Source: an uncultured Bacteroidales bacterium (GTDB lineage Bacteria; Bacteroidota; Bacteroidia; Bacteroidales; UBA932). From it: DNA of 64,000 bases. Under the pieces are notes generated by a model. It was not told the origin of the DNA. It worked only from the letters and a program-made list of their open reading frames with translations, and made no database searches. This document shows positions 1 through 64,000 of this stretch, in pieces. Positions within the stretch are counted from its first letter, which is position 1. Each line of letters starts with the position of its first letter. Location: NCBI GenBank assembly GCA_947169405.1, contig CAMVPS010000003.1, forward strand, positions 23,064 through 87,063, written 5' to 3'. The translations under genes and the position numbers were made by a program.

Positions 1-1733
1 ACGGCATCTATCCCGCGCCGATGATGGACCGCAACCTGGGCGCCCTCGTGGCCGCCCCGGCGGACGCCGCCGCGCCCGTCGAGTCCTTCGGCCTGACCTA
101 CCAGTGGGGCCGCAAGGACCCGTTCCCGGGCCCGAAGGCCGTCAAGAGCGGTGACAACGCCACCGTCGCCGGCGTCGCGGTGTCCACCAAGCCCGGCAAC
201 GGCACCACCGCCGAATCCTGCATGACCGTCGAGGAGACCATCGCCAACCCGACCGTCCTGGGCTTCACCCAGAACGGCGACTGGCTTCCGGCCGACCTCG
301 CGGACAACACCCTCTGGCAGAATGAGGTGAAGACGATGTACGACCCGTGCCCTCCGGGATACCGCGTCCCGGCGAGAGACACCGAGTCCGCCTTCCACAG
401 CTCCGACCTTTCCGCCGCGACCGGCTGGCAGGACAACGCCGCCAACAACTGGTTCGCCCTGGGCGACCCGCTGGCCGTCTTCCCGTACGCCGGCTACCGG
501 GACGACTATTCCCCGGGCGGCCTGACGCACGCCTATGACCGCGGCGCCTACTGGACCGCCTATGCTTCCCAGGCCGCGAAGGCCTACTACGTGAACGTCC
601 GCGCCGGTTCCGCCCACGCCCGCGCCGAGGCCGGCAAGTCCCGCGCCGGTTCCGTCCGATGCGTGTCCGCGGAAGAGACCCCCATCCTTCCTCCGGACGA
701 GCCCACCGAGCCGACGGGTTCCGCCGTCGACCTGAGCGAGACCGCCAGCGCCAACAGCTACATCGTGGACAAGGCCGGCGACTATAAGTTCAAGGCCGTC
801 AAGGGCAACAGCGAAGAAGCGGTCGCCCCCGCCACCGTCGAGGTGCTCTGGGAGACCGTGAACACCGCGACCGCCCCCGAGGCGGGCGCCGTGATCGCCA
901 AGGCCGGTTTTGCCGACGGTTACGTCACGTTCTCCACGCCGGCGACCCTCGTCCCCGGCAACGCCCTCATCGCGGCGAAGGATGCCGCCGGCACCGTCCT
1001 CTGGAGCTGGCACATCTGGATTCCCGCCACGCCCGTGGTGGCCAGCACGTTCGGCGGCGTGGTCGGCGTGCCGATGATGGACCGCAACCTGGGCGCCCTC
1101 GTGGCCGCCGCGCCGAACGCCAAGCCGGACGGCGCCTCCATCGGGATGCTGTACCAGTGGGGCCGCAAGGACCCGTTCCCGGGCGTCGCTTCCGTGGACG
1201 CTTCCGACCCGTTCGCCACGACCGGCAGCATCGTCCTCGACAGCGAGAAGCAGAACTTCAGCATCGAGGAGTCCGTCCAGAACCCGACCGTCTATGTGAA
1301 GACGGGCAGCGACAGCAACAAGACCTGGGTCGACGTCCCTACGACCGAGCTCTGGGGCAAGACCAAGACCGTGTACGACCCGTGCCCTCCGGGATACATC
1401 GTTTCCACGCGGGACAAGAGCTGGGCGTTCTGGGGCGGCATGTCCTCCGCGACCGGCTTCAAGGCCGACACGGAGAACAAGGTCATCGTCCTCGGCGTCG
1501 AACCCGACCCGGCCAACTCCGGGACGACGGGCTATATCGTGCTGCCGATGTGCGGTTACCTGGACCAGGGTTCCTATGCCAATGTGGGCAAGCGCGCCTA
1601 CATCTGGAGCTCCTACTCCTCCTCCAGCGAGGCGAACATCGCCTACCAGATCTACATCAACGGCGAGTCCGTGTCCACCACCGAGCAGCGTATGTCCCGC
1701 GGCGGCAACGTCCGTTGCGTCGTGGAACAGTAA
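1..1733 (+). CDS. 5'-truncated Bacteroidetes surface protein with two tandem MDRNLGA/YQWGRKDPF/DPCPPGY (CLec-like, fimbrial-tip type) domains
   Basis: Frame is open from the window edge. MDRNLGA, YQWGRKDPF, YDPCPPGY and terminal (S/N)VRCV each occur twice, also as nucleotide repeats (18-57 vs 1072-1110). Confidence 0.7.
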   Translation, partial: GIYPAPMMDRNLGALVAAPADAAAPVESFGLTYQWGRKDPFPGPKAVKSGDNATVAGVAVSTKPGNGTTAESCMTVEETIANPTVLGFTQNGDWLPADLADNTLWQNEVKTMYDPCPPGYRVPARDTESAFHSSDLSAATGWQDNAANNWFALGDPLAVFPYAGYRDDYSPGGLTHAYDRGAYWTAYASQAAKAYYVNVRAGSAHARAEAGKSRAGSVRCVSAEETPILPPDEPTEPTGSAVDLSETASANSYIVDKAGDYKFKAVKGNSEEAVAPATVEVLWETVNTATAPEAGAVIAKAGFADGYVTFSTPATLVPGNALIAAKDAAGTVLWSWHIWIPATPVVASTFGGVVGVPMMDRNLGALVAAAPNAKPDGASIGMLYQWGRKDPFPGVASVDASDPFATTGSIVLDSEKQNFSIEESVQNPTVYVKTGSDSNKTWVDVPTTELWGKTKTVYDPCPPGYIVSTRDKSWAFWGGMSSATGFKADTENKVIVLGVEPDPANSGTTGYIVLPMCGYLDQGSYANVGKRAYIWSSYSSSSEANIAYQIYINGESVSTTEQRMSRGGNVRCVVEQ

Positions 1734-1743
1734 TTCCCTGGCT

Positions 1744-3816
1744 ATGAGAAAGACATCTCGCATATTGTTCCTGTCCGTGCTCCTGGGCCTGCTTTCGGCC
1801 CAGGGGTGCTCGGACGACCGTATGGGGATGGCCGTACCGAATCCCGTCACGAAGCCCAATGCGGGCGAGATCCCTTCCGGGGATCCCTTCAACCCCGATG
1901 CGCCGCCCCCCGGGCCGGTCGATCCCACGGATCCGGCCGACGTGTGGGTGAACAATCCCGAGCGCCTCGCCCGCCTCGGCCAGACCCCGATCATCGAGAT
2001 CTACTACACCGAGTACACCCGGGCCGACCTGTTCCCGTCCATCGATGAGGTGCGCAACTTCACCCACATCAACGTGGGCCACGTGCGCTTCGTGGACAAG
2101 GACAACGGCGTGGGCATCGAGATCGACTCGAAGACCGTCCCGCTGGTGCAGAAGTTCGTCGCCTACAAGGCGCAGTACCCGGAGCTGAAGGTCAAGCTGC
2201 AGATGGGCGGCTGGGGCAAGAACGCCGACGGCTGGTCCCAGATGGCCCGCGACGAGCAGAAGCGCAAGGCCTTCGTGGACGAGTGCGTGAACATCTGCAA
2301 CACGTACGGCGTCGACGGATTCGACATCGACTGGGAATATCCCACCTATGCGGCCAAGGATGGCGACCACGTGAACGGCGCCAGCCCCGCGGACTGGGAG
2401 AACTTCGTCAAGCTCTTCAAGGAGATGCGGCAGGCGATGCCCGACAAGATCCTCTCCTATGCGGCGTCCGACAGCGGCAAGTACACCGACAACTACGGCG
2501 TGCTGCCGTACGTCGACTACATCAACGTGATGACCTACGACGAGGGCAACCCGCCGTACCACAATTCGCCGCTGTACCGGAGCTCCATCACGGGCTCCCG
2601 CTGCGCGGCGGAGGCCATCGACGACATCTTCCACGGGCAGCAGGGCATCCCGTACCAGATGATGAACTTCGGCCTGGCGTTCTACGGCCACGGCGACGGC
2701 TACAAGCTCAAGACGGGCAACCGCTATCCCTCGTCGGTGGACTACAGCAAACTGGACGACATCTTCTTCAAGGGCACCTGCGACGGCTATGACGTCAAGG
2801 GCGTGAACTACCGCATCTGGGACGACGTGGCCAAGGTCCCGTACCTGGCCGACGCCCTGGGCAAGATGTACGCGTCCTACGAGGACATCGAGTCCATCAA
2901 CGCGAAGGTCGAGTTCCTGAAGTCCCGCAATATGCTGGGCGCGATGATCTGGGAGTACCGCCACGACAACGACGAGGGTACCCTCCGGCACGCGGTCAAG
3001 CACGCGATGGACGGCAATCCCGACGCGCCCGGCAAGTACGAGCGTCCGGACGAGTACGAACCGCCGACCCCGGCGCAGGTGCCGGTGATGGGCAAGGTCG
3101 AATTCTCCAAGAAGCTGCAAAGCGGCAGCGCCATCGTGGAAGAGCTCTCCGGCCTGTGCCTGTCCAAGGACGGCGACTTCCTCTGGGGCGTGGGCGACAA
3201 CGGCGCGCTGTACAAGATAGGCTTCGACGGCACCTTCACCCAGCATTGGACCTACGACGCCGACATGGAAGGCCTGTGCATGGACCCGGCCACCGGGACG
3301 ATGTACATGGGCATCGAACCCAAGCGCGTGTACAAGCTCACGGAGCCGTACCAGTCGAAGACCACCCTGTGGGACGTCGACGAGGCGGCCGACATGGGCA
3401 ACTCCGGCATCGAGGGCATCGCCTGGCACAAGGGCAACCTGTACCTGGGCTCCCAGACCGGCGCCACCCTGTGGGAGTACACCCTGGACGGCACCAAGCT
3501 GTGGAAGAAGAGCCTCCGCACCGTGACTTCCACGATCTCCGAGATCGCAGGCCTGGACTACGACGAGAAGAACGACTGGCTGTGGGTCATCGACTCCAAC
3601 TCCAACAAGGACCGTCCCGAGTACCTGGGCTACACGATTTACCTGTTCGACGGCGCCGTCACCAAGCTCCTGGCGACCTACTATGTGGGCGATTTCGCCA
3701 ACTGGAACCCGGAGAGCATCTGCGTGGACCGCAAGAACGGCTGCATCTGGGTCGCCGACGACTGCGGCGACGCCACCCCGTCCATCCTCCACAAGATCTC
3801 CTTCTCGGGCCTCTGA
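1744..3816 (+). CDS. GH18 glycoside hydrolase lipoprotein with C-terminal SdiA-regulated-like beta-propeller
   Basis: Lipobox-like SAQGC after the ATG at 1744; catalytic DGFDIDWEYP (DxxDxDxE); GAMIWE; C-terminal ELSGL/EGI/ESI blade repeats. Confidence 0.85.
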   Translation: MRKTSRILFLSVLLGLLSAQGCSDDRMGMAVPNPVTKPNAGEIPSGDPFNPDAPPPGPVDPTDPADVWVNNPERLARLGQTPIIEIYYTEYTRADLFPSIDEVRNFTHINVGHVRFVDKDNGVGIEIDSKTVPLVQKFVAYKAQYPELKVKLQMGGWGKNADGWSQMARDEQKRKAFVDECVNICNTYGVDGFDIDWEYPTYAAKDGDHVNGASPADWENFVKLFKEMRQAMPDKILSYAASDSGKYTDNYGVLPYVDYINVMTYDEGNPPYHNSPLYRSSITGSRCAAEAIDDIFHGQQGIPYQMMNFGLAFYGHGDGYKLKTGNRYPSSVDYSKLDDIFFKGTCDGYDVKGVNYRIWDDVAKVPYLADALGKMYASYEDIESINAKVEFLKSRNMLGAMIWEYRHDNDEGTLRHAVKHAMDGNPDAPGKYERPDEYEPPTPAQVPVMGKVEFSKKLQSGSAIVEELSGLCLSKDGDFLWGVGDNGALYKIGFDGTFTQHWTYDADMEGLCMDPATGTMYMGIEPKRVYKLTEPYQSKTTLWDVDEAADMGNSGIEGIAWHKGNLYLGSQTGATLWEYTLDGTKLWKKSLRTVTSTISEIAGLDYDEKNDWLWVIDSNSNKDRPEYLGYTIYLFDGAVTKLLATYYVGDFANWNPESICVDRKNGCIWVADDCGDATPSILHKISFSGL

Positions 3817-3831
3817 TGACTCTTTGACGTG

Positions 3832-3873
3832 AGATATCCTCCCTGCAAGCCCTTGCGGGGAGGATTTCTTTTT
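3832..3873 (+). terminator. Intrinsic terminator after GH18
   Basis: atcctccctgcaa / ttgcggggaggat stem followed by a T-rich tract. Confidence 0.7.
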
Positions 3874-3903
3874 GTAACTTTACGCGGCTATTAACCAACC
3901 AAT

Positions 3904-6177
3904 ATGAAAAGAATCCTTCTCCTGGCGGCCCTTTCCCTTCTCGCCGCCTGCGGGCCCAAGGCCCCGAAAATGCCGGCCGACGCCATCGTCCTCCGCAGCC
4001 CGGACGGGCAGCTGGAGCTGAAGTTCGCCGTCGTGAACGGCGTCCCCGAATATACGCTGGACCGCGCCGGAAAGGCGGTCGTCCTGCCTTCCCGCCTGGG
4101 ATATACGCTCCTGGACCGGGAGAACCTGGACGGCGGTTTCACCCTCACCGACTCGGCCTTCAACTCCTTCGACGAGACCTGGGAGCCGGTCTGGGGCGAG
4201 GAAGCGTCCATCCGGAACCACTACAACGAGCTGCTCGTGACGCTGGAGCAGAAGCCCGAAGCGGCGCGCGAGGCGCAGCGGGGCGTGAGCGTCACGGACC
4301 CGGAATACACCGGCGACCTGGGCAACCCGTACGGCAAGGGCGCCGTGATGCAGGTGCGTTTCCGCCTGTATGACGACGGCCTGGGCTTCCGCTACGAGTT
4401 CCCGCTGGAGAACGCCTTGACCTACTTCAAGGTCAAGGAGGAGCTCACCGAGTTCGCGATGACGGGCGACCACACGGCCTGGTGGATTCCGGGCGACTAC
4501 TCCACGCAGGAGTTCGTGCCCACGGAGTCCAAGCTGTCGCAGGTGCGCGAGCTGCAGGACGTGCCGCGTCCCGCGGGCGGTTCCCCGCAGACGAAGTTCT
4601 CCCAGACCGGCGTGCAGACGGCCCTCCAGATGAAGACCGCCGACGGCCTGTACATCAACATCCACGAGGCCGAGGTGCTGGACTATCCCACCACGAACCT
4701 GGACCTGGACGACAAGAACTTCGTGTTCACGACGCACCTGACCCCGGACGCCGAGGGCGTCAAGGGACGGCTGCAGGCCCCGTGCAAGAGCCCGTGGCGC
4801 ACCGTGATGGTGTGCGAGAAGGCCACCGACGTGCTGGCTTCCCGCCTCATCCTGAACCTGAACGAGCCCTGCGCCATCGAGGACGTCTCCTGGATCCATC
4901 CGACCAAATACATGGGCGTGTGGTGGGAGATGATCACCGGCAAGAGCGAATGGTCCTACACGTATGACTATCCTTCCGTGCAGCTGGGCGTGACGGACTA
5001 CGCCGCCTCCAAGCCGCACGGCCGGCACGGCGCGAACAACGAGAACGTCCGCCGTTACATCGACTTCGCCGCCGAGAACGGCTTCGACGCCATCCTCGTG
5101 GAAGGCTGGAACGAAGGCTGGGAGGACTGGTACGGCCACCAGAAGGATTTCGTCTTCGACTTCATCACTCCGTATCCGGACTTCGACCTGCCGGCGCTGA
5201 ACGAGTATGCCCACAGCAAGGGCATCCGCATCATCATGCACCACGAAAGCTCCTCGTCCACCGTCAATTACGAGCGCTGGATGGAGCAGGCCTATGACCT
5301 GATGAACCAGTACGGCTACGACGCTGTGAAGAGCGGCTACGTGGGCAAGATCATCCCGTACGGTGAGTATCACTACAGCCAGGCGCTCATCAACCACTAC
5401 CACCACGCCATCGTGGAGGCCGCGAAGCACCACATCATGGTCAACGCCCACGAGGCCGTGCGCCCGACGGGCCTGTGCCGCACCTGGCCGAACATGATCG
5501 GCAACGAGAGCGCGATGGGCACCGAATTCCGCGGCACCATCAAGCCCGGCCACACCACCATCTTCCCGTTCACCCGCCTGCAGGGCGGCCCGATGGACTA
5601 CACCCCCGGCATCTTCGAGACGGACATGTCCAAGAACAACCCGAACGACAACCAGCACATGCACCACACCATCTGCAACCAGCTGGGCCTGTACGTGACG
5701 TTCTACTCGCCGCTGCAGATGGCGGCGGACCTGCCGGAGAACTACGCGAACTTCATGGACGCGTTCCAGTTCATCAAGGACGTGGCCGTGGATTGGGACA
5801 AGAGCGTGTACATCGACGCGGAACCTGGCGCGTACATCATCACCGCGCGCCATCCGAAGATGTCCTCGCTGAACGCCGGCCGCCTCGCCGGCAAGTCCGG
5901 CGCCTGGGAGTTCGCGAACCCCGATGGCAAGGAGCACGACGTGTGGTTCCTGGGCGGCGTGACGGACGAGAACGCCCGCACGTTCGACGTGAAGCTGGAC
6001 TTCCTCACCCCGGGCGTCCAGTACGAGGCCACGATCTATGCCGACGCCCCCGACGCCGACTACGAAACGAACCCGAAGGCGTATACGATCACGCGCCAGA
6101 CGGTGACCAGCGATACCTCGCTCAATCTCCGCATGGCGCGCGCCGGTGGATTTGCCGTGTCGTTACGGTCTAAATGA
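3904..6177 (+). CDS. susB: GH97 alpha-glucosidase (SusB-like) lipoprotein
   Basis: YMGVWWEM, LVEGWNEGW, MHHES, NAHEAVRPTG, GPMDYTPGIF and SPLQMAADLPENY motifs; LAAC lipobox. Confidence 0.9.
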   Translation: MKRILLLAALSLLAACGPKAPKMPADAIVLRSPDGQLELKFAVVNGVPEYTLDRAGKAVVLPSRLGYTLLDRENLDGGFTLTDSAFNSFDETWEPVWGEEASIRNHYNELLVTLEQKPEAAREAQRGVSVTDPEYTGDLGNPYGKGAVMQVRFRLYDDGLGFRYEFPLENALTYFKVKEELTEFAMTGDHTAWWIPGDYSTQEFVPTESKLSQVRELQDVPRPAGGSPQTKFSQTGVQTALQMKTADGLYINIHEAEVLDYPTTNLDLDDKNFVFTTHLTPDAEGVKGRLQAPCKSPWRTVMVCEKATDVLASRLILNLNEPCAIEDVSWIHPTKYMGVWWEMITGKSEWSYTYDYPSVQLGVTDYAASKPHGRHGANNENVRRYIDFAAENGFDAILVEGWNEGWEDWYGHQKDFVFDFITPYPDFDLPALNEYAHSKGIRIIMHHESSSSTVNYERWMEQAYDLMNQYGYDAVKSGYVGKIIPYGEYHYSQALINHYHHAIVEAAKHHIMVNAHEAVRPTGLCRTWPNMIGNESAMGTEFRGTIKPGHTTIFPFTRLQGGPMDYTPGIFETDMSKNNPNDNQHMHHTICNQLGLYVTFYSPLQMAADLPENYANFMDAFQFIKDVAVDWDKSVYIDAEPGAYIITARHPKMSSLNAGRLAGKSGAWEFANPDGKEHDVWFLGGVTDENARTFDVKLDFLTPGVQYEATIYADAPDADYETNPKAYTITRQTVTSDTSLNLRMARAGGFAVSLRSK

Positions 6178-7650
6178 CGGACGCGGGGCCTTCTTGGGCT
6201 CGCCGAGGAACGAGGCTTCGGCGTCGTTCTCGTCCAGGCAGAACACCATAAAGTCCTTTTGGGCGGCGGTGACGGGTTTCCAGTCGCCGCCGTCTTTGCC
6301 GTTGGGGTCGCTGTACTTGGCGAAGTTGGACCAGGCGGTGAGCATCTTCTCGGAGAGGTCCCAGTCGCCCTGGGTCCAGGGGCGCCAGCAGTTCTTCAGG
6401 GACTTGAACACGAACCAGAGGTCGGAGGAGTGGAACGCGCCCTGGAGGACGTTCGGACGGCCGTCCGTGGGCAGCGGGCGGGCGAACTGGTAGGCCCAGG
6501 CCTTGCCGCCTTGCTCCTCGCGGTTCAGGCAGAAGTCCGTGATGACCGGTTCCATGTTGCCAGCGTCGTTGAGGGTGTAGCCAATCATGTAGGGGACGTC
6601 GGCCAGGGAACCGTCGACACAGGCCTCATCGAAGCCTTCCGTGAGGACGTAGCCGTCGATGTACGGGGAGATGGGGGAGGCGGTGAGGACGCTGCGCTTG
6701 CCGGTGGCGCTGCTGTAGAGGGTGCCCATCGCGAAGATGGTTTCGGTCGAGGCGCGGCGGAGCTTCTGCAGGTCGGTGAGACCGGCCCAGTCGGCGACCT
6801 CCTTGGTGGAGGCCTCGGCGTCGGCGAGGGTGAGCTGCTGCTGCATCGGCATCGCGCGCATGCCCGGGAACATCGGCTCGACGGGCTTCCGCGGGTCCGT
6901 GAAGCCGCTGGCGCTCATGATGACGGCCTTGTTGAAGAGGCCCTTCGTGAGCGGGGAGGCAGACAGGAACTTCGTGCTGCGGCCGCCGGCGCTCTGGCCG
7001 AACAGCATCACGTTGTCCGGGTCGCCGCCGAACTGGGCGATGTTGGCCTTCACCCACTTCAGGGCCTGGATCTGGTCCAGCGTGCCCCAGTTGCCGGTCG
7101 GGTGCTCCGGGTTCTCGGCGGAGAGCTCGGGATGGGCGAAGAAGCCGAACGGGCCCACACGGTAGTTGAAGGAGACGAGGACGACGTCCTTCGCCGCCCA
7201 CTCCTGGCCGTCGAACTCCGGCTCGGAGCTCCAGCCTTCCCGCATGCCGCCGCCGAACACCCACACGGCCACCGGGAGCTTCTTCTCCGGCTGGCCGGGC
7301 GCCTTGGTCCATACGTTCAGATACAGGCAGTCCTCGCTGTAGGGCGCCTCCGCGCCGTAACCCCACTCCGTGGTGTAGCCGCCGGGGTAGTGCGCCGCCT
7401 GGAACGGCGGGTGGCCGAAGGTGTCGCACACTTTCACGCCTTCCCAGGGCACGACCGGCTGCGGCGCCTTCCATCGGTTCTCGCCGATGGGCGGCGCGGC
7501 GAACGGAATGCCGCGGAACACGGTGACGCCCGGGATGTCGGCCGCCACGCCTTGGACCTGCCCGCCCTCGATGGTGAGGATGGGGCTCTGGGCTTTCTGT
7601 GCGCACGCGGCCATCGCCAGGGCGCACGCGAGGATCAGAATTCGTTTCAT
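6163..7650 (-). CDS. Type-B carboxylesterase lipoprotein
   Basis: FRGIPFAAPP, SEDCLYLNVW, FGGDPDNV, GQSAG nucleophile elbow, GAFHSSDL. Confidence 0.9.
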   Translation of the reverse strand: MKRILILACALAMAACAQKAQSPILTIEGGQVQGVAADIPGVTVFRGIPFAAPPIGENRWKAPQPVVPWEGVKVCDTFGHPPFQAAHYPGGYTTEWGYGAEAPYSEDCLYLNVWTKAPGQPEKKLPVAVWVFGGGMREGWSSEPEFDGQEWAAKDVVLVSFNYRVGPFGFFAHPELSAENPEHPTGNWGTLDQIQALKWVKANIAQFGGDPDNVMLFGQSAGGRSTKFLSASPLTKGLFNKAVIMSASGFTDPRKPVEPMFPGMRAMPMQQQLTLADAEASTKEVADWAGLTDLQKLRRASTETIFAMGTLYSSATGKRSVLTASPISPYIDGYVLTEGFDEACVDGSLADVPYMIGYTLNDAGNMEPVITDFCLNREEQGGKAWAYQFARPLPTDGRPNVLQGAFHSSDLWFVFKSLKNCWRPWTQGDWDLSEKMLTAWSNFAKYSDPNGKDGGDWKPVTAAQKDFMVFCLDENDAEASFLGEPKKAPRPSFRP

Positions 7651-7731
7651 ATCATTTCGGGGTTATTGGCAAATTTACAAAAAACCCGGCAGACCCGCAC
7701 GCATCCGAGACGGATTCTTCCCGAAAAATCG

Positions 7732-7739
7732 TATCTTTG
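7732..7739 (+). promoter_or_regulatory. Bacteroidetes -7 promoter element (TATCTTTG)
   Basis: Matches the TAnnTTTG consensus 12 nt upstream of the ATG at 7751. Confidence 0.6.
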
Positions 7740-7750
7740 GGATTGGTAAA

Positions 7751-8641
7751 ATGAAACGAACGATGAAAAAGCTTCTGATTTCTCTGGCGGCCGTCGCATT
7801 GACGGTGGCGATGGCGGTTTCCTGCATCATCAGAATCGGCGGGAACGGCGTCGTGTGGGTGGGTGAGTGCACCGAGGAAGGGATCGACCATACCGAGGTC
7901 CGCGAGGTCGGGCATTTTCGGGCGGTCGCGTCCAGCCTCCCCGCCAATGTGTATTATGTCCAGGCCGACCAGCAGGAAGTCCGCGTGGAAACCACCGAGG
8001 AACTTGCGTCCAAGGTGCAGACGACCGTCGAGGACGGTATCCTGTCTCTCAAGCTCGAGCCCGGCCGGTATCCCAAGCTGATCCTCCGCGTGGTCGTGTC
8101 CTCTCCCGACATTGAAAAGCTCTCGGTCAGCGGCAGCGGCAACCTGATCCAGGAAGGGCCCTTGCACGCCTCGGGCTCCCTGGCCCTGAAGGTTTCGGGA
8201 AGCGGCGATATCCGGACCGGAGAGATCGACAGCCAGGATTTCACGGCCCAGTGCAGTGGCAGCGGGAGCATCCGCGTCGGCGCGCTGGCTTGTGACGACT
8301 TCGGCGGCAAGATCAGCGGGTCCGGGACCATCACCATGGGCCGTATCTCCTGCGATGACTTCGAAATGGGGGTCAGCGGGTCCGGCGACTTCCTGGTGGA
8401 CGTGCTCACCTCGACGGGCGGCGCATCGGTCCGGGTTTCCGGCAGTGGCAATGTCCGCCTGAAGGAGGCGACGGTCGACGGGAACATGGACCTGAAAACC
8501 GGCGGCTCCGGCGATATCTTCATCAAGGGCTCCTGCCGCAACGTGACCGCCACCACTTCCGGTTCCGGCAACATCTCCGGCGACCTCAAGTACAACCACA
8601 TCAGCGTCAAGTCTTCCGGTTCCGGCGACGTGAACCTGTAG
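7751..8641 (+). CDS. GIN/DUF2807 (putative autotransporter adhesin head) beta-helix lipoprotein
   Basis: AVSC lipobox and many SGSG repeats at about 19-aa spacing. Alternative start at 7763. Confidence 0.85.
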   Translation: MKRTMKKLLISLAAVALTVAMAVSCIIRIGGNGVVWVGECTEEGIDHTEVREVGHFRAVASSLPANVYYVQADQQEVRVETTEELASKVQTTVEDGILSLKLEPGRYPKLILRVVVSSPDIEKLSVSGSGNLIQEGPLHASGSLALKVSGSGDIRTGEIDSQDFTAQCSGSGSIRVGALACDDFGGKISGSGTITMGRISCDDFEMGVSGSGDFLVDVLTSTGGASVRVSGSGNVRLKEATVDGNMDLKTGGSGDIFIKGSCRNVTATTSGSGNISGDLKYNHISVKSSGSGDVNL

Positions 8642-8654
8642 GCTTTCTGTCCGC

Positions 8655-9704
8655 ATGAATCCCGTCTCCCAGCGCCTTCTGAGCCAGCAGCTCGCGGCCC
8701 CGCAGTTCAAGGATCCGGCGGAGGTCGTGTCCTGGTTCGGGGCCATGCAGGCCCAGGACTACAAGTCGATGCGCTGGGCCGTGTCGATGAGGACCAGCAG
8801 GCCTTCCGGCAAGGCCTTCGAGCGGGCCTACAACGACGGGCGGATCGTCCGGACCCACTTGCTACGCACCACCTGGCAGCTCCTCGCCGGCGAGGACCTG
8901 GGGTGGATGCTGCAGCTCTGCCGCCGAAAGGCGCTCTCCGGGCTCCGCGGCTGGATGCACGCCAACGGCGTGGACATCCCCGCGGAGGAGGAAAAGCGCA
9001 TCAGCGGCATCTTCGGCGAGGCGCTCGCGGGACGCGGCAGCGTCCAGAAGGAGTTCCTCGCGGAAGCCCTCCGTGAGCGCGACATCCAGATGACCGAGCA
9101 GCGGTTCTCCTACCATCTCCGCCTGGCGGAACTCTCGGGCCTGCTATGCTCTGGGGATCTGCATCCGACAAAGCGGACACTGGCCCTCGCGGCGGAAAAG
9201 GTCCGTAATTCGCTGGTTCTGAGCAACGAAGAGGCCCTCGCCCTCCTCACCCGCAAATACTTCCGCAGCCACAGCCCCGCCACGTTGGAGGACTACGTGT
9301 GGTGGTCGGGGCTGAATGTCAACGATTGCCGGCGCGGCATCGCCGCCCTCGGCGATGAGCTCCGCGCCGAGCGCTGGAAAGGCCGCGACTTCTACGTCCA
9401 CACGGACGCCCGCACCCGCGGCTTCCGCCGCGGCAGCGTCCTCCTCCTTCCGGCCTTCGACGAATACCTCATCGGCTACAAGAGCCGTGACATCGTCCTT
9501 CACCCCGATCACTCGCACCACGCCCACAACAACTCCGGCATCTTCTACCCCATCGTCGCCCTGGACGGCTACATCGTGGGCAACTGGTCCCCCTCCGCCC
9601 ACGACGGCAATCTTACCCTCTTCGACGACTCGACGACAGTCCCGACCGAACCTTTCCACGCTCAGCTCGCCACCTACCGCTCCACCCTCAAGCTCAAGCG
9701 ATAA
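8655..9704 (+). CDS. AlkZ-like winged-helix (HTH_42) DNA glycosylase
   Basis: AMQAQD (QxQ) motif, RTHLLRTTWQL, PATLEDYVWWSGL, LLPAFDEYLIGY. Confidence 0.85.
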   Translation: MNPVSQRLLSQQLAAPQFKDPAEVVSWFGAMQAQDYKSMRWAVSMRTSRPSGKAFERAYNDGRIVRTHLLRTTWQLLAGEDLGWMLQLCRRKALSGLRGWMHANGVDIPAEEEKRISGIFGEALAGRGSVQKEFLAEALRERDIQMTEQRFSYHLRLAELSGLLCSGDLHPTKRTLALAAEKVRNSLVLSNEEALALLTRKYFRSHSPATLEDYVWWSGLNVNDCRRGIAALGDELRAERWKGRDFYVHTDARTRGFRRGSVLLLPAFDEYLIGYKSRDIVLHPDHSHHAHNNSGIFYPIVALDGYIVGNWSPSAHDGNLTLFDDSTTVPTEPFHAQLATYRSTLKLKR

Positions 9705-9740
9705 GCTGCGCGGTTTTCGTTGCGTGTGGGGCTGGGCCGG

Positions 9741-9840
9741 AGCACGGCTGAGGGAACAGTTTGGCGGGTTATCGTGCCCCCGCACGTGCTCCAGCACGGC
9801 TGAGGGTACGTTTTGCCCCCAAAACGTGCCCTAACGAGGT
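9741..9840 (-). repeat. Doublet of the 50-bp AGCACG...CAGCCGTGCT hairpin repeat (second unit degenerate)
   Basis: Reverse complement matches the units at 53996-54097, 55159-55260 and 56232-56333. Confidence 0.85.
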
Positions 9841-9863
9841 TGGGACAAATCGTTCTCGATTCG

Positions 9864-10016
9864 TGTACACTGCGTCAGTGTACAACGGAACACACGCACA
9901 AGGTTACTTTTATGTACACTGCTCTCGGGGAAAGGGCAAAATGCAGGTTTGGCAGAAAGAGCGTACAGAATAACGTACATATATCGCATTCCATTTGTAC
10001 GCTGCTGCAGTGTACA
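9864..10016. repeat. Cluster of TGTACACTG-N3-CAGTGTACA palindromes
   Basis: tgtacactgcgtcagtgtaca (9864-9884), tgtacgctgctgcagtgtaca (9996-10016) and a half site near 9913. Confidence 0.65.
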
Positions 10017-10055
10017 ACGCAGACGAGTCAGAGAGGGCGCCGGGCGCCTGGGCGC

Positions 10056-11540
10056 TTATTCGACGGTGATGATGATGCGGCGGTAGGCAGGGAGGGAGAA
10101 GGGGCCATCGTCGTGGACCTCACAGACCAGGTGGTACTGCTGGCCGGGGGTGGCGTCGGCAGGGATGGTGAAGGCCGCTACGGGGGTGGCGGGTTCTGCG
10201 ATGGCGGGGAGGGTGACCTGAACCTTGGCGTCCTGGGGTTGGTCGATGGCGGGGTAGGCCGTCTCGCCGGGGAATTCCTGGAACCACCAGGCGAATCGTA
10301 AGGCGTCGCCGTCGGGGTCGCTGGAGGCGGAGGCGTCGAAGCGGAGCGAGGCGCCGGGGCGGGCGGTCACGGGCAGGGGCGCGAGACCATCGCCGTTCTC
10401 GAGGCGGAGGCGCTTGTGCCCTTGCTTCCCGTTGATGACCACGACCGGGTTGCGGTTGCCGCGGCCCTCGGCGGCCCATTGCATGCGGGCGGCGAAGTCG
10501 TTGAATTCGTCGGGGTAGAACTTGTGCTCGTAGGCGGAGGAGATGCCCTTGAGGGGTTCCTGCCAATTGGTCCAGGCCGATGTCTCGCCGTCGGGGGAGA
10601 GGCCGAACTGGTGGCAGCCGCCCCAGCCGACCTGTTCCGGGTGCTCGGGGTCGTTGAGGCCGTTCGGCATTACGTTCAGAAAGCTGGGGGTGTCGCCTTC
10701 GACGCCCCAGAGGTAGTGGGGATAGACCTTGCCCATTTCGCCGTGGCCTTGGATGAGGGCGGCGTACTTGTCCCAGTTCTGCACGCCGAGGGCGTTCTGG
10801 TTGAGCCAGGCGCTTTCGTCCCAGACGAGGAGGAGATCATCGGCAAACTCCCGGCGGAGCCATTGGTGGGAGCTGTAGGCGCGGTTCAAGCGCATACCGT
10901 ACACCATGTCCTGGTCGGTGATGGTGTACAGGCGGAACTTCCGGAGGAAGGCCTTGAACGCTTCCGGCGAGCGGGTCTGCTGCACTTTCCAGATGGCCTG
11001 GGAGAGGGTGTTGGCCCCGCCCCAGGAGCACACCCAGATGGGCCGGGGGTCGTCCTCGTCGGCGAGGCGGATCAGGAGCTCGCTGCCGGGGGAGTCGTTT
11101 CCTTCGCCGATGACGCCGATGCCGGCGCGGGTGCTGCCCATCGCCGTGCGGCTCCGCAGGTAGCCGGCGCTGGGCCAGTACCCGAGCGCCTGGGCGCCCT
11201 GCTCCTCCTCCGGGCTCCGGAATCCGGCCTGCCCGGACCGCTTCATCAGATTGTTCACATCGACCTCATATCCGTCGATGACGCGGTGCAGGTATTCCGC
11301 CCATTCTGCCGGGTACGGGTCGCAGTTCCAACCGATGGTGGTGACAAGGCCCTCGATCTCGAAACGGTCGGCGTAGGCGAGCAGGCGGACGGCCGACTCG
11401 TTGTCGTCCGGCTCCACCTCCGCCGGGCCGATGTCCGTCAGCACGACGATGCGGGGCTTGAGCGGCGTGGGAGCGGGGGATTGGCAAGCGGCCGCGAGGG
11501 TGGTCGCGGCCGCCAGGAAAAGGGTGAAGTGTTTTATCAT
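10056..11540 (-). CDS. DUF1593 (Sde182-like) nucleoside-hydrolase-like lipoprotein with C-terminal Ig-like domain
   Basis: RIVVLTDIG..EPDD..S.VRLL.YAD, WGGANTL, EGDTPSFL, FAARMQW; AAAC lipobox after the ATG at 11540. Confidence 0.85.
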   Translation of the reverse strand: MIKHFTLFLAAATTLAAACQSPAPTPLKPRIVVLTDIGPAEVEPDDNESAVRLLAYADRFEIEGLVTTIGWNCDPYPAEWAEYLHRVIDGYEVDVNNLMKRSGQAGFRSPEEEQGAQALGYWPSAGYLRSRTAMGSTRAGIGVIGEGNDSPGSELLIRLADEDDPRPIWVCSWGGANTLSQAIWKVQQTRSPEAFKAFLRKFRLYTITDQDMVYGMRLNRAYSSHQWLRREFADDLLLVWDESAWLNQNALGVQNWDKYAALIQGHGEMGKVYPHYLWGVEGDTPSFLNVMPNGLNDPEHPEQVGWGGCHQFGLSPDGETSAWTNWQEPLKGISSAYEHKFYPDEFNDFAARMQWAAEGRGNRNPVVVINGKQGHKRLRLENGDGLAPLPVTARPGASLRFDASASSDPDGDALRFAWWFQEFPGETAYPAIDQPQDAKVQVTLPAIAEPATPVAAFTIPADATPGQQYHLVCEVHDDGPFSLPAYRRIIITVE

Positions 11541-11652
11541 CAGAAACTTGCGTTGCGGAGGTAGAGGGCGCTTTCGCGGAGGCCCTTGAGGATGTTGGCG
11601 GGATCGTTGCTGCTGAGGCCGATGCAAAGATGGGAAAACTTATCCACGGGGA

Positions 11653-12201
11653 TTAGTCGTTAAGACCGAGTTTCTTGTCCAGGTCGACGCTCCAGCGGAG
11701 GGATTTGAGGGTGGAGCGGGAGAGGTCGACCTCGGCGGTTTTGCCGTTGTGGTCGAACTGGAAGCGGAGGCGCTTGCTCATCAGGAACGGCTTGACCACA
11801 ACGCATTCTGCCGTGTCGGGAACGGTCAGGCGCTCGGTCAGGGAAGTCCGCCGGCAGGGGAAGGTGGCCGTCGTCCCGGGCTCTTCGTCGGTCAGCGCCA
11901 GGAGCGAATCGAGGGTGGAGAGGACCTCGTCCTTCGTCGCGCCCAGGCACAGGCAGGTTTCGTCGACGTGGGGGATGGCCCCCTGGATGCCGAAGAGTTC
12001 GAACTCCAGGTCCGGCGTCTCGTGGCGGAGGCTCAGGTAGTACCCGAAGGTCCCGTCCTCGTCCTTGTAGGAGAACAGGGAATATTTTTCTTCGTTCTGT
12101 TCGATCTCGACGACTTCCCGCCGCAGGCCGGCCGGGTAATTCTGGGCCCACGCGGACGTCAGGACGCACGCGAGGGCAGTGATGGCGATGATTCTTTTCA
12201 T
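11653..12201 (-). CDS. Hypothetical secreted protein
   Basis: Signal peptide MKRIIAITALACVLTSAWAQ; host-like codon usage. Confidence 0.7.
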   Translation of the reverse strand: MKRIIAITALACVLTSAWAQNYPAGLRREVVEIEQNEEKYSLFSYKDEDGTFGYYLSLRHETPDLEFELFGIQGAIPHVDETCLCLGATKDEVLSTLDSLLALTDEEPGTTATFPCRRTSLTERLTVPDTAECVVVKPFLMSKRLRFQFDHNGKTAEVDLSRSTLKSLRWSVDLDKKLGLND

Positions 12202-12296
12202 ATGCTTAAGTTGATTTTCTGTTTCCTTGACAAACAAATATAGTGAATATTGCCGGAAAGAATGCGTATCTTTGAAACAATTAAATGTTTCGCGCT

Positions 12297-12719
12297 ATGG
12301 CCAGGATCTACGTCGCCTCCAGCTGGAGGAACCAATACTACCCCGAAGTGGTACAACGCCTGCGGGAGGCGGGGCACGAAGTCTACGACTTCCGCAACCC
12401 GCCCCACGGCGGCGCCGGCTTCCATTGGACCGACATCGACCCGAACGCCCCCGATTGGACCTACGCCCAGTACGCCGAAGGCCTCCACCACCCCCTCGCC
12501 GAGCGCCAGTTCCAGGCCGACATCGACGCCCTCACCTGGGCCGACACCTGCGTCCTCGTCCTTCCCTGCGGCCGCAGCGCCCACACCGAAGCCGGCTGGA
12601 TGGCCGGCGCCGGCAAGCGCGTGGTCGCCTACATCCCCGAAATGGTCGAACCCGAACTCATGTACAAGCTCTTCGCCGGCGTCGCGGGAAGTTTGGACGA
12701 GTTGGTGGAAAAACTGTAA
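12297..12719 (+). CDS. Nucleoside 2-deoxyribosyltransferase/TIR-like fold protein
   Basis: IYVASSWRN, VYDFRNP, D..VLVLPCGRSAHTEAGW; TATCTTTG promoter element at 12267-12274. Confidence 0.7.
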   Translation: MARIYVASSWRNQYYPEVVQRLREAGHEVYDFRNPPHGGAGFHWTDIDPNAPDWTYAQYAEGLHHPLAERQFQADIDALTWADTCVLVLPCGRSAHTEAGWMAGAGKRVVAYIPEMVEPELMYKLFAGVAGSLDELVEKL

Positions 12720-12733
12720 CCCTAAACCCCGGC

Positions 12734-13192
12734 TCAGAACCCCGGCTGGGTGATGTGGAGGGTGCCGTAGAGGTGGTTGGACGTGTCCACGGTGATGCGG
12801 CCTGTGAAAGGGCAGGGGAGATTCTTGGGATTGAAGGCCTCGAACTCGTTCAGGGCGGCGCGAGGGATGTAGCCGAGCAGCTTGCCATCGGCCCGGATCA
12901 CCGCCTGCGCCCGCGGGTCGTGCGCATTGTCCGGCTCCGCCCGCACCTCTCCGCGGATAGGCCCGATATCCACCAGCGAACAGTAATACCGCAGCCCTGC
13001 GATCTCCGCCTCCATCGTCTTCCGCGCATTCGTCCGCGGCTCCGGCCTCGGCGCCGAAGCCGGCGCCTGCTTCTCCGCCAGATACTGCCGCTCGCTCCCG
13101 CCCCGCTGGTCATACCTCCGGTCATGATCGTCCCGGAAAATGAGGAACAGCGCGACAGCAGAGACGAGGATTACAAGGATGGTCAGGAGCAT
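12734..13192 (-). CDS. Membrane-anchored HIRAN domain protein
   Basis: N-terminal hydrophobic helix; IAGLRYY, EPDNAHDPRA and LGYIPR are HIRAN motifs. Confidence 0.75.
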   Translation of the reverse strand: MLLTILVILVSAVALFLIFRDDHDRRYDQRGGSERQYLAEKQAPASAPRPEPRTNARKTMEAEIAGLRYYCSLVDIGPIRGEVRAEPDNAHDPRAQAVIRADGKLLGYIPRAALNEFEAFNPKNLPCPFTGRITVDTSNHLYGTLHITQPGF

Positions 13193-13204
13193 AGGGGTGG
13201 AGGG

Positions 13205-14278
13205 TTAAATGGAAGGAGTAATGAGAACGATCCAGCTACTGTTTTTGTCGCGGGCTTCAATATAGCCTTTTTCTTTCAAGCTGGAAAGGAGCCGCTGGAC
13301 GGCAGATTTATTGATGCCGGTAATCTCTCTCAAACTGTCGATGGTGATGGACGGTTGCGTCTGGATGGCACGAAGAATCTTGGCATAGTTGGGTGTCCGG
13401 AACTCCACGCGTTGGCCGTCATACCACCAGACATTCTCGCTCGGTTCAGTCAGAAAGCGGACATCGTTGTAAATTTCTTCCGCAACAAGCGTAGAGAAAT
13501 AGCGAAGGAAAGGACGGATATGATCCAGGCCTGCATGTGCACCAACACAGGGCGTGGGTCCCACCCCCAGGTCTGCTTGGTGGAGTGCTTCCAAATACTC
13601 TTTTTTCTTGCGGCTGCGCACCACGATCATCGGGTATTCATGCCGAGCAAGGATGTAATTGGAAAGAAGGCGGGCAATCCGGCCGTTGCCATCCTCGAAC
13701 GGGTGGATCCTGATGTAGCGGTAATGGAAAAGAGCGGCCAATTCGACAGGAGAGAGTTTTCCCCTTGTTTCTTCTTCGTTGTACCAGTTGACCAGGTCGC
13801 TCATGAGAGCCGGTGTCTCTTCTGGGGAGGCATATTCAAAACGGTTGCCATATCGCGTGATGACGCTGTTGGGACGTGTCTTGTACCGGCCAGCGTGAAT
13901 AACATAGCTAGCCTGCTGGCCGCCAGGCAGCTCACGGCAAACGGTGTAATCTTCCCGGAGCAGCGCCTTGTGGAGTTCCCGAATAAAGTTCTGCGTGAGA
14001 GGCATTTCCTTGATGACGGCCTGCTCCTGCATCATCTTTAAGCCGACGTTGCTTGCTTTCATCTCTTCCAGGTCTTTCATCTCTGCTTCACCGATAACTT
14101 TGTCGAAGAGCAGCAGCAACTCTGTCTGGCCGTATGTCAGCGTATTCCCTTCGATATGGTTGCTGTTGAAATTGAAATCAACGGTAAACTTACGGCTGAG
14201 ACGATTCCGGTCCCGGTCGGAAAGAGGTTGGATCGCTTTCCAAGCGGCAATTGCTTTGGGTACAGTCAGGTACTTCAT
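13205..14278 (-). CDS. Fic family protein with C-terminal winged HTH
   Basis: HPFEDGNGRIAR Fic motif; SNHIEGNT inhibitory-helix-like motif; C-terminal HTH. Confidence 0.9.
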   Translation of the reverse strand: MKYLTVPKAIAAWKAIQPLSDRDRNRLSRKFTVDFNFNSNHIEGNTLTYGQTELLLLFDKVIGEAEMKDLEEMKASNVGLKMMQEQAVIKEMPLTQNFIRELHKALLREDYTVCRELPGGQQASYVIHAGRYKTRPNSVITRYGNRFEYASPEETPALMSDLVNWYNEEETRGKLSPVELAALFHYRYIRIHPFEDGNGRIARLLSNYILARHEYPMIVVRSRKKKEYLEALHQADLGVGPTPCVGAHAGLDHIRPFLRYFSTLVAEEIYNDVRFLTEPSENVWWYDGQRVEFRTPNYAKILRAIQTQPSITIDSLREITGINKSAVQRLLSSLKEKGYIEARDKNSSWIVLITPSI

Positions 14279-14379
14279 TCAAAAATGTAGTCTATTTGGT
14301 GGTAAATATACCACTTTTTTTGAAACATTTATAGAGAAATCCGTACTTTTCGGAGAATTGTTCAAAATGAACAACCACT

Positions 14380-14721
14380 CTATGTCGGAAGGATCTTGTC
14401 GAGAGGTTTTCTTTTCGCCAAATCATCGACAAGCTTGTCAAGAATCCGAAGGTCGCGCATACGAGGATCTTCAATCTCCTCGACCCGTATACCGCAAATC
14501 TTCCCCTTCACCTGAAACCGCTCTGGATTCATGCACGGCGCCTTATCCAGGAACTCCCCATACGTAGCATCACTATCCAATAACGCCCGCAACTCCTCCT
14601 CAGAATAGCCCGTAAGCCACCCCGCCACCGCAAAAACCTCCCCCTCCGTGCGCCCCTTCCGCACCGCCTTGGCGATGAGCAAAGGAAACACCTTGGAGAA
14701 TTTCATTTCGAATATGTCCAT
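14380..14721 (-). CDS. DUF2200 family protein
   Basis: MKFSKVFPLL..KA.RKGRT, WLTGY, GKICGIRVEEIEDP, LDKLVDDLAK. Confidence 0.85.
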   Translation of the reverse strand: MDIFEMKFSKVFPLLIAKAVRKGRTEGEVFAVAGWLTGYSEEELRALLDSDATYGEFLDKAPCMNPERFQVKGKICGIRVEEIEDPRMRDLRILDKLVDDLAKRKPLDKILPT

Positions 14722-14766
14722 AGTGCGTCAAAGATAGTGAAAATAGCGGAGAAAGAGATGATGTGA

Positions 14767-15001
14767 CGGGAAGGTTGCCGGGCGGCGGGGCGGGCCTGCG
14801 GAATGACGGATTTCAGCTATTCGCGTAGGCGGGAAGGCGCTTGACCGCCGAACTCGCTCAGTTAGTCCCGCAAGCGGGCCTAAATAGCGCTCAAACAAAC
14901 GGCGTCATCCCGTTCCGGGACCGCACCTTCCCGCCTGCTCACTAGCAGCTGAAATCCGGATTCCGCAGTCCCATCCCCGCCGCCACGATCGAACCTTCCC
15001 G
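14767..15001. repeat. Long fold-back element, copy 1 (core 14803-14958)
   Basis: Core equals the reverse complement of 23070-23224 with 3 differences; nested stems extend out to 14767/15001. Confidence 0.9.
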
Positions 15002-15186
15002 AGGGGGTATATAAAAGCGAGCGCGGACCAACCCTGCCCCCACGCTTTCTATGGACGCATACCCCGCTTTAGGCCCATTCAAATAGGCCCCAAAAGCGGG
15101 CAAATGAGGCTCTCAGGCCGTAGAAAGGAAATTCTTCCGCGCTCGGTTTTTATGACGAGGGCGGGGAAGGAAAACAGGATTCAATG

Positions 15187-17751
15187 TTAGAACCCAATCT
15201 TCTTTCTCGGGGCGCGGTAGGTGGAGTTTAGGTTCACGAACTTGGTTTCGAGGTAGTCGCAGCCGTATTTCTCATTGGAGCAGGCCAGGACGGAATAGGG
15301 ATTGCCGTTGACCGCTTTGCCGGTTTTGACAACCTTGATACGGCCGCAGTGGCATTTGGGACAACGTTCCGGTTCCGGGATGTCTGCGCCGGGCTTGATG
15401 TCCGAATTGAGGGTCGGGACAAACTCTAGAACAAACGGCGAAGGCTTGTTGATGTCATAAAGCACCCAAGTATGCTTCTTGGCCCGGGTAATGCCCACAT
15501 AAAAGATGCGGCGCTCTTCGCTGAAAGCATAGGCATCCGGTTCGCTGAGGACGTATTTGAGGATCGGACTGTCACTGATTTGAGAGGGGAATCCAATTAA
15601 GCCACTGTTGCAGTTAAGAAGAATCACGTAATCGCATTCGAGCCCCTTGGACTGATGGACGGTCATAAAATCCATCTTACGCCGACCATAGGTCACGTAA
15701 ACTTTATCCTTCGTATCGTGAATCTTCAAGTCCGTGTTTTTAAGAACGTTCACATCGAAATGATAGCGTCCTAACAGGAGAATCTCTTTGTCCGCAGGGA
15801 TTTGATCAGCCAGATATTTGATGGTCTCGGCGATGCTTTCATAGCCATCCGTCGACAAGAAATCAAGTTCCGTTTCCGCGTCAATACTGAAGGAACGGAC
15901 ACTTTTGACCGCTTGCTCCGGATTGGCAAGGATGAACCGGGAAGATTCCTCGATCGCCGGCTCGCCAAATCGGTAGGTGGTTTCCATCAAGCATTTCTTG
16001 GTGAACCCGAAGAACTTTTCAAATTGCTTGAAGAGCGCCATGTCGCTCCCGGCAAAGCGGTAGATGGACTGCCAATCATCACCCACGCAGAACAACTTCG
16101 TGAGCGGTTTCTCGCGCCTGAGGGACTGTAGAAAGCGATACCTGTCCAAAGAGATATCTTGGAACTCGTCGACCAGGATGTAGTCATAGTCCGGCTTGTG
16201 CCCGTGGTTGCACAAATCCGTCGCCTGGATGATGGCGTCGGTAAAGTCTATCTCGCCAAACTCCTCTTCCAACTGCCGATACGCCTCCACATAGGGAGCA
16301 ATGATGTCGTTAAGGATGAAACGATCGGGCCCCATCGCGACTTTCTGACGGATATCATCCAAAGAAGCCCCTCTGGACTTTAAAAGGAAGATGAAAGATT
16401 TGAGCATCCCCAAGATGTTTTCCTCTTGCCGGAGCAATTCTCGGGAGACATCCTTGGATGTCGATTTGCTGAAGACTGCACCTAAATCCAGCAGCTGCTT
16501 CGAAAGCTTCTCAAAGACATCGCCGCGATGGAAATCTGCGCTTGATGTCTCAAGGAGAATTGTTCCCCGGTCCAAATGGCATTTCCGCTTCCACTCGATT
16601 CCCTCCAGATAATCATACTCTTCGTTATAAGTGAACCACGGAGGGCAATGCCCCTCTTCATTGACCGCAAAATGCTCCAGATAAACACGCTGCTGAGAGC
16701 CGTCCGGACCATCAATATATATCGAGAAATCGGGCTTGTACTGCCGATAATTCGCATCCGCCGTATGGAACTCGTAGTTCTCTTCATAGCGGAACTTGAC
16801 ACCGCGCGACCCAAGAAAGTCACAGATTTGGCTCTCTTCATCCGACTTGCAGAAAACGGGCTTCCCATCCATATCCTTGAAAAAGGCCTGGATCCCTTGC
16901 TTCTGCCGATCGAGCATATAGGCCTCTCGAGAGGTATACTCGAACTGATCCTTCATCGTGTAACGGGACCGGATGATGTAATCGCCAATCGCTGTGCGGA
17001 AAGCCGGGCTCTCTTCGGACAATTTGTAATAAACCTGCACCGGGAAGTCCTCGTCCGTAATCGAAGGCTTTTCCCCCGTGGCTTCGCCAATGATATCCAA
17101 CGCCAGTTTATGGAAAGTCCGACACTTCAACTTTTTCTCCCCCAACCGCTCCGACAACGACTGCGCCGCCTTGCGGGTGAAAGTAATCAAAAGAATCTTC
17201 TCGGCCGGAACATGCTGCTTGTCGATGAGATAGCGCACCTTTCCCACCGTCGTCATCGTCTTCCCGCTCCCAGCGCTACTGATTACCAATACATTATCCT
17301 CCAGCGAAACCACCGCCTCCCGTTGCTGCGAATCAAGCGGATAAGTCAACACCGTATCGAAATACTGCGCACAGGAAGAGAGCTGATTATCGACAAAATG
17401 ACGATTATTGCTCTTCTTATGCTCCGTCGTGTCCGTCATGGCCGTATGAAACCGACGGAACACATCCTTGTGCATAAACTCCTCAATCTCCTTACTATTG
17501 AGTACTGGTTGGACTTCCGAGTCTAAATCACGATAATCCTCCAACAGGGACAATCGTTCGGTCTCGGTAATGTAGTGATTGAAATTGTATAGCGACTTGA
17601 TCTCCGCAAACGCTTTTTCCACCTCCGGCTTCAATCGGTTGAAGATTTCCAACCGCTCCTGCCGCTTCTTCTCCTTGATCCGCGGCCGAACGGACAGCAT
17701 CAGCCATAGGAAGATGGCTAGAAAAGGGATAATCAGGAGGAGCCAAAGCAT
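15187..17751 (-). CDS. UvrD/HelD (DNA helicase IV-like) SF1 helicase with N-terminal TM helix, internal PD-(D/E)xK-like insert and C-terminal Zn ribbon
   Basis: SAGSGKT, LVDEFQD, VGDDWQSIYRF, TVHQSKGLE, EERRIFYVGITRAK; CPKC...C....C at the C-terminus. Confidence 0.88.
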   Translation of the reverse strand: MLWLLLIIPFLAIFLWLMLSVRPRIKEKKRQERLEIFNRLKPEVEKAFAEIKSLYNFNHYITETERLSLLEDYRDLDSEVQPVLNSKEIEEFMHKDVFRRFHTAMTDTTEHKKSNNRHFVDNQLSSCAQYFDTVLTYPLDSQQREAVVSLEDNVLVISSAGSGKTMTTVGKVRYLIDKQHVPAEKILLITFTRKAAQSLSERLGEKKLKCRTFHKLALDIIGEATGEKPSITDEDFPVQVYYKLSEESPAFRTAIGDYIIRSRYTMKDQFEYTSREAYMLDRQKQGIQAFFKDMDGKPVFCKSDEESQICDFLGSRGVKFRYEENYEFHTADANYRQYKPDFSIYIDGPDGSQQRVYLEHFAVNEEGHCPPWFTYNEEYDYLEGIEWKRKCHLDRGTILLETSSADFHRGDVFEKLSKQLLDLGAVFSKSTSKDVSRELLRQEENILGMLKSFIFLLKSRGASLDDIRQKVAMGPDRFILNDIIAPYVEAYRQLEEEFGEIDFTDAIIQATDLCNHGHKPDYDYILVDEFQDISLDRYRFLQSLRREKPLTKLFCVGDDWQSIYRFAGSDMALFKQFEKFFGFTKKCLMETTYRFGEPAIEESSRFILANPEQAVKSVRSFSIDAETELDFLSTDGYESIAETIKYLADQIPADKEILLLGRYHFDVNVLKNTDLKIHDTKDKVYVTYGRRKMDFMTVHQSKGLECDYVILLNCNSGLIGFPSQISDSPILKYVLSEPDAYAFSEERRIFYVGITRAKKHTWVLYDINKPSPFVLEFVPTLNSDIKPGADIPEPERCPKCHCGRIKVVKTGKAVNGNPYSVLACSNEKYGCDYLETKFVNLNSTYRAPRKKIGF

Positions 17752-17896
17752 ATGCAAAGATAGCGAATTATAGTCAATGCGGTCGTGGAGGGGACCGCTT
17801 TCTTTTTTATGGTAGCGGGTCTATACTTTTTGTGGCCAGTAGGCCGTGGTTCAATTGGCGAAGATGGAGTACTTTTGTGAGTCTAACATCTTCATT

Positions 17897-18385
17897 ATGG
17901 CGTCACAAATACAGGTTGGAAAGGCTATCATTCGTCTTCGTAAATTGCGTGGCTTGTCTCAGGAGAAGTTTGCACTTGAGTCAGGTATAGACAGGAGATA
18001 CATTAGTGACGTCGAAAACGGGAAACGAAATGTTTCTTTTGAGTTTCTGAATAGAGTTGTAGTTTTTTTTAATCTGTCTTTGAGTTCTTTTTTTGAAATC
18101 GCAGAGCAATCTGTTTTGTTTGGGAGCATTGACGAACTAAAGGCTTGCCTTATCGAGCGAGGAGAAGAAGAACCCGTTTATTTTACAAATCCCGATTTCG
18201 TAGATGCTATCATCGGAATGAGCGATGACGGTCGCCTTGTTTATTCATATTCAAGAATGGTTGAAAGTCTCATGTTGGAAGAGAAAATGAGCTACGAGGA
18301 GGCTGTTGAGTTTATTGACTATAATACAGTTAGAACTATTCCTTATATGGGAGAACTTGCCCCCATTATTGTTTATCGTTTTTAG
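17897..18385 (+). CDS. XRE/Cro HTH regulator fused to a small C-terminal domain
   Basis: LRKLRGLSQEKFALESGIDRRYISDVENGKRNVS (HTH_3); second domain DAIIG...EEAVEFIDYN...P. Confidence 0.8.
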   Translation: MASQIQVGKAIIRLRKLRGLSQEKFALESGIDRRYISDVENGKRNVSFEFLNRVVVFFNLSLSSFFEIAEQSVLFGSIDELKACLIERGEEEPVYFTNPDFVDAIIGMSDDGRLVYSYSRMVESLMLEEKMSYEEAVEFIDYNTVRTIPYMGELAPIIVYRF

Positions 18386-18394
18386 AGTAGAGAT

Positions 18395-19804
18395 ATGAAA
18401 ATAGAAGACCTTAGGGATTACGCACTTGGCAAGGCAGAGAGTTTCGGTTTTGTTCAAAAGAAAGACGAAGCATCTCCAGGAAACGCGGTTTTTCGCTATA
18501 ATCCTAATGATAAAAAAGGTGCGAATTATTTCGGTTTTATAAACCCCGATGAGCCATTTACGAATGCCTATTCAGACTTTTCACTTGTGGTTTTTGCTAT
18601 TGACGGCAATTCCACTTTTTTTGTGAGTCTTGGCATTGGCACTCAAGGCTTTTCAAATGATTATGAAATTGCTTCGCAGCCAGGGCTCCGTCGAATATTC
18701 CTTAAGTTGCTTGACAATTCAGGGAAGTCTTTCTGTAAACCGACTTTCTCGGATACAGAAAGCCTATCGCAGGATTTCGAAGAATACGTTTCAGATGAGC
18801 ACCCAGAGTTTCTTCCTGTTGTTGAGAAATACGGGCGGTATTTACCCGTTATCCGATGCCTTAATTACGATAATCCATCAGATAGAACCGTTCTTGATGC
18901 ATGGATCGCAGCATATGCAGATCTTCGACATTGGGCAACAAAGAAGGATCACCGTGCAAACATAGAAAAGGCTCTTAGAGCGTGTCCCCCTCCGGAAAAG
19001 GAAGATGATCTCAACGCAATAAAGGAACTCCTTTTTGAGAGAAAATACATTGTCCTTCAGGGGGCTCCCGGGACAGGTAAAACGTTTACAGCAAATCGTA
19101 TAGCAAAGACAGAGTTTAAGGAGAAGAATGTTGTTTTTGTACAGTTCCACGCAGAAACCACATACTCTGACTTTGTATATGGAATTGCGCCAAGTATAGA
19201 AACCCCCGGGACGTTTGAAAAGAAAGAAGGAGCATTGTACAAGGCTATCAAGAAAGCCGAGGAGACCCAAGAGGATGTCCTACTTGTCATTGACGAAATC
19301 AATCGAGCAAATCTAGCAAACGTACTCGGCCCGGTGTTTTATCTTTTTGAAAACGCGACAGAGGATCGATCTTCGCAGATATATGTTGGTGATAAACCGG
19401 TCAGGCGTCTTCCCGACAAGCTGTATGTTATTGCTACTATGAATACTGCCGACCGGAGTTTGGCGGTGGTTGATTTTGCTTTGAGGAGGAGATTTGCTTG
19501 GTATACTCTGCGTCCTAGGATCCTTTCCGAAGAGGAGCTTAAGCCGGATCAGCATTTCGATACAACTCTGTATAACAGAATCGCACGCATTTTTGAACGA
19601 TATGCAACAGACGAGGAACTCAACCTTCAACCCGGCCAGTCTTATTTTGTTTCGAATAGTTCAGAAGGGGTTTCTAGGAATAAGATTGTCTATGAATTGA
19701 TGCCATTGATCAAAGAATACTTACGAGAAGGATACTTACAAAAAGCCAAAGAATCATTTTCTAATCTGTTTTACGAGAAGGTGCAGCTTCAGCTTTTTGA
19801 GTAA
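18395..19804 (+). CDS. mcrB: McrB-family AAA+ GTPase
   Basis: GAPGTGKT, VQFH...YSDFV.G, IDEINRANL, MNTADRS (NxxD), DFALRRRF. Confidence 0.9.
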   Translation: MKIEDLRDYALGKAESFGFVQKKDEASPGNAVFRYNPNDKKGANYFGFINPDEPFTNAYSDFSLVVFAIDGNSTFFVSLGIGTQGFSNDYEIASQPGLRRIFLKLLDNSGKSFCKPTFSDTESLSQDFEEYVSDEHPEFLPVVEKYGRYLPVIRCLNYDNPSDRTVLDAWIAAYADLRHWATKKDHRANIEKALRACPPPEKEDDLNAIKELLFERKYIVLQGAPGTGKTFTANRIAKTEFKEKNVVFVQFHAETTYSDFVYGIAPSIETPGTFEKKEGALYKAIKKAEETQEDVLLVIDEINRANLANVLGPVFYLFENATEDRSSQIYVGDKPVRRLPDKLYVIATMNTADRSLAVVDFALRRRFAWYTLRPRILSEEELKPDQHFDTTLYNRIARIFERYATDEELNLQPGQSYFVSNSSEGVSRNKIVYELMPLIKEYLREGYLQKAKESFSNLFYEKVQLQLFE

Positions 19805-19806
19805 TA

Positions 19807-21150
19807 ATGGCGCGCAAAGCAAAATCGATCAATTTGTTCCCTCGGTTAGCAACTCTTGATACTGTCAAGATTCCAGCCGCGAAGATTCTTGATGCTTTAA
19901 GAGAAAAAGACAAACGGTATCCGGAGTCTTTTCTTCAGAGGTTTATAACCACGAATCGTCGTTCTTTCGACTTTCTAGGAATCTTACCCTCGATTGAGCA
20001 GAATGATTATCGATTCAATCTGGTACTTACGACGTCACACAATATTGGAACGGCCCCGATTTTTACTCCTCAACACAAACCATTTTGTGATATTGTTATT
20101 GGTGGAAGGTACAATGAAGAAGTTGGAGAGTTGATTCCTTTATTAGGAGACTTTATTCGCCCTGAGTATTCCGCAGGGCTTAAGTTAACGAGCTCCTCTC
20201 AACAAACGCCTCCTATCTATCTAGAGTGCTGTCGCTTCGTCGATAAATATGTTGAAGCCAAACAGTTTATCTGGCAAAAGTTCTCGACAGTCACCATGGT
20301 TCAGAATGTTCCCTCATCGGGGACGAACTGGAGTCAATATGCGGTAGATATCGCTCGAAATCCGATGTCTATTAGCATTTTCCACAATCGTCGTAGTATT
20401 CTGACAACAGATCATGAAGAATGGAGAAGAATTAACTATGTTCTTTTCATTGCTCTTAATATACTTTCATCGCCCAAATGTCCGATTCGAGCAAGAACTC
20501 AATACAGAGAGATGATAGATATGCTATCTAGGATGGTGGATATAAATAGTGCGATCCCTACAGAATTATTAGTCTCGCGCGCGTCGGATCCTCGGGTCAT
20601 TAAAGAGCTTAAAGACATTGGAAACCTTATCCTTCAAGGCCATGTAAATCAATTTATTGCGTGGCGGATGGATTATTCGGAGTTCTTCGAGCGCTATGTT
20701 CAATATCTCTTTTCGAGCGTTGCACAGCGAAAAGGTTGTAGTGTATATAAAAATGAGCCTTTCTCCATTTCTGGCAAGAGTAAGCCTCGCTGGGGATTAT
20801 CTTATCTTGAACCAGATTTGATGCTTCAAAAAGAAGGAGTTCAGTACGTTATTGACGCCAAGTATAAAAGCCATATCTTTAATTGGAGAGAGAACTCTGA
20901 AGATTTAAAGACAACTTTCCGCCATGACTTACATCAAGTTCTAGCATATAGTTCTTTCTCTCAGACGCCGCATCGAAATGTAATGCTCGTCTATCCTTAT
21001 AACGAGTTTTACCATAAAGTACTAGAGGTGCGCTCTCCATTAGATCCGACAACAGCATCGATAAACTTCGTAGGAATCCCGATGGAAAAAAGAGCGCTCA
21101 GTGACACGGTGGAGCGTTTGACCTCTATAATCTCTTTTGAAGACGATTGA
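19807..21150 (+). CDS. mcrC: McrC-family PD-(D/E)xK nuclease subunit
   Basis: Directly follows mcrB; FFERYV, LEPDLML, IDAKYK, DLHQVLAY, LVYP. Confidence 0.85.
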   Translation: MARKAKSINLFPRLATLDTVKIPAAKILDALREKDKRYPESFLQRFITTNRRSFDFLGILPSIEQNDYRFNLVLTTSHNIGTAPIFTPQHKPFCDIVIGGRYNEEVGELIPLLGDFIRPEYSAGLKLTSSSQQTPPIYLECCRFVDKYVEAKQFIWQKFSTVTMVQNVPSSGTNWSQYAVDIARNPMSISIFHNRRSILTTDHEEWRRINYVLFIALNILSSPKCPIRARTQYREMIDMLSRMVDINSAIPTELLVSRASDPRVIKELKDIGNLILQGHVNQFIAWRMDYSEFFERYVQYLFSSVAQRKGCSVYKNEPFSISGKSKPRWGLSYLEPDLMLQKEGVQYVIDAKYKSHIFNWRENSEDLKTTFRHDLHQVLAYSSFSQTPHRNVMLVYPYNEFYHKVLEVRSPLDPTTASINFVGIPMEKRALSDTVERLTSIISFEDD

Positions 21151-21317
21151 TCCGTAATACGCCTAGTTTATGGCTTCTCTTCCATAGATGAAGGAAGTTA
21201 GAGAATAAGAGATAGCGTTGTCGTAGGTGGTCATATTAGTGTAGATTATTCTTTTACAGATCAACAAAATACTGGAAGAAGCTATTATTATAGTGCATTG
21301 TTATTAAAAGAACTGCT

Positions 21318-22100
21318 ATGGACTTATCAGGTAAACAAGTATCTCACAAAACGTACGGCAACGGTATCATACAGAAGGGTCCTTTTTTGAATTCCAGCGG
21401 GGCATCTCAGATTGCGGTAGCGTTCGACAGTGGAGAGATTAAGACGTTCAATTTTCCTAACGTTTTTGAAAAAGGTTTTCTAAGCACTCTGGAGTCAGAA
21501 ATCATTTCTGAGATAGAATCAGTGCATAGAGCTGAAGCAGAACGAAAGCGAGAGGAAATAGATAGGAAAGAGAAGGATCTTGCTGCTATCAAAGCAAGCG
21601 TTAATAGTGATGTCATTTTCTCGTGTAAACCGTCTCGCATTTTCATTGTACATCAAGGCATAACCTATAAAAGTGAGTATGAAGGAGGTTATCTATGGGC
21701 ACCTCAATCGGGCGTATTCCACCACGAAAAGATGATAGAAATTCACAAAGGAGATATCATTTTTAATTATAGCAACGGCATTTATGCCATAAGTGAGGCT
21801 CTATGCGACACTTTCAAGTCCAAACAGCCAATCGAACTATATGGGAATGGATGGGACAATGAAGGATATGAAGTCCTTGCAAGATATGAGTTAATTGCCC
21901 CTCCCCTTAGTCTTGATCCTATCAAGGGTGCAATAGTCGCAAAACGAAGCGATCAATACTCTTCATTTGATAGGAATGGAAATGCTAATCAGGGCTACCT
22001 GTATGACTTGGAACCGGATATTGCTAAACTTATAGCTAAGGAAATTCTGAAACGAAAGCATTCTGCCAGGGTCGAAAGCATCCTTAAGAGACTTCCTTGA
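21318..22100 (+). CDS. Hypothetical protein: SH3-like N-terminus, coiled linker, PUA/EVE-like C-terminal domain
   Basis: VSHKTYGNGII N-terminus; GGYLWAPQ...IHKGDIIFNY...QGYLY pattern of PUA-like domains found on modification-dependent nucleases. Confidence 0.6.
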   Translation: MDLSGKQVSHKTYGNGIIQKGPFLNSSGASQIAVAFDSGEIKTFNFPNVFEKGFLSTLESEIISEIESVHRAEAERKREEIDRKEKDLAAIKASVNSDVIFSCKPSRIFIVHQGITYKSEYEGGYLWAPQSGVFHHEKMIEIHKGDIIFNYSNGIYAISEALCDTFKSKQPIELYGNGWDNEGYEVLARYELIAPPLSLDPIKGAIVAKRSDQYSSFDRNGNANQGYLYDLEPDIAKLIAKEILKRKHSARVESILKRLP

Positions 22101-22335
22101 CAGAAGAAGGTCTTACGATATTGCTGGAGAATCCCATCGAAACAGCCCCCTAATTCCGCGCCTCATTGACCCCTGTTTTTTTCCTTTCCATCAATAAACA
22201 AAGCGCAGGCTGATCAGAGAGGGAAACCCTGTCAGACTGCATTCAGTGTCCTTTGTGGCTACGTAGACGAGCTGAACGAGAAGGCTCTTCGTCAGAAGAG
22301 TATCGATGATATTTATTTACCAACCGACAAAACAT

Positions 22336-22917
22336 ATGAAAAGAGTCATATTAGCCAGTGTTGCGGTCCTTGCTTTTTGGACCTGCACAAAAGAAAACCC
22401 AGAGAGCAACAACCAGGAAGCTGTAGTTCCAAAGAGCGAATTTGAGGCCCTCAAGCAAGAGGTGATGCGTCTGAAATCTCAAGTTGAGTCGCTTGCTCCT
22501 GCGGATCCGGCGGATGTCGTTTCTGTTGAAGAGTTTAATGAACTTAAGCAGGAGAATGAGCAACTGAAGACACAGATTGGTCTGTTAACTTCCGGCTTTT
22601 TCGAGGTTGATGGCCTCCGCTTTGACAAGAACGGAACTCTTATATCAGTGCCTAAAATTGAGAATGAAACATCTCAAACAGTAGGGGATAAGACTCTCAC
22701 TACAACAAGGACATACGATGATAAAGGGCGTCTGGTTCAGATATATCGCGCGTATTCTGGAGGGTATTCTATTACTGCGGGATCGCCATTCTACTGGCAG
22801 AGAGTCATATATGAATATAATGGACTTAAATGCAAAACAACTACTCAGACAAGTAAATATGGTTTGGCGGCAGGCACACCATATGAAGAGGAAATAACCG
22901 AAACCACATATTGGTAA
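22336..22917 (+). CDS. Hypothetical lipoprotein with coiled-coil repeats
   Basis: MKRVILASVAVLAFWTC signal; two EF..LKQE coiled segments; RTYDDKGRL. Confidence 0.65.
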   Translation: MKRVILASVAVLAFWTCTKENPESNNQEAVVPKSEFEALKQEVMRLKSQVESLAPADPADVVSVEEFNELKQENEQLKTQIGLLTSGFFEVDGLRFDKNGTLISVPKIENETSQTVGDKTLTTTRTYDDKGRLVQIYRAYSGGYSITAGSPFYWQRVIYEYNGLKCKTTTQTSKYGLAAGTPYEEEITETTYW

Positions 22918-23046
22918 TGCTCATGCAATCAAAGGCGATTCTTCGTTTACGCCTATTATTCTATACGCGTTAAGCTTTTTCGTTGTTAAAGAAATGGTTG
23001 TTGTTCTCTTTCAGCCATTTCTTTTCTGTTGTAAGTCTTCGTCGGG

Positions 23047-23244
23047 GGCCGGTGTGCTCCTGCGGATTTCGGATTTCAGCTGCTAGTGAGCAGGCGGGAA
23101 GGTGCGGTCCCGGAACGGGATGACGCCGTTTGTTTGAGCGCTACTTAGGCCCGCTTGCGGGACTAAGTGAGCGAGTTCGGCGTCAAGCGCCTTCCCGCCT
23201 ACGCGAATAGCTGAAATCCGTCATGACGCAGGAGTGCACTGGCC
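23047..23244. repeat. Long fold-back element, copy 2 (core 23070-23224), inverted relative to copy 1
   Basis: Core matches copy 1; outer stem ggccggtgtgctcctgcg / cgcaggagtgcactggcc. Confidence 0.9.
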
Positions 23245-23254
23245 TCCGTGGGGG

Positions 23255-23578
23255 TTACAGCGACTCCTTTTCCTTCTCCATTCTCGCCCGTCTTTCCTCT
23301 CGCGCCTTGCGGATTTCTTCGTTGATTTCTTCTAAGGTCATATCGGCCGTCCCGTTCAAGACGGCTTGCGCTCTGATTTGTTCTGTTACCCGGCGGGCGC
23401 GCTCTATCAATGCGCGCTCTTCGGATTCCACATCGAAGGGAATTCGTTCACTTTTGATGACGGCACGGGCGAACATGTTGAAGGCGGTGTTGCTGCTCAT
23501 GCCAAAGTCTTTGCAGAGTTCGTCGAATCGTTTTTTGACGTCCGCGTCCATCCGGACAGTAAATGCTGTCTGTGCCAT
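23255..23578 (-). CDS. RelB/DinJ family antitoxin (no adjacent toxin)
   Basis: TVRMDADVKKRFDELCKDFGMS..TAFNMFARAVI....IPF RHH pattern; MTLEEINEEI tail. Confidence 0.85.
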   Translation of the reverse strand: MAQTAFTVRMDADVKKRFDELCKDFGMSSNTAFNMFARAVIKSERIPFDVESEERALIERARRVTEQIRAQAVLNGTADMTLEEINEEIRKAREERRARMEKEKESL

Positions 23579-23650
23579 AGTTCTTGTCTTTGGTGACAAA
23601 TATAATCAAAACAACACCGATTTGCAACCAAAATATTTGTCTTTTTTTGA

Positions 23651-23751
23651 GAGATGCCCGATCAGGTCGGGCATGACGGTGGGGAATAGGTCGGGCATGA
23701 CGGTGGGGAATAGGTCGGGCATGACGGAGGGGGCCGTTCGGGCATGACGGT
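23651..23751. repeat. REP-like hairpin GAGAT-stem-loop-ATGAC followed by about 24-nt tandem half-units
   Basis: gagatgcccgatcaggtcgggcatgac followed by repeats of ggtggggaataggtcgggcatgac; tcgggcatgacgg occurs four times. Confidence 0.85.
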
Positions 23752-23933
23752 GGGGGGCGGTCGTGCAGGGCGGTCGTAGCATCCCCCGGTACACGGGTGG
23801 CGAAGAACGGTCAAGTTGCTGATACTTAATTGACTTTTCCTTAAAAAGGCCACTTCCTCATAGGGAATTTGTTGTTTTTACAAAATTTTAATTAAATTTG
23901 CTCGTTTAGATATTGACCAACTAGCTAGCAACC

Positions 23934-24521
23934 ATGAAAAAACTTGTATCAGTATTACTGTGTCTCGCTCTCGCGATGCCCGTCTTTGCCAAGAATGACA
24001 AGGACCGGAACGAGTTTTCCGTTACGTATGGGCAGTTCACTGCTCCGCAGTTCGCCTATGTGATGGGCGAGGTGTTCGGGGTGATGTTCTCCCTGGGGCA
24101 TGCTTCGTTCGAGGAGCCGCATATGTACGGCGCCGCGGGGATCGAGTATGTGCATTATACCAATGACTGGTTCGGCTTCGGCGGGACGGTCCTGTGCGAC
24201 TATATGACGGCGAAGACTGTCAGTGTGGACAAGGATGGCAACAAGACGCCCAACGGCGATTTCAAGCTGGGCTGCCTGAGCGCGATGCCGCTGGTGAAGT
24301 TCGCGTGGCTGAACCGGGCGCACGTGGGCCTGTATTCCAAGCTGGCCGCGGGCGCGGGGCTGTTCTTCGCGAACGGCAGCGATTCGAAGGACAACATCTC
24401 GTTTGCCTTCCAGGCCACGCCCATCGGCGTGGACTTCGGCGGCGAGCAGTTCCGCGGGTTCGTGGAGGCCGGCGTCGGCTGGCAGGGCATCGTGAGCGGC
24501 GGTGTCCGCTGGATGTTCTAG
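23934..24521 (+). CDS. Outer-membrane beta-barrel protein
   Basis: Signal peptide, alternating beta strands, C-terminal GVRWMF. Confidence 0.75.
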   Translation: MKKLVSVLLCLALAMPVFAKNDKDRNEFSVTYGQFTAPQFAYVMGEVFGVMFSLGHASFEEPHMYGAAGIEYVHYTNDWFGFGGTVLCDYMTAKTVSVDKDGNKTPNGDFKLGCLSAMPLVKFAWLNRAHVGLYSKLAAGAGLFFANGSDSKDNISFAFQATPIGVDFGGEQFRGFVEAGVGWQGIVSGGVRWMF

Positions 24522-24586
24522 TCCGACAGCGTTTGCAAAACCAAACCAAACCAAATACAAACCAATCAACCAATCAATCAACAACC

Positions 24587-27500
24587 ATGATTAAAATGAG
24601 AAAACTGTCTCAGCTGTTCGGACTGCTGGCGGCGCTTCTGCTCCTGCTTCCCGGACAGTCTTTCGCCCAGAACCTGCGCGTACAAGGCCGGGTGCTGGAT
24701 GAGCTGGGAGAAGGGTTGATCGGAGCGGGCGTGGTCATACAAGGGACCACGACCGGAACGATCACCGACATGGACGGTAACTTCTCGCTGACCGTGCCCC
24801 AGGGGGCCACGCTCGAGTTCTCGTGTGTGGGCTACAAGACCCTGGCGCTGCAGGCGACGGCGAGGATGACCGTCAACATGGAAACCGACGCCGATGCCCT
24901 GGACGAGTCCGTGGTCATCGCGTACGGCCAGCAGAAGAAAGTGACCATCACCGGTGCGGTCTCCGCCGTGAGCGGCGAGGGCCTGATGAAGGCCCCGGTC
25001 GCGAACGTCGCGAACGCCCTGCAGGGTAACCTCCCCGGCGTGTCCGCCGTGCAGCCTTCGGGTATGCCGGGCGCCGATGAACCCGTCATCCGCATCCGCG
25101 GTGTCGGATCCCTGAACAGCGCCGAGCCGCTCGTCCTCGTGGACGGCGTCGAGCGTTCCTTCTCGCAGCTCGATCCCAACGAAATCGAGAGCATCTCCGT
25201 CCTCAAGGATGCGTCCGCCACGGCCGTGTTCGGTGTCCGCGGAGCGAACGGCGTCATCCTCGTGACCACCAAGCGTGGTTCCGTGGGCAAGGCCTCCGTG
25301 ACCGCTTCCGCCAATGCCGCCGTGCAGACGATCTCGAAGTTCATCGACTTCGCCGATTCCTACACCTACGGCAAGATGTGGAACTACACCGCCATCACCG
25401 ATGCGCTGCCGATGACCCAGTGGCCGGCCTCCCCGACCATCGCCGACTACACCCCGTACGCCGACACCGGCATCCGGTTCACCCAGGACGTCATGGAGCA
25501 CTTCCGCCTCGGCGACATGCCCCGCACGTTCCCGAACATGGACTGGATCAAGTACATCATGAACGACGCCGCGTGGCAGGAGCAGGCCAATGTGAACGTG
25601 AACGGCGGTACCGAGCGCGTCCGCTACTTCGTGTCCGCCGGCTTCCTGAACCAGGACTCCCTGTTCAAGACCTTCTCGGACAACAAGAACGAGACCTTCA
25701 ACTTCCAGCGACTGAACTACCGCGCGAACCTCGACATCGAGGTCTCCAAGCGCAGCCAGCTGTCCATCACCCTCGGCGGCCGTATGCAGAACCGCAACAC
25801 GATGGGTGGCGGTGAAGGCTTCCTGTTCCGTTACCTGCAGGGCGCGACGCCCTACGCCGGCAGCGGTATCGACGAGGAAGGCCGCCACATCATCGCCGAC
25901 GAGACCATCGTCGGCCAGTTCGACCGCGACGCCCTCGACAACTACTACGACCTCGGATACCAGCTTGAAAGCACCAACGTGCTGAACTTCGACATCCAGT
26001 ACAAGCTGGACATGGGCTTCCTCACCCAGGGTCTCGACTTCAAGGTGAAGGCCTCCTACAACTCCGAGTACACCGCCCGCAAGAACCGCCAGAACGGCTA
26101 CGGCAACGGCGTGAAGTACGTCGCCACCCTCGTGGACGGCAAGGAAGTCCTCCGCAAGGAGAACATCACCTGGCCGCTCCCGTACAGCGAGGCCAAGTGG
26201 GGCAGCCGCAACTGGTACACCGAAGCCAGCCTCAACTACAACCGCCGCTTCGGCAAGCACAACGTGGGCGCCCTCCTGCTCTACAACCAGAGCAAGACCT
26301 ACTACCCGTGGGACTCCAACAACAGCCTGTACCAGTCCATCCCGAAGGGCTACGTCGGCCTCGTCGGCCGCGTCACCTACGACTACGACACCAAGTACCT
26401 GCTGGACTTCAACATCGGCCGCAACGGTTCCGAGAACTTCGCCCCCGGCAAGCGCTACGGCACCTTCCCGTCCGTCTCCCTGGGCTGGATCCCCTCCATG
26501 GAACCCTGGTGGCAGCCCATCGGCAACGTCATTTCCTACCTGAAGCTCCGCGGCTCCTACGGTATCGTCGGTAACGACAACACCAACGGCGCCCGCTTCC
26601 TGTACCTGCCCGGCGCCTGGCAGTTCTACACCGGCGCCACCACCGTGAACCCGCAGAACCGCGGCGCCAACTTCGGTACCTCCGGCGGCTGGCTGCAGGC
26701 CGTCAAGGAGCTCACCACCGGCAACCCGAACGTGACCTGGGAGACCGCGACGAAGATCAACGTCGGTGCCGACGTCACCTTCTTCAGCCGCCTCCACGCC
26801 TATGTGGACTTCTTCTGGGAGGACCGCAAGGACATCCTCGTGTCCAACGCCAACGCCCTCTCCGCCGTCACCTCGCTGCCCTCCAGCTACGTGAACCAGG
26901 GCCGCGTGAAGAACCACGGCTTCGAGGTCACCCTGAACTGGGAGGACCGCATCGGCAACGTCCATTACAACATCTCCCCGAACGTCTCCTTCGCCCGCAA
27001 CCAGGTCATCGAGATGCTCGAGGTTCCGCCGATGTACGACTACCTGAGCCGCACCGGCCTCCCGGTGGGCCAGCGCTTCGGCTATGAGCTGTTCGAGTTC
27101 TACCAGCCCGGCACCGAAGACCGCTACCAGGCCGCCTACGGCAAGCCGATGCCCGACCAGAACATCGACCTCCGCTATGGCGACTGCGTCTATGTGGACC
27201 TCAACGACGACGGCATCATCGACCAGAACGACCAGCACCCGATCGGCTACACCGACAACCCGGAACTGACGTTCTCCCTGAACACCGGCATCCACTACAA
27301 GGGCCTCGACTTCTCGATGCTGTGGACCGGCGCCGACCACGTGAGCCGCACCCTGAACGGCTACTTCCGCGACCAGTTCGGTTCCACGAACACCTCGGCC
27401 CTCACCCAGTGGGTCGCCGACAACTCCTGGACCACCGACAATCCGGACGCCACCCTGCCGCGTATCTCCTTCACCAACCGCGTGCACAACAACCGCGACT

Positions 27501-27745
27501 CCCAGGCGTGGATGATCAACTCCCGGTACGTCCGTCTGAAGAACGTCGAGCTCGGCTACACCTTCAACAAGCCCAAGTTCATGCCGTTCTTCAACTACAT
27601 CCGCGTCTTCGCCTCCGGCCAGAACCTCCTGACCTTCTCCACGTTCGACGGCAACGACCCGGAAGCCCCGGGCTCCGGCCTCGACTTCGGCGTGCGCTAC
27701 CCGATGACCCGCGTCGTCAACATGGGCGTGCAAGTTAACTTCTAA
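24587..27745 (+). CDS. susC: SusC/RagA TonB-dependent transporter 1
   Basis: CarboxypepD-like N-domain, LDESVVIAYG, LKDASATAVFGVRGANGVILVTTKRG, TWET, C-terminal YP...GVQVNF. Confidence 0.95.
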   Translation: MIKMRKLSQLFGLLAALLLLLPGQSFAQNLRVQGRVLDELGEGLIGAGVVIQGTTTGTITDMDGNFSLTVPQGATLEFSCVGYKTLALQATARMTVNMETDADALDESVVIAYGQQKKVTITGAVSAVSGEGLMKAPVANVANALQGNLPGVSAVQPSGMPGADEPVIRIRGVGSLNSAEPLVLVDGVERSFSQLDPNEIESISVLKDASATAVFGVRGANGVILVTTKRGSVGKASVTASANAAVQTISKFIDFADSYTYGKMWNYTAITDALPMTQWPASPTIADYTPYADTGIRFTQDVMEHFRLGDMPRTFPNMDWIKYIMNDAAWQEQANVNVNGGTERVRYFVSAGFLNQDSLFKTFSDNKNETFNFQRLNYRANLDIEVSKRSQLSITLGGRMQNRNTMGGGEGFLFRYLQGATPYAGSGIDEEGRHIIADETIVGQFDRDALDNYYDLGYQLESTNVLNFDIQYKLDMGFLTQGLDFKVKASYNSEYTARKNRQNGYGNGVKYVATLVDGKEVLRKENITWPLPYSEAKWGSRNWYTEASLNYNRRFGKHNVGALLLYNQSKTYYPWDSNNSLYQSIPKGYVGLVGRVTYDYDTKYLLDFNIGRNGSENFAPGKRYGTFPSVSLGWIPSMEPWWQPIGNVISYLKLRGSYGIVGNDNTNGARFLYLPGAWQFYTGATTVNPQNRGANFGTSGGWLQAVKELTTGNPNVTWETATKINVGADVTFFSRLHAYVDFFWEDRKDILVSNANALSAVTSLPSSYVNQGRVKNHGFEVTLNWEDRIGNVHYNISPNVSFARNQVIEMLEVPPMYDYLSRTGLPVGQRFGYELFEFYQPGTEDRYQAAYGKPMPDQNIDLRYGDCVYVDLNDDGIIDQNDQHPIGYTDNPELTFSLNTGIHYKGLDFSMLWTGADHVSRTLNGYFRDQFGSTNTSALTQWVADNSWTTDNPDATLPRISFTNRVHNNRDSQAWMINSRYVRLKNVELGYTFNKPKFMPFFNYIRVFASGQNLLTFSTFDGNDPEAPGSGLDFGVRYPMTRVVNMGVQVNF

Positions 27746-27757
27746 TGCGGAACGAAT

Positions 27758-29758
27758 ATGAAAAAGATATCGAATCTCATCCTGGTGCTGGGCATCGCGT
27801 CCGCTTTCTGCTTCTCCGCGTGCGTCGACAAGTTCGCCGTCGGTGACGCCTTCCTCGAGAAGGCCCCGGGCGTGGACGTCAACATCGACACTGTGTTCAC
27901 GAGCGCAGAATACACCCGCAATTTCCTGTGGAGCGCCTACGGCCAGCTCTACTGCACCTATACGTCCGGAAACATGATGAACGGCGCGCCGATCGACGTG
28001 CTTTCCGACTCCTATCATTGCTACGTCTCCTGGGGCGGCCCCAAGCAGAGCTACTACCCGGGACTTCTGACCGAGGACGCCCAGGATACCGAGAACGGCA
28101 ACTTCCAGGGCAAGTTCTCCTACTCCACCAAGACCGGCGGCCTGAACGCCGACGCCGGCGGCCGCGTCTCCATCTACGAGACTGTGCGCAAGTGCTGGCA
28201 GATCATCAACAACATCGAGCGCGTGCCCGACATGTCCGACACCGAGAAGAGCCGTCTCCGCGGCGAGGCCTACACCATCATGGCCAGCCGGTACTTTGAC
28301 GCGTTCCGCAACTTCGGCGGCCTCTGCCTTGCCCGCAAGGACTACGAGGTGGGCGAGAACCACACCTCCGGCCGCGCCACCGCGATGGAGACCGTCGAGT
28401 TCATCGACTCCCTGATCGTGTGCGCGATCAACGAGCCCGGCTTCGTGTGGAACATCTCCAACGCCGACCAGGGCCAGTGGTCCGGCCGCCTCACCCGCGC
28501 CTCCGCCCGCGCCCTGCGCGCCAAGGTGTGGATGTTCGCCGCCTCCCCGCTGTTCAACAACAAGGAGCCCTACATGGAGTACACCGCCGACAAGGTGACC
28601 GAGTTCACCAACATCGAGCACGTGTGGTTCGGCAAAGAGGATCCCACCCTGTGGAACCGCTGCCTCCAGTACTGCGAGGACTTCTTCAATGACAACGCCG
28701 CGAACGGCAACTACTACGCGCTGGTCCAGCCTACTTCGCAGGACGAGGCCGGTTACCGCCGGGCCTTCCGCCGCGGCTACCGTTACCGCAACGATGCGAC
28801 CAACCACGAGAAGCTGTTCGACGCCCACCCGACCCTCACCCTGTCCGACGGCGGCTATGGCTGGGGCTGGAGAGGCTTCGCCCTCGACTGCCTCCGCCAG
28901 GGCGGCGCCGTGCCGACCAACGAGCTGATGGAATGCTTCGGCATGGCCGACGGCCGCAACTTCCCGTACGAGAACCTCTACGGCGCCGGCAAGAACCCGC
29001 AGGGGATCGACATCTTCGCCGACCGTGACCCGCGCCTGTACGAGACCATCCTGGTTCCCCGCCACAACCTGCCCTCCGGCTTCGACTATGCCGGTAACTC
29101 CTACATGGACAACTGGGTGGGCGGCGCCTTCGAGTACAACAGCAACTTCGGCAACAAGGACGATGTCGCCTCCGGCTACTGCAAGTTCAAGTGGCTGCTC
29201 GACTACTACGGCGGCAACCGCTATGACGACGAGTACATCGGCGTGCCTTACATCCGCCTGGCCGAGATGTACCTCATCCGCGCCGAGGCCAAGGCCGAGA
29301 CCGGCGACCTCCGGGGCGCCCTGGACGACATCCACGTCGTGCGCAGCCGCGTCGGCCTGGGCCGTCTGGAAGTGATGAACCCGCAGCTGAACCTCACCAC
29401 GAACAAGGAGAACCTGATCAACGAGATCCTCCGCGAGCGCAACTGCGAGATTGGCGCCGAGTGTGGCGACCGCCTTTACGACATGGTCCGCCGCAAGCGT
29501 CAGGACCTGTTCACCAAGCCGCTCCACGAGATCCGCATCTATCGCCTCGACGCCAATGGCAACCGCCTGGCCGAAGGAAACCAGAGCTGGGATCCTGCCA
29601 CGCCTTGGCCCAAGTTCGAGTATGAGAAGCCCCAGATCGTCAACGGCGCCCGCCGCTGGTGGGATCCCGGCTTCTGGACGAACAAGTGGTATCTGGACCC
29701 GGTGTCCCGTATCGAAGTGCAGAAGGGGTACGGCCTCACGCAGAACCCCGGTTGGTAA
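27758..29758 (+). CDS. susD: SusD/RagB glycan-binding lipoprotein 1
   Basis: FSAC lipobox, AASPLFN, RDPRL, IRLAEMYL..AEA, ERNCE, QNPGW. Confidence 0.92.
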   Translation: MKKISNLILVLGIASAFCFSACVDKFAVGDAFLEKAPGVDVNIDTVFTSAEYTRNFLWSAYGQLYCTYTSGNMMNGAPIDVLSDSYHCYVSWGGPKQSYYPGLLTEDAQDTENGNFQGKFSYSTKTGGLNADAGGRVSIYETVRKCWQIINNIERVPDMSDTEKSRLRGEAYTIMASRYFDAFRNFGGLCLARKDYEVGENHTSGRATAMETVEFIDSLIVCAINEPGFVWNISNADQGQWSGRLTRASARALRAKVWMFAASPLFNNKEPYMEYTADKVTEFTNIEHVWFGKEDPTLWNRCLQYCEDFFNDNAANGNYYALVQPTSQDEAGYRRAFRRGYRYRNDATNHEKLFDAHPTLTLSDGGYGWGWRGFALDCLRQGGAVPTNELMECFGMADGRNFPYENLYGAGKNPQGIDIFADRDPRLYETILVPRHNLPSGFDYAGNSYMDNWVGGAFEYNSNFGNKDDVASGYCKFKWLLDYYGGNRYDDEYIGVPYIRLAEMYLIRAEAKAETGDLRGALDDIHVVRSRVGLGRLEVMNPQLNLTTNKENLINEILRERNCEIGAECGDRLYDMVRRKRQDLFTKPLHEIRIYRLDANGNRLAEGNQSWDPATPWPKFEYEKPQIVNGARRWWDPGFWTNKWYLDPVSRIEVQKGYGLTQNPGW

Positions 29759-29777
29759 TCTATAACACTGTACGAAT

Positions 29778-32600
29778 ATGAAATTACGCAATATACTTAT
29801 AATCAGCCTGTTGGGATTCTGCGCGGCTCCGTTTGCCGCCCACGCCCAGATCGCGCTGCCCGACAAGAAGGCGCAGACGGTGGATTTGGGCTACGGCGTC
29901 GAGCAGTCTGAATTCCTGACGACGGCGGCGACCTACACCATCACCGCCGAAGAGCTGCGCCGCACCTCGGCCATCAGCCTCGCCGACGCGCTCTATGGCA
30001 AGCTCCTGGGCCTGAACGCCTTCCAGAACACCGGCTTCAAGGGTGAGGAAGGCCGCGGCGCGAGCTTCAACATCCGCGGCGCCCAGACCACCGGCGAGAC
30101 CGACATCCTCATCCTGGTCGACGGCCAGGAGCGTCCGATCGACCGCCTTTCCGTGGAGGAAGTGGAGAGCGTGACTGTCCTCCGCGACGCCGCCGCCGTG
30201 GCCCTGTACGGCCACGAAGGCATCAACGGCGTCCTCCTCGTGAAGACCAAGCGCGGCGTCGCCGACAGCGGTTTCCACATCAAGGTCGGCGCGTCCCGCA
30301 AGATCCAGTTCGACCCCTACAAGGCCCCGATGGTGGGCGAGTATGACTGCCTTCCTTCGATTGCGCGCGAACCCGCGCAGATGTATGCCTATGCGCTGAA
30401 CGTCGCCCGCGCGAACGACGGCCTCGCCGCCGCCTATTCCGCCGACGAGGTCCGGAAGTTCCGCGACGGCACCGACCCGTACGTGTACCCGGACATCGAC
30501 TGGAAGAACGAGGTGTTCAAGAACACCGCCAGCGAGACGAACGGATTCATCTCCATGTATGGCGGTTCCGACAAGGTGGAATACTACACCCAGCTCGACT
30601 ACACCGACGCCAGCGGCCTGTACAAGAACCCCGACCAGGGCGACTGGAACTCCCAGCTGCGCTACTCCAAGGCGAACATCCGCACGAACGTGGACTTCCA
30701 GGTGACCAGCACCACGAAGGTCCGCACGAACATCTTCGCCCTGTTCATGGAGACCAACGGCGTTCCGAACATCAACTCCAACGACGCCTGGTGGCATCTG
30801 TACAAGGTGCCGGCCCTCGCGTTCCCGATCAAGACCCTGGGCGACGTCTGGGGCGGCAGCCAGACCTACGGCGACTTCAACCTCGTCGCCAAGGCGACCG
30901 GCACCGGCTTCACCAAGACCCACCAGCGCCAGATCTGGGCCGACCTGACCCTCATCCAGGACCTCGACTTCATCCTGGAAGGCCTGAAGTTCTATGCCGG
31001 CGGCGCTTACGACAACGCCTCCAACACCATCGAGAACCGCCGCAAGGGGTACCAGTACGGCTGGAACTGGTATGACGCGAACAACGTCATGCAGGAGACC
31101 GTGATGGGCACCGTGGAGGACAAGCTCGTGTTCAACTACTATGTGGATTCCCAGTGGCGTGTGGGCACGGTCAATACCGGCTTCCAGTATGCGACCCAGT
31201 TCGGCAACGGCGACCACTTCTCCGCCAACGCGGGCTACAACATGAAGAGCGAGATCCGCGACGAACGGAGCCACACCTGGTACCGCGCCAACTGGACCCT
31301 CGCCACGCACTATGACCACGCCGACCGGTTCATGTGGGATCTCGTCCTCGCCGCGAACGGTTCCAACCGTTCCTACCCGGCCAAGTGGGCGTTCTCTCCG
31401 ACCACGGCCTTCGGTTTCATCTATGCCAACGCCCCCGAAGCGGACTTCCTGAACTACGGTAAGCTCCGCGTTTCCGCCGGTATCCAGCACACGGACTACG
31501 TTCCCGCGAACGGCCTGTGGCTCGACCGCTGGGACGCCTCCCACGGCCAGTTCTGGTATGGCGAGAAGTTCGGCAGCTCCTGGGGCGCCTTCATGACCCA
31601 GTTCCCGACCAAGGACTTCCGCCAGGAAGCGGCCTACAAGGCCAACCTCGGTACGGACCTGCGAATCGCGAACAGTCTCGACGTCACCGTCGACGCGTTC
31701 TATCAGCAGCGCCGGAACATCCTCGTGAGCGCAGGTTCCCTGAACTCCGAGGTCGTGGGCATCCAGTCCTCCTATGACGACAGGGGCCGCGTGGCCAGCT
31801 ACGGCGTGGAAGCCGGCCTGCGTTACGCGAAGACCTTCGCCAGCGGGCTCAGCCTCTTCGCCGGCGCCAACGGTTCCTTCGTGAAGAGCAAGGTCCTCGA
31901 GTGGATCGAGACCCCGGCTTACCCGAACCTCTCCGTCATCGGCACGCCCGCCGACGCCGCGCGCGGCCTCGTCTCCCTCGGCTTCTTCCAGAACCAGGCG
32001 GAGATCGAGTCCAGCCCGCTGCAGGAGTTCGGCCAGGTCAAGGTCGGTGACATCAAGTACAAGGATGTCAACGGAGACGGCGTCATCAACGAGAACGACG
32101 TCGTCGCGATGGATTGGGGTCAGGCCTTCCCGGCCCTGAACTACGGCTTCAACCTGGGCTTCGAATACAAGGGCTTCGGCATGAACGCCTACTTCCAGGG
32201 CGCCGCCCTCCAGACCAAGAACATCATGTATGTAGACGGTGTCTGGGGCGCCCTCTCCGACAACCGGGGCCTCTCTTCCGAGTACTACAACAACTGCTTC
32301 GACATCCTGGGCGCGGACGCCATCTATCCGCGCATGTCCACCACGAGCGTGGCCAACAACAACCGGGCTTCCACCACTTGGTTCCGCACGGTCCAGTGGC
32401 TCAAGCTGCGCGACTGCGAGGTCTACTACCGGATCCCCGCTTCCGTGCTCGGCCGCGTGAAGGTTTCGGATGCGAAACTGTTCGTCCAGGGCCAGAACCT
32501 GCTGTCCTTCGACAATGTCCCCGCCATGGATGCCGAGAACCTGAACACGGGCTATCCCGTGATGAAGGCGGTCAACATGGGCCTTTCTGTGATCTTCTAA
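29778..32600 (+). CDS. susC: SusC/RagA TonB-dependent transporter 2 (short N-terminus)
   Basis: LRDAAAVALYG..GINGVLLVKTKRG plug motif, GDIKYKDVNGDG, C-terminal GLSVIF. Confidence 0.92.
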   Translation: MKLRNILIISLLGFCAAPFAAHAQIALPDKKAQTVDLGYGVEQSEFLTTAATYTITAEELRRTSAISLADALYGKLLGLNAFQNTGFKGEEGRGASFNIRGAQTTGETDILILVDGQERPIDRLSVEEVESVTVLRDAAAVALYGHEGINGVLLVKTKRGVADSGFHIKVGASRKIQFDPYKAPMVGEYDCLPSIAREPAQMYAYALNVARANDGLAAAYSADEVRKFRDGTDPYVYPDIDWKNEVFKNTASETNGFISMYGGSDKVEYYTQLDYTDASGLYKNPDQGDWNSQLRYSKANIRTNVDFQVTSTTKVRTNIFALFMETNGVPNINSNDAWWHLYKVPALAFPIKTLGDVWGGSQTYGDFNLVAKATGTGFTKTHQRQIWADLTLIQDLDFILEGLKFYAGGAYDNASNTIENRRKGYQYGWNWYDANNVMQETVMGTVEDKLVFNYYVDSQWRVGTVNTGFQYATQFGNGDHFSANAGYNMKSEIRDERSHTWYRANWTLATHYDHADRFMWDLVLAANGSNRSYPAKWAFSPTTAFGFIYANAPEADFLNYGKLRVSAGIQHTDYVPANGLWLDRWDASHGQFWYGEKFGSSWGAFMTQFPTKDFRQEAAYKANLGTDLRIANSLDVTVDAFYQQRRNILVSAGSLNSEVVGIQSSYDDRGRVASYGVEAGLRYAKTFASGLSLFAGANGSFVKSKVLEWIETPAYPNLSVIGTPADAARGLVSLGFFQNQAEIESSPLQEFGQVKVGDIKYKDVNGDGVINENDVVAMDWGQAFPALNYGFNLGFEYKGFGMNAYFQGAALQTKNIMYVDGVWGALSDNRGLSSEYYNNCFDILGADAIYPRMSTTSVANNNRASTTWFRTVQWLKLRDCEVYYRIPASVLGRVKVSDAKLFVQGQNLLSFDNVPAMDAENLNTGYPVMKAVNMGLSVIF

Positions 32601-32612
32601 ACGGAACGCATT

Positions 32613-34289
32613 ATGAAACTTGATAGAATCTTCCTATTCATTCTCGCCTGCCTGATTCCGGCCGCGTGCGCGGACCTCGACTACAGTGAGGAGAACACCC
32701 GCGACGAGGAGTGGACCTACGAGTACTTCGAGAATGGTATCAAGAACATGGTCTTCGACCTGTATGCGCAAGTCTATAACAACGAGTTCGAGAACAATAG
32801 CGCCTACTTCCTCGCCGGCGCGACCGACGAGGCCATGTACGCGCTGGAGACCGGCGCCGTCAACAACTACGTGAACGGTGGCTGGAGCGCCGCGAACCCC
32901 TATTCCCGCACCTGGTCCAAGTGCTACACCGCCATCGCCGACGCGAACATGTTCCTCGAGAAGTTCGACCAGGCCGACATCACGGAGTGGCAGTACAACC
33001 CGGATTACCGCATCTGGGTCCAGCAGCTGGAACTCTTCCCGTATGAGGCGCGGTTCCTCCGGGCTTACTTCTACTTCGAGCTGTTGCGCTCCTACGGCGA
33101 CGTTCCGCTCGTGACCACGACCCTCACCAACGCGCAGGCCAACAGCGTCACCCGCACCCCGGCCGACCAGATCGTGAAGTTCATCGTCGACGAGATCGAC
33201 GAGATCGCCTCGCACCTGCCGGTCACCTACCAGACCGAGGTGAACAGCGAGATCGGCCGCGCGACCCGCGTCGCCGCCTACGCGCTGAAGGCCCGCACGC
33301 TGCTGTATGCGGCGTCCCCGCTCTTCAACACGTCGAACGACAAGTCCAAGTGGGCGAAGGCCGCCGAGGCCTGCAAGTTCATCCTGGACAACGCCGACGC
33401 CTGGGGCCTGAAGCTCAGCAACTACGGTTCCCTGTGGGGCCACGACGCGTTCTACAATCCGGAGCTCATCTTCGGCCTGGGCCGCGGCGATTTCAACTCC
33501 TTCGAAATGGCGAACTACCCGGTGGGCGTCGAGAACGGCTCTTCCGGCAACTGCCCGACGCAAAGCTTCGTGGACCAGTACGAGTATCAGGACAATGGCG
33601 AGACCTTCGCCCAGCGCTATCCCGGCAACATCGACCTCCGCACGGTCAATCCGTACGAGGGCCTGGACCCGCGCTTCGCGCTCACCGTCGTCCGCAACGG
33701 CGACGAATGGCCCACGAACGGCGCCCAGAAGAAGGCGATCGAGATCTTCCGGGGCGGTTTCAACGCGGCGCCCAAGTACGGCGCCACGCCCACCGGCTAC
33801 TACCTGAAGAAGTATGTGGACGGCGCCTGCGTCACGACTGCTGACAACCAGACCACCCGCCGTCATACGTGGATCCTCTTCCGCCTGGGCGAGTTCTACC
33901 TGGACTATGCCGAGGCCGTGTTCAACGCCACGGGCAGCGCGAACGACGCCACGTACGGCCTGACGGCCAACGAGGCCATCAACGTGCTCCGCAAGCGCGC
34001 GAGCGTCAACATGCCGGAGTTCACCGAGGACGGCGAAGCCTGGGTCGCGCGCTACGAGCGCGAGCGCATGGTGGAGCTCGCCTTCGAGAACCACCGCTTC
34101 TGGGACGTCCGCCGCTGGAAGAAGGGCCCGCAGTATTTCCGCACCATCCAGGTGGCCGAAATCAGCTCGTCCCTCCTGCTCACCCGCGCTACCGTCAACC
34201 GTCAGTGGGATGACAAGTACTACTTCTATCCCATTCCGATGTCTGAACTGAAGAAGAACGCCAACCTGGCCCAGAATCCGGGGTGGTGA
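32613..34289 (+). CDS. susD: SusD/RagB glycan-binding lipoprotein 2
   Basis: PAAC lipobox, EARFLRAYFYFELLRSYGDVP, ERMVELAFENHRFWDVRRW, QNPGW. Confidence 0.95.
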   Translation: MKLDRIFLFILACLIPAACADLDYSEENTRDEEWTYEYFENGIKNMVFDLYAQVYNNEFENNSAYFLAGATDEAMYALETGAVNNYVNGGWSAANPYSRTWSKCYTAIADANMFLEKFDQADITEWQYNPDYRIWVQQLELFPYEARFLRAYFYFELLRSYGDVPLVTTTLTNAQANSVTRTPADQIVKFIVDEIDEIASHLPVTYQTEVNSEIGRATRVAAYALKARTLLYAASPLFNTSNDKSKWAKAAEACKFILDNADAWGLKLSNYGSLWGHDAFYNPELIFGLGRGDFNSFEMANYPVGVENGSSGNCPTQSFVDQYEYQDNGETFAQRYPGNIDLRTVNPYEGLDPRFALTVVRNGDEWPTNGAQKKAIEIFRGGFNAAPKYGATPTGYYLKKYVDGACVTTADNQTTRRHTWILFRLGEFYLDYAEAVFNATGSANDATYGLTANEAINVLRKRASVNMPEFTEDGEAWVARYERERMVELAFENHRFWDVRRWKKGPQYFRTIQVAEISSSLLLTRATVNRQWDDKYYFYPIPMSELKKNANLAQNPGW

Positions 34290-34315
34290 AACGACAAGCA
34301 ATAAGGATTTAAGAT

Positions 34316-35653
34316 ATGAAGAAGATATTCAAATATTTCGGATTGATCCTGTCGATGTTCCTTGTCGGCGCCCTTGCGTCCTGTAACAAGGAAGGCGGCA
34401 GCGAATCGGCCGATCTGGGGCTGCACATCAAGGTGTTCTTCCCCACCAAGGTGGTCGCCGGCCAGCCGATGACCATCAACGGCTCCGGCTTCTCGGACGT
34501 GACCGAGGTCGTGTTCCCGGGCGGCGTCACCGTCGCCAAATCCGACTTCGAGCTCGTCAGCGACGAGATGATCCGTGTCAAGGCCCCGGCCGGCATCGCG
34601 GCCGACGGCGGCCCGCTCACCGTCCGCACCGCGGGCGAAGAAGCGGCTTCCGAGGTCTCGCTGAAGGTCGGTAACCCCGTCATTTCGGGCTTCTCCAAGC
34701 AGGCGGGCGAGTCCGTCGAGTTCGGCGAGGTCTTCTACATCTACGGCCAGGACCTGGAGTTCCTCTCCAGCGTCGAGCTGCTGGATGCCGAAGGCAATAC
34801 CAGCGTCATTCCCGAGTCCATGTTCTACCGCAAGGGCACCAGCACCGTGGGCTACAAGATCCCGATGAACACCTTCGAGGGAACCTTCCCCGGCAAGGTG
34901 AAATCCCTCGACGGCAAGACGTTCGACATCCCTGAGCTGACCTACGCCCCGCCGGCAGGCGGCGGCCACTGGGAGCAGAAGGAGTTCGTCCTCTTCGAAG
35001 GCGAGTCGGTGTTCGACGGCTGGAGCGCGACCCTCGTGATCGGGCCGGCGAAGTTCGTCGACGTGGTCGAGGGCGCTGTCATCCGCGTCTACTACAAGGA
35101 CAAGGGCAGCGACTATCTCCCGATCTTCAAGCACGTGGGCGACTGGAACGACTGGAGCGCGTTGCAGGACATCAAGAAGGAGTACGACGGCTTCTTCGAG
35201 ACCACCGTTCCGGCGGATGCCATCGACGAGCTCAAGTCCGACGGTCTCCGCTTCCAGGGTCTCGGATTCACCATCACCTCGGTGATCCTCTCCCAGAACA
35301 TGTGGATCGACGAAGGCGGCGAGGAACCGCAGAAGGAAGAGACCATCTGGGATACCGAGACGGTCTTCGACAGCTGGAGCGCGACCATCGTCATCGACGC
35401 GGCCAAGTTCGCGAAGGCCAAGGACGGAAATACCATCCGCGTCTTCATCAAGGACAAGGGCGACGACTACAACGCCATCTTCAAGCACGTGGGCGACTGG
35501 AACGACTGGACTGAGTTCCAGTCGATCAAGAAGGATACGGACGAATACTTCGAGTCCACGGTCACGGAGGCGGTCCTGGAGGAACTGCAGTCGGCCGGTC
35601 TCCGCTTCCAGGGTCTCGGCTTCACCATCGTCGAGGTCCATCTCATTCCCTAA
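34316..35653 (+). CDS. Surface glycan-binding lipoprotein (IPT/TIG domains plus two tandem CBM-like repeats)
   Basis: LASC lipobox; IPT-like TINGSGF and YIYGQDL; duplicated ~100-aa unit containing FKHVGDWNDW and GLRFQGLGFTI. Confidence 0.75.
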   Translation: MKKIFKYFGLILSMFLVGALASCNKEGGSESADLGLHIKVFFPTKVVAGQPMTINGSGFSDVTEVVFPGGVTVAKSDFELVSDEMIRVKAPAGIAADGGPLTVRTAGEEAASEVSLKVGNPVISGFSKQAGESVEFGEVFYIYGQDLEFLSSVELLDAEGNTSVIPESMFYRKGTSTVGYKIPMNTFEGTFPGKVKSLDGKTFDIPELTYAPPAGGGHWEQKEFVLFEGESVFDGWSATLVIGPAKFVDVVEGAVIRVYYKDKGSDYLPIFKHVGDWNDWSALQDIKKEYDGFFETTVPADAIDELKSDGLRFQGLGFTITSVILSQNMWIDEGGEEPQKEETIWDTETVFDSWSATIVIDAAKFAKAKDGNTIRVFIKDKGDDYNAIFKHVGDWNDWTEFQSIKKDTDEYFESTVTEAVLEELQSAGLRFQGLGFTIVEVHLIP

Positions 35654-35672
35654 TCCCTTTACACGCTGAGAT

Positions 35673-37463
35673 ATGAAACAGAACAGAATATGTTTCCTCG
35701 CTGCAGCCGCAGCGGTCCTGCTGGGGACCGCTGCCTGCAACAAGGTCAAGGAAAAGGAATTCGACCCGACCGACCCTGCGATCTACACCGTCACGGTGCA
35801 GCCGGACGGCTCGGTCTTCAAGGCGGAAGGGGAGGAATTCGTCTTCAATTTCAACGCGCCCGACTACTGGTTCGTCAGCAGCCCGGTCGACTGGCTCGAA
35901 TTCGAGCCGGAGTCCGGCAAGCCCGGCGACGTCACCCTGCGGGTGCGCGCCAAGCAGAACATCAAGGGCGAGCGCAACGCCCTGATCACCGTGAATGCCA
36001 AGAAGCAGCGCGGCAAGTTCTCGGTGAGCCAGGAAGCCTGGCCGTACTACCACGAGTGGGCCATGTACGGCACCATCGGCGGCGGCGCTTCCGCGCAGGA
36101 TCTCGCGATGGAGGACCAGAGCGAGCAGCTCGTCTGGAAGCGGGGCGGCATCCCGTACCACTTCGGCGAGACCTTCCAGTTCCGGATGACCGGCGACGAT
36201 TCCGTCGTCCTGGGCCTCGACGCCGGGCTGACCCTGAACCCTGACGGCACCTATACGGGCGCCCTCGTCAAGGGCGGCGACCCGGTCGCCTTCCCCATCG
36301 AAGGCTACTGGGACGTGACCCTGGACGTGGAGCACTGGACGATGACCGCCGAGCTGACGGGCCGGTATCCGTGGACCATGGTCGGCACCATCAACGGCGG
36401 CAGCTGGGACCAGGATGTCGACATGGGCGACATGGGCCGCCAGCTCGTCTGGGAAAGCACGAAGGTTCCTTTCCACAAGGGTGAGGAGTTCAAGTTCCGC
36501 CGGGAGAAGAACAATGCCGTGAACCTCGGTATCGACGGTGAGTTCGCGCCCGTGGAAGGCGAGACGGACACGTTCGTAGCCAACCTCAAGCAGGACGGCG
36601 ACAACATCGCACTCCCGCTCGAAGGTTACTGGACCCTGCGTCTGGACGTGGAGGCCGCGACCTTGACCGCCACCCGGACCGAGGAATTCCCGCGGGTGCA
36701 CGAAGGTGTGATCTGGGAGAGCGACGGAACCGGCGGTCCCGTCAGCTGGAGCAGCCAGTACCGGCTCGCCCTGGACGGCAAGGACGGAAACAACGAAGCC
36801 ATGGCTACGCTGCCCGAGGTGGTCTGGAATAAGCTCAAGACCCAGACTTGCTACCTGGTCGTCGAGGCGACGAATCCGCAGATCCGCATCACCACCGGCT
36901 GGTGGGGCGCGCAGTATGGATCCGACTTCATGCCCGGCAACGAGCGTCTCAAGGACAACGGCGACGGCACCTTCACGCTGAAGCTCGACCTGGCCGACGA
37001 TCCCGCTTTCGGGGAGGCCATCGATGTGCAGCACTTCCTCATCACGGGCGACCGGTTCACGCCGATCGGCATCTATCCGGAGAACACCTGGGAGAATGAC
37101 GGAACGCACGGGGCCATCGCCTGGTCCAGCCAGTACCGCTTCGGCCTGGAAGGACGGGACGGCAACAAGGAGTGCATCACGACCTTCCCGGAGACGATCT
37201 GGAACAAGCTCAAGGGCGAGACCTTCTACGTGGACGTGGAAGCGACGAATCCGCAGATCCGCATCACCACCGGCTGGTGGTCCACGGACTGGACGGGCGG
37301 CGACTTCATGCCCGGCAACGAGCGTCTCAAGGACAACGGTGACGGCACCTTCACGCTGACCGTCAATCTGACGGGCGATCCGATCCTGGATCTGGTGGAT
37401 GTGCAGCACCTCCTCCTGACGGGTGACCGCTACACGCCGCTGAGAATCCGCTGCAACTGGTAG
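35673..37463 (+). CDS. Surface lipoprotein: BACON-like domain, two SusE/F-like repeats, two further tandem repeats
   Basis: TAAC lipobox; DWLEFEPESG BACON-like segment; two GT.NG/EGYW units; two WSSQYR...ATNPQIRITTGWW...GDR units. Confidence 0.75.
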   Translation: MKQNRICFLAAAAAVLLGTAACNKVKEKEFDPTDPAIYTVTVQPDGSVFKAEGEEFVFNFNAPDYWFVSSPVDWLEFEPESGKPGDVTLRVRAKQNIKGERNALITVNAKKQRGKFSVSQEAWPYYHEWAMYGTIGGGASAQDLAMEDQSEQLVWKRGGIPYHFGETFQFRMTGDDSVVLGLDAGLTLNPDGTYTGALVKGGDPVAFPIEGYWDVTLDVEHWTMTAELTGRYPWTMVGTINGGSWDQDVDMGDMGRQLVWESTKVPFHKGEEFKFRREKNNAVNLGIDGEFAPVEGETDTFVANLKQDGDNIALPLEGYWTLRLDVEAATLTATRTEEFPRVHEGVIWESDGTGGPVSWSSQYRLALDGKDGNNEAMATLPEVVWNKLKTQTCYLVVEATNPQIRITTGWWGAQYGSDFMPGNERLKDNGDGTFTLKLDLADDPAFGEAIDVQHFLITGDRFTPIGIYPENTWENDGTHGAIAWSSQYRFGLEGRDGNKECITTFPETIWNKLKGETFYVDVEATNPQIRITTGWWSTDWTGGDFMPGNERLKDNGDGTFTLTVNLTGDPILDLVDVQHLLLTGDRYTPLRIRCNW

Positions 37464-37484
37464 CCACTCCGTACTGATTCAGTT

Positions 37485-37524
37485 GGCCGGCCCTTCGACA
37501 AGCTCAAGGGCCGGCCTTCTTTTT
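37485..37524 (+). terminator. Intrinsic terminator built from the CCCTTCGACAAGCTCA repeat family
   Basis: ggccggccctt-cgacaagctc-aagggccggcc followed by ttcttttt. Confidence 0.8.
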
Positions 37525-37583
37525 ATTGCTTATGCCACAACTATTTGTTATCTTTACCAAATAGAAAGACGGACTCCCTGATT

Positions 37584-40190
37584 ATGCGTAAATTCTTAAC
37601 CCTCTGCGTGGCCGCGACGGCGGCCCTCCTGCTGGCGAAGCCGGCCCAAGCCCAGACATTGACCCTGAACGACCTCGGGTATTTCGAGGCGCGCGGGACG
37701 AACGTGCTCGTGTACAACAACCTGTACAACGGCGGATTCTATGACGAGAAGTTCGCGGGGCTGGAGATCATCCAGCGCGGCGAGCGCCTCGCCACCGGCG
37801 GCGGCATCCGCCTGATGAACACCCCGGAACAGTGGGACATCTTCGGCGAAGTGTCCGACCGGATCGTGGACCGCGACGGCAACTTCGTCCAGGTCACGCT
37901 CACGCACACGGACTACGACTTCGCGGCGAAGTTCCGGGTGACCCCGAAAGACGGCGGCGTCCTGGTCCAGGTGATCCTGGACAAGCCCGTGCCGGAGAAG
38001 CTCGTGGGCAAGGCGGGGCTGAACCTGGAGTTCTTCCCGGCCTCGTACTTCGGCAAGAACTACCTCGTGGACGGCCTGGCGCGCATCCTTCCCAAGTATC
38101 CGATGCACGACACGGAGGTCCATCCGGTGTCGGAGAAGATCACGCAGTACTTCGGCGAGAGCACCTTCGACGACCGCGGCCGCGGCGACTTCCTCGTGGC
38201 GAAGCCGATGTCCGTCGGCCATCAGATCGTGATGGCGCCGGAGGACGAGGCGCTCCGCGTGAGCGTGCAGTCGGAGACGGAGATCGGCATCTATGACGGC
38301 CGTCACCTCGCGCAGAACGGGATGTTCGTGCTGCGCTCGCTCCTGCCCGGCGGCAAGACCGGCACGGTCGTGGAGTGGTACCTGGAGCCCAGCGTGTCCA
38401 ACAGCTGGATCCGGCCCGCGAACATCGGCTTCTCGCAGGTGGGCTATACGCCCGCGCAGAAGAAGGTGGCCGTGGTCGAGCTCGACCGCAATGACGTCCC
38501 CGCCCCCGAGGCCCGCATCCTGAAGGTGAACCCGGACGGCACCAAGACCACCGCGAAGACGGTTCCTGTCAAGGTCTGGGGCGTCTTCCACCACCGCTAC
38601 AACTACGTGCAGATCGACTTCTCCGACGTCCGCGAGCCCGGCCTGTACTGCATCGACTACCAGGGCGTGGTGACGAACGCGTTCCCGATCGACAAGGACA
38701 TCTACAGCGACAAGTGGCATCCGACAATGGACGTCTCCCTCGTCGTGAACATGGACCACATGGAGGTGAACGAGGCCTACCGGATCTGGCACGGGCGCGC
38801 GAACATGGACGACGCCCTGCAGGCGCCGGCGAATGTCCGCCTGCACGACGGCTATTTCCAAGGGGACGAAACAAACGACGCGTACAAGCCCCTCGAGCAC
38901 ATTCCCGGGCTCGCCGTGGGCGGCTGGTATGACGCCGGCGACTTCGACATCCAGGCGAACTCCGTGCTGAACACCACGCAGGACCTCGCCTACATCTGGC
39001 GGGAGTTCAAGCCGATGCGCGACCAGACCCTCATCGACCAGAAGACCCAGTATGCCGACATCCACGTCCCGGACGGCGTTCCGGACAATGTGGAGCTGAT
39101 CATGCACGGCACCCTGAACATCAACGCGCAGGTGGAGAACATCGGCTTCGTGGCGCAGGTCATCGGCCAGCCCGACATGCACCACTACCACCACCTCGGC
39201 GATGCGATGACGCTCACCGACGGCAAGATCTACGACCCGACGCTGAAGCCGTACGAGGTGCGCGGCGACCGTTCCGGCACGCTCGACGACCGCTTCGTGT
39301 TCACGAGCCGCTTCAGCGCCGCGGGCGTGATGCAGGACATCGTCTCGCTGGCGGCCGCCTATCCGGCCCTCAAGGACTACTATCCGGAGGAGGCCGAGCG
39401 CTCCCTGAAGAATGCGAAGATGCTGTGGGACAAGCACTTTGACGCGGCCGATCCGGCCAAGAACCCGGTCCAGGGCCGCTGGGGCGGCTTCGGCGGGGAT
39501 CCGCGCATCAACGCGGCCATCGAGCTCTGGATCGCGACGGGCGACAAGCAGTACAAGGATTTCTTCCTCCCGCTCATCGAGAAGCAGCTGGACGCCAAGC
39601 CCACGGGCCCGCGCGACGGCGGCAACGTGCAGAACGGCATGTTCTCCACCCAGTTCACCGGCGGTCCGAACCTCACTGCGGCGCTCAAGGTGTATCCGTA
39701 TATGGACAAGAAGTTCCAGGCCAAGGTTCGCGCCCTCGTCCCCGCCTATGTGGAGGTGATCACCCGCGGTGGCAAGGACAACCCGTACGGCGTGTCCATC
39801 GGCGGCTCCGGCTGGGCCGGCAACGCCTCCATCATCAACGGCGCCTACAACTGCTACCGCGTGTGGAAGTACTTCCCGGACCTGATCGATCCGGAGTATG
39901 TCCTCGCGGGCCTGAACTTCATCTTCGGCTGCCATCCTTACAGCAACGTCTCCTTCGTCACCTCCGTGGGCGTGAACACGAAGAAGGTCGCCTACGGCAA
40001 CAACCGCGCGGACTACGCCGTCATCCCCGGCGGCATCGTCCCCGGCCTGCTGGTGAAGGACGATTTCTTCGAGAACAAGGACGACTATCCGTTCCACTGG
40101 GGCGAGAACGAGTGCTGCATCAACACCGCTCCCCAGTACATCCTCCTCGTCCTCGCCGCCCAGGAGGTGGTGGAGGCGATGAACAAGTAG
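37584..40190 (+). CDS. GH9 glycoside hydrolase with N-terminal extension and Ig-like domain
   Basis: Signal peptide; SQVGY Ig-domain motif; GGWYDAGD catalytic bases; WGENECCIN catalytic acid region. Confidence 0.88.
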   Translation: MRKFLTLCVAATAALLLAKPAQAQTLTLNDLGYFEARGTNVLVYNNLYNGGFYDEKFAGLEIIQRGERLATGGGIRLMNTPEQWDIFGEVSDRIVDRDGNFVQVTLTHTDYDFAAKFRVTPKDGGVLVQVILDKPVPEKLVGKAGLNLEFFPASYFGKNYLVDGLARILPKYPMHDTEVHPVSEKITQYFGESTFDDRGRGDFLVAKPMSVGHQIVMAPEDEALRVSVQSETEIGIYDGRHLAQNGMFVLRSLLPGGKTGTVVEWYLEPSVSNSWIRPANIGFSQVGYTPAQKKVAVVELDRNDVPAPEARILKVNPDGTKTTAKTVPVKVWGVFHHRYNYVQIDFSDVREPGLYCIDYQGVVTNAFPIDKDIYSDKWHPTMDVSLVVNMDHMEVNEAYRIWHGRANMDDALQAPANVRLHDGYFQGDETNDAYKPLEHIPGLAVGGWYDAGDFDIQANSVLNTTQDLAYIWREFKPMRDQTLIDQKTQYADIHVPDGVPDNVELIMHGTLNINAQVENIGFVAQVIGQPDMHHYHHLGDAMTLTDGKIYDPTLKPYEVRGDRSGTLDDRFVFTSRFSAAGVMQDIVSLAAAYPALKDYYPEEAERSLKNAKMLWDKHFDAADPAKNPVQGRWGGFGGDPRINAAIELWIATGDKQYKDFFLPLIEKQLDAKPTGPRDGGNVQNGMFSTQFTGGPNLTAALKVYPYMDKKFQAKVRALVPAYVEVITRGGKDNPYGVSIGGSGWAGNASIINGAYNCYRVWKYFPDLIDPEYVLAGLNFIFGCHPYSNVSFVTSVGVNTKKVAYGNNRADYAVIPGGIVPGLLVKDDFFENKDDYPFHWGENECCINTAPQYILLVLAAQEVVEAMNK

Positions 40191-40254
40191 GGGAGTGGCC
40201 TGCTTTTTGCCCTGTATGTAAACGCAACTCATTGACATCAATTATTGGTACGCA

Positions 40255-40701
40255 ATGAATAAACTCAAGCTTTTCCTTCTTGCGGCGCTGGCCCTGCTGG
40301 GCACGGGCGCCCTTGCCCAAACTCCGCTCTCGGAAGCGACCGCACCCGGAAACAAAGTCTATTTCGAGATCATCAATGACACCGAGCACCCCATCCCGGA
40401 AGACGAGGTCGAGGATGTGACGCGGGAACTCATCAACGCCGGCTCCTGGAAACAAGTCTCCGAGCCGGAGGATGCCGATTTCATCATGCAGGTCATGGCC
40501 AAGAAGCGGGTCGTCTTCAACAGCCCCCGCACCTGGCTGACGCCGTCCATCCTGGACCTGAACGGCCATGTGCTCTGGGAGGCGAAAACCCAGCAGGCCG
40601 ACGCCACGATGTTCAACGGCTTCAAGGCTACGAACACCTGCATCAAGAAAGTGATCGAAAAAAGCTTCCAGGACGACCTTTTCAAAAAGGCGGGAAGGTA
40701 A
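40255..40701 (+). CDS. Hypothetical secreted protein
   Basis: Signal peptide MNKLKLFLLAALALLGTGALA; host-like codon usage. Confidence 0.7.
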   Translation: MNKLKLFLLAALALLGTGALAQTPLSEATAPGNKVYFEIINDTEHPIPEDEVEDVTRELINAGSWKQVSEPEDADFIMQVMAKKRVVFNSPRTWLTPSILDLNGHVLWEAKTQQADATMFNGFKATNTCIKKVIEKSFQDDLFKKAGR

Positions 40702-40739
40702 TGGGCCATCGGGGCTTCAAGCCCCAGGCGCCAACTGCG

Positions 40740-40777
40740 GGTAACGTCCCTGTTTCGGGGACGTTACCTTCTTTTTT
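40740..40777 (+). terminator. Intrinsic terminator
   Basis: ggtaacgtccc / gggacgttacc stem followed by ttcttttttg. Confidence 0.75.
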
Positions 40778-40841
40778 GCCCGCCCATTTGATGTTGAGTT
40801 GAAAGGGAAATGGCTCGCTATTTGAGAGGAAGTGGGCGATT

Positions 40842-41573
40842 ATGAAGAAGAAACTGGTTATTATTAGTGTACTGCTGGCCCTGTGCGGGAATGCTTTCGC
40901 GCAGACGAGGGACATCGGCCTGCAGGTCGGGCTCAATGTCCCGATGTCCGACAAGAGCATGATCGGAAGCGATATGATGCTCGGCGTCAGCTATGGACAG
41001 TTCCATTACAACGGCCTCGGCTTCCGGGCCGGGGTCCAGTATGCCGCCAGCACGGCGGACATCAATGACGTTTTCGGCGTTCCGGTCGCGTTCGCGTACC
41101 GGACCAAGTCGAAATCGGCCCGGGAGCGGTTCGAGACGGGCGCCACCGGGGCCCGGGATGCCGTGCTTTACCGGCATCCCTATGGCAGCGGTAATGCGGC
41201 GGGCTTTCTCGGCGGATTCCTGGTCAATTTGTTCAGCGACATGGAGTTCTTCGCCGGTATGACCCCCGGATACATTGCCGGTGCCTCGGAGACGCCCGGA
41301 AGGATATCCTGGGGTGCTTCAAGGCCGTATTGGGAAGACACCTGGGTGGAGAAGAAAAACGCCTTCTCGCTGACCCTGGACGCCGGCATGACCCTCAATT
41401 ACAGCATCTGGCGCTTCGACCTCAAATTGACCCTTGCCTTCCACTACAACCTCACGAACAACTACCTTTATCATGTGGACTCCGGCGAAAACGGTCCCGA
41501 AGTCCTGAAATCGACCACGACCCCGCTCCGCTGGTTCTTCACCTTGAACGGCGGGCTGTCGTTCCGGTTCTGA
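40842..41573 (+). CDS. Outer-membrane beta-barrel protein
   Basis: Signal peptide, amphipathic strands, C-terminal GLSFRF. Confidence 0.7.
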   Translation: MKKKLVIISVLLALCGNAFAQTRDIGLQVGLNVPMSDKSMIGSDMMLGVSYGQFHYNGLGFRAGVQYAASTADINDVFGVPVAFAYRTKSKSARERFETGATGARDAVLYRHPYGSGNAAGFLGGFLVNLFSDMEFFAGMTPGYIAGASETPGRISWGASRPYWEDTWVEKKNAFSLTLDAGMTLNYSIWRFDLKLTLAFHYNLTNNYLYHVDSGENGPEVLKSTTTPLRWFFTLNGGLSFRF

Positions 41574-41686
41574 GTCATCAGGCGCCGACGGCGCAAGGCA
41601 ATCATCTTTTCCGAAATCTGCGGGGTATTTGTTCAAGTTTCTCCTGATTTGGCAGTTTTTGCAGTATTCGTTGATGACCATGGACG

Positions 41687-41932
41687 CTAGACTATTGGCA
41701 GAAACGCACAGATCCTATCCTCTCTGATGACCTTTGGCGCTGCTTTCCCGGCCAGCACCAGCACTTTCTTCCCATTTCGGTAGATGTGAAGCTGTCGCGA
41801 GCGCACAACGGCGGTCAGCTCGGGATCCTCCAGGACGGCTGTCCATAGAGGATGATAGGCTCCCTCTTTTTCAAAGAGCTTCCTCTGAAGATGGGAGCAC
41901 ATATTTGCGGTATCGATCGATTCCATATCCAT
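41687..41932 (-). CDS. Small hypothetical protein (about 81 aa)
   Basis: The 3' part of the listed ORF reads as a plausible folded domain (LWTAVLEDPEL..VVRSRQLHIYRNGKKVL). The start is uncertain. Confidence 0.5.
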   Translation of the reverse strand: MDMESIDTANMCSHLQRKLFEKEGAYHPLWTAVLEDPELTAVVRSRQLHIYRNGKKVLVLAGKAAPKVIREDRICAFLPIV

Positions 41933-42441
41933 TGTATCGGCGCGAAGATAGGCATATTTCGGCATGTCTCCAAGCCGGGAGTTCCATCCTCGGTCCTTTC
42001 CGCCAAACAGCCGCACAGGAAAGTGCCGTGTGTGCGCTATGTCGATGGTCGCGGTGCGCCATTGCCCGATATCGGCCCTTGGCGCACGAGGTGGGGAGTT
42101 CTGTATGTCCATAGGGGGTGCCGATGTGCGGCTGGTTGGCGAAAGGACACCGTTGAGTTGAACTTGCCGTCCGGCGTGTTGAATGGAAGCTGTTGACAGA
42201 CAGTTAGTTGCAAGAAAGTGACTGGTCAAATTGGAGCGGACAAAAATGCGTAATTTTCTGTATGTCAGTGACTTGTATTCGACGAGTAAATTGGGCAAGC
42301 AGAGGAGAGGCCGATGTGTAGGAGTATGCGCCGGGTTCCAGGTGCACTTTGCGGAAGCCTTTGAGTGCCTGAGAATCGAAAGCATCACGTCCGACTGAAC
42401 CTGGTGTCAGCGAGGACGTGATATAATCCTGCCGGGGAGGT

Positions 42442-44307
42442 TTACCGCTGTTCGCCGTCGACCGAAGAAATACGGTGGGTAGCGGTTTCGTCATTGTATC
42501 CCGAATGGACTTCGACATTCCGGTAGATCCAGGAGCTCAGTTTGGCTCCGGAATCCCCGTCGACGATATCCCAGGTCACGTCGTAGATGCCGACGGGCAG
42601 GCCGACGCGGGCCTCTTCGCCCTTGCCGTATGAAGTCGTGAGCTCCATCACAGGAGCTCCGCCTTCCTTGCCATGCTCATAGAACGTCACGTGCGCCATT
42701 TCATTGTTGGCAGCGTTGCGGAGCCGGATGAAACCCCAGGGGGTTCGGTTGGGACGTTCCAGCGCCCAAGTGTGGTCCGGGATACTCACGTTGTGCTCTT
42801 TTCGGTTGCTGTCATATTCCAACGCACCACGCCAGTGATACCACGTACTGTAACGCAGGTTGATATGGGTATTCAAAACGAATTGGCGGGTGTCATTATC
42901 TTTTACGACGCTGGACGGCACGTGCCATACCCACATGGTGTGGCTGGAAAACTCGGTTCGGACCGGCGAGGGGAAATTCTGGTTGATCTTGCCCCAGTCG
43001 TCCCAGTCGTCCGTCAGTTTTACGTTTTCCGACCAATAGTGATACTTTACCACGGGAGTTGACGAATCCAGCGTATAGTTGATTGTCTCCAGCGTATAAT
43101 TGGTCGTACTGGTCCAGGTCCCGCCGAGGGAGATCCCGCGTGTGATAGTTGGTTTATCTCCGGTGATGCCGCTAGTGAATGTACCCGTCAGCGAAAAAGA
43201 GTGGCCATTGCTGTAAGACTTCGAGGTGTTCTGGTTCTCGGGAAGGGGGCGGTCGTAATACTCCAGGCCATTAAAAGGTTCTCCATTAATGTTAAGCAGG
43301 CTCGTCTCTACATCCATATCCGCGAACCAGAAACCGTAGATGCGGTTCCGGCAAGCGCCGTGTGCGCCGACATAAGGGCCCCACATGCTCTGGTTGTGCG
43401 GTGTGACCGTCGAGACTACACCATAATAATCACCGGCCTTGTCGCCGTTCGCCTGCAGCATGTAGATCGGAAAGACCCGGAATTCCACGGAGATGGAGCC
43501 GCTTTTGACCAGATAGTCCGGATCGCTCCAGGTCGCCTTGTCGATGTACGCGTTCAATGTGAAGGGGTAGTCGAAAGTCAGCCTCTGGCCGGATTGCTCG
43601 ATATTGGCCCGCAGGTCATCGTAGTCCCAACTTCCAGGATCCTTGAAAGAGCGTTCCATATAACAGTTGTCGAGCCATTCCACGAAAGGATCCATCCTGG
43701 TCTGGAAATAGTTTTCGTTGTGGGTAGCATCGTTGTCGTAATCCATCAGGGAAATACCGCCGTCATCTCCCATTTTCTTGTTCTTTCGGATCAGTTCTGC
43801 CCACTCCTTCTCACTCATGCTCGATGCTCCCGGTGCCTCCGGAGCCACCTCCGGTTCGTCATACATAACGTATAACTGCCCGGCTCCCCATCCGCAGTAG
43901 CAGGTGATAAGCGGAGCCAGGTCTTTGGGGGCATCTGAAACGGAGAAGAGCCCGTTTTTGATCCAAGGCACGCTCAAGGTCGAGGGGACGATGACGAACG
44001 CTCCGTTTTCGGCAGCCTGCGCGAGCCTGTCGGTATTGGCGGCAAGGTCGCTTGCGCCGACGATAATGACGTTGGCCGCATCCATGGAGACCTGTTTGGG
44101 GAAACGCTGACGAATCACGGCCTGCAGATCCTTCGGAAAGGCGCTGATGTCACCGATGTAGGCAGGTTGCTTGCTCGTGTTCCACTGCTTGTATTGGTTT
44201 ACCACGATATTGTTACCTTCCCTGATCGTTCCAGGGAGCTCTTTTTCGCAGGATTCAAACAGGGGCAGAAGGACAATAAGTCCCAGAATCCAAATGCTTC
44301 GTTTCAT
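42442..44307 (-). CDS. Lipoprotein with a leukocidin/haemolysin-like beta-pore-forming segment
   Basis: FESC lipobox; PENQNTSKSYSNGHSFSLTGTF...GISLGGTWTSTTNYT resembles the leukocidin pre-stem; lower GC than the core genes. Confidence 0.55.
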   Translation of the reverse strand: MKRSIWILGLIVLLPLFESCEKELPGTIREGNNIVVNQYKQWNTSKQPAYIGDISAFPKDLQAVIRQRFPKQVSMDAANVIIVGASDLAANTDRLAQAAENGAFVIVPSTLSVPWIKNGLFSVSDAPKDLAPLITCYCGWGAGQLYVMYDEPEVAPEAPGASSMSEKEWAELIRKNKKMGDDGGISLMDYDNDATHNENYFQTRMDPFVEWLDNCYMERSFKDPGSWDYDDLRANIEQSGQRLTFDYPFTLNAYIDKATWSDPDYLVKSGSISVEFRVFPIYMLQANGDKAGDYYGVVSTVTPHNQSMWGPYVGAHGACRNRIYGFWFADMDVETSLLNINGEPFNGLEYYDRPLPENQNTSKSYSNGHSFSLTGTFTSGITGDKPTITRGISLGGTWTSTTNYTLETINYTLDSSTPVVKYHYWSENVKLTDDWDDWGKINQNFPSPVRTEFSSHTMWVWHVPSSVVKDNDTRQFVLNTHINLRYSTWYHWRGALEYDSNRKEHNVSIPDHTWALERPNRTPWGFIRLRNAANNEMAHVTFYEHGKEGGAPVMELTTSYGKGEEARVGLPVGIYDVTWDIVDGDSGAKLSSWIYRNVEVHSGYNDETATHRISSVDGEQR

Positions 44308-44399
44308 GGTCTTACTGATTCATCAAAGTGTTTAGCATATAAAAATACGCATTATTTCGGAGAAAAATCGAAATCAATCGTTCGTTTCGTATTGGTGCG

Positions 44400-44495
44400 A
44401 TGAAAATGACCTTCACCGGTCACGAAGACAACGATTCCCTGAAACCCTATATCGCCATCACGGACAAGACCAGGAAGAATCTGAGGACGAGATTC
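44400..44495 (+). pseudogene. C-terminal remnant of a tyrosine integrase
   Basis: MTFTGHEDNDSLKPYIAITDKTR matches the TGH...KPYI box II pattern of Bacteroidales integrases; it lies next to the tRNA 3' end. Confidence 0.55.
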
Positions 44496-44542
44496 CGCGG
44501 CGCTGCGCTTGCGGCATCTCGGGGCCGCCCGCGGGGGTCCTT

Positions 44543-44691
44543 GCAACCTTTTGGGACCCTGCAGCCGTCGGTCCTTCGGACCTCTTGTCTGTTTTCGTCG
44601 TCCGTCGTCCGGTGAGCGAGCTCCCCGTCCGCCGGACAACAAAAACAGCCAGCTGCTTGCGCAGCCGGCTGCAGGGCCCCAAAAGGGTTGC
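44543..44691. repeat. Long branched fold-back abutting the tRNA-Ser 3' end
   Basis: gcaaccttttgggaccctgcagccg / cggctgcagggccccaaaagggttgc outer stem; ctgttttcgtcgtccg / cggacaacaaaaacag inner stem. Confidence 0.75.
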
Positions 44692-44779
44692 GGAGAGGAC
44701 GAGATTCGAACTCGTGGTACGGAATGACCCGTACGTCGGTTTAGCAAACCGGTGGTTTCAGCCACTCACCCACCTCTCC
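44691..44779 (-). tRNA. tRNA-Ser(GCT)
   Basis: GGAGAGG/CCTCTCC acceptor stem, anticodon loop TT-GCT-AA, long variable arm, GTTCGAATC T-loop; CCA not encoded; TAACTTTG promoter element at 44819-44826. Confidence 0.95.
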
Positions 44780-44854
44780 GGGAGCCATTTGGCGAAACTC
44801 CGCCACGGGGGCGGACTGCAAAGTTACGAATAATTTCCAAAAAACAAATACGCA

Positions 44855-44987
44855 AGGGCAAAAAGGTCCAAATTTGCCCATCCGTCGGGCGGTATGACTG
44901 TTCGAGGGGCACAAGACCCTTGTTTTGCCCCGCGAGGGCCGGGAAATAACAATCGAGGGGCAAAAACCAAGGTTTTCGCCCCTCGAT
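44855..44987. repeat. Three GGGC-A-rich/T-rich-GCCC hairpins
   Basis: gggcaaaaaggtccaaatttgccc; cgaggggcacaagacccttgttttgccccgcg; atcgagggggcaaaaaccaaggttttcgcccctcgat. Confidence 0.65.
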
Positions 44988-45013
44988 GAGGGTTGGATGT
45001 CGCTCCGAAAGGA

Positions 45014-46663
45014 TTACCAGGTGTAGCCGGCGAACTCGACGTCCTTCTTGGCGCGGTCGAGGAGGTCGCGGTTGGTGATGGCACCCAGGTTCTCGCGGAC
45101 GCCGGCGGCGTCACCCTTGCGGGCGGCGATGATGGCCTTCAGGTAGGTGACCTTCTGGTCCTTGCAGCTGACGGTCTTGGAGGCCTTGTCCAGCTGGCCG
45201 GTGAGGATGTAGGCGAGCACGGTGTTGTGGCAGCAGCCGTCCACGTCGGCGAGGGTCTTGGCGGCGTCCTCGTAGTCGCCGGAGAGGATCTGGACGATGC
45301 CCAGGTTCTTCTTGGCGTCGGGGGCGGAGGAGCGGCGGAAGCAGTTCGCGGCGGTGGCGAGGTCGTTCTTGCGGAGGGCGATCACGCCCATCGCGTTGAG
45401 GACGTCGGCGTCGCCGGAGTGGACCTTGGAGAGGGCCTCTTCGGCCTTGGCGAGCTTGCCTTCGTTGAGGTAGAGGGTCGCGAGGTTGAACTGGGCGCGC
45501 TCGGAACCGAACTTGCTGACGGCACGCTTGTAGATTTCTTCCTTCTGGTCGTTGTCCTTCACGAGGGTGGCGGTGCGGAGGAGGGCTTCCTCATCCAGGA
45601 CATCGGCATTGTCGTTCAGGAGCTTCAGGAGTTCCTCGGAGGTGTAGTTCTGGTACTCGACGTTGGCGATGAGACGGGCGCGGCGGAGTTCCGGGAGGAC
45701 CTCACCCTTGAGGGCGGTGAACACCTGGGACATGTTGCGGATCTCGTTCTCGCGGACGGCCGGGTCGCTGTACATCGAGAGGACGCGGAGGATGAGCTCC
45801 TTGTCTTCGATGTTGGACTCCTTCACGAGCTGCTGGAAGCCTTCCCAGTCCTCACCGAGGCTCTTGACCTGGGCGCCGGCGATGTTCTCGTGCTTCTTGC
45901 CCATTTCCTTGAGGGCCTTGTTCGCGGAGGCGGAGCGCTTGTCGGCGAGCTCGTTGTTCTTCCGCTCAGGGCCTTCCGGGGAGGCGTAGGCGAGGATTTC
46001 GGTGCCGGTGATGGTGGTGCGCTCGTCGGCGTTGATCTGGTCGATGGCGGCGAGGAAGTCCTTCACGGACTGTCCCTTGAGCTCGGAGTTGCGGACGTCG
46101 GCGCTGTTCACCAGGTACTTGATCTGGCCTTCGGCGGTGCTGGAGATGACATCCTGGTAGGCGTCGGCCTTCGGGGTCACGAAGCCGTCGCGCTTGACGA
46201 GCATATAGGTGGTGTTCACACCGTCGGCGACCTTCTTGACGGGCAGGTTCACGAACTTCTCACCCTTGCGGGCGACGCCGCGGAGCTCGAGGTGGCTCTT
46301 TTCCATGCCGGGAACATAGTCGAAATGGACGCGCTCGGTGACGGTCTGACCGTCGGAGGAGACGACCTTATAATTGTCCTTGACCTTCTCGCCCTGGTAG
46401 ACGAAAGGCTTCATCGCGGCCTCGCCGCCCTCATACACGAGGACCGGGGTCACTTCGAGGATGGCCTTGGGGTTGAAGTAGTCGGCCGGGTAGGTGACGG
46501 AGACGACGGCGTCGATGGCGTCGTTCGTGGCTTCGAGCACGCCGGGGTCGCAGGTTACCTTCACGTTTTCAGCCATCTGCGCCATCTTTTCGATGGAAGC
46601 GCAGGAGACGGCCGCGGCGAGAATCGCGGCGGCGGCCAGGATTTTGAAAGATTTCATCATCAT
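45014..46663 (-). CDS. OmpA-like/TPR lipoprotein (conserved in Bacteroidetes)
   Basis: AVSC lipobox; AYASPEG...N..LADKR OmpA-like motif; GEDWEGF; C-terminal TPRs. Confidence 0.85.
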   Translation of the reverse strand: MMMKSFKILAAAAILAAAVSCASIEKMAQMAENVKVTCDPGVLEATNDAIDAVVSVTYPADYFNPKAILEVTPVLVYEGGEAAMKPFVYQGEKVKDNYKVVSSDGQTVTERVHFDYVPGMEKSHLELRGVARKGEKFVNLPVKKVADGVNTTYMLVKRDGFVTPKADAYQDVISSTAEGQIKYLVNSADVRNSELKGQSVKDFLAAIDQINADERTTITGTEILAYASPEGPERKNNELADKRSASANKALKEMGKKHENIAGAQVKSLGEDWEGFQQLVKESNIEDKELILRVLSMYSDPAVRENEIRNMSQVFTALKGEVLPELRRARLIANVEYQNYTSEELLKLLNDNADVLDEEALLRTATLVKDNDQKEEIYKRAVSKFGSERAQFNLATLYLNEGKLAKAEEALSKVHSGDADVLNAMGVIALRKNDLATAANCFRRSSAPDAKKNLGIVQILSGDYEDAAKTLADVDGCCHNTVLAYILTGQLDKASKTVSCKDQKVTYLKAIIAARKGDAAGVRENLGAITNRDLLDRAKKDVEFAGYTW

Positions 46664-46704
46664 TATGAGTAATAATAGTTATCGTCAACCAGTTGTCTAA
46701 TTCG

Positions 46705-46732
46705 CAAATATAGCATTTTTTTCGTAATTTTG
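46705..46732. promoter_or_regulatory. Back-to-back Bacteroidetes -7 elements
   Basis: TATATTTG on the minus strand (46705-46712) and TAATTTTG on the plus strand (46725-46732), between divergent genes. Confidence 0.6.
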
Positions 46733-46739
46733 CAGAACT

Positions 46740-47969
46740 ATGGACTTACAGGCACTGAAAAACAAATATGACATCATCGGCAACGATCCGGCCCTGAACC
46801 AGGCGCTGGAGACGGCGGTGAAGTTCGCGCCCACCGACCTGAGCGTCGTGATCCTGGGCGAAAGCGGTGTCGGCAAGGAAAACTTCGCAAGGATCATCCA
46901 CCAGTATTCGGCCCGCCGGAACAACAACTTTTTCGTGGTGAACTGCGGCGCCCTCGCCAAGGAACTCGTGAACTCCGAGCTCTTCGGCCACGTCAAGGGC
47001 TCCTTCACCGGGTCCACGGAAACCCGCAAGGGCTATTTCGAGGACGCCAACGGCGGCACGCTCTTCCTGGACGAGATCGCCGAGCTCCCGCTGGAGTCGC
47101 AGGCGCTCCTGCTCCGCGTGCTCCAGTCCGGCGAGTACCGCAAGGTGGGATCCAACAAGATCGAGCATACCGATGTCCGCATCGTCGCGGCCACGAACAT
47201 CGACCTCTACGAGGCTGTCCGGCGCGGCAAGTTCCGCGAGGACCTGTATTTCCGCCTGAGCGCGGCGCAGGTCCGCATCCCTGCCCTCCGGGACCGTCAC
47301 GAAGACATCTACCTGCTGTTCCGCAAGTTCACCTCCGACTTTTCGGAGACGAGCGGAATGTGCAAGATCTCCCTCCGGCCGGATGCGATCCGGCTGCTGT
47401 GCTCCTACCGCTGGCCGGGCAACGTCCGCCAGCTGATGGGCTTCACCCAGGCCCTCACGGCCCAGGTCTCCCGGAAAGTCACCCCCACCCTCCAGCGCAT
47501 CGAGCTGACGGCGGCGGAACTCGCGCCGTTCATGCCGATGGAGCAGGGCGAGCCCATCCCGGTGGTCTTCTCCGGGGCGCAAAGCGGCCCGCAGGGCGGC
47601 GCCGGCGCCCCCGCGATGGACCTCCAGCCCATCGTCAAGGCCATCTTCGATCTGAACCAGCGCATCGACGACCTGGAGGCGCGGGTGGACCGCCGCTCGC
47701 TGCCGGCCCCGGCCGCCGCGCCCCGCGCGGAGGAGGCCGAGTGGCAGGGACAGGACTTCGCGGCCCCTTCCGGCCGCGTGGTCGAGTCCGTGGCCGACGA
47801 GCAGCCCCAGCAGGAGCCCGCGACCCTCTCCGTGAAAGAGCAGCAGGCCGAACTCATCCGCAAGGCCCTCGAAAAGCACGGCGGCAACCGCAAGCTCGCG
47901 GCCGAGGAGCTCGGCATGTCCGAGCGCACCCTCTATCGCAAGCTCCCGCCCGAATACCGCAAGAAATGA
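46740..47969 (+). CDS. Sigma-54-interaction AAA+ transcriptional regulator with Fis HTH
   Basis: GESGVGKE, SELFGHVKGSFTG, LFLDEI, FREDLYFRL, WPGNVRQL, AAEELGMSERTLYRK. Confidence 0.92.
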   Translation: MDLQALKNKYDIIGNDPALNQALETAVKFAPTDLSVVILGESGVGKENFARIIHQYSARRNNNFFVVNCGALAKELVNSELFGHVKGSFTGSTETRKGYFEDANGGTLFLDEIAELPLESQALLLRVLQSGEYRKVGSNKIEHTDVRIVAATNIDLYEAVRRGKFREDLYFRLSAAQVRIPALRDRHEDIYLLFRKFTSDFSETSGMCKISLRPDAIRLLCSYRWPGNVRQLMGFTQALTAQVSRKVTPTLQRIELTAAELAPFMPMEQGEPIPVVFSGAQSGPQGGAGAPAMDLQPIVKAIFDLNQRIDDLEARVDRRSLPAPAAAPRAEEAEWQGQDFAAPSGRVVESVADEQPQQEPATLSVKEQQAELIRKALEKHGGNRKLAAEELGMSERTLYRKLPPEYRKK

Positions 47970-48463
47970 AGAAATTCCTCCTGCTCATCCTCCTCGCCGC
48001 CGCGGCCGTCTCGTGTGGGATCTATTCCTTCACGGGCACGAACATCCAGTCCGACGTGAAGACGATCACCATCCCCTTCGTGGAGTACAAGGCCCTCCGG
48101 GTGAACCCGTCCCTGTCCAACGACCTGACGGAGGCCCTGCAGGACAAGTTCCGCAAGCTCACCTCCCTGGAGCAGGTGGACCAGGACGGCGACCTGGAAC
48201 TCGTCTGCGAGGTGACGGGCTACGACGTCAAGGCCACGGCCATCACCGCGGGCGAAGTCGCCGCGAAGAACCGCCTCACTGTCACGGTGAAGATCGAATT
48301 CACGAACCGGAAGTACCCGGAGGACGACGTGAGCCAGTCCTTCTCCGGCTACGAGGACTTTGACGCCACCCAATCCCTCGACGCCGTGGAAGGCACCCTG
48401 TGCGAGACCATCATCGAGAAGATCGTCGAGGACATTTTCAACGCAACCGTCGCGCAATGGTAA
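47966..48463 (+). CDS. lptE: LPS assembly lipoprotein LptE
   Basis: AVSC lipobox, YSFTG, NRLTVTVKIEFTN, IFNATVAQW; conserved position upstream of secG. Confidence 0.8.
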   Translation: MKKFLLLILLAAAAVSCGIYSFTGTNIQSDVKTITIPFVEYKALRVNPSLSNDLTEALQDKFRKLTSLEQVDQDGDLELVCEVTGYDVKATAITAGEVAAKNRLTVTVKIEFTNRKYPEDDVSQSFSGYEDFDATQSLDAVEGTLCETIIEKIVEDIFNATVAQW

Positions 48464-49056
48464 ACGGAACTGACTGCATCGACCTGGGCTCCCTGACGAT
48501 GGACGAACTCGCCGGGGTGGTCCACCTGTACCCTTGGTTCGCCTCGGCCCGGAAGGAGCTGTGCTCCCGGATGTCCCGCCTGGGCGGCGACGACTGGGGC
48601 GTGGAACAGTACGCCGAGGAGGCCCTCTACATCGGCGACCGCCGCAAGGTGGCGGCCCTCCTGCGCGCCGGGAACAAGGCCCGCTATGCCGACAAGGACG
48701 TGGAGCGCATCCTCCGCTCATACATCGCCCCGGCCCCGGAGGCCGAAGCCGCCGGCGAGCCCGGGCGCGAGGTCCATATGGTGGGCGGGGACTATTTCTC
48801 CAAGGCCCAGTACCAGGGCGTGGGCCGCACGGACGACAACATCTTCACCCGGTTCGCGGTGAAGATCAAGTCCGACGGCGCCAAGGACGAGAAGACCGGC
48901 TCGGACATCGCGGACCGCTACGCGACCGCGACCCTCGCCGAAATCTTTGCTGAACAGGGCTGTGTGGAGGAGGCAAGACGCATTTATTCCCGTCTGATTT
49001 TGGAAAATCCGGAAAAAAGTGCTTACTTTGCAGCCCTTATCGACAAATTGAATTAA
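48457..49056 (+). CDS. Conserved Bacteroidetes protein with C-terminal TPR-like helix pair
   Basis: YPWF; TATLAEIFAEQG..EEA..IY..L.LENPEKSAYFA. Confidence 0.75.
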   Translation: MVNGTDCIDLGSLTMDELAGVVHLYPWFASARKELCSRMSRLGGDDWGVEQYAEEALYIGDRRKVAALLRAGNKARYADKDVERILRSYIAPAPEAEAAGEPGREVHMVGGDYFSKAQYQGVGRTDDNIFTRFAVKIKSDGAKDEKTGSDIADRYATATLAEIFAEQGCVEEARRIYSRLILENPEKSAYFAALIDKLN

Positions 49057-49069
49057 AAGTAGTATAGAT

Positions 49070-49420
49070 ATGAACGTCGCATTCACCATCCTGGTCGTCC
49101 TGATTGTCCTCGCGGCCATCCTGCTGATCGTGGTCGTCCTCCTGCAGAACGGCAAGGACGGCGGCCTCGCCACCAACTTCACTTCCGCGAACCAGGCCCT
49201 CGGCGTCCGCCAGACGGCCACCATCCTCGAGAAGGCCACCTGGTACCTCATCGCCTTCATCCTGGTCCTCGCCATCGCCAGCACGCTGGTCATCAGCCGC
49301 GGCACCGGCAAGAGCGCGAGCGAAGCCGTGAGCTCCGAGATTCTCAACCAGTCCGCCCCGGCCTCCGAGACCCCGGCTTTCCCGGTGGAGATCCCCCAGG
49401 CCGATCCTACCCAGGAGTAA
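49070..49420 (+). CDS. secG: Preprotein translocase subunit SecG
   Basis: Two TM helices, VLLQNGKDGGL, LEKATW. Confidence 0.92.
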   Translation: MNVAFTILVVLIVLAAILLIVVVLLQNGKDGGLATNFTSANQALGVRQTATILEKATWYLIAFILVLAIASTLVISRGTGKSASEAVSSEILNQSAPASETPAFPVEIPQADPTQE

Positions 49421-49428
49421 TGTGAAGG

Positions 49429-49443
49429 CTGACAATTTGTCAG
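49429..49443. promoter_or_regulatory. Perfect palindrome CTGACAA-T-TTGTCAG upstream of clpB (candidate operator)
   Basis: Seen directly; lies about 100 nt before the clpB start. Confidence 0.5.
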
Positions 49444-49540
49444 TCATCCCTTAAAGGAATAGCGTTTGAAGATAGCCGTTTGCCCGGTCGGGCGGACGGC
49501 TATTCCTGCATACCCGCCGGGCGAAAAGGAGACAACAACT

Positions 49541-51700
49541 ATGGCAAATAACGAAAACTCTTTTCTGCAGCGGTTCGCAGTGAACCTCAACGAACGCGCC
49601 TCCCAGGGCAAGCTCGACCCGGTCATCGGCCGGGACGACGAGATCCGCCGGGTGCTCCAGATACTGTCCAGACGAACCAAGAACAACCCCATCCTGGTGG
49701 GAGAACCGGGCGTGGGCAAGACGGCGATCTCCGAAGGGATCGCCCAGAACATCGTGTCCGGCCACGTGCCGGAGAACCTGAAGTCCAAGCAGGTGTACTC
49801 CCTGGACATGGGCGCCCTCATCGCGGGCGCGAAATACCAGGGTGAATTCGAAGAGCGGTTGAAGGGCGTCGTGAAGGAGGTCGTGGACTCCGCCGGCGAG
49901 ATCATCCTGTTCATCGACGAGATCCATACGCTCGTGGGCGCGGGACGCACCTCCGGCGCGATGGACGCGTCCAACATCCTGAAGCCGGCCCTGGCCCGCG
50001 GCGAGCTCCGCACCATCGGCTCCACCACGCTGGACGAATACCAGAAGTACTTCGAGACCGACAAGGCATTGGAGCGGCGGTTCCAGATGGTGATGGTCGA
50101 CGAACCTTCCCCCGCGGAATCCATCGCGATCCTGCGTGGCCTGAAGGAGCGCTACGAGAACCACCACAAGGTGCGCATCGAGGACGACGCGCTCATCGCG
50201 GCCGTGAACCTCTCGCACCGGTACATCACCTCCCGGTTCCTGCCGGACAAGGCCATCGACCTGGTCGATGAGGCCGCGTCCAAGCTGCGGCTGGAGATGA
50301 ACTCCGTGCCGGAGCCCATCGACGACCTGAACAGCGCCATCCGCCAGAAGGAAATCGAGAAGGAGGCCATCAAGCGCGAGGGCGTGTCTCTGAAGATGGA
50401 GAAGCTGGACGCCGAACTCAAGGAGCTGAACGCGAAGCGGGACGTGCTGATGAAGCGGTGGAACGAGGAAAAGGACATCCTCGCCAGTCTGCAGACGGCC
50501 CGCCAGGAGATGGAGAACTACAAGATCCAGGCGGCGAGCGCGGAACGCGCGGGCGACTATGGAAAGGTCGCGGAGCTGCGCTACGGCAAGATGGTCGCGA
50601 CGCAGAAGACCATCGACGAGCTCACCGCGAAGGCCGCGGCCATCAAGGAGCCCATCGTCACCGAGGCGGTCACGCCCGAGGACATCGCCGAGGTCGTCGC
50701 GAAGTGGACGGGCATCCCCGTGAAGCGGATGCTCGAGAGCGAGAAGGAGAAGCTCTTGCGGATGGAGGCCGAGCTGCACAAGCGGGTCGTCGGCCAGGAC
50801 CGGGCCATCCAGGCCGTGTCCGACGCCGTCCGCCGCAACCGCGCGGGCCTCTCGAACGAGAAGCGGCCCATCGGCTCGTTCCTGTTCATGGGCACGACCG
50901 GCGTCGGCAAGACCGAGCTGGCGAAGGCCCTGGCGGAGTTCCTGTTCAACGACGAGAACATGATCACCCGGATCGATATGTCCGAGTACCAGGAGCGGCA
51001 TACCGTGTCCCGGCTCGTGGGCGCGCCTCCGGGATACGTGGGCTACGACGAGGGCGGCCAGCTCACCGAGGCCGTGCGGCGGAAACCGTACTCGGTGGTC
51101 CTGCTGGACGAGATCGAGAAGGCCCATCCGGACGTGTTCAACGTCCTCCTGCAGGTGCTGGACGACGGCCGGCTCACCGACAACAAGGGTCGCACCGTGG
51201 ACTTCAAGAACACCATCCTCATCATGACCTCCAACGCCGGCTCGGACATCATCCAGAGCTATATGGAGCGCCTGCCGGAGGTGGACGGGGTCGATGCCCA
51301 GGCCATCGCGCAGCGCCGGTCCCTGCTGGACGAGTGCGGCGGCAAGGTGCTGGACGTCCTCAAGCAGACGGTCCGGCCGGAGTTCCTGAACCGGATCGAC
51401 GAGATCATCATGTTCGACCCGCTGTCCAAGGCCGACATCCGCGACATCCTGCACATCCAGATGGACGACCTGCGCCACAAGCTTTCCGAGAACGGCATCA
51501 CGGTGGTCTTCACCCCGGCCTTCGAGGACTACATGGTCGAGCACGGCTACGAGCCGTCCTACGGCGCCCGTCCGATCAAGCGGCTGATGCAGCGCGAGCT
51601 GGTGAACCTCCTGGCGAAGGCCATCCTGGACGGCACCGTCCACCGCGACAGCGCCATCACCGTCGACTCCGCCGGCGGCCAGATTCTCCTGCGGAACTAA
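49541..51700 (+). CDS. clpB: ClpB disaggregase lacking the N-terminal Clp-repeat domain
   Basis: [33 protein letters not shown], coiled M-domain with [22 protein letters not shown]; AAGGAG upstream of the ATG at 49541. Confidence 0.92.
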
Positions 51701-51702
51701 AG

Positions 51703-51732
51703 AAAAATGCCCGGTTTCGACCGGGCATTTTT
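51703..51732. terminator. Bidirectional terminator between clpB and fabG
   Basis: aaaaatgcccggt-ttcg-accgggcattttt. Confidence 0.85.
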
Positions 51733-51759
51733 GTCATTTCGAGCGAAGTCGAGAAATCT
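51730..51759. repeat. REP-like element tttGTCATTTCGAGCGAAGTCGAGAAATCT
   Basis: Identical 30-mer at 59391-59420. Confidence 0.85.
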
Positions 51760-51761
51760 AC

Positions 51762-52508
51762 CTAACAGTAGAGACCGCCGTTGACGGCGATGACCTGGCC
51801 CGTCACATAGGAAGAGAGGTCGGACGCCAGGTAGAGGGCGGTGTTGGCGATTTCGTCGACGGTGCCGCCGCGCTTGAGCGGAATGCTTTTGATGTATTCC
51901 TCGCGGACGGCCTCCGGGAGGGCGTTGGTCATCTCGGACACGATGAAGCCCGGGGCGATGGCGTTGGCCCGGATGCCGCGGGAGCCCATTTCCTTGGCGA
52001 CGGACTTGGCCATGGCGATGAGGCCGGCCTTGGAGGAGGCGTAGTTGACCTGGCCGGGATTGCCCATCTGGCCCGCGATGGAGGCCATGTTGATGATGGA
52101 GCCGCCCTTCTGGCGGGCCATCGACGGAATCACGGCGTGGATGAAGTTGAAGGCGCTCTTGAGGTTCACGGCGATGACCGCGTCCCACTGCGCCTCGCTC
52201 ATCCTCAGGACGAGGCCGTCTTTGGTGATGCCGGCGTTGTTGACCAGGATGTCGATGTGCCCGAACTCCTTGAGGATCTCCTCGACGACGGCGTGCGTCT
52301 CGTCGAAGTTGGCGGCGTTCGAAGCGTAACCCTTGACTTTGTGCCCGAAGGCGGAGATTTCAGCGATGGTTTCCTCGGCCGCTTCGTTGATGGCGAGGTC
52401 CGTGAAGGCGACGTCGGCGCCTTCGGCGGCGAATTTCAGTGCGATGGCCTTGCCGATACCGCGCGCGGCGCCGGTCACGAGGGCCACCTTTCCGTCTAAC
52501 ATACCCAT
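51762..52508 (-). CDS. fabG: 3-oxoacyl-ACP reductase
   Basis: TGAARGIG, NNAGITKD, NYASSKAG (YxxxK), IAPGFI. Confidence 0.92.
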   Translation of the reverse strand: MGMLDGKVALVTGAARGIGKAIALKFAAEGADVAFTDLAINEAAEETIAEISAFGHKVKGYASNAANFDETHAVVEEILKEFGHIDILVNNAGITKDGLVLRMSEAQWDAVIAVNLKSAFNFIHAVIPSMARQKGGSIINMASIAGQMGNPGQVNYASSKAGLIAMAKSVAKEMGSRGIRANAIAPGFIVSEMTNALPEAVREEYIKSIPLKRGGTVDEIANTALYLASDLSSYVTGQVIAVNGGLYC

Positions 52509-52535
52509 AAGTTCAGCGTTTTAGTAAATGGACTG

Positions 52536-52572
52536 CAAAGATAGGAAAATACTCCGGAATTCGGTAACTTTG
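52536..52572. promoter_or_regulatory. Back-to-back Bacteroidetes -7 elements (fabG / ahcY)
   Basis: TATCTTTG on the minus strand (52536-52543); TAACTTTG on the plus strand (52565-52572). Confidence 0.6.
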
Positions 52573-52593
52573 CAGCCTTGAAACAAAACGCTT

Positions 52594-53835
52594 ATGTCCA
52601 GTCACATCCGAGACATCAACCTTTGGGAGAGCGGTGCGCAGAAGATCGTCTGGGTCCGCAACCATATGCCGCTGCTTGACAGCATCGAGCAGGAATTTCT
52701 GAAAACCAAGCCTTTCATCGGTCTCAAGATCGCGCTGAGCGTCCATATGGAGGCGAAGACGGCGCGCCTGTGCCTGTGCCTCGCCGCCGGCGGCGCCGAA
52801 ATGTACGCCACGGGCTGCAACCCGTTGTCCACCCAGGACGACGTGGCGGCCGCCCTGGTCCATGCCGGGCTGAACGTGTTCGCCATCCACGGCGCCACGA
52901 TGGAAGAGTACGAGGCGGACCTCCGCCGCGTGCTGGAAGTAGGCCCGAACATCATCATCGACGATGGCGGCGACCTGGTGACGCTGATGCACAAGGAGTT
53001 CCCGCACCTGATCCCGAACGTAATCGGCGGCTGTGAAGAGACGACCACCGGCATCCTGCGCCTCAAGGCGATGGACCGCGCCGGCACCTTGAAGTTCCCG
53101 ATGATGCTCGTGAACGACGCGGACTGCAAGCATCTGTTCGACAACCGCTACGGCACCGGCCAGAGCGTGTGGAACGGCATCAACCGCACCACGAACCTCA
53201 TCGTGGCCGGGAAGGATGTCGTGGTCGCGGGCTACGGCCTTTGCGGCAAGGGCATCGCGATGCGGGCCAAGGGACTCGGCGCCCGCGTCATCGTCACGGA
53301 AGTGGATCCGGTCAAGGCCCTCGAAGCCTCGATGGACGGCTTCCGCGTGATGCAGATGTTCGATGCCGCCCCGATTGGCGACCTCTTCATCACCGCGACC
53401 GGCTGCAAGGACGTGATCACCGCTCGCGAACTGGAGAGGATGAAGGACGGCGCCATCTGCTGCAATGCCGGCCATTTCGACGTGGAAGTGGACGTGGCGT
53501 GGCTGCGCGCGAACGCCTTCCGGCGGAGCGAAGCCAGGCAGAACATCGAGGCCTTCACCTTTGAGAGCGGCCGTACGATCTACGTTCTGGGCGAGGGCCG
53601 GCTCGTGAACCTCGCCGCCGGCGACGGCCACCCGGCCGAAATCATGGACATGTCCTTCGCCATCCAGGCGCTCAGCGCCCGCTGGCTCCTGGAGCACCGC
53701 GACTCCCTGCCGGCCCTCCTGAACAATGTCCCGGCCGAAATCGACCGCGAAGTCGCCTTCCGCAAGCTCGAATCCGAACGCATCACCATCGATACCCTCA
53801 CCCCCGAGCAGCACCGGTACATCTACGGGGAGTAA
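52594..53835 (+). CDS. ahcY: Adenosylhomocysteinase (SAH hydrolase)
   Basis: CNPLSTQD, DDGGD, EETTTG, FDNRYGTGQS, GYGLCGKG, NAGHFD, GRLVNL, GHPAEIMD. Confidence 0.95.
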   Translation: MSSHIRDINLWESGAQKIVWVRNHMPLLDSIEQEFLKTKPFIGLKIALSVHMEAKTARLCLCLAAGGAEMYATGCNPLSTQDDVAAALVHAGLNVFAIHGATMEEYEADLRRVLEVGPNIIIDDGGDLVTLMHKEFPHLIPNVIGGCEETTTGILRLKAMDRAGTLKFPMMLVNDADCKHLFDNRYGTGQSVWNGINRTTNLIVAGKDVVVAGYGLCGKGIAMRAKGLGARVIVTEVDPVKALEASMDGFRVMQMFDAAPIGDLFITATGCKDVITARELERMKDGAICCNAGHFDVEVDVAWLRANAFRRSEARQNIEAFTFESGRTIYVLGEGRLVNLAAGDGHPAEIMDMSFAIQALSARWLLEHRDSLPALLNNVPAEIDREVAFRKLESERITIDTLTPEQHRYIYGE

Positions 53836-53995
53836 GAAACACATAAAATACATACTGAAACAACACGAGTTATCCACAACCCGTGTTGTTTTTTGTTTGT
53901 CTGGCCTAACTTTGGGACCCCACCCCGGGTGGGGGTGTGCGCCTCGCCTTCGCTCGGGAGCTGTGACCACGCCCTCGGGCGAGGGGGTGGGTTGA

Positions 53996-54097
53996 AGCAC
54001 GTGCCGGGGCACGAATAGTGCCCCAAGCGTTCCCACAGCCGTGCTGGAGCACGTGTGGCGGCACGAAAACGCACAAATACGTCCCCTCAGCCGTGCC
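53996..54097 (+). repeat. Doublet of the 50-bp hairpin repeat (53996-54045, 54048-54097)
   Basis: AGCACG-N4-GGGGCACG-N14-CGTTCCC.CAGCCGTGCT units joined by GG. Confidence 0.9.
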
Positions 54098-54145
54098 GGT
54101 AAAAGGTCGGGAGGGCGCGTTCAGTAAAATGAAAAACATGGAACG

Positions 54146-55129
54146 ATGCGGATGATTGATTATGTAATCGCCCTCGGCGATCTGATGATGCCGCGGGCGT
54201 GCCTGGCCTGCGGACGCAGGCTGGGCATGCGCGAGCGGCATCTGTGCCTCTCGTGCGCAGCGGACGTGCCCTATACGCGCTTCTGGCTCGCGGCGCACAA
54301 CCCGCTCGCGGACCGCTTCAACGCGGTCCTGGAGCGCCACCGCGGGACCGAGCCGATGGACTATGCCTATGCGGCCGCCCTGCTCTATTACAAGGGCGCC
54401 TACCGCTCCATCCCGCGCGCGTTGAAGTACCAGGGCGACCTGGCGGCCGGGCGGCACTACGGCGCCCTCCTGGGCCGCCGCCTCGCCGCCGCCCCGCACT
54501 TCGCAGACATCGACCTGGTCATCCCCGTCCCCCTCCACTGGACCCGCCTCCGCGCCCGCGGCTACAACCAGGCCGAAATCCTTGCCCGCGCCCTGGTCGA
54601 CGCCTTCCGCTCCGCGCCCGCCGCCGTTTCGTCGGACACCCCTTCCACCGTTCCATCGGGCACATCTGCCGCCGTCATTCCGGGCTTGACCCGGAATCTC
54701 CCCGAGGTCCGGACGGATCTCCTCGTCCGAGCCCGCCGCACTCGCACCCAGACTCGCGTCTCCGTGGACCAGAAAGCCCAGAACGTGGCCTCCGCCTTCC
54801 AAGTCCCCGACCGCTTTTCCCTGTGGGCGAGAGTCATCAGCCGATTGTCCCACATATTCTCCTTCGATTCCGCCAGATGGCCGAACAAGGTCGGCCCTGA
54901 CGGCGACGATTCCTCCGGGCGGGTCCTGAGCTTGGCGAGGGACGCGCCAGAGTCGCCGGCGGAGGTCCTCGCATCGGCCCGCCATATCCTCCTCGTGGAC
55001 GATACGTTCACGACCGGAGCCACGTTGTACGCCTGCTACGCCGCCCTGCGCCCCTTCACGACCGCCCGCATCTCCATCGCCACCCTCGCCGCCGTGGAAG
55101 GCTCCCCTTCGGGAATCGGCGGCCCGTAA
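54146..55129 (+). CDS. comF: ComF family protein (double Zn ribbon plus PRTase) with two repeat-derived in-frame insertions
   Basis: CLACG...CLSC, LKY, PVPLH..R.RARGYNQA, LLVDDTFTTGAT. Confidence 0.88.
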   Translation: MRMIDYVIALGDLMMPRACLACGRRLGMRERHLCLSCAADVPYTRFWLAAHNPLADRFNAVLERHRGTEPMDYAYAAALLYYKGAYRSIPRALKYQGDLAAGRHYGALLGRRLAAAPHFADIDLVIPVPLHWTRLRARGYNQAEILARALVDAFRSAPAAVSSDTPSTVPSGTSAAVIPGLTRNLPEVRTDLLVRARRTRTQTRVSVDQKAQNVASAFQVPDRFSLWARVISRLSHIFSFDSARWPNKVGPDGDDSSGRVLSLARDAPESPAEVLASARHILLVDDTFTTGATLYACYAALRPFTTARISIATLAAVEGSPSGIGGP

Positions 55130-55158
55130 TCCTCGGTAAGTGGTGACGCGAGACCCCA

Positions 55159-55260
55159 AGCACGTGGTGGGGCACGTAAAAGCCCAGAAACGTTCCCTCA
55201 GCCGTGCTGGAGTACGCGAGAGGGCACGCTAACCTACGAAAACGTTCCCCCAGCCGTGCT
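55159..55260 (+). repeat. Doublet of the 50-bp hairpin repeat, upstream flank of the RAYT-like gene
   Basis: Units 55159-55208 and 55211-55260. Confidence 0.9.
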
Positions 55261-55320
55261 GTGACGAACTTTGACAAGAGAACCATCCCTGCGAGGAGCC
55301 GGGAAAAGAAATAGATCGAA

Positions 55321-56232
55321 ATGGATAAAAGACAGAAAAGAAGAGCCGAGTACAAATCCTGGAAGAGGGGTTATTATCATCTATGTACGGATGGAAAGAA
55401 GGGGACTATCTGCCACGACGAAGCGGAATATGTGTATTTGGTCAACACGATATCCCTGCTGGATCTGCTGTTTCCCGTGAAAGTGCACTTCTACGAGGTG
55501 ATGCGAAGTCACGTCCACCTGCTCCTTTCAGGGCGGGGGGAGCATTGCGTGGCAGTATTCGACTATGTGAGGAGCCGAATCAACAAGCGGCTGGTAGCAG
55601 ATGGACACCCCCCGCTTCCCAAGGATTATGATTTCAAATTGATTCCTGTCGTGGATGAGGATCAGATGCGAAACAATGGCATTTATATCGCGCGGAACGC
55701 TTCCGAAGTATTGAACATCCGCCCGGGCGGATACTTGTTCGGTTCGTCCATGGCATTCTATTCCGATCTTCCCCGCCTGTTCGAGACGGTCCGGGCGGGC
55801 GACTTGTCCGTGCGGACGTTGAGAAAGATGTTTCAGACGCACGTGTCCATCCCTCCCGACCGCTTGATTCACCCGGGATTGGGAATGGTATTGCCGCAAA
55901 GCTTCGTGGATATGGACGTTTTGTATAAGGTGTTTCCCGCGGCGAAGGAATTTGAGACCCGCCTCGTGAAGGATTACGAAGCGTTCGTAGAAATCGCCGA
56001 CGAGATGGGGGAGGAGATAACGTTTTCCGTGGAGGAGGCAAAAGACATCGTCAAGCAAGAGTTGATGATGGAGGGCCTAAAGCTGTCCGAACTCTCCAAC
56101 GACGACCGTTGTGCCTTGGCAGTGCGGCTGAACAAGAAATACAGGTTGGATGCCGTTACCTTGTCACAAGCCGTTTTCATCCCAGCTCGTATCATCTCCC
56201 AGGCACTCAAGTCGAAGAAGTATAAAGAGTGA
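55321..56232 (+). mobile_element. REP-associated tyrosine (HUH Y1) transposase-like protein with C-terminal helical extension
   Basis: YYHLCTDG, VMRSHVHLLL (HUH), YIARN (catalytic Tyr helix), YLFGSS; lower GC; flanked by hairpin doublets. Confidence 0.78.
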
Positions 56233-56333
56233 GCACGTGTCGGGACACGAAATAGCCCTGAAACGTTCCCTCAGCCGTGCTGGAGCACGCGAGAGGGAAC
56301 GCTAACCTACGAAAATGTTCCCCCAGCCGTGCT
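56232..56333 (+). repeat. Doublet of the 50-bp hairpin repeat, downstream flank of the RAYT-like gene
   Basis: Units 56232-56281 and 56284-56333; the first base overlaps the TGA stop. Confidence 0.9.
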
Positions 56334-56431
56334 GAACGGGTTGGGGGAACGGGAGGGGGTTGGATTCAGCGGGGCTTCCGGTCGGGGCGGGGAGGCAATC
56401 GGGCTGACGGGACCGCCTGGCCGGGAGGGCC

Positions 56432-58507
<2,076 letters not shown>

Positions 58508-58612
58508 AGTTCAGTTCATTTTCCGAAGGCAAAGGTACGGCGCCCCGCGTGCAACCGGGTTGCAATATTCGCGGGGAATGGCTAACTTGCAGTGCTTAAA
58601 CTGAAAAACAAA

Positions 58613-59308
58613 ATGCGAAAAAACGCCATTTGGTGCATTCCGTGCGCCTTTTTCCTGGTCGCGTGCATCCTGAATCTCCTCGGATGCATCCTGGGAACGA
58701 ACCTGGACGATGCGGTGAAACCGGCCCTCCTGCCGCTGCTCTCCGCCACGACGCTCGCCTACCTGCTGGGTCGGGACGTGCCCGACTTCCGGCCGGTCGG
58801 CCTCCTCGTCGCGGCGCAGCTCTTCGGCTGCGCGGGCGACGTCCTGCTGATGCCGGACGGCTTCTGGCTCTTCGTGGGAGGCATCGCGGCCTTCCTCGTC
58901 GGCCATCTTTTCTATATCACCCTCTTCGGCGGTCAGTCCTGGAAAGGCCTGACGCTGTGGCAGTGGGTCATCTCCCTCGTGATCATGCTGGCCATCGTGC
59001 TGGGCCTGGTGAAGGCCATCGGCATTTCCGGAGAGATGTTCTGGCCGATGACGGTCTATGGCTGCGTGCTGATGCTGCTGATATTCAGCGCCTTCGCGGG
59101 CGTGCTCCGCATGCCCCGCGGCCACCGCGCGACCTGGTGGATCCTCCTCGCGGGCGCCCTCCTTTTCACCTTCTCCGATTCCTGCATCGCGATGAGCACC
59201 TTTGGCGTGATGACATTCCCCCTCCGCCATTTCCTCGTGATGAGCACCTACCTGGCCGCGCAGTCCTTGCTGGCGGTCGGGGGAGTGCGTCTGATTCTGG
59301 GGAGATAG
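58613..59308 (+). CDS. YhhN/lysoplasmalogenase family membrane protein
   Basis: VKPALLP, GDVLL, AFLVGHLFY, LFTFSDS, STYLAAQ. Confidence 0.88.
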   Translation: MRKNAIWCIPCAFFLVACILNLLGCILGTNLDDAVKPALLPLLSATTLAYLLGRDVPDFRPVGLLVAAQLFGCAGDVLLMPDGFWLFVGGIAAFLVGHLFYITLFGGQSWKGLTLWQWVISLVIMLAIVLGLVKAIGISGEMFWPMTVYGCVLMLLIFSAFAGVLRMPRGHRATWWILLAGALLFTFSDSCIAMSTFGVMTFPLRHFLVMSTYLAAQSLLAVGGVRLILGR

Positions 59309-59420
59309 ATTCTCACGTCGGTCTTCGACCTCCTCAGAATGACAGGAGCAATACGTTCCTTGACCTCCTCGGAATGACAAAAGTATATCCTTTGTCATTT
59401 CGAGCGAAGTCGAGAAATCT
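59306..59420. repeat. Composite REP-like cluster (two ...GAATGACA units plus GTCATTTCGAGCGAAGTCGAGAAATCT) between convergent genes
   Basis: gacctcctcagaatgaca and gacctcctcggaatgaca, then a 30-mer identical to 51730-51759. Confidence 0.75.
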
Positions 59421-59422
59421 GT

Positions 59423-59871
<449 letters not shown>

Positions 59872-59875
<4 letters not shown>

Positions 59876-60258
59876 AGGTGTTCGGTCAGTTTCGGCAGCA
59901 GGCCGTAGTCGGCCGGGAGCCAGTTGACGGAGAGCAGCTCGTCGGCGGAGAGCCAGCGCGCCGCTTCATGTTCATTCAGGTGCGGCGCCTCCCCGTCCAG
60001 CGCGCACAGGAAGCAGTGCATCGTGAGATGGAACTCGGGATAGTCCCATTCGACCGTGTCCAGGAGGTCGCCGACGACCAGGCTGCAGGAAAGTTCCTCG
60101 GAGATCTCCCGGCGCAGGGCGTCCTCCCGGCTCTCGCCGGGCTCCATCTTCCCGCCGGGGAACTCCCACCAGTCCTTCCAGGGGCCGTAGCCCCGCTGGG
60201 TGGCAAAGACGCGGCCCTCCTTGACGATGAGGGCCGCGACGACTTCGATCCGTTTCAA
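59872..60258 (-). CDS. mutT: MutT/NUDIX (d)NTP pyrophosphohydrolase
   Basis: [26 protein letters not shown] Nudix box; W.PAD; TTG start overlapping the dtd start region. Confidence 0.85.
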
Positions 60259-60262
60259 GGGA

Positions 60263-60877
60263 TTACAGTTCGATGACCAGGTCCTCGAGGGGCTTCCGCT
60301 GGTCGTGCAGTTCCGTGGGCTTGCCTTCGCCGGCGGCGGGATGGCCGATGGCGAGGAGCCCGTAAATGCCGTGCTCCCGGGTCTCGGGGAGGACTTCGCG
60401 GATCTTGCTCGGGTCGAAATCCCAGATCCACATATTCGCCAGGCCCACGTCCGTGGCCGTGAGCATCAGGTGCGTGAGGACGACGGCGGCGTCCGTCTTC
60501 GCGGCGTTGATGCCGTCGTACGGGCGCACCCAGGCTTCCTCGTTCCGGCAGCCGACGATGAGGACGACCGGCGCGCCGTAGCAGGGATGCACCTGGTGCA
60601 GCTTGGCGAGGGCCTCCTCGCTCTTGACCACCCAGATGCGGGCGGGCTGCTGGTTCGCGGCCGACGGCGCCATCCGGCCGGCGTCCAGGATCATCTGGAG
60701 CTTGGACTCGGAGACGGGATGGTGGGTGAAGGCGTGGCAGGAATAGCGGCTTTCCAGGATCTGCATGAACGCGTCGGAGCCGTACTTGTATTTCTTGATC
60801 TGGTGCTCCATGTCGGAGAACGCGGCGCGACGGGTGATCTTGGAAATGTCGTTGAGTTTTCGCAGAAGTTTGTTCAT
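60263..60877 (-). CDS. Nitroreductase family protein
   Basis: RYSCHAF, APSAANQQP, LTATDVGL, LAIGHP, RKPL. Confidence 0.88.
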   Translation of the reverse strand: MNKLLRKLNDISKITRRAAFSDMEHQIKKYKYGSDAFMQILESRYSCHAFTHHPVSESKLQMILDAGRMAPSAANQQPARIWVVKSEEALAKLHQVHPCYGAPVVLIVGCRNEEAWVRPYDGINAAKTDAAVVLTHLMLTATDVGLANMWIWDFDPSKIREVLPETREHGIYGLLAIGHPAAGEGKPTELHDQRKPLEDLVIEL

Positions 60878-60959
60878 CGGGTCACAGTTTTTCGTGTTGG
60901 GGACAAGATAATAAAAAAACGGGAAAAATATTGCTATCTTTATAGGAAACGGCGAAAAG

Positions 60960-61241
60960 ATGGTGGGATGGGCTAAAAAAGTTTGGCTTTTCTACCGGGA
61001 TGGTTTCGGCAACCAGACCTGGGGCCGCCCGCTCATCTGGCTCGTCGTGCTGAAGTTCTTCATCCTGTTCGCGATCCTCCGCGTCTTCTTCTTCCGGCCC
61101 GCCCTGGCCGGCAAGACCGACGCCGAGAAGAGCGAGACCGTGGGGGAGAACCTCACCCGCAACCGAAAGAACACTGAAACTTATAACCTGGCTGAAAAAC
61201 AATGGAAACTGTCCTCTGGTCCCGACTCCAGTTTGCCATGA
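60960..61241 (+). CDS. DUF4492 family small membrane protein (cyd operon leader)
   Basis: FYRDGF...WGRPLIW..VLKFFILFAILRVFFF; directly upstream of cydA. Confidence 0.8.
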   Translation: MVGWAKKVWLFYRDGFGNQTWGRPLIWLVVLKFFILFAILRVFFFRPALAGKTDAEKSETVGENLTRNRKNTETYNLAEKQWKLSSGPDSSLP

Positions 61242-62689
61242 CCGCCGCCTACCACTGGCTCTTCGTCCCCCTGACGTTGGGCCTGGCGTTCGTGATGGCC
61301 ATTATGGAGACCCTGTACGTTGTCAAGAAAGACAACTTCTGGCGCAAGACCGCCCAGTTCTGGATGAAGGTCTTCGCCATCAATTTCGCCGTGGGCATCG
61401 CCACCGGCATCATCCTCGAATTCGAGTTCGGCACGAACTGGAGCAACTATTCCTGGTTCGTGGGTGACATGTTCGGCGCCCCGCTCGCCATCGAGGGCAT
61501 CCTGGCCTTCTTTATGGAGGCGACCTTCTTCGCCGTGATGTTCTTCGGCTGGGACAAGGTCTCCAAGCGGTTCCACCTGGCGTCGACCTGGCTCACCGGC
61601 ATCGGCGCCACCATTTCCGCCTACTGGATCCTCGTCGCCAACGGCTGGATGCAGAACCCCGTGGGCACGACCTTCAATCCGGACACCGTCCGCAGCGAGA
61701 TGGCGTCGGCCCAGGCCTTCTGGGAGGTCGTGACGAACCCCGTGGCCGTGTCCAAGTTCTTCCACAGCATCTCCAGCGGCTGGGTCACCGGCGGCGTTTT
61801 CGTCGTCGCGGTGAGCGGCTGGTACCTGCTGAAGGGTCGCGAGAAGGAGTTCGCCCGGAAGAGCATGCTCATCGGCGCCATTGTGGGCCTCGTCGGCACC
61901 GGCACCGTGATGCTGTCCGGCGATTCCTCCGGCGTCCACGCGGCCAAGTACCAGCCGATGAAGCTGGCGGCGGCCGAGGGCCTCGAGAACGGCGGCCCGC
62001 GCGCCCCCTTCTCCATCGTCCCGGGCGTCGAAATCCCGGGGATGCTGTCCATCCTCGCCACCCACGACCTCGACGGCGTGGTCCCCGGCATCAACGACAT
62101 CCTGAACGGCTACACGGACAATGAAGGGAACGTCATCCCGTCCGTCGAGGAGAAGATGGAAAGCGGCCGCAAGGCGCTGGACGCCCTGGCCGCGTACCGG
62201 GAGCTCAAGGACGTCAACCCGCTGGCCGCCGAAGCGGCCCGGGCCATCCTGGACGAAAACGTCCAATACATGGGATACGGCTACCTGACGAGTCCCGAGG
62301 ACGTGATTCCGCCCGTTCCCGTCGTGTTCTGGGCCTTCCGCCTGATGATCGGCCTCGGAATGCTGATGGGCCTGCTGCTGGTTCTGGCGCTCATTTTCGC
62401 CTGGCGGGACACGCTGGAGAACAAGAACTGGTTCTTCTGGGCGGGCCTGGTCTGCATCCCGCTCGTGTTCATCTGCGGGCAGTGCGGCTGGATCGTCGCC
62501 GAGGTGGGCCGCCAGCCCTGGACCATCCAGGGCCTGCTGCCCGTGAACGTCGCCATCTCCAGCCTCAGCGCCGGCGCCGTGAAGACGACCTTCTTCCTGT
62601 TCCTCGCCATCTTCGCCCTTTTCCTGGCCATCGAGATCCGCATCATGCTGCGCGCCATCCGGAAAGGACCGCAAATCAAGGAGGGTTAG
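61202..62689 (+). CDS. cydA: Cytochrome bd ubiquinol oxidase subunit I
   Basis: RLQFAMT..YHWLFVP, EFEFGTNW, PLAIEG, QPMKLAAAEG, EVGRQPW. Confidence 0.97.
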   Translation: METVLWSRLQFAMTAAYHWLFVPLTLGLAFVMAIMETLYVVKKDNFWRKTAQFWMKVFAINFAVGIATGIILEFEFGTNWSNYSWFVGDMFGAPLAIEGILAFFMEATFFAVMFFGWDKVSKRFHLASTWLTGIGATISAYWILVANGWMQNPVGTTFNPDTVRSEMASAQAFWEVVTNPVAVSKFFHSISSGWVTGGVFVVAVSGWYLLKGREKEFARKSMLIGAIVGLVGTGTVMLSGDSSGVHAAKYQPMKLAAAEGLENGGPRAPFSIVPGVEIPGMLSILATHDLDGVVPGINDILNGYTDNEGNVIPSVEEKMESGRKALDALAAYRELKDVNPLAAEAARAILDENVQYMGYGYLTSPEDVIPPVPVVFWAFRLMIGLGMLMGLLLVLALIFAWRDTLENKNWFFWAGLVCIPLVFICGQCGWIVAEVGRQPWTIQGLLPVNVAISSLSAGAVKTTFFLFLAIFALFLAIEIRIMLRAIRKGPQIKEG

Positions 62690-62692
62690 ACC

Positions 62693-63832
62693 ATGACCTA
62701 TACGTTGCTGCAAAACTACTGGTGGATCCTCGTCGCCCTGCTGGGCGGTATCCTCGTGGCCCTGATGTTCGTCCAGGGCGCCAACATCCACCTCGTGAAC
62801 CGCAAGCTGGACGATGCCCAGAAACGGATGATCCTGAATGCGACAGGCCGCAAGTGGGAGCTCACTTTCACCACCCTCGTGACCTTCGGCGGGGCGTTCT
62901 TCGCCTCCTTCCCCCTGTTCTACAGCACCAGCTTCGGCGGCGCCTACTGGGTGTGGATGCTGCTCCTGGTGACCTTCGTCTTCCAGGCGGTCTCCTACGA
63001 GTTCTACGCCAAGAAAGGCAACCTGCTGGGTGTGAATGCCTTCCGTGGCGCCCTGATGGCGAACGGCGTCCTGGCCCCGTTCCTGGTGGGCACGGCCGTG
63101 GGCACCTTCTTCACGGGCTCCGGATTCACCGTGGACAAGACCGCCATCGCGGACCCGTCCGCCCCCATCATCAGCACCTGGGACAGCGCCTGGCACGGCC
63201 TGGAGGCCCTGGCGCACCCCCACGCGGTGATCCTGGGCCTGACCCTGGTCGCCCTGGCCTACCTGCTGGGCGCCCTGTACCTCCTGAGCCGCGTCAACGA
63301 CCCCGGTGTCCGGAAGGAAATGTACGAGGCCATCCACCGCGTCTTCTTCCCGTTCGTGGCCCTGCTCGTGGCCTGGGTGGTCCTCCTGCTCTTCCGCAAG
63401 GGCTACGCGGTGGAAGTCGATGGCACCGTCGCCCTGGAGCGCGGCAAATACTTCGCGAACCTGCTGGCGATGCCCGTCGTGCTGGGGATGTTCGCCGTGG
63501 GCGTGGTCCTGGTCCTCATCGGCCTCATCCGCGGCGGTTTCTCCCACGAGCTGGACGGCTTCTGGTACGCCGCCCCGGGCACCGTTCTCGTGGTGATGGC
63601 CATCTTCTTCGTGGCCGGCTTCAACAATACGGCCTACTACCCGTCCTATTCGGACCTCCAGAGCTCCCTGACCATCCGGAACAGCTCCTCCAGCTTTTTC
63701 ACCCTGCAGGTGATGTCCTATGTGTCGCTTCTCATCCCGTTCGTCGTGGCCTACATCGCCGTCGCCTGGCGGGCGATGGACAGGCACAAGATCACGAAGG
63801 ACGAGCTGGAGCAGACGAAACACAAGTATTAG
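62693..63832 (+). CDS. cydB: Cytochrome bd ubiquinol oxidase subunit II
   Basis: GRKWELTFTTLVTFGGAFFASFP, SLTIRNSSSS; follows cydA. Confidence 0.95.
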   Translation: MTYTLLQNYWWILVALLGGILVALMFVQGANIHLVNRKLDDAQKRMILNATGRKWELTFTTLVTFGGAFFASFPLFYSTSFGGAYWVWMLLLVTFVFQAVSYEFYAKKGNLLGVNAFRGALMANGVLAPFLVGTAVGTFFTGSGFTVDKTAIADPSAPIISTWDSAWHGLEALAHPHAVILGLTLVALAYLLGALYLLSRVNDPGVRKEMYEAIHRVFFPFVALLVAWVVLLLFRKGYAVEVDGTVALERGKYFANLLAMPVVLGMFAVGVVLVLIGLIRGGFSHELDGFWYAAPGTVLVVMAIFFVAGFNNTAYYPSYSDLQSSLTIRNSSSSFFTLQVMSYVSLLIPFVVAYIAVAWRAMDRHKITKDELEQTKHKY

Positions 63833-63850
63833 TCCCCGCGACATACGCAT

Positions 63851-63880
63851 AAAAAACGGGCGGCCCCGAGGGGTCGCCCG
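63851..63880. terminator. Terminator hairpin between cydB and the convergent gene
   Basis: aaaaaa-cgggcggcccc / ggggtcgcccg. Confidence 0.7.
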
Positions 63881-63904
63881 AATTCGTAGTCGGGGAAGAG
63901 GTCC

Positions 63905-64000
63905 TTACTTGATCGCCCACCACAGCGGGGTGATGGTGTTCTCGTTGGTCATGCCCATCAGGGAGAGCGCGTTCTTGTACTGCTCCGGGCTGGCGTTCTT
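63905..64000 (-). CDS. C-terminal fragment of a gene running off the window, possibly SusD-like
   Basis: Reads KNASPEQYKNALSLMGMTNENTITPLWWAIK*; a terminal LWW is typical of some SusD-like proteins. Confidence 0.5.
   Translation of the reverse strand, partial: KNASPEQYKNALSLMGMTNENTITPLWWAIK

What the first reader, a model, noticed from the sequence alone, without database searches (positions are those of the whole stretch)
53996..56333. RAYT-like HUH nuclease with a fixed-geometry 50-bp hairpin-doublet system that also brackets comF
Seen: three same-orientation doublets (53996-54097, 55159-55260, 56232-56333). Each has two 50-bp units joined by GG (52-bp period). Each unit is a bulged hairpin AGCACG-N4-GGG(C/A)ACG-[14-nt loop]-CGTTCCC-CAGC-CGTGCT. 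Loop length is invariant while loop sequence varies (aatagtgccccaag, aaaacgcacaaata, taaaagcccagaaa, ctaacctacgaaaa, aaatagccctgaaa). The second units on either side of the nuclease gene are nearly identical, and the gene's stop codon overlaps the first base of the downstream doublet. Established: REP-associated tyrosine transposases (HUH plus a single Tyr) are flanked by the REP hairpins they cut. Inference: this is a Bacteroidales RAYT/REP system whose units are larger than classical REPs, lack the GTAG-type end and occur as direct tandem doublets. The layout doublet-comF-doublet-nuclease-doublet resembles a cassette array whose intervening genes could be excised or moved as ssDNA.
Basis: partly seen in the sequence, partly recalled or inferred. 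Interest (0 to 1): 0.85.

Follow-up and report, generated by a model that had tools for sequence, protein, structure and literature searches.

The report
Competence-linked RAYT-like nuclease with 52-bp repeats
A rumen Bacteroidales genome carries a resident gene for a relative of the REP-associated single-strand DNA nucleases, flanked by its own palindromic repeats with a 52-base period, and this gene family repeatedly sits behind comF or behind the same upstream motif as the DNA-uptake genes dprA and radC, so it is likely switched on during DNA uptake and likely spreads its repeats at that time.

Summary
The three doublets are real and at the stated coordinates; a fourth lies at 9741-9842. 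The gene encodes a 303-aa class-2 HUH/Y1 protein. Its best structural match is E. coli TnpA-REP; it also has a C-terminal helix-turn-helix and is predicted to dimerise. Of 84 family genes, 61 are flanked by arrays, mostly of 52-bp period, with gene-specific arms and a shared A/T-GC-A/T 14-bp core. The gene is fixed behind comF, under purifying selection, and swapped between relatives together with its repeats. The comF-cassette idea is not supported: comF is a resident gene, its upstream doublet is optional, and no excision footprint was found. This scan met the family before on other DNA. New here is a regulatory link. The motif upstream of comF has five strong sites in this genome (comF, dprA, radC, a lipoprotein, a toxin gene). 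The same motif precedes 10 of 63 other family genes (controls 2 of 488), and the family sits behind comF in three separate clades. Verdict: a new variant of the RAYT/REP kind, lacking GTAG, and probably tied to the competence regulon. Cleavage and co-expression are untested.

The parts
55321..56232 (+). Gene for a 303-aa class-2 HUH/Y1 (RAYT-like) protein: H64-x-H66, Y122-x3-N126, P135-x2-Y138 tail, predicted dimer region (residues 128-242), C-terminal helix-turn-helix (about 238-303)
   Evidence: dN/dS 0.06-0.13 against four homologues
55159..55260 (+). Doublet 2: units 55159-55208 and 55211-55260 (18-nt arm, 14-nt A/T-GC-A/T core, 18-nt inverted arm)
56232..56333 (+). Doublet 3: units 56232-56281 and 56284-56333; first base shared with the stop codon
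53996..54097 (+). Doublet 1, in the comF leader; optional copy (singlet or absent in relatives)
9741..9842 (-). Orphan doublet of the same family between convergent genes; site empty in one relative
53836..53914 (+). Operator-like motif (inverted repeat 53858-53891) followed by a Bacteroidota -7-type box (53907-53914; consensus recalled); shared with dprA, radC and other family genes
54146..55129 (+). comF-family gene, resident host gene and probable first gene of the transcript; lengthened by an in-frame insertion
   Evidence: (below the curated cut-offs)

Best explanation
The gene is a chromosomally resident, RAYT-like HUH/tyrosine nuclease gene flanked by its own 52-bp-period palindromic repeats, and the enzyme likely binds these repeats (predicted to do so as a dimer), would nick and rejoin them in single-stranded DNA so that copies occasionally reach new intergenic sites, and is likely co-expressed with the host's DNA-uptake genes. 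Shown: the conserved catalytic residues, flanking by gene-specific direct arrays, scattered copies that are present or absent between relatives, the fixed locus, purifying selection, allele replacement, and the shared upstream motif. Predicted: the fold and the homodimer. Inferred: that the arms are the specificity element, that the fixed 14-bp core and 52-bp period (five helical turns) set the geometry for a dimer, that transcription reads through from the comF promoter, and that the substrate is single-stranded DNA present during transformation. The repeats are the REP/BIME counterpart; comF is the promoter donor, not cargo.
For: Protein: only M61, H64, H66 and Y122 are invariant in 121 homologues. 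85 of 121 hit the RAYT model NF047646 and 65 of 121 hit Y1_Tnp at E<=0.1, while the window protein itself does not. The AlphaFold model (pLDDT 96) has TnpA-REP 4ER8 as top hit in both searches (Foldseek E 1.4e-4; Z 12.9, 160 aligned, rmsd 3.3), and the C-terminus resembles DnaA domain IV and other HTHs at only Z 5.6-5.9. Homodimer score 0.76 against best control 0.01 (mark reached by 20 of 30 solved pairs and 1 of 23 single chains; runs agree in >=95% of contacts, pLDDT >=89). Repeats: 61 of 84 genes are flanked; of 85 arrays 62 have period 52 and 17 period 51. Upstream and downstream arrays match in direct orientation in 40 of 75 genes against 3 of 300 cross-gene pairs. All 4 of 251 genomes with a homologue at >=80% identity carry this repeat's junction; 4 other genomes match the pattern without such a gene. 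Orphan sites are polymorphic. Locus: comF lies upstream in every locus at >=53% identity; dN/dS 0.06-0.13; in L040 the gene is 67% identical while its flanks are 95-98% identical. Regulation: five strong motif sites in this genome (scores 38-67, next 3.6), before comF, dprA, radC, a lipoprotein and a Gp49-type toxin. A profile trained only on dprA/radC upstream DNA scores >=20 before 10 of 63 family genes not behind comF, against 2 of 488 controls. comF adjacency needs 3 changes on the tree. No terminator-like site lies between comF and the gene. comF is needed for transformation in P. gingivalis (PMC3268665, abstract), and comF and dprA in Riemerella (PMC8459023, passages).
Against: No cleavage, binding or expression data. 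Copy number is low: 7 doublets in a 74%-complete genome, against hundreds for classical REPs. Orphan insertions carry extra flanking DNA and show no clean ends, so recombination or deletion could explain their presence or absence. Arm covariation within this repeat family is marginal (109 of 2000 shuffles reach the observed value). 23 of 84 family genes show no array, and 7 of 12 family ORFs in this genome have none. Most family genes are neither behind comF nor under the scored motif (53 of 83), and about 17 have a different promoter motif shared with lipoprotein genes, not with dprA/radC. Eight of the 24 training genomes were chosen because their gene's upstream DNA looked similar, the queries favoured comF-linked loci, and the tree is a quick tree. 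The A-rich motif variants of other lineages did not separate from controls. The regulon also holds toxin-antitoxin genes, so it may be a general stress regulon.
Confidence: 0.6

Rival explanations
1. Host-function variant: the protein is a domesticated competence accessory. The arrays are duplex binding sites read by the helix-turn-helix dimer (A/T tracts 10 bp apart, 52-bp phasing), and the nuclease processes, marks or filters incoming DNA rather than mainly copying repeats.
For: Strong purifying selection; three separate arrivals behind comF and direct motif control in further clades; tracts occur as A or T runs at either side across the family, which fits shape readout of duplex DNA; weak hairpin covariation; predicted dimer with HTH.
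Against: Five congeners at 94-98% completeness (and one at 78%) had no family hit yet keep dprA. Up to 12 divergent family ORFs per genome with different repeats look more like coexisting selfish lineages. Seven sites are too few to mark incoming DNA broadly.
Confidence: 0.17
2. Autonomous insertion element: the direct arrays are the ends or attachment sites of a doublet-gene circle that integrates into an existing doublet and excises to leave one.
For: Arrays on both sides are direct and alike. One low-depth RNA-run contig joins the gene end (56231) to the start of doublet 2 (55158) (X16 record 20). The family occupies many loci across the genus.
Against: One copy per clade per genome with no near-identical duplicate; one locus over 53-96% identity; no footprint in 7 metagenome loci; no relative found in viral contigs, plasmids or phages with these queries. 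The contig joint can be an assembly chimera through the repeat.
Confidence: 0.13
3. One reading: doublets bracket mobile cassettes, and comF is excised or moved as single-stranded DNA.
For: The layout in this genome and in one or two close relatives. An earlier scan note reports a strain-variable gene between doublets elsewhere (not checked here).
Against: comF is resident, mostly beside fabG and/or the ATPase, without gene or repeat in most congeners. Doublet 1 is optional and lies downstream of the promoter motif. No joint that cleanly removes comF between doublets 1 and 2 appears among the listed joints of four DNA runs (2 joints not shown).
Confidence: 0.04
4. The repeats are RNA-level elements (stability or processing hairpins) and their link to the gene is coincidental.
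For: They lie just after stop codons and can fold.
Against: Arm sequence changes with the adjacent allele while the geometry stays; no Rfam family at gathering score; no U-tracts.
Confidence: 0.03

Closest known systems
REPtron: E. coli TnpA-REP (RAYT, PDB 4ER8) with REP/BIME; Pseudomonas and Stenotrophomonas RAYT-REPIN systems
   Same: HUH plus one Tyr with Y-x3-N spacing (Y115/N119 in E. coli, PMC8266576 and PMC3479197 passages; Y122/N126 here); best fold match; single resident gene flanked by cognate palindromes that recur elsewhere; conserved stem mismatches; arms turn over between relatives.
   Different: About 300 aa with a middle domain and HTH, against 165 aa; predicted dimer, whereas TnpA-REP is a monomer (PMC3479197); no GT(A/G)G foot and no WQ motif; direct 52-bp-period arrays instead of inverted REP pairs with variable linkers; few copies; many paralogues per genome; link to a comF/dprA/radC motif.
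TnpA-Y1 subclass 2.1 of Quentin et al. 2018 (PMC6006769) = RAYT group 1 (PMC5581495) = TIRYT (PMC3733652)
   Same: Class-2 signature (NHxH, Y---NP in the family consensus), serine tail, C-terminal HTH resembling the DnaA C-terminal domain, several divergent copies per genome.
   Different: The paper found no REP-like repeats at subclasses 2.1 and 2.3, and TIRYTs have terminal inverted repeats. Here the flanks are direct tandem arrays. The proteins are longer (about 300 against a median of 238 aa) and lack the W[EQ]/FQ motif. The paper's profiles were not available, so subclass placement was not tested.
TnpA-Y1 subclass 2.6 (Bacteroidetes, atypical secondary structures; PMC6006769)
   Same: Same phylum; no GTAG; repeats recur in the genome.
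   Different: Median 179 aa with a WQ motif. The 30 of 68 Table S1 rows seen are mostly short hairpins with 3-9-nt loops, none a 52-bp-period doublet.
IS200/IS605 TnpA (IS608, ISDra2)
   Same: HUH/Y1 core; hairpin-forming ends; dimeric.
   Different: No identical copies, no tnpB beside the gene, class-2 motif, same repeat on both sides; the predicted dimer surface is the added middle domain, not the shared beta-sheet.

Membership tests
RAYT/REPtron | HUH motif and single catalytic Tyr in a Y---N(P) motif | tested here: met
   H64, H66, Y122 invariant and N126 >=90% conserved in 121 sequences; the window clade has NA in place of NP
RAYT/REPtron | TnpA-REP fold | tested here: met
   4ER8 top hit in both searches of the predicted model
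RAYT/REPtron | Scores above the curated RAYT profile cut-off | tested here: not met
   NF047646: 10.6 bits against a cut-off of 80 for the window protein; best family member E 7.8e-11
RAYT/REPtron | Gene flanked by cognate palindromes that recur elsewhere in the genome | tested here: met
RAYT/REPtron | 5' GT(A/G)G tetranucleotide at the hairpin foot, and the WQ recognition region | tested here: not met
   flanks of 31 adjacent unit pairs are unconserved; no WQ in the alignments
RAYT/REPtron | High repeat copy number | tested here: not met
   7 doublets in a 74%-complete genome; 1-6 junction matches per positive genome; repeats may be under-assembled
RAYT/REPtron | Resident, non-duplicating, conserved gene | tested here: met
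RAYT/REPtron | Repeat-dependent ssDNA cleavage and strand transfer | not testable with these tools
   needs purified protein
TnpA-Y1 subclass 2.1 / TIRYT | C-terminal HTH related to DnaA domain IV | tested here: inconclusive
   Z 5.6-5.9 over 64-66 residues, tied with other HTHs; no Pfam hit
TnpA-Y1 subclass 2.1 / TIRYT | Terminal inverted repeats, no REP-like arrays | tested here: not met
   direct match beats inverted in 38 of 42 genes with a strong up/down match
IS200/IS605 | Near-identical mobile copies at different loci, with empty target sites | tested here: not met
Competence regulon gene | Shares the upstream motif of dprA, radC and comF | tested here: met
   indirectly, through comF, for the window gene; directly for 10 of 63 other family genes
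Competence regulon gene | Co-transcribed and co-induced with DNA-uptake genes | tested here: inconclusive
   only assembled contigs of RNA runs were available; they cover the gene but show neither strand nor level

The most novel reading that the evidence does not exclude
A large family of dimeric HUH/tyrosine nucleases in rumen Bacteroidales has been wired, several times independently, into the natural-competence regulon. Each paralogue reads its own 52-bp-phased palindromic array and acts on single-stranded DNA during uptake, and gene plus repeat alleles are swapped as specificity modules at a fixed locus. This would give domesticated RAYT-type enzymes a defined physiological trigger, and it exposes an undescribed Bacteroidales competence operator.
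Probability: 0.3. Interest if true: 0.85.

Novelty: new variant of a known kind. Interest (0 to 1): 0.62.

Why it matters
Why RAYT-type transposases are kept like host genes, and when they are active, is an open question; PMC3479197 asks what signal activates TnpA-REP. Here a RAYT-like family is repeatedly placed under the same upstream motif as comF, dprA and radC, which names a testable condition (DNA uptake) and a testable substrate (incoming single-stranded DNA). The family also offers many natural enzyme-repeat pairs with one fixed geometry, useful for working out HUH specificity. The motif itself is a candidate competence operator for an abundant, mostly uncultured rumen group. Without the regulatory link this is one more member of a family that the scan has already reported several times.

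Tried and rejected
Pfam gave no hit for the protein alone; a profile of close homologues found no PDB sequence and the wide profile only weak IS200 hits. Rfam: nothing at gathering score; ncS54 at 30.5 against 43 bits was rejected. No relatives in viral contigs, plasmids or phages with these queries. Footprint search: 9 metagenome loci, 7 with the intact gene and 2 chance matches inside coding DNA. The read joint 55091-56440 is the comF-ATPase junction of relatives without the system, not an excision; joints between doublets with sides of 21-22 letters were taken as array variants or orphan copies. RNA-run contigs cover the gene but cannot show expression. Specificity residue: Q5 goes with this arm type in 13 of 16 genes against 5 of 51 (best of 1279 tests), but with only 4 independent pairs, p 0.25-1, so it is a lead only. 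Autoregulation as the meaning of the motif: made unlikely because A-rich variants stand before dprA in genomes without a family hit (judged by eye). A-rich variant profiles did not separate family genes from controls, and my regular expression for the second motif was too strict, so that count comes. The Atlas was available only for a homologue: nearest clusters unnamed, one with Y1_Tnp in 20% of members. The lipoprotein genes were not identified. Literature: searches for 52-bp/tandem/palindrome/Bacteroidales/transposase and Bacteroidetes/regulon/dprA/radC/comF gave 0 papers; searches listed nothing on this family or motif, judged from listings only. The genus name used was a guess from memory. 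Subscription papers are not covered. The word-processor supplement of PMC6006769 was only term-searched and its figures were not seen.
Full report
OBSERVATION. The three doublets are at the stated coordinates. Each has two 50-nt units (18-nt arm, 14-nt core, 18-nt imperfect inverted arm) joined by GG. The genome (G000, 2.42 Mb, 74% complete) holds 7 such doublets, four of them in the window, including an orphan at 9741-9842. A genome-wide period scan gives 21 arrays at period 52, against 0-4 at other periods that are not multiples of three; about four of the 21 belong by eye to unrelated short repeats. Several different 51/52-period families coexist, one more at window 44841-44993.

THE PROTEIN. 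ORF 55321-56232 encodes 303 aa with no Pfam hit and only a trace RAYT hit. Across 121 homologues only M61, H64, H66 and Y122 are invariant; 85 hit the RAYT model and 65 hit Y1_Tnp at E<=0.1. The predicted model (pLDDT 96) matches E. coli TnpA-REP best, and residues 238-303 form a helix-turn-helix weakly like DnaA domain IV. A homodimer is supported by the model but not shown: score 0.76, best control 0.01, mark reached by 20 of 30 solved pairs and 1 of 23 single chains, interface at residues 128-156, 184-217 and 236-242. TnpA-REP is a monomer (PMC3479197, passages and section 17). The family was found in 27 of 36 congeners and 0 of 24 genomes of other families in the order; record titles of homologous loci mostly read rumen Bacteroidales. 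G000 has 12 family ORFs, mutually distant, 5 of them with their own array.

THE REPEAT AS A FAMILY TRAIT. With the period left free from 20 to 120, the best period beside most homologues was 50-53 or its double. Of 84 distinct genes, 61 have an array; of 85 arrays, 62 have period 52, 17 have 51 and 6 another value (control 24 of 1000). With centres chosen by pairing alone, 36 of 67 even-centred arrays show C-R-N14-Y-G, with A/T-rich edges and a G/C-rich middle. The arms differ from gene to gene, even among alleles at the same locus. Upstream and downstream arrays match each other directly in 40 of 75 genes, against 3 of 300 cross-gene pairs. In 251 genomes, the 4 with a homologue at >=80% all carry this repeat's junction; 4 others match the pattern, two of them through a variant sequence. 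The array is best read as alternating half-sites with two linkers of 14 and 2 nt. The unit hairpin and the junction hairpin are about equally good, and covariation is marginal. There is no GTAG foot, which classical REPs need (PMC8266576 passages; PMC3479197 section 17).

LOCUS AND MOBILITY. Every homologue at >=53% identity lies behind comF, and dN/dS is 0.06-0.13. In L040 the gene is 67% identical while its flanks are 95-98% identical, and its repeats are of another type; L033 is a mosaic that falls from 95% to 54-77% along the gene. Gene and repeats are therefore exchanged as alleles at a fixed site. Orphan doublets are polymorphic: G275, which has the non-cognate allele, is empty at 3 of 4 orphan sites and has a singlet at the fourth, and the C43 site is empty in 4 of 4 relatives examined. 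The extra DNA is 175-555 nt, not just the doublet, and has no clean ends, so the mechanism is not shown. No footprint lacking the gene was found, nor any relative on viral contigs, plasmids or phages. One low-depth contig joins the gene end to doublet 2, which may be a circle or a chimera.

comF IS NOT CARGO. In 23 of 30 comF loci no family gene follows, and 1 of the 23 has an array beside comF. In several, comF abuts the ATPase directly. Doublet 1 is a singlet in L032 and L040 and absent in L034.

THE REGULATORY LINK. Upstream of comF, at 53836-53891, is a motif with an inverted repeat before a -7-type box (box consensus recalled). A profile built from five other genomes finds five strong sites in G000 (38-67 bits, next 3.6): comF, dprA, radC, a lipoprotein and a Gp49-type toxin gene. 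In those five genomes (30 of 34 matches fetched) it precedes comF, dprA, radC, the lipoprotein, HigB-type genes, one secreted protein and three family genes directly (two labels were read from the start sequence; L162 confirmed as a family member). In 24 further genomes dprA and radC often share lineage-specific variants, and family genes in G276-G279, G281 and G225 carry a closely similar variant. A profile trained on dprA/radC DNA alone scores >=20 before 10 of 63 family genes not behind comF, against 2 of 488 promoter-like controls; 8 of the 24 genomes were picked for this likeness. comF adjacency (20 of 83 genes) needs three changes on a quick tree, all forced by starred branches; the sampling favoured comF loci. 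Variants stand before dprA in genomes without a family hit, so the motif is likely a host regulon mark (by eye). About 17 other family genes have a second motif, shared with two lipoprotein families. No terminator-like site separates comF from the gene, but a GAACTTTG just after doublet 2 could be a promoter of its own, so read-through is inferred. comF mediates competence in P. gingivalis (PMC3268665, abstract), and comF and dprA are essential for transformation in Riemerella (PMC8459023, passages); RadC is listed among hypothetical competence proteins (PMC7965970, passages).

MECHANISM. Most likely (0.6) the enzyme works like TnpA-REP: it recognises its cognate arms, nicks single-stranded DNA through Y122 and occasionally transfers repeat copies, while slippage or recombination changes unit number in steps of 52 (a 52-nt loss is seen at the C12 site). 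Expression with DNA-uptake genes would supply enzyme when single-stranded DNA is present, and transformation would also explain the allele swaps. Rivals: a host competence accessory that reads duplex arrays (0.17), an autonomous circle-forming element (0.13), a comF cassette (0.04), RNA elements (0.03).

COMPARISON AND NOVELTY. It works like a REPtron but fails the GTAG, WQ, profile cut-off and copy-number tests. In domain layout it is nearest to subclass 2.1 of PMC6006769 (abstract, sections 11, 12 and 19, passages, and part of Table S1 seen), for which no REP-like repeats were found, and to TIRYTs (PMC3733652, passages; PMC5581495, passages). Earlier notes of this scan describe what looks like the same family with hairpin doublets in other genomes (unchecked). 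Two word look-ups found none on the competence motif, and the paper searches named under Tried and rejected found neither. Verdict: a new variant of a known kind; interest 0.62, resting mainly on the untested competence link.

Noticed in passing
window 54600-54960 and 56770-56885: comF and the metal ATPase carry in-frame insertions that hold other palindromic repeats. The palindrome at 54672-54702 recurs inverted at 56774-56804 and has 26 matches in the genome. comF is 327 aa here, while most relatives have open frames near 250 aa.
   Followed up: partly
window 44841-44993: An array of a different arm family with 51-bp period and the same A/T-GC-A/T cores, with no family gene beside it.
   Followed up: partly
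G000 C1:10632, C53:8253, C13, C130, C64; L188-L213: A second promoter motif (an inverted repeat 8 nt before a TTTGC box) precedes many family genes and two unidentified lipoprotein families of about 390 and 494 aa, but not dprA or radC: a possible second regulon.
   Followed up: partly
window 53870-53878: The motif contains TTATCCACA, which matches the DnaA-box consensus as recalled; many other copies read TTATCAACA.
   Followed up: no
G000 C58:3136-4326; L166: An unannotated 397-aa lipoprotein and a 484-aa secreted protein with a weak T2SSK hit share the comF/dprA/radC motif, so they are candidate DNA-uptake proteins.
   Followed up: partly
L042:4001-4896: The homologue here is split by a frameshift near residue 212.
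   Followed up: no
L053, L057: Family members in records labelled Fibrobacter and Paludibacteraceae nest among Bacteroidales sequences: transfer or binning error.
   Followed up: no
window 55158/56231 (run X16, record 20): A low-depth contig joins the gene end to the start of doublet 2: circle, tandem copy or assembly chimera.
   Followed up: partly
window 9860-10030: A degenerate repeat of another type lies beside the orphan doublet; one relative has a similar repeat on the other side and another has neither.
   Followed up: partly
window 51730-51759 and 59391-59420: An identical 30-nt palindromic repeat with 34 matches in the genome.
   Followed up: no
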